This document shows positions 1-55,260 of a DNA stretch of 55,260 bases, in pieces. Within the stretch, counting starts at the first letter, position 1. Every line of letters begins with the position of its first letter. The notes beneath the pieces were generated by a model, which worked only from the letters and a program-made list of their open reading frames with translations, was not told the origin of the DNA and did not search any database. The translations under genes and the position numbers were made by a program. Origin of the DNA: Trichosphaerium sp. ATCC 40318 (Eukaryota > Protista > Tubulinea); contig JALMLS010000004.1 in assembly GCA_038496445.1 (NCBI GenBank), forward strand, positions 1 to 55,260, in the 5' to 3' direction.

Positions 1-206
1 CTCACTTGTAGTAAAAATCTTTTTGCTATTGTAGAATAAAGATCTGTCTCAAACGAGTTTTTCCAAAAGCGTTTGCTTGCTATTTTTCTGAAATCCAAGC
101 ATCGTTTTTTTTTGTGCATCTATCTCTTTTATTATTTGTAATTACAGCAAGAAAGCGCTTTGGTTTCTATTTTTTTTTTTTTACATCAAGTATATTTTTT
201 ACATCC

Positions 207-2638
207 TTAGAAGGGTTGGTTTGTTGGAAATTCTAATGGTGGTTGCGTGTGGTGCTGTGGTGCGCCAGTATTATATGCAGCTAGGTAGCTGTTAGTATGA
301 AGTAGAGAGCAAAACAAAATAACCTGGTGGTATGACAGAAGTCCTTATTGGTTGCTGGGTATTATAACCGTAGCCTTGAGTAGTCGGCACAGCGTTTGGA
401 GCCGGGACGGGCGATGCAAAAGGTGGATTGGATTGCTGTGTATTTGCGTATTATAACGGGATTCACTGGTGATGTGTGTTGAGTGGAGCGGGTTGAGCGT
501 ATACAGGAGTAGTCTTGGGGGTTGATAATGCTGTGTTGTGTGAGATGGTGGGCGCGATGGGCGCTGAGCTGGTTTTGCATATCTAGGGTATTGTTGTGAA
601 GGCTTGTGTGCACGTGCAACAGGTATATTGCTGTAATGTGTGTTTGAGTAACTTTGGTGTCCCGCTGAGTTAGCGTGAGGCAGTGGGTCGGAGTAAAATA
701 TGGATGGTTGCTGATAGGCGCTACATACTTTTGTGAGTAACCATAAAAAAAGCACTGCAAAGTCAACTTTTTCTTACTTTGTAGCATCAGGTGCTGATGG
801 AGCTCGTTTTGTGTAAGAGTCATCACGTACAATGCGTGTAGGGGCAAGTATGACTTTCCCTGCGGTTTGATACTACAACTTTGAGTTAGCTTTGTGTGTA
901 AAGGAAAAAAGTGTACCTGCTTGGTAGCGACGACACACGCTGCTTCTGCTGAGTGAAATGTAGTTCTATTGTCATGTCTTGCGGAATATATGATGACGGC
1001 TTTAAGGCACCCGCAAACACATTATCGATCTCTGGAACAGGAATAACAATACGGGAAGATTTCACAAAATTCGTGTGAAATGTGTATCTTTTGCTTAGTA
1101 TTAGTGAACTAACGGCATCATGTGACATACCTAAACAATGGAACAAGAGGGTACTTTGCTGCTGCCTTTATACCAACAATGGTTCCGTGCACTATTGTAA
1201 GTGAGTATCCAATATGAAAAAGCAATTACATACACCTGTTCAAAGTTTTACCAAAATGTACAGAGTTTTTTTGCGATGTGAAAGAACTTTAGTTGCACTC
1301 CTCCTCTTACAAATGTCTGGACAAATGTTATGGTTAAACTATATTAGTACCATAGAGGTACCTTTATCTCCATATCAATAATGCGATCATCCTTCCAGAC
1401 ACTAGTGCCAACAACTTCCTTTATTTGTGCCCTGGGAGCTGCCAGTTCCATTACTTTTATAACTGGCGTGCATGCGCCACCTGTAAGTAGCTACGTTAGA
1501 AAAACATTGTTCACACGTGTAAAACAACTTATGGGTTGTAACAATTACCTGTGTACGACTTTTTAAACGAAACTGTACCGCCGCCCCTTCCACAAGTGGT
1601 ACAGGTTTGATGATAACTTTGTCCAAAAACAGTTTTTTGGGCGAGTCAAATCCATGTTAGTACGCATTACTTTTTCGAAGTAGTGTACTGTCCTGCGGTG
1701 ACATATTACTTTCTGCTGTTTGAACGCTATTGGTACTTACCTGACCTGGCTTGGAAGTACCACATTGAGTCCGTTTTTGCTTCTGTGTTCATTAAAAAAT
1801 TTGATTGCTTCATCCGCTGTTTTGCATTTTCCGGAGCGAAGCAAGTACGAACTAACGTTAAATATCTTAGTAGGCGCGTGACTTATAGTATACATACCAT
1901 ACTATAGTTCCGGTTCTTGACCGACCTGCAAGGCAATGGACAGCCGCTACATTGCGTGCATCACTCTTGATATATGCGTCCATATCGCTTACAATGGTCT
2001 TTAGTAACGTCAGTGATGGCGCCCTAGTTTGAACATTCAATGAATGGCACGTGAACATTGAAACTTTTTTTTTTTTCTTATTTTGATGCAGTTTAAATGT
2101 CGTCTACACGCACGAGTGGTCTGGAAATCCATATTCTTTGACTTGATTGTGAAAAGCGTGGTAATCGTACTTGTCGGTACTCACATTGTATACCTGTTAA
2201 ACGTGTACGAAATGAGTGGGTGCTAATTTGGGGGTGGTTGACGATACTGACGTACTTTGTAATGCCCAGGATGCTTTGAATTCAGAAAATTTGCAACCGA
2301 CTTTACATTGTTTCGCCAATTCTGCAATTTTGTATTTAATTATAATTTGTGCCGTTTAGAAATTGCGTTGTGTACGCTCATAGCGTAAAATTGGCGAGTA
2401 AGCTTTTACCTGTGATACACCTTCCCCAGGAATACCCATTGCGATCACATTATCTGTGATGTACCTATTAGGCTACTTTTAGAGGCTGCATGTATTTTCG
2501 TAAGCGATTTACGTTAGATCCAGGTCAAAGCCATCAACTTTATGCCTGTATTTATCACCAGATACTTGAGATGCAATTAGATGTACAAATACGTTAAAGT
2601 ACTTTGTGCTAACCTAATTCGCGCATTTTTTTCTTCAT
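207..2638 (-). CDS. PTEN-family phosphatase (phosphatase + C2 + P/Q/N-rich tail), left copy with apparent indels
   Basis: Mirror of 9702..12140; the 3' exon is frameshifted relative to the right copy. Confidence 0.75.
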
Positions 2639-2777
2639 TGTGAGGAAAGGTAGGCTGTGTTTAATTACCAGGTCGTGTGATTGTGTTTACAAAAAGAAAC
2701 AATAAAAAGCCTTACGCCAACGCAAGTCAATGCATTTAAAAAAAAAAGTGTGTAACAGTTTTTCTCCCTTATATGCA

Positions 2778-4320
2778 ATGCAACACTCTATAACCTCTTT
2801 TTTTGGTGCCAAGGCCAACGTCAACCCGCATTTGAGCAAATTACCTGGAACGTCACCGCGCAGGCGAAAAAATAACCGCTCGTTTACAAATCAAAGTAAA
2901 ACGTTGAGCAGTTCGCCTATAAGTAGAATTGGTAATTTGAAACGCAAACGAGCCACAGAAACAAAAAAAGGGCGCAGTGTGTTTGATTTTAATGAAACAA
3001 GCCCCGTGAAGAAGCGCAAAGTAGTTAAAAAGAAGAAGGTGCTCAATACGCTACGATTTTATACTCTCCAACCGAAAGGGTACTGACGCACAAGTTAGAC
3101 ATCTAACCCAGAGAAAGACCAATACCTAATCGATTTCGGGCAAAATGGTACGTTTGTAAAGTTTCTGTAGCGCAATAAATCACCAACACGTTTTTTCGCG
3201 TAGGCTTAAAGGAGGAGACATGCCCAGTGTGTAATATGACGTACTGCCCCTCCAATCCAAAAGATGTTCGCATACACAACAAATTACATGACAAAATAAC
3301 TGGACAGACGCCAATACGATTGATTTGCCAATTACGTGCAGTTTTTATAAACTTATTTTGCAGTACAAGCTTTGTTTTTTTTTGAATTTCGCGCCACCGT
3401 CCTTTCTGACTTGTACAAGGCTTGGAAATCGATGACTGTAGTGCGTCGATGGCAAACGACACCAAAATCTTATGTGATTTCGATCGACACGCAATCGGCA
3501 GAGTATCAGCGCACAAAGGTGCAAGAAATACGGTAATGCTCTCACTCGCCTTGTTAAAATCATTCTGACAGGCTGATTATTATAGTAAAATGGTGATGCT
3601 ATGCTAAAATTCTCACACGACGTTACGCGTGTGCCCAATTGTGAGAAGGTGATGAACGGTTGTAGTGGTTTACTTCTTGTTGACGTTGCTGTTAGACGTT
3701 TGTTTATATAGAGGGGAAGAAAGTTCTTGGCTGTGTTGTGGCTGAACGCATTAAAAAGGCATTTCCTTTATTGACGGATTCAAAAAAAAGTTCACCTGGT
3801 GATGTGCGTTAAAACTAGATGGGTTTTTAATGTTGCTGATACTTCTAGGCCGATACACTTGATGACGCAACTGTATCAGAGAATAGTGATAAACCTGAGG
3901 AAAAAGAAAATCAACCACCCAGTTCAGGTAGGTGCAATAAATTGTTGTGTAATGCTGATATGATAGTCCTAGAAAATGTTTCTGGCTCCATAAGGTACAA
4001 TGCTCAAGATTCTAGATTAGCTATGATTGGTATATCACGTGTTTGGGTATTTTCTAAATCTAGGCGTCAAGGCATAGCCACCAAGTTGCTTAATGTTGCA
4101 AGGTAATATTGTTGTAAAAAACCTAACATAACGTTATTTGTTTCAGGTCACAATTTGTTTATGGTAATGTTGTAGACAAAACAAAGATTGCATTTTCCCA
4201 ACCTACAGCTGAAGGCTTTGCATTTGGAAAAAAGTATTAGTGTTAATTAATGTGGATTGTCATTAATTTTTGTGTAGGTATTTTGATCAAAAAAGCTTTT
4301 TAGTGTATCCTTTGGATTAA
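2778..4320 (+). CDS. ECO1: ECO1/ESCO cohesin acetyltransferase, left copy (garbled near 3310-3345)
   Basis: Spliced translation gives an N-terminal PIP-like MQHSITSFF, QYLIDFGQ, a zinc finger CPVCNMTYCPSNPKDVRIHNKLH, GNAT motifs GISRVWVFSKSRRQGIATKLL and IAFSQPTAEG, and ends FLVYPLD*. Confidence 0.8.
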
Positions 4321-4644
4321 TGAAGGTTATTTCAAATTGTAAAATAAATATAAAGTAAAAGCATGTATGTACTGTTAATAATTGGTAAACAATATTATTT
4401 GTATGTAGGTTTTAAATGTACAATGTAATTGGTTTATAGTTTAATCAACAGTTTGAAACTGTCACATACATCTTTGAATTGTTTTACAAAAGTAAAATCT
4501 TGTAAAGCTCTAAAACAACTATTTAATTCTAAAACTAAGCAGTAGTGTTTGGTTACAGTAAATAGTTATAGGTACAAACAATATACAAATAGATAATAGT
4601 ATTTGAAGCTTGTAAAGGCCAACATTGCATAAGCAAAAATGTAT

Positions 4645-4883
4645 AACCCTAACCCTAATTTTGCTTAGGGTTGTAAACCTAACCCTAGCCCTAAATCAAA
4701 TTTGCAACTACCAGATAAAACCCTAGCCCTAACCCTAAACCCTAACCCTAAACCTAAACCCTAAACCCTAACCCTAACCCCCTAAAAAAACTCCTACCCC
4801 TAATTTACAAACCTCTAATGTTCGTGAAACCCTAGTATCACTGAATTAGGGTTTTTGACACTAGGTTAGGGTTTAAACCCTAA
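4645..4883 (+). repeat. Telomere-like tract, (CCCTAA/CCCTAAA)n with variant and inverted units
   Basis: A run of ccctaa/ccctaaa at 4721-4803, plus head-to-head units at 4651-4672, 4827-4854 and 4866-4883. Confidence 0.9.
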
Positions 4884-6642
4884 TTTTCGCTGATTCTCAT
4901 TCAGTGAACCAAATACCAAAAAAGGGCAAGTCTTGCTCATTAAGCGAAAATAAACACTGAATATTAAAAAACTTAGTACTTTTACAAAAAACACCTCATA
5001 ACTCTACACCAAGGTAATATATATTGCTCATAATTTATATACAACAAATCAAGGCATATAACATACGATACATTAAGCGCTACATGTATGATGATATACA
5101 TGGCGAGTATCAGGCAACCCTAATGGATAAAACTATAAAATGACAAAAAATATTTATTTGTTATCACTACTAAATGCCATGATCATTTAGGACTAAATCA
5201 TTTTATTTCTATGTAGCTACAATATAATACTAATAAAAATATTTTGTATGATAACATAGATGATATTAAAACTGTTATTTACATCATTTTTTAATACAAA
5301 TAGCATTTTTGTATGTTGACATTGAGAAAAAACCTTTAATTTAGCACTAAGATGATATATTCTTTTATAAAAGGTATGTTATATATCTAATAATCAAATA
5401 TAAAAACAATTATATTATGTTATTTTTAACATAAGTGGCCTTGATAGACAGTATGATCCAAAAAAAAAATAAAAAACTATAATTCTCAAAAAACAAGCTG
5501 TGTCGCTGCATTAAAAACATCTATGTATTCATGTTCACAAGTCATCGACCACCATGCTTGAGATCATGTATGTGCAATAGATTGCAAATATATGATATAA
5601 GTCCAACAAAATAGATGAATTGCATAAACACACACCAAAAAAAATTATTGGCACTAAAAAAGCTCTATGCCAATATAATTTTACACCCATGAAAACATAT
5701 CCAAATGGATAGAAATAGCCATATAACAAAGATATATGGCATCAAGAGGTATCATGGAGGCAAAGCTGTTTTTTGCAAAATGCATTTTTTTGGTTTTTTA
5801 CCATAAAGTATGATTGTAGGTAGCTTCATCAAGATCATCTATGTATATAAATAAATTACAAGATGATGCCATGATGTTTGTTAATAGGAAAATGAAGAAT
5901 CGCACACCATAGATAATAATGGGGGGCTTGTGCATCAACGAACAATGTCATCATTTTTGCCAAAAGGGCACAAACTCAAAATGCTTCTAAGCCTTCAAAT
6001 CCAACCATCATTTTTTGTTTTTATATAGGCTTAAATAAATAAAGTATATAAGATGGCATAACAATTTAAAGTAAATATTCATAGGGGGTATGGTGAACGA
6101 CCACTAAAAAATGAAAAAATGGAGGAAATTTCTACATTTTCCTTAATTTGGATCGCATATATGCCACCCCACCAAATAACTGTATACCTCTTATTATTGC
6201 TATGCAAGTACTACATATCCTCAGTCGCCATCGATCCATCATGTTGTTGGCCGTGACCATTTCGAAAACATATGCTATAAAAGGTAAAACATATAAATTA
6301 ATTAATAACTATTCATGATGGACAGGTATGACAAAATAGATGAATGCATTGGATTTCTTGAGCAAAATGGCATACATGTATATGCATAAGTGAATTATAG
6401 GTGATCATGTAACTGCAGCCTCCAAGCAAAGATGTGCTCAATTTTTTGCTAAAAAAATCCCATTGGAAAAATCAAAAAAAATCCAAAAATCAAAGAATGG
6501 CTCACCAAATCGACGTATACTGCTATAAAATCCTACAAACCACCAGCAATCGGGTAATTTATGCCAATGTATAAGGTACAAAAAACGAAATTGGCTTAAG
6601 CGATATGATAAGGTATGCGGTAATGCATGGTTCAAATTAAAT

Positions 6643-6659
6643 CCCTAACCCTAACCCTA
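6643..6659 (+). repeat. Short interstitial (CCCTAA)3 telomeric motif
   Basis: ccctaaccctaacccta. Confidence 0.75.
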
Positions 6660-6819
6660 CTCATATGCAATTCCAAAAGTAATACTCTAAGAATTCTATG
6701 GGTAATACTTACGGAATTTCATATAAATTCAATGGAATGAAGGAAGAGTTTTTTCCGTCTATTTTTCCCATAGGAAAACAGGGTGGATTACTTAAAAATT
6801 CCCATTTCTATTTTACTAC

Positions 6820-7420
6820 TGAATATCTTGGATTTCCTCATTTTTTCACATGAAGCGCTTTGCTTCAAAATGCATTCCACTGTGAGGTTTGTATGTACCG
6901 CTTCGCTAAATAATGCATTCCACTTTTAAATATTGCAATTCTTATTTCACTACAATACTTTGGATTTCCTCATTTTTTCGTATAAAGCGCTTTGCTTCAA
7001 AATGCATTCCACTTTGAGGTTTATACATGTACCGTTTTGCTAAATAATGCATTCCACTTTAGGTATTATATTCTTTTTTCATTATAATATCTTGGATTTT
7101 TTCATTTTTTTCACATGAAGTGCTTTGCTTCAGAATGCATTCCACTGTAAGCACCGCATATGTGCCGCTTCGCTGAATAATGCATCTGATATTAGGTGTC
7201 GCATGCATACCGCTTCGCTACAGTATCTTAGATTCTTTTAATTTTTTTTTCACATTAGGTTTTGTAATATGGCGCTTCGCTTCAGAATGCATTCCACCAT
7301 AATCTCTGCATGCCTACCGCTTTGCTACATAATGCATTCCACTTTAGGTCCCGCATGCATGCCGCTTTGCTACAAATTGTTGGATTCTATGAGTTTTTTG
7401 CTTTTTTGCTGCTTTGCTAC
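6820..7420 (+). repeat. Degenerate ~132-bp tandem repeat (~4 copies), probably subtelomeric
   Basis: The anchor ttggattt recurs at 6828, 6960 and 7092, then more loosely at 7228 and 7380. cgcttYgct...aatgcattccac occurs twice per unit. Confidence 0.85.
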
Positions 7421-7564
7421 AGAATGTTGTCATTGTGACCCTATAATATATCGCTTTGCGATATATTTCTACACAGTGCTTCGCACTGTTACATAGTACT
7501 ATATGTATAAGTATCGGCAACGTATGTTGCCTACATGCTGTTTAGCAACAGCATAGATCATAGT

Positions 7565-7704
7565 CCCTAACCCTAATTGGCTTCTAGGGTTTAACCCTAA
7601 TCGTTGTTTAAATCTGTTAGGGCTAGGGTTTTATCTGGTAGTTGCAAATTTGATTTAGGGCTAGGGTTAGGTTTACAACCCTAAGCAAAATTAGGGTTAG
7701 GGTT
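7565..7704. repeat. Interstitial telomeric motifs in both orientations
   Basis: ccctaaccctaa at 7565; ttagggctaggg at 7617 and ~7655; ttagggttagggtt at 7691-7704. Confidence 0.85.
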
Positions 7705-8030
7705 ATACATTTTTGCTTATGCAATGTTGGCCTTTACAAGCTTCAAATACTATTATCTATTTGTATATTGTTTGTACCTATAACTATTTACTGTAACCAA
7801 ACACTACTGCTTAGTTTTAGAATTAAATAGTTGTTTTAGAGCTTTACAAGATTTTACTTTTGTAAAACAATTCAAAGATGTATGTGACAGTTTCAAACTG
7901 TTGATTAAACTATAAACCAATAATACATTGTACATTTAAAACCTACATACAAATAATATTGTTTACCAATTATTAACAGTACATACATGCTTTTACTTTA
8001 TATTTATTTTACAATTTGAAATAACCTTCA

Positions 8031-9562
8031 TTAATCCAAAGGATACACTAAAAAGCTTTTTTGATCAAAATACCTACACAAAATTAATGACAATCCACAT
8101 TAATTAACACTAATACTTTTTTCCAAATGCAAAGCCTTCAGCTGTAGGTTGGGAAAATGCAATCTTTGTTTTGTCTACAACATTACCATAAACAAATTGT
8201 GACCTGAAACAAATAACGTTATGTTAGGTTTTTTACAACAATATTACCTTGCAACATTAAGCAACTTGGTGGCTATGCCTTGACGCCTAGATTTAGAAAA
8301 TACCCAAACACGTGATATACCAATCATAGCTAATCTAGAATCTTGAGCATTGTACCTTATGGAGCCAGAAACATTTTCTAGGACTATCATATCAGCATTA
8401 CACAACAATTTATTGCACCTACCTGAACTGGGTGGTTGATTTTCTTTTTCCTCAGGTTTATCACTATTCTCTGATACAGTTGCGTCATCAAGTGTATCGG
8501 CCTAGAAGTATCAGCAACATTAAAAACCCATCTAGTTTAACGCACATCACCAGGTGAACTTTTTTTTGAATCCGTCAATAAAGGAAATGCCTTTTTAATG
8601 CGTTCAGCCACAACACAGCCAAGAACTTTCTTCCCCTCTATATAAACAAACGTCTAACAGCAACGTCAACAAGAAGTAAACCACTACAACCGTTCATCAC
8701 CTTCTCACAATTGGGCACACGCGTAACGTCGTGTGAGAATTTTAGCATAGCATCAACCATTTTACTATAATAATCAGCCTGTCAGAATGATTTTAACAAG
8801 GCGAGTGAGAGCATTACCGTATTTCTTGCACCTTTGTGCGCTGATACTCTGCCGATTGCGTGTCGATCGAAATCACATAAGATTTTGGTGTCGTTTGCCA
8901 TCGACGCACTACAGTCATCGATTTCCAAGCCTTGTACAAGTCAGAAAGGACGGTGGCGCGAAATTCAAAAAAAAACAAAGCTTGTACTGCAAAATAAGTT
9001 TATAAAAACGCACTGCAATCGTAATTGGCGTCTGTCCAGTTATTTTGTCATGTAATTTGTTGTGTATGCGAACATCTTTTGGATTGGAGGGGCAGTACGT
9101 CATATTACACACTGGGCATGTCTCCTCCTTTAAGCCTACGCGAAAAAACGTGTTGGTGATTTATTGCGCTACAGAAACTTTACAAACGTACCATTTTGCC
9201 CGAAATCGATTAGGTATTGGTCTTTCTCTGGGTTAGATGTCTAACTTGTGCGTCAGTACCCCTTTCGGTTGGAGAGTATAAAATCGTAGCGTATTGAGCA
9301 CCTTCTTCTTTTTAACTACTTTGCGCTTCTTCACGGGGCTTGTTTCATTAAAATCAAACACACTGCGCCCTTTTTTTGTTTCTGTGGCTCGTTTGCGTTT
9401 CAAATTACCAATTCTACTTATAGGCGAACTGCTCAACGTTTTACTTTGATTTGTAAACGAGCGGTTATTTTTTCGCCTGCGCGGTGACGTTCCAGGTAAT
9501 TTGCTCAAATGCGGGTTGACGTTGGCCTTGGCACCAAAAAAAGAGGTTATAGAGTGTTGCAT
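8031..9562 (-). CDS. ECO1: ECO1/ESCO cohesin acetyltransferase
   Basis: Same motifs as the left copy (PIP-like box, C2H2 finger, GNAT fold), with GT-AG introns. Confidence 0.88.
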
Positions 9563-9701
9563 TGCATATAAGGGAGAAAAACTGTTACACACTTTTTTTT
9601 TTAAATGCATTGACTTGCGTTGGCGTAAGGCTTTTTATTGTTTCTTTTTGTAAACACAATCACACGACCTGGTAATTAAACACAGCCTACCTTTCCTCAC
9701 A
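9563..9701. promoter_or_regulatory. Putative bidirectional promoter between ECO1 and the PTEN-like gene (mirror at 2639..2777)
   Basis: The divergent start codons are only 139 bp apart. Confidence 0.5.
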
Positions 9702-12140
9702 ATGAAGAAAAAAATGCGCGAATTAGGTTAGCACAAAGTACTTTAACGTATTTGTACATCTAATTGCATCTCAAGTATCTGGTGATAAATACAGGCATAA
9801 AGTTGATGGCTTTGACCTGGATCTAACGTAAATCGCTTACGAAAATACATGCAGCCTCTAAAAGTAGCCTAATAGGTACATCACAGATAATGTGATCGCA
9901 ATGGGTATTCCTGGGGAAGGTGTATCACAGGTAAAAGCTTACTCGCCAATTTTACGCTATGAGCGTACACAACGCAATTTCTAAACGGCACAAATTATAA
10001 TTAAATACAAAATTGCAGAATTGGCGAAACAATGTAAAGTCGGTTGCAAATTTTCTGAATTCAAAGCATCCTGGGCATTACAAAGTACGTCAGTATCGTC
10101 AACCACCCCCAAATTAGCACCCACTCATTTCGTACACGTTTAACAGGTATACAATGTGAGTACCGACAAGTACGATTACCACGCTTTTCACAATCAAGTC
10201 AAAGAATATGGATTTCCAGACCACTCGTGCGTGTAGACGACATTTAAACTGCATCAAAATAAGAAAAAAAAAAAAAGTTTCAATGTTCACGTGCCATTCA
10301 TTGAATGTTCAAACTAGGGCGCCATCACTGACGTTACTAAAGACCATTGTAAGCGATATGGACGCATATATCAAGAGTGATGCACGCAATGTAGCGGCTG
10401 TCCATTGCCTTGCAGGTCGGTCAAGAACCGGAACTATAGTATGGTATGTATACTATAAGTCACGCGCCTACTAAGATATTTAACGTTAGTTCGTACTTGC
10501 TTCGCTCCGGAAAATGCAAAACAGCGGATGAAGCAATCAAATTTTTTAATGAACACAGAAGCAAAAACGGACTCAATGTGGTACTTCCAAGCCAGGTCAG
10601 GTAAGTACCAATAGCGTTCAAACAGCAGAAAGTAATATGTCACCGCAGGACAGTACACTACTTCGAAAAAGTAATGCGTACTAACATGGATTTGACTCGC
10701 CCCAAAAAACTGTTTTTGGACAAAGTTATCATCAAACCTGTACCACTTGTGGAAGGGGGCGGCGGTACAGTTTCGTTTAAAAAGTCGTACACAGGTAATT
10801 GTTACAACCCATAAGTTGTTTTACACGTGTGAACAATGTTTTTCTAACGTAGCTACTTACAGGTGGCGCATGCACGCCAGTTATAAAAGTAATGGAACTG
10901 GCAGCTCCCAGGGCACAAATAAAGGAAGTTGTTGGCACTAGTGTCTGGAAGGATGATCGCATTATTGATATGGAGATAAAGGTACCTCTATGGTACTAAT
11001 ATAGTTTAACCATAACATTTGTCCAGACATTTGTAAGAGGAGGAGTGCAACTAAAGTTCTTTCACATCGCAAAAAACTCTGTACATTTTGGTAAAACTTT
11101 GAACAGGTGTATGTAATTGCTTTTTCATATTGGATACTCACTTACAATAGTGCACGGAACCATTGTTGGTATAAAGGCAGCAGCAAAGTACCCTCTTGTT
11201 CCATTGTTTAGGTATGTCACATGATGCCGTTAGTTCACTAATACTAAGCAAAAGATACACATTTCACACGAATTTTGTGAAATCTTCCCGTATTGTTATT
11301 CCTGTTCCAGAGATCGATAATGTGTTTGCGGGTGCCTTAAAGCCGTCATCATATATTCCGCAAGACATGACAATAGAACTACATTTCACTCAGCAGAAGC
11401 AGCGTGTGTCGTCGCTACCAAGCAGGTACACTTTTTTCCTTACACACAAAGCTAACTCAAAGTTGTAGTATCAAACCGCAGGGAAAGTCATACTTGCCCC
11501 CTACACGCATTGTACGTGATGACTCTTACACAAAACGAGCTCCATCAGCACCTGATGCTACAAAGTAAGAAAAAGTTGACTTTGCAGTGCTTTTTTTATG
11601 GTTACTCACAAAAAGTATGTAGCGCCTATCAGCAACCATCCATATTTTACTCCGACCCACTGCCTCACGCTAACTCAGCGGGACACCAAAGTTACTCAAA
11701 CACACATTACAGCAATATACCTGTTGCACGTGCACACAAGCCTTCACAACAATACCCTAGATATGCAAAACCAGCTCAGCGCCCATCGCGCCCACCATCT
11801 CACACAACACAGCATTATCAACCCCCAAGATCTACTCCTGTATACGCTCAACCCGCTCCACTCAACACACCTCATCCAGTGAATCCCCGTTATAATACAC
11901 AAATACACAGCAATCCCAATCCACCTTTTGCATCGCCCGTCCCGGCTCCAAACGCTGTGCCGACTACTCAAGGCTACGGTTATAATACCCAGCAACCAAT
12001 AAGGACTTCTGTCATACCACCAGGTTATTTTGTTTTGCTCTCTACTTCATACTAACAGCTACCTAGCTGCATATAATACTGGCGCACCACAGCACCACAC
12101 GCAACCACCATTAGAATTTCCAACAAACCAACCCTTCTAA
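9702..12140 (+). CDS. PTEN-family phosphatase
   Basis: Spliced: [39 protein letters not shown]...YGFPDHS...VHCLAGRSRTG...LPSQVR, then a C2-like region and a P/Q/N/Y-rich tail ending NQPF*. Confidence 0.88.
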
Positions 12141-12412
12141 GGATGTAAAAAATATACTTGATGTAAAAAAAAAAATAGAAACTAAAGCGCTTTCTTGCTG
12201 TAATTACAAATAATAAAAGAGATAGATGCACAAAAAAAAAACGATGCTTGGATTTCAGAAAAAATAGCAAGCAAACGCTTTTTGGAAAAACTCGTTTGAG
12301 ACAGATCCTTTATTCTACAATAGCAAAAATATTTTTACTACAAGTGAGTCTTCATTGAATATCGTGGCTTTGATTTGAGGTACCGAAAATCGATAAAATA
12401 AAAAAAAAGAAC

Positions 12413-14137
12413 CTACAGGCTGGCTGTAATTTCCTCAACCTTTTGCTTAGCATCACCGAGAAGCATTTTTGTGTTTTCACTGACAAAAGTTGGGTTTGTT
12501 ACACCAGCGTGGCCAGCTCCATCGACTGAGCGCTTGATTACAACACACTAATACAGACGTGAGTTCAAGCTGTTTTGTTTAAACAACAACAAAAAAGAAA
12601 GCATTGATTCAATACAGAACAAACCACGTACTTGTGCAGCCTCCCAAACAGGCAATACATTAGTGAGAAAGTTAGGTGCTTGGGAATCGGTAGCACCGCG
12701 GTTGATAATATCATTAGCACCTGATAAAACGTATAAGTAACCCATCAAAAAAAAAGTAGTTAAAACTGGCGTGAGAGATGTTGCTATTCAGACAAGATGA
12801 TATCGGCAATGAAATTACGTTCAGAAGCTTAGAATAATTTTTTGACATCATTTGAAAAAAGAACAAAAAGAAAAAAGTAACCCAACAACTTACCAACAGC
12901 AATAACTAAATCAACCTGGGCGAAATTTGGGTATTGATCAAAGTAAGTTGCATCTTCAATTTGATGGATCATTGAAAGAGGTAAGTTCGCCATGGAGAAT
13001 CCTTGTACAAAAGAACGACCATATAAACGGCCAGCGTCTGGGTGAACAACAATTTTGACGTCCTTGCCTAATAATAGTGACGTGAGCTATAGATGCTCGA
13101 ATAAAAAAAAAAGTAAAGCACTAAAACCGTACCTGAGGCGGCAAGTTTCTTAACCATAGTGGTGATTGCCTCAAATGCATCAGCATTTTGTACGCCAGCG
13201 CCTACAACAACAGAAACACTACGTAACCAATTAGATAATTGAAAAAGCCAGTCTAAAACATTGCAAGGGCCTAATAACGTACGTGTTGGCACTCTTGGCT
13301 GCTGAAGCGACACCAGCGGCTTCAGTATGTACAGGTTCGCTAGTAAGAGCTGCGCCTGTGCTCCAAGGCTTGTATGATGCGGCAATAGCTGGAATACCGG
13401 CTGGGAAGGAAGAAATACCCATAAACACCATAGCTCCAATGAACACGGGTGTGAAGTCCATCACTACATTGTACATTAGAAACTAAAACTGGACAAGGGA
13501 GAATGGGAGGGAAAAAAAATCAAAAACAAAAAAAAAGTTTTCAGGACTTGGAGTTAATATTTGAGTATTATTTTTCTTTCTTTAACGCCAAGCGAACGCC
13601 CACAAACAGCTCGAAGTTCAGTCTGTCAACTGGAATAGCTCGCAAAAAAACCGTTCAACCCTTTTTTTTTTTTTGGTTCACGTACTAACGAAAGAGAGGT
13701 GACCCATGTAGGCTGTGTTAAGCATAGCAAAGCCAATCCACCATACAGATCTGTTGTTGAGGTACTTTTGGCGCTGTTGGAGGAGTGGGAGTTTGTCGAA
13801 CATTGATGTTTCAGGTAGAATTGGTTCTTCAACAACTACAGCGGCGTCTTGCTTCGCGGCGGCAGGAGAAGCGTAGCTGCGGGCTACAATGCGTGCTACA
13901 GCTAGAAGACGAGTGAATAACGAGCACAATCACTAGTTTCAAAGTTTCATTTTTTTTCAGTGTTGGTTTCAGCGTGTAACGGGCTGGGTTAGAATTTTTG
14001 AAGCTACTGGCAACCGCTGGAGGAGAAATAACATACCTTTGTTGTACTGTGTGCGCAGAGTTTTCTACACATAAAAAAGTTAGCGCGAGTGATAATTTAC
14101 CAAGCCCAGTGTTAAAAACAACGCACCTTCGATGCAT
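12413..14137 (-). CDS. Truncated, divergent NAD(P) transhydrogenase protein: presequence-like N-terminus, 2-3 hydrophobic segments and the NADP(H)-binding domain III only (~320 aa)
   Basis: Spliced C-terminus: VSVVVGAG...VVHPDAGRLYG...VIAVGANDIIN...VLPVWEAAQCVVIKRSVDGAGHAGVTNPTFVSENTKMLLGDAK, which follows PntB/NNT domain III motif by motif. The 5' exons are uncertain; the best model needs a 1-nt homopolymer correction near 14061-14064. Confidence 0.85.
12785..12855 (-). ncRNA. Candidate intronic box C/D snoRNA
   Basis: A ~170-nt intron contains ATGATGT (C-like), an internal CTGA (D') and a terminal CTGA (D) within ~70 nt. Confidence 0.35.
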
Positions 14138-14576
14138 TTTTCGATACGAGAAATGAAACACTGCGAGTGCTTTGTTTCGCTTTTGTTGGTGCGACCGTAA
14201 TACGGCAAACTAAATATTGCTTTAGGAGCGACTTTTAAGGCCAATGGAGAGATCAAGGTGGATGCCTTCAATTTTTTACCAGCACTCCAAATTTATAAAA
14301 TTTGGGCTGCATGGCGCTTGTTTATTATTGTAGCGGTAAAACACACCCAAACATTAAACAAAATAACATACCGTAGTTTCCTGCTCTAGACAAAGCCATA
14401 GTCTCTAGTTTAGTCGCTTTTTGTTGAGTTTGGCAACGCGGTGGTCAACAAGGCAAAAAAAAAATTACGGTCAAAAAAAAAAAACCATTCATCAATTATT
14501 TTTTGTTGGAAACAAGGCCTTTTTTAACCGTTGAAATTTACGTTGCGAGCGCATAAACGAGATTCAGAAGTTACAG

Positions 14577-17188
<2,612 letters not shown>

Positions 17189-17387
17189 CAAAACAAAAAA
17201 CGTTTACTTTTATGGCTTCTTGCACAGCTTGATTTTTATTGGCAAGGCAAACAAATGCTCAAATACTGAGGCGTTTTCTACCTATTTAATATTGTAAAAC
17301 ATTTAAAAATAGACCAGGATTCTTTCAAATAATTATGTCATTATGAAGCGCCGTTTGTTTCTTAAATCCTCTTTATACAGCGCCTCC

Positions 17388-17981
17388 TTAGCACACGCCT
17401 AGCCTTCTCATGGTACCAATGATAAGTCTCCTACCTGTCTTCCGTAGGTACTCCACATCTAACATGTCTTTGAATGGCACTGAATATGGAGCAGCGCATG
17501 GCATTCCATATCCACCAATAATATCAGATGGGTCACGCCCTAGCACAGCTTCTAGAAATTGGGCGTCTGACTTTTGCCACTTTTTGGTTTGGAGGTACTT
17601 GGTGGGAGGGCTTATTGACTTCTCGCTCATCAACTTACTTAACCAATCTCGTGTCTCCCAAGTGCACGGCTCTTCTCCCAGCTTCTCTCGCCTGCTGTAA
17701 TATCTCTTGTCGCCCCGCTCTGAAAATACTTCTACTAGATCGCTTTGGGCGCCGTTTGGTTGAAGAAGTACACAAACGTCTATATTATCTTCTAGTCTGT
17801 ACCAATGCTTCGAGCACAATAAGCTCTTGGCTTTGTCACTATAAAATACGCATAGTGGAGCGAAAAATGAGCACGTTAACGCAAAATTGCGGTACGTTTT
17901 CGCATTACCTTCGTGCATTACGTGATCTAGTACAATACACCAAGAATCAGCGTCTAGCAAGTCTTCTGGGTCGTTAGCCAT
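17388..17981 (-). CDS. Intronless hypothetical protein (197 aa) with a weakly F-box-like N-terminus
   Basis: Clean ATG-to-stop ORF with protein-like composition; LLDADSWCIVLDHV...YRNFALTCSFF. Confidence 0.65.
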   Translation of the reverse strand: MANDPEDLLDADSWCIVLDHVMHEGNAKTYRNFALTCSFFAPLCVFYSDKAKSLLCSKHWYRLEDNIDVCVLLQPNGAQSDLVEVFSERGDKRYYSRREKLGEEPCTWETRDWLSKLMSEKSISPPTKYLQTKKWQKSDAQFLEAVLGRDPSDIIGGYGMPCAAPYSVPFKDMLDVEYLRKTGRRLIIGTMRRLGVC

Positions 17982-18517
17982 GGTACGTTATTCTTTTTGA
18001 CAAAACGACACCTAGTTGGGTAGATGTGTCCAATTGACGCTAGTATTGTCACGTGGTATAGTTTATGTGGTTTGTGGTCGTTGAAGGTATGATGACTGCA
18101 TACAGCAAGGGTTCACTGTTCCCTTTTGAACTTCACTTACTTTTTTGGCTTAAGCAAGAATTAGTTATTGTGGTCACCACATTGCTATTGAGTCACTGAC
18201 CAGTCAAAGGCTTTGACTTTACCGCCAATGCTCCGCTTGGAAATTTAGTATTTATGGTTGTTGCAAACATTATCCCTATTTGTGAGACGCGTGATATAAC
18301 GGTATTGCAAATACATCCAGTTGTAATAAAAATCGACACTGTCGATTAAGGCTAAGCCTTGCTCCAAGTGCATGTAACCAAATTTGCTTTAAAACAGTTC
18401 TAGAAATTCAGTTTAACAGTTGTTTATTACAATTACAAGCACCTTAGCCAATTTTCTTTAATAAAGTTTGTATAGTCAGTCTCATACTCCAAAATCTTCT
18501 GGAATTATACTGTCAAA

Positions 18518-19495
18518 TTACTTGGTCTCGTTCTTGTCTTCTGAAAAGACGTGAATAATTTCTCATTAGTTTATAAAAACGTACTTGAGCATGATCCTGT
18601 CTTGTTTACTTTTGACCATAGCTCAAAATAGTGTTCCCAGGAGTCAACTGGTTTTGTTAGGAACTTGTCAGCAAGTGCAATCTTGTCATTATTGCTATTT
18701 CCATCGTATTTGACTTTATCCAAAAACCGTATTATAAAGTCATAGCAGTTGTTATCCATTGAATGATACTTTGTATGTTTGACGCGACTGCGAGGAGTTA
18801 GCTGCGTAACATGCCTAAAACGTCGTACATTGTTTCTTCTTTAGCATGTGCTTGTAAAGCATCATCCCACTCCTTGTTGCTCATGTCTGAAGGGCAAGAC
18901 ACGGCTATGCAATCAATCCAAGGGTCATCTCGCCTCAAACTAACTTGATCGAAATTGTGCACGTGACCTAAAACGTGTAGTCCTTTAGAATTATGTTGCA
19001 CGTGTAATACAAACAAACCTTGTGAATCAGATATACCAAAGTGAAGTAGTGACGTTGGTTTGTATGTCTTGAAAGAACCAATTGTGCACTTTATAATAAA
19101 TGACCGCGGAGTGCTTTTTTCTACTAGAGGGCATGCAAACGTGTTTTCAAGGACCTCATCCTATTATCACATAAGCAAACTATACAGTACTAGCAATGCT
19201 GTCTTTTAAAAGAAGGCTGGTGAATATGCTTTTTTTAGAAGCACTTTTGTTTTGTTTCGTTCCGTTTCTGATAAGGTACGCACGTTTGCAGGCGGATCGA
19301 GCGAATATTGTAACTTATTTCCTTGTTGGCGTTCATAAATTGTTTTGAATACATCCGTCGCTCGTATTGTATCGTTTTTCTCTTTCTATGTACTTGTTAG
19401 CGTTATTGTATTGATAAAAAGAACAAAACCTCAGCTTGATCTTGCATAGATAGCCTGATTGCCATCTGTATCATCTCTTCTTCGCTCATGCCCAT
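18518..19495 (-). CDS. UIM + MKRN2OS-like (DUF4796-type) domain protein
   Basis: MSEEEMIQMAIRLSMQD (UIM), then FACPL...SFIIKCTIGSF...LLHFGISDSQG...VHNFD...WIDCIAV...WDDAL...YHSMDNNCYDFIIRFL. Confidence 0.7.
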
Positions 19496-19785
19496 GATGG
19501 CTGTTGTTTGTTCTATTTGGACTATTTTGTGTTGAAGAACGACATTCTTTTCTCTGAATCGACCAGTACTATTAACGTGAGCCATTAAAGACGAGCAAAG
19601 ATACTGCCAAGCAAGGTGCTTGTGCCTAACTCAGCTGTACAAATAAGATAGGTACTAAGCCACAACGGCTACAGTTTGAGATGGTCCAGGCTGCAATTTA
19701 AGAGAATTTAGCTAAATTCTCCTTTCAACAAACGTGCTTTCTTCAAGTTGCCAAGCACCACTGCTGTTTTGTTCTTGATATTATT

Positions 19786-20464
19786 ATGACACGCGCAATC
19801 CTTTGTGTTCCACTGATTGTACAGGTACAGTGGCTCGTAATATCAGCAGGGGTGCCAAAACACTGTTGGCGAAGCAAGTAGGGCAGGTCACAGGTTGTAA
19901 AAATCACGTGACTGAGTTTAACCTATTTTGTAAAGATTGTCTACAGGGAACACAATACGATATGTGATACGTTTGATAGGCAATACGAATTTATCGCGCA
20001 GCTTGCGGATTAAATGTGGTACATATATTTAGCGCCAAAGCGTGACATATTTGTATTTAGAAACCTCTTCTTGTCATTTCCGAAGGGTTTGTTGCTACAT
20101 CTGGAGTCTACGAACTACAGAAGGCATCTTATTATGCATAAGGGCAACGCATTGAGCGTATAAAGCAGCATGTTTATCCGTATCAAGATTTACATCGTAA
20201 TCTTGGAGCAGGAGAACCATTATTACCAATAAGAGTCGAATGCAGTATTACTTCTTCTGGAAGTTGCAGGTTAAATGTGTTGGTGCATGTTCTTTTAATG
20301 TTTATTAAAACTTTAGATGCAATTTAGGAAAAGTTCAATTGCTAGAATGGCAACAAAGTGGCTGTAGTGAATCAGACTGTTCGTCTTTATCCGCGCAAGA
20401 GGGTAATGCAAAGGTATCACAGGGTGAGCCTGTAGGCATGCGAACTAGATGTATAGAACAATAA
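19786..20464 (+). CDS. Possible spliced hypothetical protein
   Basis: Several open segments bounded by splice-like sites (e.g. DLHRNLGAGEPLLPIRVECSIT; CNLGKVQLLEWQQSGC...RCIEQ*). No recognisable domain and the start is uncertain. Confidence 0.35.
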
Positions 20465-20749
20465 AGACCACATTGCATTTATATGTCACGTGGTATTTAA
20501 GCTTTTTCACAACTTTTTTCATACACAGTGGCACCATTGGTGTGCACATAGGTTTCTTGTTATTTCTGTCCTTTGAAATGTCTTCAATAGCACTTTACTC
20601 ACCCTTCATTTGCTCACTAGGTGCCTAGTACGTAAAAGGCGTTTTGCAACAAGGCACGGGCCAAAACTTCTCCAAAATTAATTGCCCGAGTTCACTTAAA
20701 TTCACCGGAGAAACAATTAGAAAAGCCTCACTACCACGAACCAAGCATC

Positions 20750-23568
20750 ATGAGTGTTCAAATGGAAGCGCTTGGCGCAAACCAAGATTCAAAGGCCAAC
20801 CCAATACAAATAGTTTACACCGACATTGATTACAATGTACCTAAACCTGAAACTGGGATAAAGGGCATGTGCCCTTGTTTTTCTAAGGGCCCTAAAGAGC
20901 GTATAAACATCATAAACAACATTTCAGGTGTCATTGAACCTGGTGCCATGACAGCAATCCTTGGACCTAGCGGTACGCGTTCTTCTATCTAAACCAAGTG
21001 TTTCTTCGTGTTGTCTTGTAATTTTTGAAAGACTAACTTCTATGGCAAGGTTCTGGTAAAACAACCATGCTAAACATCTTATCTGGGCGTATACCCAAGA
21101 AGGATTACAGCGGTTCCGTAACTTACAACGGAGCGAAAGTATCAGCTCTCAAATTCAAGAGATACATTGGATATGTGCCACAGGTATTGTGTCTCAGTAA
21201 TCACGTGCACCGCACGGGAAAATTATTTAGACGAAAACGCGGATAAATGCTAACTCTTTGAACTAAGGCTGATATCCTCGCTGGGGCGCTCACAGTTACC
21301 GAGACTATGCAATTTGTTGCTGATCTTCAATTGCCTCACTTATCAACAGACAAACGTGATGCCATTGTAAATAACACCATAGACGAGCTCGGGTTGAGAA
21401 AATGTGCGAAAACATACGTCGGCTATGTGGGAGAAGGTACGGGCAACAATAAGAACCTTAACATTGTTTTAACGCTCGTTCTAGACGCTTTGAATTCAGG
21501 TATTAAGCGTGGTATTTCGGGTGGTGAGAGAAAAAGGTTGAGTGTTGGTCTTGAACTCATCAGCAATCCTTCGTTGATATTCCTCGATGAACCTACCACT
21601 GGCTTGGATGCGTTTTCAGCATTGAGCGTCATAAAGACGCTTCAAAGACTAGGTATTGCAAAATTACTTTTTTTCTTTCCGATTTTCACTTTTTTCTTTG
21701 TACTAACGCCTTCTTGCAGCGAAGAAAGGAAAGACAATCGTGTTTACAATTCATCAGCCTTCTTCTGAGATTATGGATTTGTTCGATAAAATGCTACTCA
21801 TTAGTAGAGGCAAGTGTCAGCGACTTCTACCTTTCCATTTTTAATAACTAATATCTAATAGGATACACTGTTTATAATGGTCGATTTGACAAAGCGCTGA
21901 CTTACTTCAAAAGCGTAGGATACGAGTGCCCTAAGCATGAAGATCCAGGAGATTATTTTTGTACGTTTTAACATACCGTACAATAACACTAAATGATACA
22001 AAGTGCGATGTTGTCAAGATCCAGATGCCAAACTTGCAGGAACAATTGCTGGTACTCTAGATAGTAATCAAGTTACACTTGGCGAAGAAGATGCTGTAGC
22101 ACAAAAATTAGCGCATGCACAATCAATGGGCACTCTATTCGATCAGTCTAAATATGTACGTGGTTGTAATTTTGTAGAAGAAAGAAGTTAATTTGTGTTG
22201 TAGAAAAAGAAGAGTGTAAAGAAAGAAAAGACGCCAGCAAAACTTGATACAAGTGATCATAGTAGACAAGCTAGTTTCTTTCTACAGGTTGGAAAACTGT
22301 TACAGAGAAACTTCCGCAACTTGGCCCGCGAACCAAACGCCACACGTGCTTCGCTACTACAGGCACAAAATTCTCACTTTTTCCTTATACTAACGTAGTT
22401 TGTAGTTTGTTGTCATTGCTGTTGTAATGGGTCTTATCTACCTTCAAATGGACAACACTAACACGGCAGCTACTCAAGATCGTACTGGATCGCTTTTCTT
22501 TAGTTGTATCTTTATTATGATGATGGGGCTCCTTCAACCGTTTAACAGCTGTAAGTCTTAATTTCCATGCAAACAAAACAAACTAATGTATTGCTTGTAG
22601 TTGCCACCGAAAGTAAGGTATTCATGAGAGATTATTTCGCGGGTTTGTATGGAACTCCAGCTTATTACTTTGGTAAACAACAGCATCATTTAATGTTTGT
22701 AACGATTTATTACAGGTAAAGTGCTTACTGAGACACTTGTATTTGTTGTTCTTGTTATGATTTATAAGTACGTACAAGGAACCCATAGTATTAAAATAAT
22801 AATTCTTTTTCAGCGCTATTTTCTATTGGATGGTTGGATACAAGACTACTGTGGAAGCATTCTTTATATTTTGTTTGATAATGATAATTGTTAACAACGT
22901 ACTGCACATGAACTTTAGAAAATATAAACTAACACTGAACATATAGATATCAATCGCATTCGGTACACTTATCATTGTCATATTCCCAAGTCCAGCTGTC
23001 GCTCTAACTGTATTCCCATTGTTCTTTATACCTCTGATGGTAAGCGAAAGGACGGCTCTTTCTGTAATTACTAATGTGATGCTCAGATGTTTTCTGGATT
23101 TTATCTTGATTCTGATTCTACTCCGGTTTATTTCATTTGGGTAGAGTAAGTTGGTGGTATAATAACTATTTTACTAACTACTGCTTTAGATACTTATCGT
23201 ACCTAAAATATGGATTCCGTGCATTGATGAGAAATGAGGTAATTCATAAATTCTCTATCCTTCAAACTAAAATAATTAGCTCGATGATCAAACGTTTTAC
23301 TGCACCCAAGAAGAAATAGACAACTCTGGCGGTGTATGTCCATTCGAAGGACCAAACGCAGGTAGACAAATCTTGGATTTCTTCAGCATGTTGGGTACGA
23401 TAATATTGTTGAACTATTTTCTTTTTATCACGTGTTTATATTTGCTTTACAGGTGTATCAAGTATATGGATAGACGTTGCAATATTGTGTGGATTTTTGG
23501 TCGTCATTCACGCTTTATCTGTTGTTATTCTTGCATTCAAAGCCAGACGACAAAACATGAAAGGATAA
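20750..23568 (+). CDS. ABCG (White-type) half-transporter
   Basis: Walker A GPSGSGKTT, signature [24 protein letters not shown], then C-terminal TM segments and [16 protein letters not shown]. Confidence 0.93.
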
Positions 23569-23852
23569 AAAACTACATAGCAAAAATATTTGCGAGTTTA
23601 ATGTAAATAAACCTTGCTGCAGCAAGCCACATTCAGTTTTCAAACTTTGCTACTGCTCTTCCAATTTTAACTTGTAAAAACTACCAGCTAGAATACTACA
23701 CTTTGAGACTAGATGTACCCCAACAAAACTATGAGAACAACGCTGTTATGTATTTAAAACTTCAAATCCCATTTAGCTCTTACCCCTGGAATTTTTGCCA
23801 GGGCGTGGCTTGTAGTTACAAAATACCCGAAAAGCCACGAGCAACACATCAA

Positions 23853-24900
23853 ATGAGCGGAACACCTGTTTGCTTCGCCTGCGGGAAAAAAGTATACAAA
23901 CAAGAAGAACTACGGGCAGACGGGAGAGTGTTTCACAAAACATGCTTAAAATGCTCCGGTACGTCACCCGACTCCTTATGTTCCATGGAGTAAACAGCCT
24001 TGAACATTTGCAGAATTACCCACACGTGACTGATAGTGATATCTAACACAACTTTTTTTAGAATGTAACAACACGTTGAAGCTTGGAAACTACGCCTCCT
24101 TGCAAGGAAAGTACTATTGTAAGCCCCATTTCAAGCAGTTATTCCGTTTGAAGGGTAACTACGATGAAGGCACGTGTAGATCCTACAACGAAGTACCAGC
24201 GGAGAGGAGAGACTAACGGGGTTTTTGGCAGGTTTTGGAGGTACACAGCACAAAATGAAATGGGCCAATAAAGAGGCAGGAAAACCAGCAGGTACGCCAC
24301 TGATGAGTGTATCCAAGCTTTGCTTATACCCGAATAATAGAGCGAGCAAAAGAACAAACGGCTAGCGCTCCTGTAGACGCAAAAGAGAAGAAAAAGGCAG
24401 CAAAGCCTTCTTTCCATGGGTTAACGTTAGAGGACGTTGGTGCGTTGGTCTTTACTCTATTTTGTGTAACGACAATACCCTAACCTCATGAAGAACTGGC
24501 CCAACAAGCGTTTAAAAAATACGACACTAACGGTGATGGCGTTTTAAACAAAGAAGAGTTCCACAAGGCACGATATTTTGTTCCGTAAACGACGGTTATA
24601 ACGTCACGTGATGACTGCAGGCTTTACTTATGGGCGTCTTAGGTAATAGAAGAGGCAATGGCTAAGAAAGGCAAGAAGATGGGAAAAATACTCTTACGCA
24701 GGATTGCAGACATGCACTTTCAAGTACGAATACCCTCAACCTGGGTTTCTAGTGTATTCATTATGTACTAGCGCGCTGATGCAAACGGAGATGAAGAGCT
24801 TGATGAAGTTGAGTTCTTGCTTACATTCAACGAGATGCTACTTGAGGACGCGAAGAAGGAGGCAGCAGAAGCCAAGAAGCAAGCCGAAGCAGCCAAGTAA
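23853..24900 (+). CDS. LIM domain + two EF-hand protein
   Basis: CFAC...[48 protein letters not shown]; EF loops [12 protein letters not shown] and [12 protein letters not shown]. Confidence 0.9.
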
Positions 24901-25295
24901 ATGGTAGTAGATTTGCTTGTAAATAAACTATTTCCAACTGTCCCTTTCTGTACGGTTGTGCGTAAGAGTAATTTGAACACAAAAATTATCCAACTTTGGT
25001 TACAAACCGTAAATTACAACAGCACTTCTATTGAACTGAGCTACGCTAGCTAGCTCAAGTTACCCAAAGTTTACTCATCTTGTTAGAATTTTGGTTGTTT
25101 ATCAAAAATAGAGTCGTCTTGACCTTACAACTGGAGGCTAACGTGATAGTGCTTGCGTACGCAGCTCCATAAACAGCAAGTTTGGAAAACAAACTCCAGA
25201 AAAAGGATACTGAGGACTAGAATTTAGCCACAAACTACCGTACCGTATGTAAAAGTACTACGCATTGCGCTTTGCGCTGTAAGTACATATTTTGC

Positions 25296-26136
25296 TTAAA
25301 ACAATCCTACGCGAATATCTCTTGTGGAGAAGTGTATTCGTGTAGGATGCTCTAAGTAAAAGCACTTTTGTTTAGTAGTTCTGAGTTTGTCCATCTCATC
25401 TTGAGGTGCTGTTGATGTGTTGAGTTGGTTTAATGAAGTATTTGAGGGCAAAATATCTGCCAGTTTTTGGCTAGCAAGTTTGGATTTATTTGGTACACTA
25501 ACTCTTGTCTTTGGTAGCCAGCGCCTTGTGTCCTAGTATTGAGTTTTAAACGTATTAAAACAAGTACATCAAACTGTATTTTTGTTTCGAACAGTGTTCG
25601 AATATTTTGGTGATTTTCACGCGCCGTTGGCTTTCGTTTGTGACCGAATGTTGGGTGGCGGGTATCCCAGCAAAAGAGAACAGAGCTCTACTCGCTTGCA
25701 TTCCTTATTCATGAACGTATTTTTTTTCGAACAAAAACTGGTTTGTAGGAGAGGAAGGATTTATTTACATATTTTACATTTGTTTTGAGTATCTTCATTA
25801 TTTAAACACCGAATAGCGTAAAAAATAGTTGTTTGGTCTTTTTTTCTTTGATTGAGATAGCGTCTTTTTCGTGTTTTTTGATCGATTTTTGGTTGATTTG
25901 TTGTTTGGTTTTTGTGCGTTTTGGATGATGGTAGCATAAGCTACTGGCATCTGATCAAAGGTATGAATAGGTGCCTTCCTGGGACACGGCCGTGTTCGTG
26001 GTTTTACAAAGTAAGTTTGTTGATTTATGCATAAAGTGTCATATGCGCGTTCTGTTCTACACTGTTGGACCTTTGCCTTGTGATTATGATAGCTCTTTGA
26101 TCTTACTAAAGCTTTAGATATTGCGTTTCTTAGCAT
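25296..26136 (-). CDS. Possible basic low-complexity hypothetical protein (3' end unresolved)
   Basis: A 112-aa ATG ORF plus a further open segment at ~25535-25300; no domain recognised. Confidence 0.3.
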
Positions 26137-26430
26137 TTGTTGTTATGCCAGGGTGTCAATGTTAAAATGATGTTAAGGCAGGTTTTATAACAAGTCACTT
26201 TTTTCAATCAAGAATATCAATCACATTTCAATCAACCTTTTCAATCAACAATTATGTTAATAATAGTCATGGAGCAACGACGTTTTGTAAAACGCCACTT
26301 TTAGATTGAAAATTTGGGTGTAACTCAATCATCAACTATTTTTGGAGGTTCAACAAAAAAGCGTTATAAAGTTTGTATTTCGAGTACACCGAACCAAAAA
26401 TACAGTCAAACTAAATTTATTATGGAAACT

Positions 26431-29400
26431 TTAAAGGAGTAAATCCTTATTTCCGTATTCATATTGGTTAATGTACTGCCCAAGGGCCCAAACAGAAAAT
26501 GCGTTCTTGTAGCCTGAGTATGAAATACCACAATCTAGAATACAAGTTAACTTCACGAAGCCTCATTAAAAAAGAGACACTTTGATTGAATGCTCTCCTT
26601 TCTGAAACGTACTGTAATTGAAAACACCAATAATGCCTTGTTGTTGATAATCTCCATTAGCCAATTGCCTTGCACAAAGCCATCGAATACCACGCTCAAC
26701 AGCATCTTTATGTTCAGGGAAAGACGCTGTCATTAGAGCAAGAACAGCCCAGCTTGTGCTTACAACATGACCTTCTTTGTAGCCAACATACACGCGATCT
26801 GCGCACGACTAAAAAAGCAATGTAAGTATGTAATGCAAAGATAAACACGTCACTTACCTTAAAATCTTCGCCCCAAGAACCGTCTTTTGCTTGCTTGCTC
26901 AAGATGAAATCTAAGGCTTTTCTTACTTCTTTGGAATCTCTTTGGCCCGCAGTACATAATGCGCCTACGCCAAACCATGCTGCATACATAAAGCAGACAC
27001 CTAATATGATACACGTTAGACGGAAGTACATTTATTGGTTGTTCACTGAATGACTTTAAAATCGCGTATACGCACCCCAGCATCCATGCCAAGAGCCATC
27101 AGGTCTTTGATTCGCTTTCAAAAATTTAGCAGCACGTGAGACTGCACGACTAAGACAAATGTCAGGAACCTAGTTCATTCAAAAATAGAAAAACCGTACT
27201 CAATCTCAGCTGTTCTGTGGGTTGGGTATCGCTCTTTAAAGTGACACAAAGTCTTAATACAAGCTCCAGAGCACTCTGTGTATGAGTAATCAATCATAAT
27301 ACCATCTACATTGAGATTAATTCAAGCAAACTTTCCAAAAACTGACAAACATACCGAAACAATCAGCTGGGTTGAGCCACTCCAAGAAACTGTAAGAACG
27401 CGCTGGTTCGTATGAAGGGAACCCTCCGTCAGAATTTTGGTAACTTAATAGTACATTTACAGCCTATTCAAATTTTATAAGAGAAGCGTAAACTTTGTGG
27501 GTACGCACATCAAAGAATCTTTGATCAGAAATTGTGTTTTCACATTGTCCTGGGAAAAGCTCTTGTAAGAGCAACGAAGCTGCTAGACCTTCAGAAGTGC
27601 AATCTGAAATAGGCCATCCATGTTGCCTTGTAGAGAATGGCCAAGCTCCCTTCCTGGAAAGCATTAAAAAAATGAACAAATAAATACAAAAGAGGAGCTT
27701 TGCGTTGTCAAAACAAGGCGCTTGCATAACGACGTACGAGATATGTCTGAAATATTTTGCGCGTTCTGGGTTGTTACGTAATACTTGAGTTATTTCTAAA
27801 TAGTGATGACCCTTCTTGATGATTTCAGGGAAGTTTTCTCCAAGACCTGTTATTTATTAATAAAAAATGTAACACCAATACTGGTAACGTGCCACTGTGC
27901 GCAATTGCTTGCAGTGTGAATGCGGTATCCCAAAGTTGAGATCCATTATATCCTTGCATTTTCATACCATCACCAGAAATCCTAAATTAACTGTCAAAAA
28001 CCAAGCCAACTAGGAAAAATTGCATTTTAACGCACCACAAGTAGTCCTTAACACGTTTCTGATGTTCCTTGAACGCATCTGATTCTCCGTCACTCGCAAA
28101 ATACTCACAGAGCATATCCAACGCTACAGACTCAAGATTAGAACGAACAAGAAACGCAAAAAAACAATTAAAAAAACCGAGTTTACCTTTGTTGACAGGT
28201 CCAATGTCAATATAGTTTGTTTCTCTATCTTCATATCGTATGTGATCAATAGCTCTATCAAGGGAGTATGATCTAAACCACTGAAGAGGGCATTGCTCAT
28301 AGATAGACAAAACATTAAACGCAAATTTACGAACCCAGGCCATGCTTGAGAATGCGTCTTTGTACCTAGAAACAGTATCAACATGTTGTGCGCTTTGCTA
28401 AAAAAATATTTGTTCACTTACGCATCTTGTCCGTAAACTGTCCAGCGATATTTACTCCAAGCAATTTTTTCATAAGGTTCAACGTATAATTCTTCTCTTA
28501 GGGCTTTTACGATATCTGTTTGAGGTGCATGGAATCTGTTACCATAAATATAAGCCATTGGAAGGTATACTACCCTACAGTGACACCACCTTGTTTCCAA
28601 ATTAGTCGAATTCTCAAAAAATCAAAAAAAAAGACTGCACAAGTTGCTATGTCGTACCATCTGCCGGGATGAACTATGAGCCAGTATGGTAGACCCCATA
28701 GCTCAGGTGGAATTGGATTCAAAGCACCAAAATCCATGACATTGAGCGCAGAGAGCCAGAATTTACCCCAAGAAGGAATTGATACCACACCACCTGCGTA
28801 AAAAAGTTAACGTCAAAATGAAAAGCAAGCGTTGGATTTGTTTGCAGCTTTTTTAAAATGAGTAATTTACCTTTATCTTTGATCCATTTCCTAGCTACAA
28901 CAAGCCTTTCATCGTCTTTATCAAGGCCCAATAACCGCATAGCGACATAGTTCATTCCTGTACCGAACATAGTAGAAGGTGACTCTGTGTGCCTGTATTT
29001 TGTGTCAATAGTTCGTCAAGTTGTCACAATAACGTAAATTGTACAAAAATAATGCGTACAGTCCCCAACCGCCATCCTCTCGTTGGTAGTTTGTAAGATA
29101 ACGTATCATTTCGCGTTTAAATTCCGGTTCAAGGGTAGTGTTGGAAATGTAGCAAGATATGATGATACCAGGCATGAGAAATAAAGGACCTATGTACGGT
29201 TTTAGCATTTTTACGCGTAACAATTAGGAAAGAATTTTAAACTCTATTTAATGAGTTGTACCGCCATAATCGTTCGCCCAGTGGCCATCTTCAGTCTGTA
29301 TTTTGCCGAGGAAGTTGATAGCGTTAGAACAGTAATCGCTCACTGTTTTGGCCTTTGGAAGCGCTGGCGCTTCTTTGCTCTGTGTTTTAAATCAATTTTG

Positions 29401-29657
29401 TTGGTTTTACACTAACTTACAATGTCTAAGCCCAAAAAGTACTTCTCGTAGGTACTCTGGTCTTCAGGGGACTGGTTTTCGCGATATTCCCATACTTGGC
29501 GACCACGATCAATGTGAAGCTAGAAAAGCGCCGTATAAATACCAACGGGGCTATGTAGCGTGCGTACCTTCCACTTTGTTAAATCTGTCTTTTCAGCGCA
29601 GTTCTCATCTTTGTAATTGATGTTATCAGGTAAATAAGCTCGTGGTACGTTTGCCAT
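26431..29657 (-). CDS. CAS1: Oxidosqualene cyclase, cycloartenol-synthase type
   Basis: [53 protein letters not shown] repeats. Y, H and I sit at the positions equivalent to Arabidopsis CAS1 Y410/H477/I481. Confidence 0.92.
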
Positions 29658-29869
29658 GGTGCTGTGTAATGACTGTTATAGTGCACAAGTCGTTACGGGG
29701 TCAACAAACAGCCGAAAGCACAAAAAGTAAGAATAAAAAAGGAAAGAAGGTTAAGTGGCTTGTGTTAAGGCGGTAGCGCGCTACGGTTGTTCACAAGGGA
29801 CTCACATACGTATCTCCCTCTGCATAGAACCGCGTAGCATTAATAAAAATTAAATTAAATCCTTGCGCT

Positions 29870-31410
29870 ATGAATACGATGCAGTGTAATGTTAAAGAAA
29901 CTGTGGAGAAGCTAAATTCGTTTCATGATCGCTTCACCGCGTCAGGGGATCCTACAAACGAAGTTGTACGGCCTTTTACAACCTGATTGCCATAAATAAC
30001 AATTGCTGAGCTAAAAACATCATAGGCTTCGCTTGTTTACGATGTGGCGTATAGATACGACTTCATGAAATGGAGAAAGCCAGAAAACGCTTCAAAAAAA
30101 GAAGAATTTTGCACTCTAGGTGGCGTGGAGGTCCTTATTCGTTTTTGTAAAGTAGATGATGCTCGAATTAACGGTTTTGCCATGAGCGCGTTGTGGAACT
30201 ATGGCGAGGTAGCGTTGGTACTGGGTATTAGCACCCTAACATTATCGTAGAGCGAGAGCGAACGACGCTCTATTGTAAAAGCAGGGGCCTCAGAAGTAAT
30301 CGCAGCGTTCCTTACTTGCGATAATACAAATAAAGCGCGCTCTGCTTGTGGTTTACTTTGGAATCTCGTGGAGTTAGAGGATTTTAAGATTCAAGTATTC
30401 AAGAACGGCCTACACCGCCATACAATCAACCTGGTGCGCATTATCGTACACTAGAGATAATTTACAACGGATTTATAGTTAAAGGAAGAAAAACTCTCAA
30501 CCTTACCAGAGAACCGATTGAGCTTTCTAGGATCCATTTTGGTAGGTACATTACAACACTTAGCAACACATCCAGATTACCGTGTTGACATTATTGATAG
30601 AGGTACAGCATAAATACATTCTTGCGCTGATCGCTATGTAGGCGGGTTGGCTTGTCTTGTCGATGTCTTGAAAGTCACTAAGTGGACAACTGCTAAAGCC
30701 AACTACATTCAATACAGAGCGTGTAAGTCTGAGCTTCCATTCAAATGCTAATTTCAAATGTAGGTTTAGCAGTTGCAAACCTACTCACTTGTGATCACAC
30801 GCAATGTAAGAATCCTCAAGATGCAATAGACGCTCATGATGCTTTGGATGCATTCGTGCAGGTACGAGAAAGCGTCTTTGATTGCATTATTGATACAATT
30901 TGTAGCGCGTTGGAACAGATTTTAAACTGTTTGACAATATTCAAGAAGAAGATAAATCACATGTTTATGCGAATGTAAAAAGTTTTCTAAAGATTGCAAG
31001 TAGTCCCGTTCTTGCTATATCAAGAGCAGGTGCTATGGGCGCTGCTATTTTATCGACAATGGAGCGCCACAAAGCTCTTATAGTGAAAGATAACTATGTT
31101 CAGACAATACTCAATTTATCTGTGTCTTCAGATGTTTGTACACGCAAATTTAGTTATATAGCTCTACAATATATAACAATAGACATATTACAAAAGTTTG
31201 CTACGTCTTTACAATGGAAGTCTATTTTTATAGTTGCGAAGAACAAAAAAGATCAAAAAGGTACAGAAAAACCTCATAAAATAACACTTTTCTTACACCT
31301 CATTTACGGTAGCGTTGACCACTTTCGCAGTTTTAGAGAAATTACCTTTAGAAATAAGAGAAAAAGTAAAAATAATAAGTGACATGATCGAGGGCTCCTC
31401 ACCAAACTGA
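29870..31410 (+). CDS. Armadillo-repeat protein
   Basis: FCTLGGVEVLIRFC...AMSALWNY; IVKAGASEVIAAFL...SACGLLWNL; GT-AG introns. Confidence 0.7.
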
Positions 31411-31667
31411 TACCAACTGTGTTGTTAGCGAATAATTGGTTGTATGTACATAAATACGCTTGAAATGCACTCATTCGTTACGCTGATTTCATAAAAAGTC
31501 AACAATTTGAAAAACAAAAGTTTTAGTACAACTATAGTGTGAACGGCGTAGATTATCACTTCTACAGCAAGGAAATAAGATTGTATACCTGCAGGGTGAA
31601 TAATAAACGAAGTAGCACCAAAAGGGCTCTAAACAACAGTAATTTTTATATACAGCGCTGTTTTACT

Positions 31668-32391
31668 ATGTCTCGGTACCTTAGACCATCAAAAAAGCGC
31701 AGAGTGGTATGTAATTAATTAATTTGCCCAAACTCGCACTAAGAGCTCGGTTTCGCCCACAAAAATGAAAAGTAACGGTCGCAAGCGCCCACATTTTTTT
31801 TTTTTGCCATTTTCCTCCCTTCAAAAGGCGAAAAGTAACTAAATTCTGAAAGTCTGGGTTACGCTGTGTGGTGGAGCTGATCACCCACCACACGACTGCC
31901 CGATTGTCCCCTGCAGGTGCTGAGACGAGAGTTTAGATCTGCTCTCTAAATGGCCTTGTGCCTTCCTGAACGCCGCGCCTTTGATTACCTCTCAAATCCC
32001 CCGCTAATAGGGAAGCTTTGTTTTTGTACTTTCTATCGAGAAACAAAAAAAAAAAAGCTCTAACGTAACATAGGATGACGAATTTACTGATGGACTTTTT
32101 CAACGGCTAGAAGAAAATTACAACGATAGTGTTGGTGCTATTCAGAAAATGAAGAAGAAATTTTCTGCTATTCAACAAGCCAATGACACTCTCACACAAC
32201 AAAATGAACAATTACAAGCTGACAAGAATTCTCTACAAGATGAGAACACCGTTCTCTCAACACAAAACACTGAGCTAAATAATGAAGTAAGACGGTTGCA
32301 AGAAGAGCTTACACGTGCTCATACAATAATGAGAACATATGCAGATTCTCACAGTGCTATTGTCGATGAAGTTGCAAGACTACAGCAATAA
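31668..32391 (+). CDS. Small coiled-coil protein with an NLS-like N-terminus; one 367-nt intron (31707..32073)
   Basis: MSRYLRPSKKRRV|gtatgt...ctaac...tag|DDEFTDGLFQRLEENY splices in phase 0 into the heptad-rich ORF ending at 32391. Confidence 0.7.
31812..32015 (+). ncRNA. Candidate structured intronic RNA of unknown class
   Basis: GC-rich island with nested stems: 31821-31830/31976-31984, 31866-31874/31885-31893 (9 bp perfect) and 31927-31932/31941-31946. G-U pairs favour the + strand. Confidence 0.55.
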
Positions 32392-32780
32392 AAAGACAAT
32401 ACAGAACAGCAAATAAATTTTTTCACATTTCGATAAACATTTGCAATTCGAATCTCGGTATGTCGCCTTGTGATTATTGAGTGAGTGCTTTTTTGAGCAA
32501 TAGTTTCTTTGTAAGCTTGGGACAACAATGTGAAACAAAGGTCTAATTCAAATGATCCTTGCCTTTGAGGCGTAAACACGAATATAGTTTATAATACGCA
32601 AAATCTGACCTTTCTCTTTGTGCCAAGATCATCTATTTGATATGACTTCAGTACATATTTGAACGTTCATTTAAAGGCTTGGCTTGTATAGTGTCAACAA
32701 TTGAAGAGTAAGTGTACAATCGTGTTGACCTAACTTGAAGATGTATCGTGCCCACATTCCTTTTTTTAGCACAAGATCTA

Positions 32781-33775
32781 ATGAGGGTCGCAACGCTTGT
32801 TCTTCTATTCGCATTAACCGCTTGCGCTATTGCAAAGTACTCAAAAACAGTGTGTTTCGTAATCTAACAATAATAGACCAACACCTGTCTGGGCTACCAG
32901 TTGGACAGCAAGATGGTCGCAAGCACTCGTAAATACTCAGTTCGGAAGCCCTGTTAACCCTGGTCAGATCGCGGACGTTTGGTACGTTGATTTAACCTAT
33001 TTTAGTTCGTTTAGAAAGTTGTATTTTCGCTTTCCAACGCTTTAAAAACGTAGGTACGACGCTAGCGTCGCTAAACAGCGTAACGACGTTGTTTTCGATG
33101 ATGGCAGGCCGTTAATGAGAGCGATATTCTCCGGTAACGTTGTCTACGAGATTTATCCGCACAACGACACGTGTGTGTCGTTTCCGTTAGGGTGCGTAAC
33201 TTTTAACCTCCATAAAAATTCTCCGTTAATATTCTCCTCTAGTTTTGGTCCACCACGAACAAACTGGATGACAAACGGTACCTATGTAGCGTCTTCTTAC
33301 ATTCACCTTCAGAATGGGTAAGTATCTTCAAAAATAAACAATCACGTGCCCAAATAAAATGCTTTTTTTTCTGAAGAAAATAGTTAACGGTTTGTTCAGG
33401 TCATTCATATGGGCTGATCAGTGGACAAAGGAAGGGTAAATCTAGTTTTCTCTGGAACCTATACTGCGTTATGACTAATACAAGTGTAGGCCGGCAGGGT
33501 TCCATAACTTCAACTCTTTTTGGCGTGAAAATGAGATACTAAGGCTATGGGCACCTAGAGATCCGGTGACCTTCGTTGTCAACGAATGGCTTTCCTTTAG
33601 GTAAGTCTTGGTGAAAGTTATGAGACTTACCTACAATAGGAAACAAACGATTGAATCATCTGTATTCGATGTACCTAGTTATTGTAAAAAGCCCACAGGA
33701 GTAGTGACAATATCATCAGGCCCAAAAATTCTTCCAAAAAGCCTTGCGGATGCTGGCATTTTGATGCTGTACTAA
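32781..33775 (+). CDS. Secreted protein, probably ependymin-related (EPDR-like)
   Basis: Signal peptide MRVATLVLLFALTACAIA; PVWATSWTA...VWYDASVAKQRND...YEIYPHNDTC...SSVFDVPSYC. Confidence 0.6.
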
Positions 33776-33962
33776 ATAAACACAATGTTGTCACTCTTCT
33801 CGAAACAAGACCAAACCATCCTTATGAGAACATAGTAGGTAAAAACTGTGTAAATGAGCGTATACTATTTGCTTGGGGACAGAAATAAAACGTTGATTAG
33901 TTGGTAATTGGGTTTTTTTATGTATTTTACAATGTGCTATTTTACAAAAAATTGAGTGTAGC

Positions 33963-34983
33963 TCAAAGACTCTTCTTCACTTGTTTCTTGAACTCCTCAT
34001 TACTTAGAGCATTAGATATGAAAGGAAGTTTTATCAACTCGTCAATTGTTGGTGTATCCGTTAGGTTCAAGCAGCGATCGACAAATCGGACAAAGTCTTT
34101 GCTAACCCATTGTTTATCAGTAAATACTTGATAAGCCTTTGTTGTTATTCTTCCACTTTCTTCAAAAACGTTTGCATTGTTTTCCATAATAGGCAAGCTT
34201 TCATCGGAGTCCATGGCAAGTTGCATAGCCATCATTCCAATGGCATAGATGTCACTCGATTCGGTGTATCCAGAATCCTTAACGGTAGGTGGTACAAATC
34301 CATAGGTGCCATCAAATAGAGTATATCCTTCAATGTCAGAGATATAGCTTGCAATTCCAAAGTCAGTTAATTTAGGAACATATTCCTTCGTGATTAGAAT
34401 ATTTTCAGCCTTGATATCGCGGTGAATAATACCAGCACTGTGCAGTTTGGATACCGCATTAAGTGTGGCTTTGACAATAGTTGCAATAGCCTCTTCTTCC
34501 AAGTCTTCTAAGTGCTCAGCATCACAAAGTGCCCTTGGTGTTACCAGTGCGGCGTCACTGCCATTTTCGATAAAATCTACCGGTTCGAGAATGTTCTCAC
34601 AAGATACAACTCGAGACAACTCGAATTCAGTTTTCTAGACAATAAGAGTTAGAACCAACGAAAAACGAGGAGAAACAAGAAAACCAAAAAAGGAGAAATG
34701 AAAAAACGCTTCGAAAAGAGCTTGTTCTATTTAGTTGAGTGTGAGGACGTACCAGTACTCTAACCATGGTTCTGCAACGGGCTCTGCTCTTTCCAGTAGA
34801 ATCAACTACTTTAGCTGCAAGCTTAGCCCCGCTTGTCCTGTCGTGTGCTTTAAACACAGAACCACAAGCGCCTTCGCCAAGTTTAGACTTCTTGACTTTA
34901 ATACCTCGTTTAGGAGTCCTGCCAATGATGCGGTTGAAGAAAGATCGTGTGCATCGTGATACGGAAGAAAGTAGTTTAGACAT
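33963..34983 (-). CDS. Ser/Thr protein kinase, divergent STE-like; one intron
   Basis: LGEGACGSV, LAAK, IHRDIKAENIL, TDFG, SDIYAIG. Confidence 0.9.
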
Positions 34984-36221
34984 CGTTAGAAGGAGTAGTT
35001 AGGGCAGTCGTCGAGGAATTATGACTTATGAGCGTAAAACTCATTTTTTTTTACATTAAGTGGTAAATATACATCACCAACTTGACAAACCGTAATGCGT
35101 CTGGTTTCTCAGTAAAACACCTTTACGAGCGTTTCCGGAAGCATCGGTCAAAACATCAAAAAAGGAAAGTACGCCTGATAGTATCGACAGACTTTTTTGA
35201 TAAAAACACATGAATACAAATGCAAAACCTATTAAAACAACACGCAAACAACTTTAGAAGGATTTCCGGAATGAACGGTCAAAAAAGTCTAAAAAGGAAA
35301 GCTGTCCCCTTTTGTCTATTTACAGACAAAGAAATAAGCGTAATAAAAAACACGCACCTAACTGCAGGCGTCAATCACCCTAAAGGTGTTGGCGGTAGTT
35401 CATAGGTCTCGAGTCCTAAACGTAGTTTTTTAATTTTTTGCTGTTGTACAAAGAACTCAATACGAAACGGTATTTATCGCTAATCTCTTCTTCGAACGCT
35501 TTTGAGCGATTATGGATGGCCTTCCAGCGTTTGTCGCTCAACAACACTACTTGTAATTTATACATTCAGTTTTAAAGCAGTTGTTACAGTTTGCGCCCTT
35601 TTTGGTTCATTACGAAACGAAAAAACGTGATCAGACCGATTACGTCTTTTTTTAGCCGATATCGCTTTCTTACGCTATATTTTTTACACCAGAGGAATAT
35701 TAAAACGTAGGATTAGTGTTTAGACCCTTTCAGCGTTGTTTCGATTCAACAAACACGATCGTACCGTTAACGGCTTTCGTTGACCAAAACGCTGCGAGTT
35801 GGTTTTCCTTTGCAAATCGTAGTCTGTTAGTGCTATTATACCTTTTTAGCGTTGTTTCTACGCCAACAAAAAGCATCACAGTCTTTCTACTTGTATGCTT
35901 TTCTGGCCCAACTGACAACTCACACCATACTGCTAACAAGACTGGTATTAACAACAGTTTGCATTTCTTGCAATTGTAAAAAAAATAGAAAAAAAAAGTC
36001 TATGTCCATTTCAGACTTGAAACACATGCTGAGTTTTCAAAAAGTTGGCGCGTATTTCTTTAGATATTTTACTAACCCGCAAAACGAAAAAGAGCAATGA
36101 GTAGACCTATGAGATAATACACTTTTTACTTTTATACAGTTTTTAACTATTTTTACACTTTTCCTTGTTTTTGTTTTGGTTTGTTTGCCATTGCTGGCGT
36201 TTTGGCGTTCTAGTGTTGGGC

Positions 36222-36572
36222 TCAAAACATACCTTTGCGCTCAAATGCATCCACGAGTTGCAGTAAATAATCTGCACCAGCTTCCAGGCCATCGTTCGAG
36301 AGGATTTCGCGTACTTGTACCTCTGGATTGAAGGTAACCTTGCAGACAGTACTGTTATAGGCCTTTCTGTGCGGTTTGACTTCCATTTCATCTAGAAGTT
36401 GCAGAATGTAGTTCGCACCAGCTTCTAGGCCACCGTTGGAGAGGATCTCGAGAATTTGCACCTCTGGATCGACTGTGACTGTCTTCTCGGCGGCTGGTCG
36501 TTGTTGTTTGCCAAAAAAGAGTCGGTACGTGCGTTGGGAGAAGTTTGCGATCGATTTGATAAGAGTAGTCAT
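36222..36572 (-). CDS. Intronless hypothetical protein (116 aa) with an internal duplication
   Basis: DPEVQILEILSNGGLEAGANYILQLLD / NPEVQVREILSNDGLEAGADYLLQLVD, 141 nt apart. Confidence 0.65.
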   Translation of the reverse strand: MTTLIKSIANFSQRTYRLFFGKQQRPAAEKTVTVDPEVQILEILSNGGLEAGANYILQLLDEMEVKPHRKAYNSTVCKVTFNPEVQVREILSNDGLEAGADYLLQLVDAFERKGMF

Positions 36573-36916
36573 GATGGAGTAGTGGCGCGTAGAAGGTATT
36601 TAATTTATGAGCTTAAGGTGCGCCAAAAGGGTTAAGTGATTGATTGCATTGAATAAGTAATACTTGCAACTTAAATACATGAGATGAGCGTCCTCACTCA
36701 CCAAATGTCGTAAATTACCCTGCTCGAGCCAATGTCTAAGCCATACTTAGTCTTAAAGTGTAAAGAACCAAAAAAACAGACAACGAATTACACTACTAAC
36801 ATTCAATTTTATAAACATTTAACTTTTGTAACAAGCTTTTTCTCCTTTTTTTTTTTATCTTTTCCATTTTTTTTTGCCCTTGCATTTCGCAGGCAAAAAA
36901 AAAACCACGACCAAAT

Positions 36917-39900
36917 CTAGGTGTAATAAGGCAAATGAGACTTCTTGCGATTACCACCTTCTCCATAGAGTTCGTTCCACTTTCGTAGCTCTGAAATTGA
37001 TACAGCATCTTCAGAAACAGAAGAACTAACCTCATTCTTGGCTTTTACAAAGTCTGCAAGCGTAAGCGCTCTCATTTCATCACCTTTGTCATCGCTTTTA
37101 TCATCGCTTTTATCAACTCCTTCACCATCAATATCCATGGCACTAACAGAAGAAGACTTATCAGTCTTATCCTTATCTTCGCCTTCTTTACAATCTTTTT
37201 TATCCTTTTTATCAACAACAGGTTCAACCTCTTCTTTGCCCTCCTTCTTTGATGATTTCTTTTCAGTCTTAGAAGCTTCATCCTTAGCTTTTTTGGCTTC
37301 CTTTGCAGCCTTTTTCTTCGCGGCTTCAGCGGCCATCTTTTTAGTCTCCCTCTTCATAATCTCACGAATAGGTTGATAAGCTGCTGCAACACATAAATTA
37401 CGTATATCGCTTCCAGAGTATCCCTACCAAAGACATCAATAAATATGCTCACTATTATATTAAGGTAAGAAAGTCATACCTCTGTCATCTTGGCCAACTC
37501 CTCATAGTCCAAGTCTTTTTCAACAACCTCAGCACGGAGAACAACCTCGAATATCTTTCTTCTATTCTCTATATCTGGTAGATCAACAAGTAACCGACGT
37601 GGCATACGTCGCAATACAGCATCATCAAGATCAAAAGGTCTAAACAACCAATAAATAAATAAAAGTAAAACGCAAAAAAAGGTTACCGATTAGTTGCGCC
37701 CAAAACGAGCACTCGCTCATTTTCTTTTGATTTTAGACCGTCCCACATCATCATAAATTCATTCTTAATTTTGCGCATAGCCTCATGTTCACCTTGCTTA
37801 TCACGACGTCCCAAAATACTATCAATTTCATCGACGAATATAACACAAGGAGATAGCTTTCTAGCAAGCGTAAAAACGGCTCTAGCATACTTTTCACCTT
37901 CGCCAAACCACTTGGAACCTATACTTGCCATAGAAATGGAGATAAAATTCGCTCCAGACTCAGTGGCAACAGCTTAAAAACATAATAAGTTTCCAAAAAT
38001 AACGAAAAATAACATCTAGGACTTACCCTTAGCGAGCATGGTCTTTCCTGTACCAGGTGGTCCGAACATGAGAATACCTTTGCAAGGTTTTGTCAAGTTA
38101 CCACGTCGGAAAAGTTCAGGTCTTTGAAGAGGAAGCATCACAAGCTCCTTAAGTGTAGACTTAACCTTATCCAAAGCGCCTAGAACAAAAGTGAATATTC
38201 CCTCACACAGAGATATAAAGAAACGTTACCTATGTCTGAGAACTTTACTTCAATTTCATTAGGAGGAATGACTTCATTCACTAACTTCTTTTCAAATTCA
38301 TTATCAGTCTCAACATCATAAATGGACTTTTTCTTCTTTTGTGGTTTCTCTTGCTCCAACATTTTCAAAGCGTAATTTACAGAGTCACCTTTGATATTTA
38401 ATCCATCATCGATAACCATATCTTGATCTCCTGCATTCATAACAGTATGAGAAATAGCCCAACCGACAACTTTCTCAAGAGAAGATGTTCCAAGCGTCTA
38501 AGAATAAAAATCAACAAAAAACTCATTCCTCGTTACTATATTGTTCAAAAACGCACCTTCTTGCTTAGATGTTCGTGCTTAGGCTTCGCTGTACAAGAAA
38601 CCTTGGTTCCCTTCAAAATCTTGTGCAATGCCTTTACGTTTTGTCGGTATTTAATCTCAGCCTTATCTCTGTCAATCATTTTATCCCAACGACTTAGTTG
38701 ATCGGCATCTTGTGGAGGGTATATCGTCACACGTGTAGGAAAGAGCTCAGTAACAAGTTTCGAAGTCTTATTAGACTCTCTGTGTCGCTCCTCTAGGCGC
38801 TGAGATATATGATCAAAGAAGGAGAGATCAACAAGAGTAGTATGTGAACTGCTTCCTTTAGAAAACAGGACGTGATATGGTGGTCTCATAGAGCTATCAG
38901 CAGATGTATTTGTGCCAATAACGACTAGTTTCTCATCTTTAATATTCTCCAATGCCCGCTTGAATTGAACATGGCGGTGATTTGGAAGTAGGGTCTTTTC
39001 AATATTCTTGATTAATAGTATACAAGGTTGGTCCTTATTGGCCAAAAGAACAGAGAATAGAGCCTCACTAAGTACATAAATAAGTAAAAAATAAAGGCGA
39101 CAGCGTCCAAGACATTCAGATACGTACATTGCTATACTATCAGCACCTTCTTCAATTTCATCTTCATGTTTGAGTTCAGATTGATCCATAAAGTAACCTC
39201 TTCCACTCTCACATTCTCCACCGAGGTTAACACCACCAGCGAATGGTTTATCAAAACGGACACCAACACGTCGAGGGTCATCAAACGTTAAAACAATTTC
39301 TAAAAGAAGTATTAATTTTTTCGAACGAACTGTTTCAAAAACCACAAAAAAGAAAGGTACGTACTACCGGTAGCTCCAAGAGCAGGGCCAGACTTATCTT
39401 TCTTCTCAGAGATAGAAATTTGTCTTGGAAGTCCAAGAGATGGTGTTTGGCTAGGACCAGTATATTTTACTTTATCACCTAGACAAGAACAGTTAACTTT
39501 TTTGGCCTCAACAAAACGAATTCGTTTGATAAAAAATTACATACCAACTCTAAATGGTCGCGCTTCCATTGCTACCTGAAATAACGCCTCAGCTCTACCA
39601 TCTAGGCTTACTGGAGGGCTTGGCGCTTTTTTTGGCGGAGCTTTACCATCTTGTATAAAAGAGGAAGTCTCCAAAATCAAGAGATTAGCTTTGAAGTGCT
39701 TACCAAGAGCTTTAAACAATTTTTCCTACGGCCAATATTTAATATTTCTACTCCATCAAGATTCATACGAAAAGAAAAACATACTTGATACAAGTCTGTG
39801 CCTGGTTGACCACAAAGCAACAACCGTCTTGATATATTTCCAAGTTCTTTTGTATATTTGACAAAGTCTGGGCGAACAAGGAAGATGTGTAGGGATGTAA

Positions 39901-42147
39901 TGAGTAATTTTTGTAACTGTTCACTAGAGATATTTATAAGCACCAGAAAAAAAAAAGACTTCGATTCAACAAACCTTAAATACTCTGGGAAATCATCAAA
40001 CGAAATGTCAATGTCCTCCCACTTTACCATCTTTTCTTCAAATAATTTAATGTATTCTTTCTTAGCTTTAAGAGCTTCTTTTTTAGCTTTTTCAGCAGCA
40101 ATTTTTCTTTCTTTTGCTGCGTTCTTTAGAGCGGCTTCTTTTTGCTTTTTAGCTTCTTTATCTTCTACCCCGTTACCCTACAAAAATTAGTAAGAATGAA
40201 TCGCCATATTGTAGCTTAATGCGAACAATAAAACAAACGAAAATACTTACCAAGGTTTTCTTCTTACGCATAGACTCAAATATCATATTAGCTGGATCTG
40301 CGCCATCAGCTATAGCATTTCTACGAGGCATATGGTGCATAAATGCCAACGGACCAACACTACTACTAAAACTGTTATTTCAACATGAATTACTTGACAA
40401 AAAAACATACGCTGAAGAAATTGCAAACGCTCTTGCTGGTACATCAGTACGTCCTGATAGAGCTTCTTGTAGGCTTGTAGTATCTAATTAAAATTAGTTC
40501 AACAAATTCGTATGCCTTTCAAGCACTGTAAATTGGATATAGTTGTACAAAGTTCATACCTTTACCAGGTCCTGTTAATTTGAGATTTTCGAAATTCAAG
40601 CCGCCAGGTACAACAGGAGAATCACGTAATGCAGCAGCAGTTACTAAGTTTTTAAAAATGAAGGAATATTGCTTTGACTTTCCATTTATCATAATTTCAT
40701 CGCCATCACGAAGAATGAGTTTAGGTCCCTACAAAAAAAATTAATAATCAACATTATCAAAACGTCACTGCACGTCAAAAAAATCAATCCTATTACATAC
40801 CTTTCTAAGGGGTCTAGAATTAACTTGTAGTACAGCGCTTAAATCTGATACATTCTCTATATGAACGACACCAGAGTGCTAACAAAAAATATAAGTGTCA
40901 TAGAAAATGACGTTTCAAAAAAAAGCAAATAAAAACAAAAAAAAAGAACAATGCATTGCTGTGATAAACGACACGCTTGAGGTTCCTATTGCGCTGCTAC
41001 TATTTATATATTACGCTAAATATCGTACCATGTGAAGTTTACAAAGTGTAGGTGCAATATAAGCATCAGGTAATGTAAAATCGCAGCTTTTGCTTTGACC
41101 AATAGTAAAAGAAGCACCAGCGAGCGGAATAGAAGATTGCTATTAAAAAAAAAGCGTCAGCTATAGTTTTTGTAGAGTAATAATTTATCAAAAAAAAAAA
41201 ATCCTTTCAGGAAGCGGAGTAAATCCCAAATAGTATCAGTTTTTAGTTATTCAAAAAACTTTTGGAACTAACTTTAGTTCAAGTTTTCAGTTTTTCTGTT
41301 CTCTACAAAAAAATAAAACAGGTTGACGTGCGTCTACTAATCCTGGTAATCTTGGAATCAACCGTCCCCAAGGTATTGTTTGTGATGAGTTTGAGTTTTG
41401 TATTGATTCTAACACAGCCATGATGTTATTCTGCAGATTGTGCAATTGATGAACGAGTTCTGGAGTCAGCATTACAACAATGGATAGAAGTAGAGTAAAA
41501 TAAAACGAAAGTTTTCTTTTCAGGCGCCGTTTGGAACAAATTCTTACGTGTAGTACTCGAGGTACATTTTTTTTTCTGTTGTACGCGTATGGAAATAAAG
41601 ATTTTAAAACATTCAATAGTGATTGACGCGTTTAAAAAAATATGTCATGTTGTTGGTGGAATTGAAAACGTAAGGTACCAGGGTCTTTTGCAGCACCCTC
41701 CGCTGACCCAGCGACGGCGGCTTCGCTGTTTTCTGGTTTGTCCACTTCTTTAGCGTCAACGTCCATTTTTTCCGGCTCTTCGTCCATCTAATGGCGTTAA
41801 GTATAACAGAACGAAATACTAGTCGTTCGTTTTTTTTCTTTGACGGCTACCTTTTGTTTTTTGGTTTGTGGTTCATCGTCGGACTCCATGGGGGAGGTTT
41901 CGTTGGAATTACGCTTCCTTTTAACAGATTTAGTTGGCTGTTGCTTCATCTTGCGTTGAGCCTTCTGTCCTGCGCGAGCGGGCGATGATTTACCCCTATG
42001 TTTTTTCTGGGCACCCACGGGTGTCTTGGTGGCGGGTTCATCATTTTTAGAGTCTTTGGTGGGTGTAGTTGACGCCCCGCCTTTGTTTTTAGTCTTTGAA
42101 TGGGATCGTAGCACTCTCCTATTCTTGGAGTTGTTGGGAGCGGACAT
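36917..42147 (-). CDS. Large AAA ATPase with an N-terminal FHA-like domain and an MSP1/ATAD1-like C-terminal AAA module
   Basis: PWGRLI...[12 protein letters not shown]; [11 protein letters not shown]; VGVRFDKP; [18 protein letters not shown]; SKWFGEGEK; IFVDEID; [18 protein letters not shown]; WNELYGEGG. Confidence 0.92.
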
Positions 42148-42377
42148 CGACCTTTTAAATAATTCAACCTACCAACTTAAAAGCTTTACCTTAGTTAGCT
42201 GTCAAAACAATCTGAGAGCTTAAAATTGCTTTGCGTATAAGGCACAAGAGCGTTAGCTGCATTATTACAGTACTTTTGGTTGTTTTGAGAATAGTTAAAA
42301 CGTGACATTTTGACTTACTTCTTGTTAAGTGCCAAAACAGTCTGAAAAATTGATTATTGCATCGGTGTCAAACATAA

Positions 42378-45300
42378 ATGGCGAAGAACGCGGCTTTGCA
42401 GATAAAACTACAGGGAAACCTGTTGTACGGTACTGAAACACAACTTTATTATTATGTGACGCCGTAATAGAGAACGCTGAGTACGACGCCGCACACCGAA
42501 AGTACACTGAAGCTATTCGCAAACTTCCCAATGCTATACTCTACACAAACAGAGCCACAACGCATTTTAAGCTCGGCAGATACCAACAAGCAATTGCTGA
42601 TTGTAACAAGGCCATAAAATTTGATAAAGCCGTATGTGAACGCTCTCTTTCATCTAATACGAACCGCACGTACCATAACATTTTCCTAGCATGCTAAAGC
42701 CTACATGCGCAAAGGTTTGATTTATGAAGAAATGCACAACTATCCAGAAGCCGTGCGTTTGTTATTTTACTGCTGCAGCCGCTCGAGCAATAGCGTCTTG
42801 ACACTTCTTTTTTAAATCAAAGCACTGGCATTTTCGTTAGCTCAAAACGCGTCTATAGATAAAAGCATACCAACAAGGATGCCCTCACGCCAAAGGTGTC
42901 ATAAACAGGTTCCTTCTGGATAGACTGTTAGCTCTAGATTCTAGCTCTAGAACGCGTCGTTTCCAGCATTGGGATAATGTATCTATGAAAGATGAAATCC
43001 AATTCAGTGCGTACTATTTTGGCTTTTTTTGGTTGGTCATCACCTAAAAGTATTATAGAGGGTTCAAGGACGACATTGAAACCAGGTAACACCGATATGA
43101 CACTTGACAACATTTTATATTACTTGGAGAACTCAATTGGTTCGTTATTTTTTGAATAGTTCCATTCATCTTTGATGTTTATGGTTGTGCTAACAGCATG
43201 TTCATATTTATTCCTCGTATCTGATTGATCTAGAATTATCACCACAGACAGCTATTAATGTATGGGCGACTCTTGACACGATGCTAAAAGATGGAGATGT
43301 TGTAAATGATAAGGTTATCGTTGTCGCCTTGAAACAACTTCCACAGAGCCTTAGCACAATACATTACCCCATAGAGACGAAATATATCATGTGCAGAGCA
43401 TTGTATCAGTGCGTACACTTTAGTTTCAAGGGAGCATGTGTCGAACTAATTATGTAAAGCATCGGAGATTTAAATTCTGAGGTAGTTGTTGATGCTGTAA
43501 AGGAAAACAGAGATACATTATTATTTCCTCTATTCGAGACATTCATTGATCTCATTTCACCAGAAGGTATAGCATATCTTGCAAACACTGACGAGTGTCC
43601 CAGTTAACCTGACATTTGATGCTTTTAGGTCTTGGATCTCGTCTGGAAGGGTTTACAGAGTCATTGCTGTTCCTAATGTCGGCACGTGATATTCATTAAA
43701 GTACAGTAATAAAATCTAATCGTTTGTAGATTGCAAGCTCTCCTCTTAATTCAGAGTTTGTAGAGTATGTTGGTCAAATGGTCCATAGATGTTGGAAGTA
43801 CGCTGTGGTCATGAGCGATAACACAACAGAAGAGGTACCTGAAACCTTACAGTATAACTTGTTTTATTAATCTTGTTAGGTTGCTATTGTTTTACAAGCA
43901 GCTATGAAGAACTGTGCGCCTGGTGTAGCAAAGAAAGTTCAAGGCATGTTCATGGAAGATATTACCAAATGGTTGAGAAGCCCTGAAAAGAGACTCAGAG
44001 TGGTATGTTCTTACAAACTTAAAAAATTTTCTAATCCAATTTTAGGAAACAAATTATCTCTTATGTGCTTTATTACATGGCGGCATATGCGATAAACGAC
44101 TGCTAACAGACATATTACCAAAGGCTATAGGTACAAGACTTATATTTAATTGACTAAAGGCGCTTATAATTATTATTAGAGAACATTAAAAAGCCTGTTT
44201 CTGAAGGAGGAAGTGAGTTGGATGTTATAAGGAATTACTGTAAAGCTGCTGTTGGAACTGAACCTGACTTGCTTTATACATTAATTAATGGAGAAGAGTT
44301 TATAAATATTCTAATCAAAGACATCAAGTCTAGGGTATGTGAGAGAGGAAAGCATAGTTGAAGTATTTACGTTTTTTTTTCCCAGATAAGACAAGGATTC
44401 AAAGGTGGACGTATGGACAACTGGTTTAGGATACTGATGGCTCTGTTTAAGATTACTCTACCAAAGCATATACGCTGTACGTTATTGCGGTATGTATTGG
44501 ATGGTATTGTAGTCCACAAGCACTTGGTACTAATTTCCCTTCAAAGAATAGCAGTTGTTGACTTTTAATAGAACTTGCTTGTGGTTCTGTTTAAGATATT
44601 TTCGTATCACACGTACAAGATTGGATTTAAATGGATACGTCAAGTATGGTGTAATGAAACTGACGACGTTTGGAACATGCGTGCCTTGAATATCCTAATT
44701 TGTTGGTAAGCCTTGCTTTGCTGTACTTTTTTTGGTGTTAACCAGTTTGTTTGATTAAGGCTCGAGTTTCATGAAGGTATACATCACTGGCATACGCGAA
44801 AATTGAGTTGTTGTCTATTAATTACAATGATCCAAAATGGATTTCCTCTGATGAACCAGGATGTAACGTTAGATGCTGGTGGTAAGATATACCAAATTGT
44901 TTTCATGATATTGTTCTTTTCTTAGTTTTTTGTTTAGATTGGCCGATATCTTACTATTTTATGGAGCAATTCTTGGACGATTTCAGGGTTAGAACTCTCG
45001 TTCATTTTTTACTTTTTTTTCTTTACGTTTCAACTCACTCGTGCTTTACAGCGTACATTCGACAATGAGGAAGATTTTTACGAATATGATACTGTTATTA
45101 TTGCTAACAGAGTACTACGAAAAGATCCTGACGATTTTGTAAATGGAAGCACACTTCACGTACGTTGGCTTTTCTTTGTCACTCGGAATAGCGACATGAA
45201 ACGCTTGACACAACTCACTAGTCCCTTTGTTATTTTGTTTTGGTATCTTTACATTTTAATTGTTTTTTTAGAATCATTTGGTAGATTTCTTCTATGCAAT

Positions 45301-45418
45301 GAGGACAAATCATCCTAAACGATACACTGATTGGGAAGAATCTCTGGACGATGAGGACAGTGATACATTAAGCTTAATAATTGCTCACACAGATCATTAC
45401 GGGAATAAACACGCTTAA
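42378..45418 (+). CDS. TPR-repeat protein with a long helical C-terminal region
   Basis: KLQGNLLYENAEYDAAHRKYTEAI...LYTNRATTHFKLGRYQQAIADCNKAI...KAYMRKG. Downstream exons splice in frame; the 3' end is less certain. Confidence 0.75.
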
Positions 45419-45766
45419 GATGGTAGATTACTTTTTTTAACTTCACTATTTTCTTACACTGTGAATCCTGCCAGTCAAAGAAGTGCCTCAGCCGTGTTTG
45501 GATGCAATGTTACCTCAATTTCATTAATGCCAAACTTCAGTTTACCTGTCATCTTACGAAATTCCAAGTATTCTGAAAAATACAGCTGGAGATCGTTAGA
45601 GTGTAAGTTCCTGTTTACAGCTGTGAACATTTTTGTGAGCAAACTCTCAGAGTTGATTTTACTTGTTGATCGAAAAGTTTTTGACAAGTTAAGTTTCGTT
45701 AACTTTTCAAATTTCTAGTAAAAAAAAGGAGGCAAAGCGGCCGTTTGGGTGGAGTAATCTCTAATA

Positions 45767-48700
45767 ATGACTACTGTTGAGAAGCTTCTCATTCAAGGCA
45801 TACGTTCTTTCTCACAGAAAGAAGCTGTTATGATACAGTTCTTTAAGCCTCTTACTCTGATCGTTGGTCATAATGGCGCTGGTAAAACGGTACAGACGCT
45901 TTTATTTACGCGTGTAATTAAAAGCATGCTTTTTACAATATTTATCCATCTAAAACCATCCAGACCATTATAGAGTGCTTAAAGTACGTAACCACCGGAG
46001 AGATGCCACCTGATTCACGAAAAGGCCAAAACTTCATCCACGACACAAAGGTACACCGTTGGCTGATCGTTGCTTCATTTTGACGTTTATTACCAAGCTT
46101 GCTGGCGAACGCGAAGTCAAAGCCCTTATAAAATTGCGGTTTAGAACTGTAACAAAGAAGGCGGTTATGGGTACATACTCATCGCATTTAAACCTCCACA
46201 GCATTTTTTTTTGAACCAAAAACTAAAAGTAATTTCCTTCAGTTACACGCCGGTTACAGTTGACACAAAGAGCTACAAAGCAAGAATGTAAAACGCTAGA
46301 ACAATCTTTACAGATGAAAGGCGATAATGGAAAGGTACACTTGCGTAATAACGGCTTTTCTCCCATTTCACTAAAAAATACGTTATCAAGGATGTCGTTA
46401 ATCAATCTTATCGTTGTGTTGATATGGACAAAGCTGTACCTAGCTTGATGGGTGTTTCAAAAGCTATATTACAAAATGTCATATTCTGTCATCAAGAGGA
46501 TTCAAATTGGCCTCTTGCTGATTCAAGTACACTAAAGAAGAAATTTGATGACATATTTGCTTCAACAAGGTAACTCATTTATTTTTCACCTAAAATCACG
46601 CCTTCGTGCCTAACACTAGGACCGCAAACACTATTGGACTACTGCAGTTTCAGGGTGTATATTAACGCGAGCTACATCAACACTGAGAGCAGTAGACTTT
46701 TTTAAAAACCACTTACTTTTTTTTTGACTCATGCGTCTAATCGCTACATTTAGGTATACAAAAGCTCTTGAGCTTATCAGAAAGCAAAGAAAGGAAGTGC
46801 ATCTGTGTGTTAAAGTAACAGCAGCTAAGCTTGAGACAGTTAAAGCAATACGTGATCAAGTTGTTACTTGTAGAAAGCAAAGAGAAGAAACTCAAGCAAA
46901 AATCAAAACACTAATGCAGGTAATTATTTCATAGCGTTTTGTACCAAGCCCTTTTCAATATACACACCCTGACAACATTTGATTTGCTCAAAAACACGTT
47001 AGTATCACATTTACGATATTTTTAATTTATGTGTCTTACCTTGACACTTGTTTCTTTTATCGTTTCTTTAATTTGTGACAGCAGATAAATTAAGTTTGTT
47101 CTTGTTTAGGAAATTGAAGAGATAGAAGATGTTCGTAGAGAGTTGGTGAAGAAAGCAGAGGAGTATGCCACTATACAAAAGAAACTTGGTAAATGGAAGA
47201 ACGCTATTGAGAAGCTAGAGGCTGTCCGTGATGAGAAGATTTCTCAAGTGCGTATTACTTTCTATTTTTTTTGTTTTTTTGGATATTGTTGAGTCTGCCA
47301 CTGCCGTTTTTTCGTTTGAGTCCTCTTGGTTAATATATGATTTTTTCAGGCGAAGCGTATGCAAAAAGCGGATCACTTCTCAAAGATGAATGAATCTAAA
47401 GATAAATTAAAAGAAATGTTGGATGATTTTGAAGGTGGATTAGAAGGGAAAAGAAAGGAAGCTAGTGATGCTGTAGATCTTGTTAAATCTCTTGAAGATA
47501 ATAGTTCTGAATGTGCTAATCAAATTCTACAACTTGTAAAGGACAAGAGTGATTTACAAGCAACTGCAAAGGTTTGTTTGTGGATACAAGTTTTTTTCAC
47601 TTTTTTTTTCTTTCCGAAAAGATTTTTGTGTTTGATTTGTTTCTGACGTTCTGAGTTGTAGCACATAGAAAGTTTGAAAGCTGATAGATCAAAACAAATG
47701 AAAAAATCTATAACAAAGTATCGCTTGGAAAAAAACCTTGCTGAAGCGCAAGCAAAACTTGCTGAACCGTTAGATATAAATTCTCATGAGTATTATGGTA
47801 AGACACTATTTTTTTTTTCTTGTTTTTTTTTTCTAATTCTTGCCAGCCACACTGTTTCAGTCACACCTCTAATACTCTTTCATAGAATTATTCCAAACAT
47901 TGACAGTATCTAAATTGGCTAGTGTCATAAAGCTTTTAGAAGTAAAAAGGGCGCAGAAAGAAGCAGGGATTCAACAAATGGATAAAGCCATTGGTACTTT
48001 TTACAAACCAACTTATATCTTCGAAGAGTTTGACTTACTCTTTACTTTTTCCAGATGAACTTAAAGAAGAGCTTAATGACGCAAAGGCAAAAAGATCTAA
48101 TGCAGTGAACCAAAAAGAACGAAATGAAACTAAACTTAAGTCAGTCATTGATGAAATAGATCAAAAGAAAAAAGCATTTTCTAAATTAAATGAAATGGAG
48201 AAAAAACTTGATAATGAAAAATCTGCTTTTGACCAAGCTTCAAAGTCATGGAATGAAGATAATGAGCGTAAAGTTATTAAATCCCTTGAGAAGCGTAGTA
48301 GAAATCTTGCAGAAAAGCTCAAGGCGTCAAGAAAAACGCTGGCAACTGTTTCAAGTAAGTTTTCTTTTATCAAAAGTTTATCTCATTTTTTGTTAGGTCA
48401 AGCCAGTGCTAGAGCTACGTTAGCTCATTTGCGTAAACGCAAGGCTAAAATGTCCAAGGACTTAAAAACAAGGTAAACTAAAATAAGCTCAAACTTAGAG
48501 CTGATAGAACGCGGCTTGCACAAACTGTTTACTGTCTTTTTTTTGGGTTTTATCGCTCACTCTGTACTAGTGTCCAAAGCAGCACAAAAGACTTCAAAGA
48601 AGAGTTGGGTAGCGTGCCACCTTTAAACAACATGGTTGACAGCGTATCAGAGGTGTTAGAGTAAGTAGTTAAGGTTAACTTGATTGTATTTAATTTTGTT

Positions 48701-51700
48701 ATTTTAGCACCAAACGTGCTGAGGTATCTGTCACTGATAAAGAGGTTTCCAAAGTGTCAACTGAGTTATCTCTTTGCAGAGGTGAACTTAAAACACTTAA
48801 ACAACGTATGGATACTTGTAATGCAGAGATTGCTGGGAGAAAGACATTGCTTGCAGGCCATCTGGTTCGTACTTTTTTTTTTTTTTGCAACACGTGTTTT
48901 CTTCTTTTGATTTACGATGTATCATCGCGGACATTTTATTGTTGTTCTCTTTTTTTTTGGTACTAGTACGTTGTTGTTTATAATTTGTTATGATACAGGG
49001 GAGAGGAGATATTCCAGATCAAATAAAAACAGAAAAACTGAAAATAAAGGAAATGAATGATATTGTAAAAGTATTTGACCATGCTGACAGCTTTTATGCT
49101 ACTATAATCGATGAAGCTACAAAAGCACATTGTTGCCCAGTTTGTGCTTCTTCTATGGACGACAATGCTATCAAACAAGCTACTGCCAGGGTACATGTGG
49201 ATCAAAATTTATCCGCGGAAAAACTTCTTTTTTCTCTTCTTGCATTATCTGACTCACCAACTCCCTCAAGCTTAAAGAAAAAACCAAACGACCGGCTGAA
49301 ATACAAACCATAAAGAAGGCACTTAATAAAGCCATCCAAGACAAGGATACACTTGGTATGTTAAAAGAAGTTTAGGACTGAGAATGCCTTAACTATCTTC
49401 TCTTTGTATTAATTTTTTTTTCAACAGAGGAGCTATTACCTGCCTGGAATGATCTTCAAAAACTCCAAGAAGAAGTTCCTAAACTACAAATCAAGATACA
49501 AGCTATTGAGGTTAAGATTGAGAAGCACGCTTCACTTGAATCAGAAATAGCGACAAAAAGGAAAAAGTTTTCTGTTCAAGAAAAGCGACTAACGAGGCTA
49601 CTTGTTCGTGCAAAGAGTTGTCTAAAGGCTGAACAAGATATAAAATCTGTACAGGCCGATATTGAACAAGAAGAGAAGGCTCTTGTCGGCTTTGGTACGC
49701 TTTGTTTTCAATGAAACATCAGAGTATCAAGTTCCACTCTTTCTTCTTTAGAAGTGGTTTTAGCATAGCGCTAGATAATAACTGACAGTATTTTTTAGGG
49801 GATACTAGAAGTCTTGAAGATGTAACAAAGGAAGTAAATCAGCTACAAAACGAAAAAGACGCCGTTGATAAAGAAATTAATGAGAAACGTCAAGTCTTTG
49901 AAAAGTATCAAAACGACCTTCATACACAAGAGAGAAGAGTGAATGAGTTACAAAATAAAATACTACAAACACGTGCAGTAAACGATAAACTTACGTTACT
50001 AAAACAACAAGCTTCACAGCTAGAGCAAGGTAATAACTTTTGTGGGTGTTTTTTTTTTGGAATTATCATCTTTCTGACTTGATTTCTTCTTTGCTCGTTT
50101 TCTCTCTTATTATTTTGTTATTTTGACATTTTCCCGTAGAAACAACAAAGCTAGAACCAGTTATTACTGCTCAAGATGAGGTGATTAAAGAAAAGAAGAA
50201 AGAAATCGAAGTAGCAAAAGCAGAAAAGCGAAAACAACTTATCGAGGATAAGAAACAGATCACTGCCTTTGAGAGCCAAGTCACTGGTTTTACAGCTGGT
50301 GTTTCTATCCTTAAAAAGACACATAGTAGCTTAGTAGCACTACTTCATAAGCACAAAGACCCTACCACACGATTAAAAAAGCTTGAAGGTAAACTTGTTC
50401 TAAAAAAAACGATCTAACGTTGCTGATGTGATTTGTAGATTCTGTGCTTGCATTACAAGAGAAGAAAGAGCAAATTGATGCCGAGCTTTCTAAAGTGCGC
50501 AAAGAAGCAGCAACACTAGAAAATCAACTAGCGGATTCCAATGGCACGTTTTTTAGATCGATTTGATGTTTTTGTTTTATAAACATTGAACTTTGGACTT
50601 TTTGCCTAATAGTGACTTCTCTTGATTATCGCTTGATAGAATTTTATCTGATTTTAAAAATATAGGAACATGTAAGAAAATAGAAGAGAATATCAGGCTG
50701 TTGAATCTACATGATGAAATATTAGAGTTGGAAACAAGCATTAAAAAGAAGAAAAAAGACTTTTCTGGACTGAGCTATGAAACTGTTGCCAATGATACTG
50801 CAGTTGTTGAAAAAGAGTTAAATACTATAACTGCTAGTGTACGTATTATAAAAATTTAGTTATAACGTAAAAAATTTCAGGACAAGGCTTCACTTAAGCA
50901 ACGAGCTTCCTTCTTGTTTTATTCTTAAAACCCCAAACGAAACTTACGCCTTCATAGAAAAACAAATTCGTTGGCCAAGTTACAGCGTATAAGTCCCAGG
51001 AAAAGGAAATAACAGATCAGTTGGGTCAGAAATCTTATGTTGGAGCTGATGACTTATATAATAAGCGTATGGTTCAACTGAAGGTACCAAGTTAGAATAG
51101 CACCAACTTTTTTTTTAAAGCTTCAACTTGAAGATTTTTTTTTTACAATTTCTTTCGCCTAAACTTTCATTATTAGACGCTTAAGATGACTACAGCGGAT
51201 CTAGATAAATATTATCATGCCCTTGATAATGCATTGACAACATATCATGGTGCTAAAATGAAGGAAATTAACAAGATTATAAAGGAACTCTGGCAAGCTA
51301 CTTATAAGGGTAAAGATATTGATACCCTTGAAATCAGAGCCGACTCTGAGTCTGGAAAGACTAAACGTGTATTTAATTATAGAGTGGTTATGGTAAAACA
51401 AGGTAAGGCGCTTCTCAAATCAGAAAACAACAAACCTTTTCCATTCTTTTATTGGGAATTTTTTTCTTCAAAAACTGACACTTTTACAACCCTACCTTAC
51501 TTCCTTAATACGGTTTGATTTCATAATTAATATTATATATAGGTACAGAACTCAATATGCGTGGTAGATGTTCTGCTGGTCAAAAGGTAATAATTTTAAA
51601 GGCAAAGAAAGTTTTTAATTTTTTTTCAATAGGTTTTGGCTTCACTTATTATCAGGCTTGCTTTAGCTGAGACATTTTGTACAAATTGTGGTGTACTTGC

Positions 51701-51995
51701 ACTTGATGAGCCAACAACAAACCTTGATCGATTTAATGTTGAAAGTTTTGCAAACGCATTGAGCAAGTAAGTCTTTAGAAATCTTCACGTGATTCTTTAG
51801 TTCTAATAATTTTTTTGTAGCATTATTAAAACACGTCGTGAACAACGAGGTTTTCAGCTTATTGTTATTACACATGACGAAGAGTTTGTTAGTTTACTTG
51901 GTGAACATTGTGATAGTTATTGGCGTGTACAGAAAAATGATAGGTTTGTGAGTACGATCACAAAGGATGAGATTATGAACCTTCTACGTGGATAA
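45767..51995 (+). CDS. RAD50: DNA repair protein RAD50
   Basis: [39 protein letters not shown], zinc hook [41 protein letters not shown]. Confidence 0.97.
46597..46700 (+). ncRNA. Candidate intronic hairpin RNA (H/ACA-like) in a RAD50 intron
   Basis: A 184-nt intron (46570..46753) contains the stem ctactgc/gcagtag (46639-46645/46689-46695) with inner tcag/ctga and gtgta/tacat pairings. Confidence 0.35.
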
Positions 51996-52441
51996 ATAAA
52001 AAAAAAAAAAGAAAAAAAGAGAATAAATCTTTCATTGTAAAAATATTCGGTTTGATGGTGTTATTTCTCATCACTGTAACCATTTGCCTACGCTTGTTCA
52101 CCTTCTTAAGAAGGTAATATTTTGTAGAAGAATCGCACGAAAGGTAATGAGTTTGCCAGTTTGACACCACAAAACTTAACGCAAAGCTCTAACTTAAAAA
52201 GTGCAAGTTTCGTAGTGGTGTACACAGCTAGAACGTGCTAATTTACGCAGCGGGTGTGGTAGGCCACGTTACATTAAGCGTACACTTGGAGTACGTAAAT
52301 TGTCATTGTTAGGCATTTACAGCGTTTTTCGGTGCACTGTATCGTAATCCATCTGTACTTGTATAAAATACGCTCTGGATGACTAACAAATACTTTCGCA
52401 GTTAAATCTAGTCGCTGATTATCTTTAGTAGTCCGACAACA

Positions 52442-53811
52442 ATGTCTGATACGTGTAGTACGCAACTACATACGTTTAAATACAATTGACCCAAACGCGA
52501 CTGAGAAAAACGCAATTCCATTTCGAAAATTGCACAAAACGATACTAATACATAAAAATAGGTTCGCCGCCTGTAATAATTGACAACGGATCTGGAAACA
52601 TCATTGCTGGATTCGCTGATGATGTTTCACCACGTTGTTTTGAGCCAAACGTCTTTGGCACTATAAACCTCAAGACTTCGTCATTGGGAGGCTTTGGACC
52701 AAGGAATACAAGGATAGGATCTTATGCTATCCAATGCCGAGGTCTACTAGATTTAACATATCCTATGAAACACGGTATAGTCACTGATTGGGACACAATG
52801 GAAACTGTTTGGCATTTTGTTATTTATAGCGCGTTGCGTTGTGATCCACAGGAGCAACCATTGCTGTTAACTGAGGCTCTATTTACGCCTATCAAGGACA
52901 GGTAGGTCTCAATTTCTGAAGTAGTCATAACTTTGTGCAACAGTTTGAAGTTGGTTTTTTTGTTGGATTAATCATTGTTTAGAGAAAAGAAAGCGGAGAT
53001 AATGTTTGAGACGTTTGAGGTTCCTAGTGTTTATATTGCTACATCCCCAGGATTATCTATATATGCTCAAGATAAAGACAGTGGATTAGTTGTTGAATGT
53101 GGAGATGGGTTAACTCAAACAGTCGCTGTCTACAAAGGAAATGCTGTTTCAGCTGGTGCTAAGACAATTGACATTGGTGGACGTGATATTACTGAGTACC
53201 TTGTTAAATTGCTTAACAGCAGAGGTTATTCTTTTACAACAAGTGCTGAGGTAGATATTATCCGTGATATGAAGGAGAAGATGAGTTATATAGCACTTAA
53301 TTTTAAGAAAGAAATAGGAATGAGTTTAAAAGCGGTTACGTATGAGCTTCCAAATGGAAAGGATATTCCTGCTGGGTTAGAGCTGTTTAAGTGCAATGAA
53401 GCTTTTTTTGATCCATCCCTTATTGGTATGAGCGGTTACGGCATTCATAGACTCGCGCATGATACAATAATGGCATGTCCTAGTGATGTCAGGAAGGTAC
53501 TGTTTGATTTTTTTTTACTGTAGTACTTATTGTACTATCAACAGAGCCTTTACAACAACGTATGTATTTCTGGTGGTAGTACACTGACTACAGGATTCAA
53601 AGAGCGCCTTTCTAAAGAGATAAAGTTTCTTAACACTACAGTAGAAGACGTCAGTATAGTAGCATCTACTTCAAGAGCTTTTTCTTCTTGGCTTGGTGGT
53701 TCAAAAGTTGCAACATTGGATTCTTTCAACAAATGTTGGGTTTCTAAAGAAACCTTCGAAGAATTTGGTGCAAAATCAGTACATGAATTTCCAATTACAC
53801 CAGTAGTATAG
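52442..53811 (+). CDS. Divergent actin / actin-related protein
   Basis: VIIDNGSG, YPMKHGIVTDWD, LLTEA, IMFETFEVP, VECGDG, GGRDITEYL, ISGGST, SSWLGGS. Confidence 0.92.
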
Positions 53812-54885
53812 CTTGTGAACTAAAAACGTACTACAACAAGAAACAAATGAGGAGTAAACTTGTGAAATAAATTTGGTAAAAGTTCCTCTATTAAACTTCA
53901 TCGTCTGTCATGTGCCATTTTTAGTTTTTGGCAGAATTTTTTAAAACATGTTACAAAGCCGTGGGAGTATGTATGCTACATTATTTTTTCGGATCATTTT
54001 CGGTTCAGTTTTGGGAACGTTTCGGTGTGACTTTTTGGTAAAATTGGTAAAAACCCATTATTGCTTGCCATATGCTCCCTCCCTCTTGAGAATGTAGTAT
54101 AGACTAATATGATAATGCGATCATTCTCTGTTGAACAGATTTTGCACCAAATAAGATTTACTAGTTCAACATGTAACTTGTCGGGGAATAAAAACTTTTT
54201 AGTTTTCTGTGCTTCTTACTGCCACACACGAAGTTTTTTTCGGCGTTTATAGCGTAAGTAAGGCAAACCGTTTGTCGGACACTAAATTTAGTTTGCATTT
54301 TTTTAAAGCCACAGGCGTTCCCGAAAGCGAACCGAGCCCGTACCTTGCTGGCATTCGTTGTCCTACACTCACATAGTTTTCGAACAATGCAAACAAATGC
54401 AAACAATCGCTAAATTTAGGAACCAAGTTACAAAACGGTTCTTACGTCAATTTGACTTCTACAATAGACTACTTATATACTTTATTGAAGCGGTCCCTCA
54501 ATGCCGCAAAGTAGCCATCAGAGTACTGTTCTAAGTTGGGCACATTTTGACTTCTATAATAGACTATTATTAAGAGCACGAATATTTGACAGTGGACACA
54601 GGAGTCACAAGCGTGTTATTAAACTTTACAATTGAAAAAAAAACCAGTTGCCAAAAATAGGACAAATCAGAATTCTTTACTTTCGTGTGAAAATATATTT
54701 TATTTAAAATTATGAGCCAAAATATAAATTATATTACGAGAAGTACAAGTCCAAAGGTTTTTGCAAGGTCGGGAAATGGACATACAACATGGAATTATTT
54801 TTCTCCGCAACAGTAGCTAGTTATTTTTACACTTTTTTTTTGGTTGATACTATTTTTACTATTGTTATCATTTTCTCACAATGAT

Positions 54886-55260
54886 TAAAGCACTTCTATG
54901 TTTATGTACTCTATTCGCACTGACGCTTGCTCTAAGTACGTAGCTTCTCTAGAGAAGCTGTTTGGCGCAACAACAAGCAAAGAGCTGCACTGTTTTGTTA
55001 ACTATTCATTAACCTATCCACATAGGCGTAGGCGATTCGGGAAGATGTACAATGCGCGTTCCGACCTTCGCTGACTTTTTGGCTGCTAATTCTGCTGAAC
55101 CAAACAACCCCGGCTTTATCGTTAATGATACAGCTGTAGAGTATCGAGCACCAATTTCAATTTCTGGAATAGAACACACAATTGATATTAACACAAATTC
55201 CCTAACATACATCATTGAAGTCAGCTCAGGTAACCCAACGTCAAATCTTATACTGGAGTG
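54886..55260 (-). CDS. Probable 3' end of a hypothetical gene entering from outside the window
   Basis: Open exon-like segments with splice-like boundaries; no domain recognised. Confidence 0.3.

Follow-up and report, generated by a model that had tools for sequence, protein, structure and literature searches.

A predicted stand-alone transhydrogenase domain III with its own membrane anchor in the amoeba Trichosphaerium sp.

Eukaryotic transhydrogenases were described in two architectures only, alpha-beta and beta-alpha, both of which occur in Amoebozoa, and a truncated form is not mentioned in that survey (PMC7614955). Split or permuted enzymes, namely the two-subunit PntA/PntB type and the three-subunit type of R. 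rubrum, spread their domains over different polypeptides and in different orders. In every arrangement of this kind that was described, domain III (dIII) is fused to the beta-half membrane domain (TM6-14). Outside the complete enzymes, dIII without the proton channel is represented by recombinant isolated domains from E. coli, R. rubrum, cattle and man. These are artificial soluble fragments, which still dock on domain I. Their apparent Kd for NADP(H) lies below nM, and this binding, orders of magnitude tighter than that of the holoenzyme, was called unexplained by the field (PMC5742237). A natural protein consisting of dIII only was not found described in the literature searched, which was a limited library.

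The window analysed here, i.e. the whole stretch of 55,260 nucleotides from Trichosphaerium sp., contains an intron-containing eukaryotic locus on the minus strand that encodes such a domain as a natural gene with its own putative anchor. From exon 3 on, the exons span 12413-13901 (Table 1). All of them are bordered by GT..AG and give a single open frame after joining. Downstream of exon 3 the chosen acceptors are the only ones leaving the frame open, and for the exon at 13133-13218 ACGTAG is the sole acceptor closing the frame. Exon 3 itself may use either of two acceptors (13902/13901 or 13896/13895), each requiring one base from the upstream exon. About 307 codons are open and the predicted product comprises about 300-320 residues. 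The GC content amounts to 47% in the exons and 31-40% in the introns, and GC3 is 0.40 in comparison to 0.37 in the neighbouring expressed malic enzyme gene. This contrast between exons and introns, together with a GC3 close to that of the malic enzyme gene, indicates that the dIII gene is native. An Rfam scan of 12610-14650 revealed no match.

Table 1. Positions of the exons, candidate exons and neighbouring gene discussed in the text
Feature	Coordinates	Strand	Details
Malic enzyme gene	14640..17164	+	head-to-head with the dIII gene; bounds the locus
Candidate first coding exon A	14372..14399	-	ATG GCT TTG TCT AGA GCA GGA AAC TAC G, donor GTATGT
Candidate 5' exons B (model of the earlier note, ATG at 14137)	14048..14137	-	14137-14127 + 14064-14048; frame-compatible
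Exon 3	13690..13901	-	(A)VARIVARSYASPAAAKQD..., acidic spacer, MFDKLP..., weaker hydrophobic segment WWIGFAMLNTAYMGHLSF; open frame from 13929
Optional mini-exon (model of the earlier note)	13598..13629	-	donor GTTCGC, weak
Strongly hydrophobic segment and tether to dIII	13283..13482	-	DFTPVFIGAMVFMGISSFPAGIPAIAA; tether of ~15 residues; Kyte-Doolittle
First strand and glycine turn of dIII	13133..13218	-	VSVVVGAGVQNADAF...; splice sites ACGTAG / GTACGG
HPDAGRLYG exon	12894..13067	-	PGHMNVLLAE helix replaced; splice sites TATTAG / GTAAGT
GANDIIN and remodelled loop D	12632..12720	-	RGATDSQAPNFLTNVLPVWEAAQ; splice sites TATCAG / GTACGT; aligns with E. coli 389-418
Last coding exon	12413..12547	-	CVVIKRS...GDAK...ITASL; stop TAG 12415-12413; acceptor TATTAG

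In an earlier note on this DNA the spliced C-terminal region had been described as following domain III of PntB/NNT, which the alignments bear out. The C-terminal 176 residues align with residues 300-462 of E. coli PntB (reference taken from NC_000913) with 36% identity over 170 residues and E 1e-26 in blastp. A PntB profile of 80 bacterial sequences matches residues 131-306 with 86 bits and E 2e-28, and nothing was aligned farther upstream. This profile was derived from a GTDB scan that yielded 80 PntB loci with 65-94% identity to E. coli PntB, a set sufficient for a profile and too narrow for placing the amoeba dIII among eukaryotic or bacterial clades. The stop of the gene coincides with the natural end of PntB, the same last residue being aligned. 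A Pfam comparison, which the earlier note had proposed, was carried out exon by exon. The last exon alone gives a PNTB match, with 38.6 bits against a gathering cut-off of 31.7 and a value of 8.5e-10, over profile positions 416-455 of 456. This exon comprises loop E with KRS as well as GHAG, NPTF and GDAK. Against the PDB it gave matches with all solved dIII structures (E. coli, bovine, human, Thermus, R. rubrum and ovine) at E 2e-7 to 5e-5, and its nearest clusters in the Atlas are generic PNTB fragments. The most divergent part of dIII, encoded at 12894-13067, can be aligned only inside the whole spliced protein. Judged by these comparisons, a complete though strongly diverged domain III of the transhydrogenase (C-terminal part of PF02233) makes up the last 176 residues. 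Its homology to the C-terminal domain of PntB, which corresponds to ~880-1086 in NNT, extends over the full length of the domain, and the C-terminal end is shared.

Conservation was evaluated with columns from 74 gamma-proteobacterial, beta-proteobacterial and actinobacterial PntB sequences. The amoeba protein keeps 38 of the 74 invariant dIII columns (51%) and 24 of the 89 variable ones (27%; Fisher p 0.002). This preferential retention of family-invariant positions points towards evolution under a dIII-type constraint. Retained residues are, in E. coli numbering, G314, G316, H345-P-x-A-G-R350, G389-A-N-D392, N395, K424-R425-(S426), G430, G433, N436-P-x-F439 and G449-D-A-K452. The corresponding positions in the amoeba protein include H173-P-D-A-G-R178, G217-A-N-D220, K251-R252-S253 and G276-D-A-K279. 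The motifs HPDAGR, GANDIIN, KRS, NPTF and GDAK, which had been listed as kept before, are thus all present in the alignment. Published contacts of NADP are retained throughout, i.e. P346, A348, G349, R425 and A451 (PMC13635403), the Ala and Asn of GAND (PMC5026163) and the KRS motif with its role in NADP(H) binding (PMC9529548). The Gly-X-Gly-X-X-Ala/Val fingerprint, human 932-937 (PMC5026163), exhibits both glycines (G142, G144) with Ala instead of Tyr at the second position and Asn at the sixth.

The replacements are concentrated elsewhere in the domain. In comparison to PntB/NNT, Y315A, V319N and Y431H are found, the PGHMNVLLAE helix (P352-E361) and P396 are replaced, and T393 is Ile. Loop D is almost completely replaced, with P402S, I406N, G408L, M409T and P410N, in line with the remodelling claimed earlier, and loop E is longer by one inserted residue (KRSVDGAGHAG). 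The three motif changes that had been pointed out, from GYG to GAG, from GRLPG to GRLYG and from GYAG to GHAG, were likewise seen in the alignment. We take the nicotinamide to lie between Tyr315 and Tyr431 where the hydride is transferred, for Tyr431 on the basis of work on R. rubrum. Loop D (P402-L412) and loop E (K424-F439) both contribute to the coordination of NADP(H), and a hydrogen bond between R350 and Y315 is specific to the detached, occluded state (PMC9529548). Overall, the pattern reads as one in which the adenosine-2'-phosphate end is kept and the nicotinamide and docking end is remodelled. The remodelled loop D and the exchanged tyrosines argue against the usual docking to domain I. 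With Asn at the sixth fingerprint position and Ile in place of T393, NADP(H) binding of the amoeba dIII is not guaranteed.

Upstream of dIII the protein bears little resemblance to PntB. Exon 3 encodes ...(A)VARIVARSYASPAAAKQDAAVVVEEPILPETSMFDKLPLLQQRQKYLNNRSVWWIGFAMLNTAYMGHLSF, and the exon at 13283-13482 encodes FLMYNVVMDFTPVFIGAMVFMGISSFPAGIPAIAASYKPW... followed by the tether, which is about half as long as the ~30 residues found in E. coli. Hydropathy analysis gives one strong hydrophobic segment at residues ~85-115 (Kyte-Doolittle 19-residue mean up to 1.81) and a weaker one at residues 63-88. Two to three such segments had been proposed before. Neither Pfam, the PntB profile nor local alignment relates the upstream part to domain II. 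The hydrophobic exon at 13283-13482 has no Pfam match, and its local alignment with TM13-14 of E. coli PntB (residues 205-270) is no better than that of shuffled sequences (p 0.25-0.42; profile score -3.4). A derivation of the anchor from TM13-14 had been considered since 'AMLNTAYMG' resembles 'SMLNSYSG' by eye; it was discarded because the likeness is not significant. The likeness of LFVGFLMYNVVMDFTP to a membrane motif of PntA, noted earlier, found no support either, as tblastn with PntA finds nothing at the dIII locus; the 'LFVG' part of this segment moreover depends on the optional mini-exon with its weak GTTCGC donor.

While the nine membrane helices and the His91 channel precede dIII in PntB/NNT, the product of the dIII gene lacks the beta-half of the membrane part and hence the proton channel (TM9 His91, TM13, TM14). 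In contrast to the split and permuted enzymes, its dIII follows a hydrophobic region that is short and unrelated in sequence. With dIII and a short hydrophobic anchor as its predicted content, and neither domain I nor a proton channel, this product alone cannot be a transhydrogenase. The proposal that it would neither transhydrogenate nor pump protons by itself is in accordance with this composition.

The 5' end of the gene allows for several models. Exhaustive enumeration gave 48,056 frame-compatible 5' exon chains, among which the sequence alone does not choose. Candidate exon A has 28 nt, encodes MALSRAGNY and combines a correct phase with a good donor; the product would start with MALSRAGNYAVARIVARSYAS. 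It needs an intron of 470 nt compared with 41-207 nt for the other introns of the locus. Model B consists of MHRR (donor GTGCGT) and KLCAHT (donor GTACAA), which would give a product starting with MHRRKLCAHTVARIVARSYAS. Its introns measure 62 and 146 nt, and both donor hexamers are present in the spliced malic enzyme gene, the introns of which have 41-108 nt. A third candidate start is the first internal in-frame ATG of exon 3 (MFDKLP). Models A and B are both inferred. Within their first 27 residues the two candidate N-termini each have 4 Arg/Lys and 0 Asp/Glu, and both carry R-S-Y-A-S, which fits the R-x-Y-(A/S) motif. The presequence-like stretch claimed upstream of dIII is therefore recovered as a basic, acid-free candidate N-terminus in both models. 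Such a terminus is compatible with a mitochondrial presequence, and the protein may possibly be located in mitochondria.

The junction of exons 3 and 4 can also be drawn in two ways. The mini-exon, 32 nt in its full form or 26 nt in a variant at 13604-13629 with donor GTGGGC, is frame-compatible provided that exon 3 is spliced at its GTACGT donor at 13685. The two hydrophobic segments would then be separated by 10-12 additional residues (IDRLNFELF..). Alternatively, a GTTAGT donor leads straight to 13482 by a 207-nt intron without the mini-exon.

On its 5' side the locus is closed by the malic enzyme gene, the homology of which extends from about 14700 to 17164 with the N-terminal part near 14700-14800. 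A spliced transcript of the same species (JGI sample 3300016894) matches 15588-18136 at 99.5-100% and confirms this gene. At most ~500 bp remain upstream of the dIII gene, in agreement with the view that domains I and II cannot fit there. Searching all 55 kb by tblastn with E. coli PntA and PntB returned the dIII exons only, the best value for PntA being E 0.8. Thus, no other PntA/PntB-like sequence is present within the window, in accordance with the absence of domain I and most of the proton channel that the earlier note had stated. Unlike PntAB/NNT, the amoeba polypeptide and its locus offer no domain I partner.

Beyond the 3' end lies a convergent Pro/Gln-rich gene, which terminates at 12140. 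Leftwards of ~12348 the sequence forms a perfect palindrome of 12.3 kb, the arms of which end near 12175-12348, with the dIII gene outside. An AACCCT/AAACCCT telomere-like array is found at 4719-4781 within the palindrome. Truncation of a beta-alpha-type gene by a nearby chromosome-end rearrangement was considered and rejected, as the stop coincides with the natural terminus of PntB and what is missing would lie 5', on the opposite side.

To look for expression, words sampled from 12150-14650 were compared with public sequencing runs. Four runs contain 0.34-0.36 of these words and five runs 0.26-0.28; several of them have assemblies of transcriptome size (11-18 Mb), and those of the first four are of this size or larger. 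If only exons were present, a share of 0.29 would be expected for the coding sequence and of 0.35-0.37 with 150-200 nt of UTR. This exon-sized share is an indirect hint that the dIII gene may be expressed. In the JGI transcript set of the same species the malic enzyme gene is present and the dIII gene was not found. JGI metagenome contigs queried with the HPDAGR exon and the hydrophobic exon gave nothing.

Searches for orthologues were similarly unproductive. The 57-residue HPDAGR exon returned only three spurious repeat proteins from 1.84 billion representative proteins and, taken alone, has no match in Pfam, PDB or the Atlas. A homologous-protein search with the last exon gave no short candidates, and exact look-ups of the genomic ORFs of the locus found none on record. 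With E. coli PntB as query only enterobacterial sequences were returned. A relative's contig carrying a 61% identical malic enzyme has no dIII gene within 6 kb. These blanks are weak, since even for the malic enzyme of the amoeba no entry of the collection searched exceeds 64% identity and the queries were of exon size.

Several explanations can be put forward for a dIII gene of this kind. It could be the relic of a transhydrogenase gene that had been duplicated or broken; as such it would be silent or recently dead, lie in a subtelomeric rearranging region and have no present function. The gene directly adjoins the 12.3 kb palindrome with its telomere-like repeats, many family-invariant dIII residues are lost, and neither an orthologue nor a transcript contig was found in the searchable collections. 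An identity of 36%, however, implies that the sequence has been diverging for long, yet neither the frame of ~307 codons nor any splice site is disrupted. Conservation favours the invariant positions that bind the ligand (p 0.002), the word share in the public runs fits a content of exons only, and the negative searches carry little weight with a 57-residue exon as query and a nearest sampled relative at 64% identity even in malic enzyme. We regard a relic as unlikely, though it is the rival with the strongest claim. An artefact is the least probable alternative, and a very improbable one: further exons, a different 5' end or a mis-join beside the palindrome would then merely simulate the short architecture. 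The several frame-compatible models of the 5' end and of the junction between exons 3 and 4 leave room for this, and the perfect palindrome on the left may be an assembly fold-back. Nevertheless, the dIII gene lies outside the palindrome arms, its stop codon matches the natural PntB end, the independent transcript at 99.5-100% identity confirms the malic enzyme gene and leaves no more than ~500 bp upstream, and tblastn detects nothing else of PntB or PntA in the 55 kb.

A complete and membrane-tethered dIII could also be expected of a split transhydrogenase, in which domain I and the proton-channel helices are encoded elsewhere and all parts assemble into an active enzyme. Against such an assembly, which we consider improbable, stand Y315A, Y431H and the exchange of P402, I406, G408, M409 and P410 in loop D, as these segments are involved in coordinating NADP(H) and in the occluded state (PMC9529548). 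The anchor is unlike TM13-14, the helices in contact with dIII in the complete enzyme, and the tether of ~15 residues is short compared with ~30 in E. coli. The survey of eukaryotic transhydrogenases (PMC7614955) likewise describes no split after TM12. Drift to 36% identity with ~307 codons open, splice sites intact and ligand-binding invariants favoured indicates that the gene evolved under selection as a protein. For a neofunctionalised, membrane-tethered and possibly mitochondrial NADP(H)-binding protein we see about an even chance. Considering the Kd below nM of isolated dIII, a membrane-tethered module that holds NADP(H) and has taken on a new role would be the best reading. More tentatively, and with clearly less confidence, this stand-alone tethered dIII, which would have ceased to act as a transhydrogenase, may keep NADP(H) tightly held as a redox sensor or as an accessory subunit of another mitochondrial membrane complex.

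As a tethered NADP(H)-holding module, the amoeba protein would start with a basic N-terminal stretch resembling a mitochondrial presequence. Its anchor in the membrane would comprise one to three hydrophobic helices, and a short linker would lead over to dIII. There, the retained HPxAGR, GAND, KRS and GDAK motifs could hold the ADP-2'-phosphate part of NADP(H). Similar to isolated dIII, the module may bind NADP(H) very tightly, and by analogy to the recombinant domains slow exchange would perhaps be expected as well; compared with these, the docking and lid segments of the amoeba dIII are altered. A role as sensor, regulator or accessory subunit would fit such a protein better than that of a transhydrogenase.

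If the gene is a relic only, it documents gene decay in a subtelomeric region. The common view of the transhydrogenase is that of an indivisible machine of three domains. A detached natural dIII, if true, would make this domain an NADP(H)-occluding module that can be reused alone, and it would provide a natural experiment on the reason for the tighter NADP(H) binding of isolated dIII in comparison to the holoenzyme. The finding could further point towards a new NADPH-sensing or NADPH-holding component of amoebozoan mitochondria, possibly co-regulated with the adjoining malic enzyme gene.

The dIII gene, encoding the putatively membrane-anchored transhydrogenase domain III, is the first unique gene beyond a near-perfect giant palindrome that spans window positions 1-12348. 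The two arms enclose a non-palindromic centre of 2.9 kb with tandem repeats, and the left arm has a telomere-like array at its inner edge (see table). Since the palindrome duplicates it, a Pro/Gln-rich coding region is present in two copies, the right one being convergent with the dIII gene and 272 bp from its stop.

Features around the dIII gene (window positions)
Feature	Position (strand)	Remarks
Palindrome left arm	about 172-4733	99-100% complementary to right arm
Telomere-like AACCCT/AAACCCT array	4719-4781	inner edge of left arm
Tandem repeats, palindrome centre	6809-7374	132 nt x 2.8 copies; 45 nt x 2.3 copies
Palindrome right arm	about 7616-12175	99-100% complementary to left arm
Pro/Gln-rich coding region (…QQYPRYAKPAQRPSRPP…)	11400-12140 (+)	mirror copy 345-847 (-)
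Orphan ORF P0004, locus L001	17388-17981 (-)	197 residues; singleton cluster

On the other side, the malic enzyme gene is convergent with an orphan ORF whose product (P0004) has no Pfam match. Both are found on one JGI transcript contig; therefore, either the 3' ends of the convergent transcripts overlap or the assembly merged them. Because the malic enzyme introns (window 15588-17050) are very short (41-108 nt) and their donors loose (GTATGT, GTATGA, GTACAC, GTAAGT, GTGCGT, GTACAA, GTGCGC), exon prediction from sequence alone is unreliable in the Trichosphaerium genome. A malic enzyme 61% identical to that of Trichosphaerium is encoded on a 50 kb eukaryotic genomic contig of a metagenome (JGI 3300073660, locus L083), where it adjoins homeodomain, CUX1/CASP and leishmanolysin-type genes. 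The source of this contig may be a distant relative, of use for comparison.

The dIII and malic enzyme genes are arranged head-to-head and are separated by only about 240-500 bp (window 14137-14700), so that a common promoter is possible. Both encode NAD(P)-linked proteins, which might conceivably be co-regulated.
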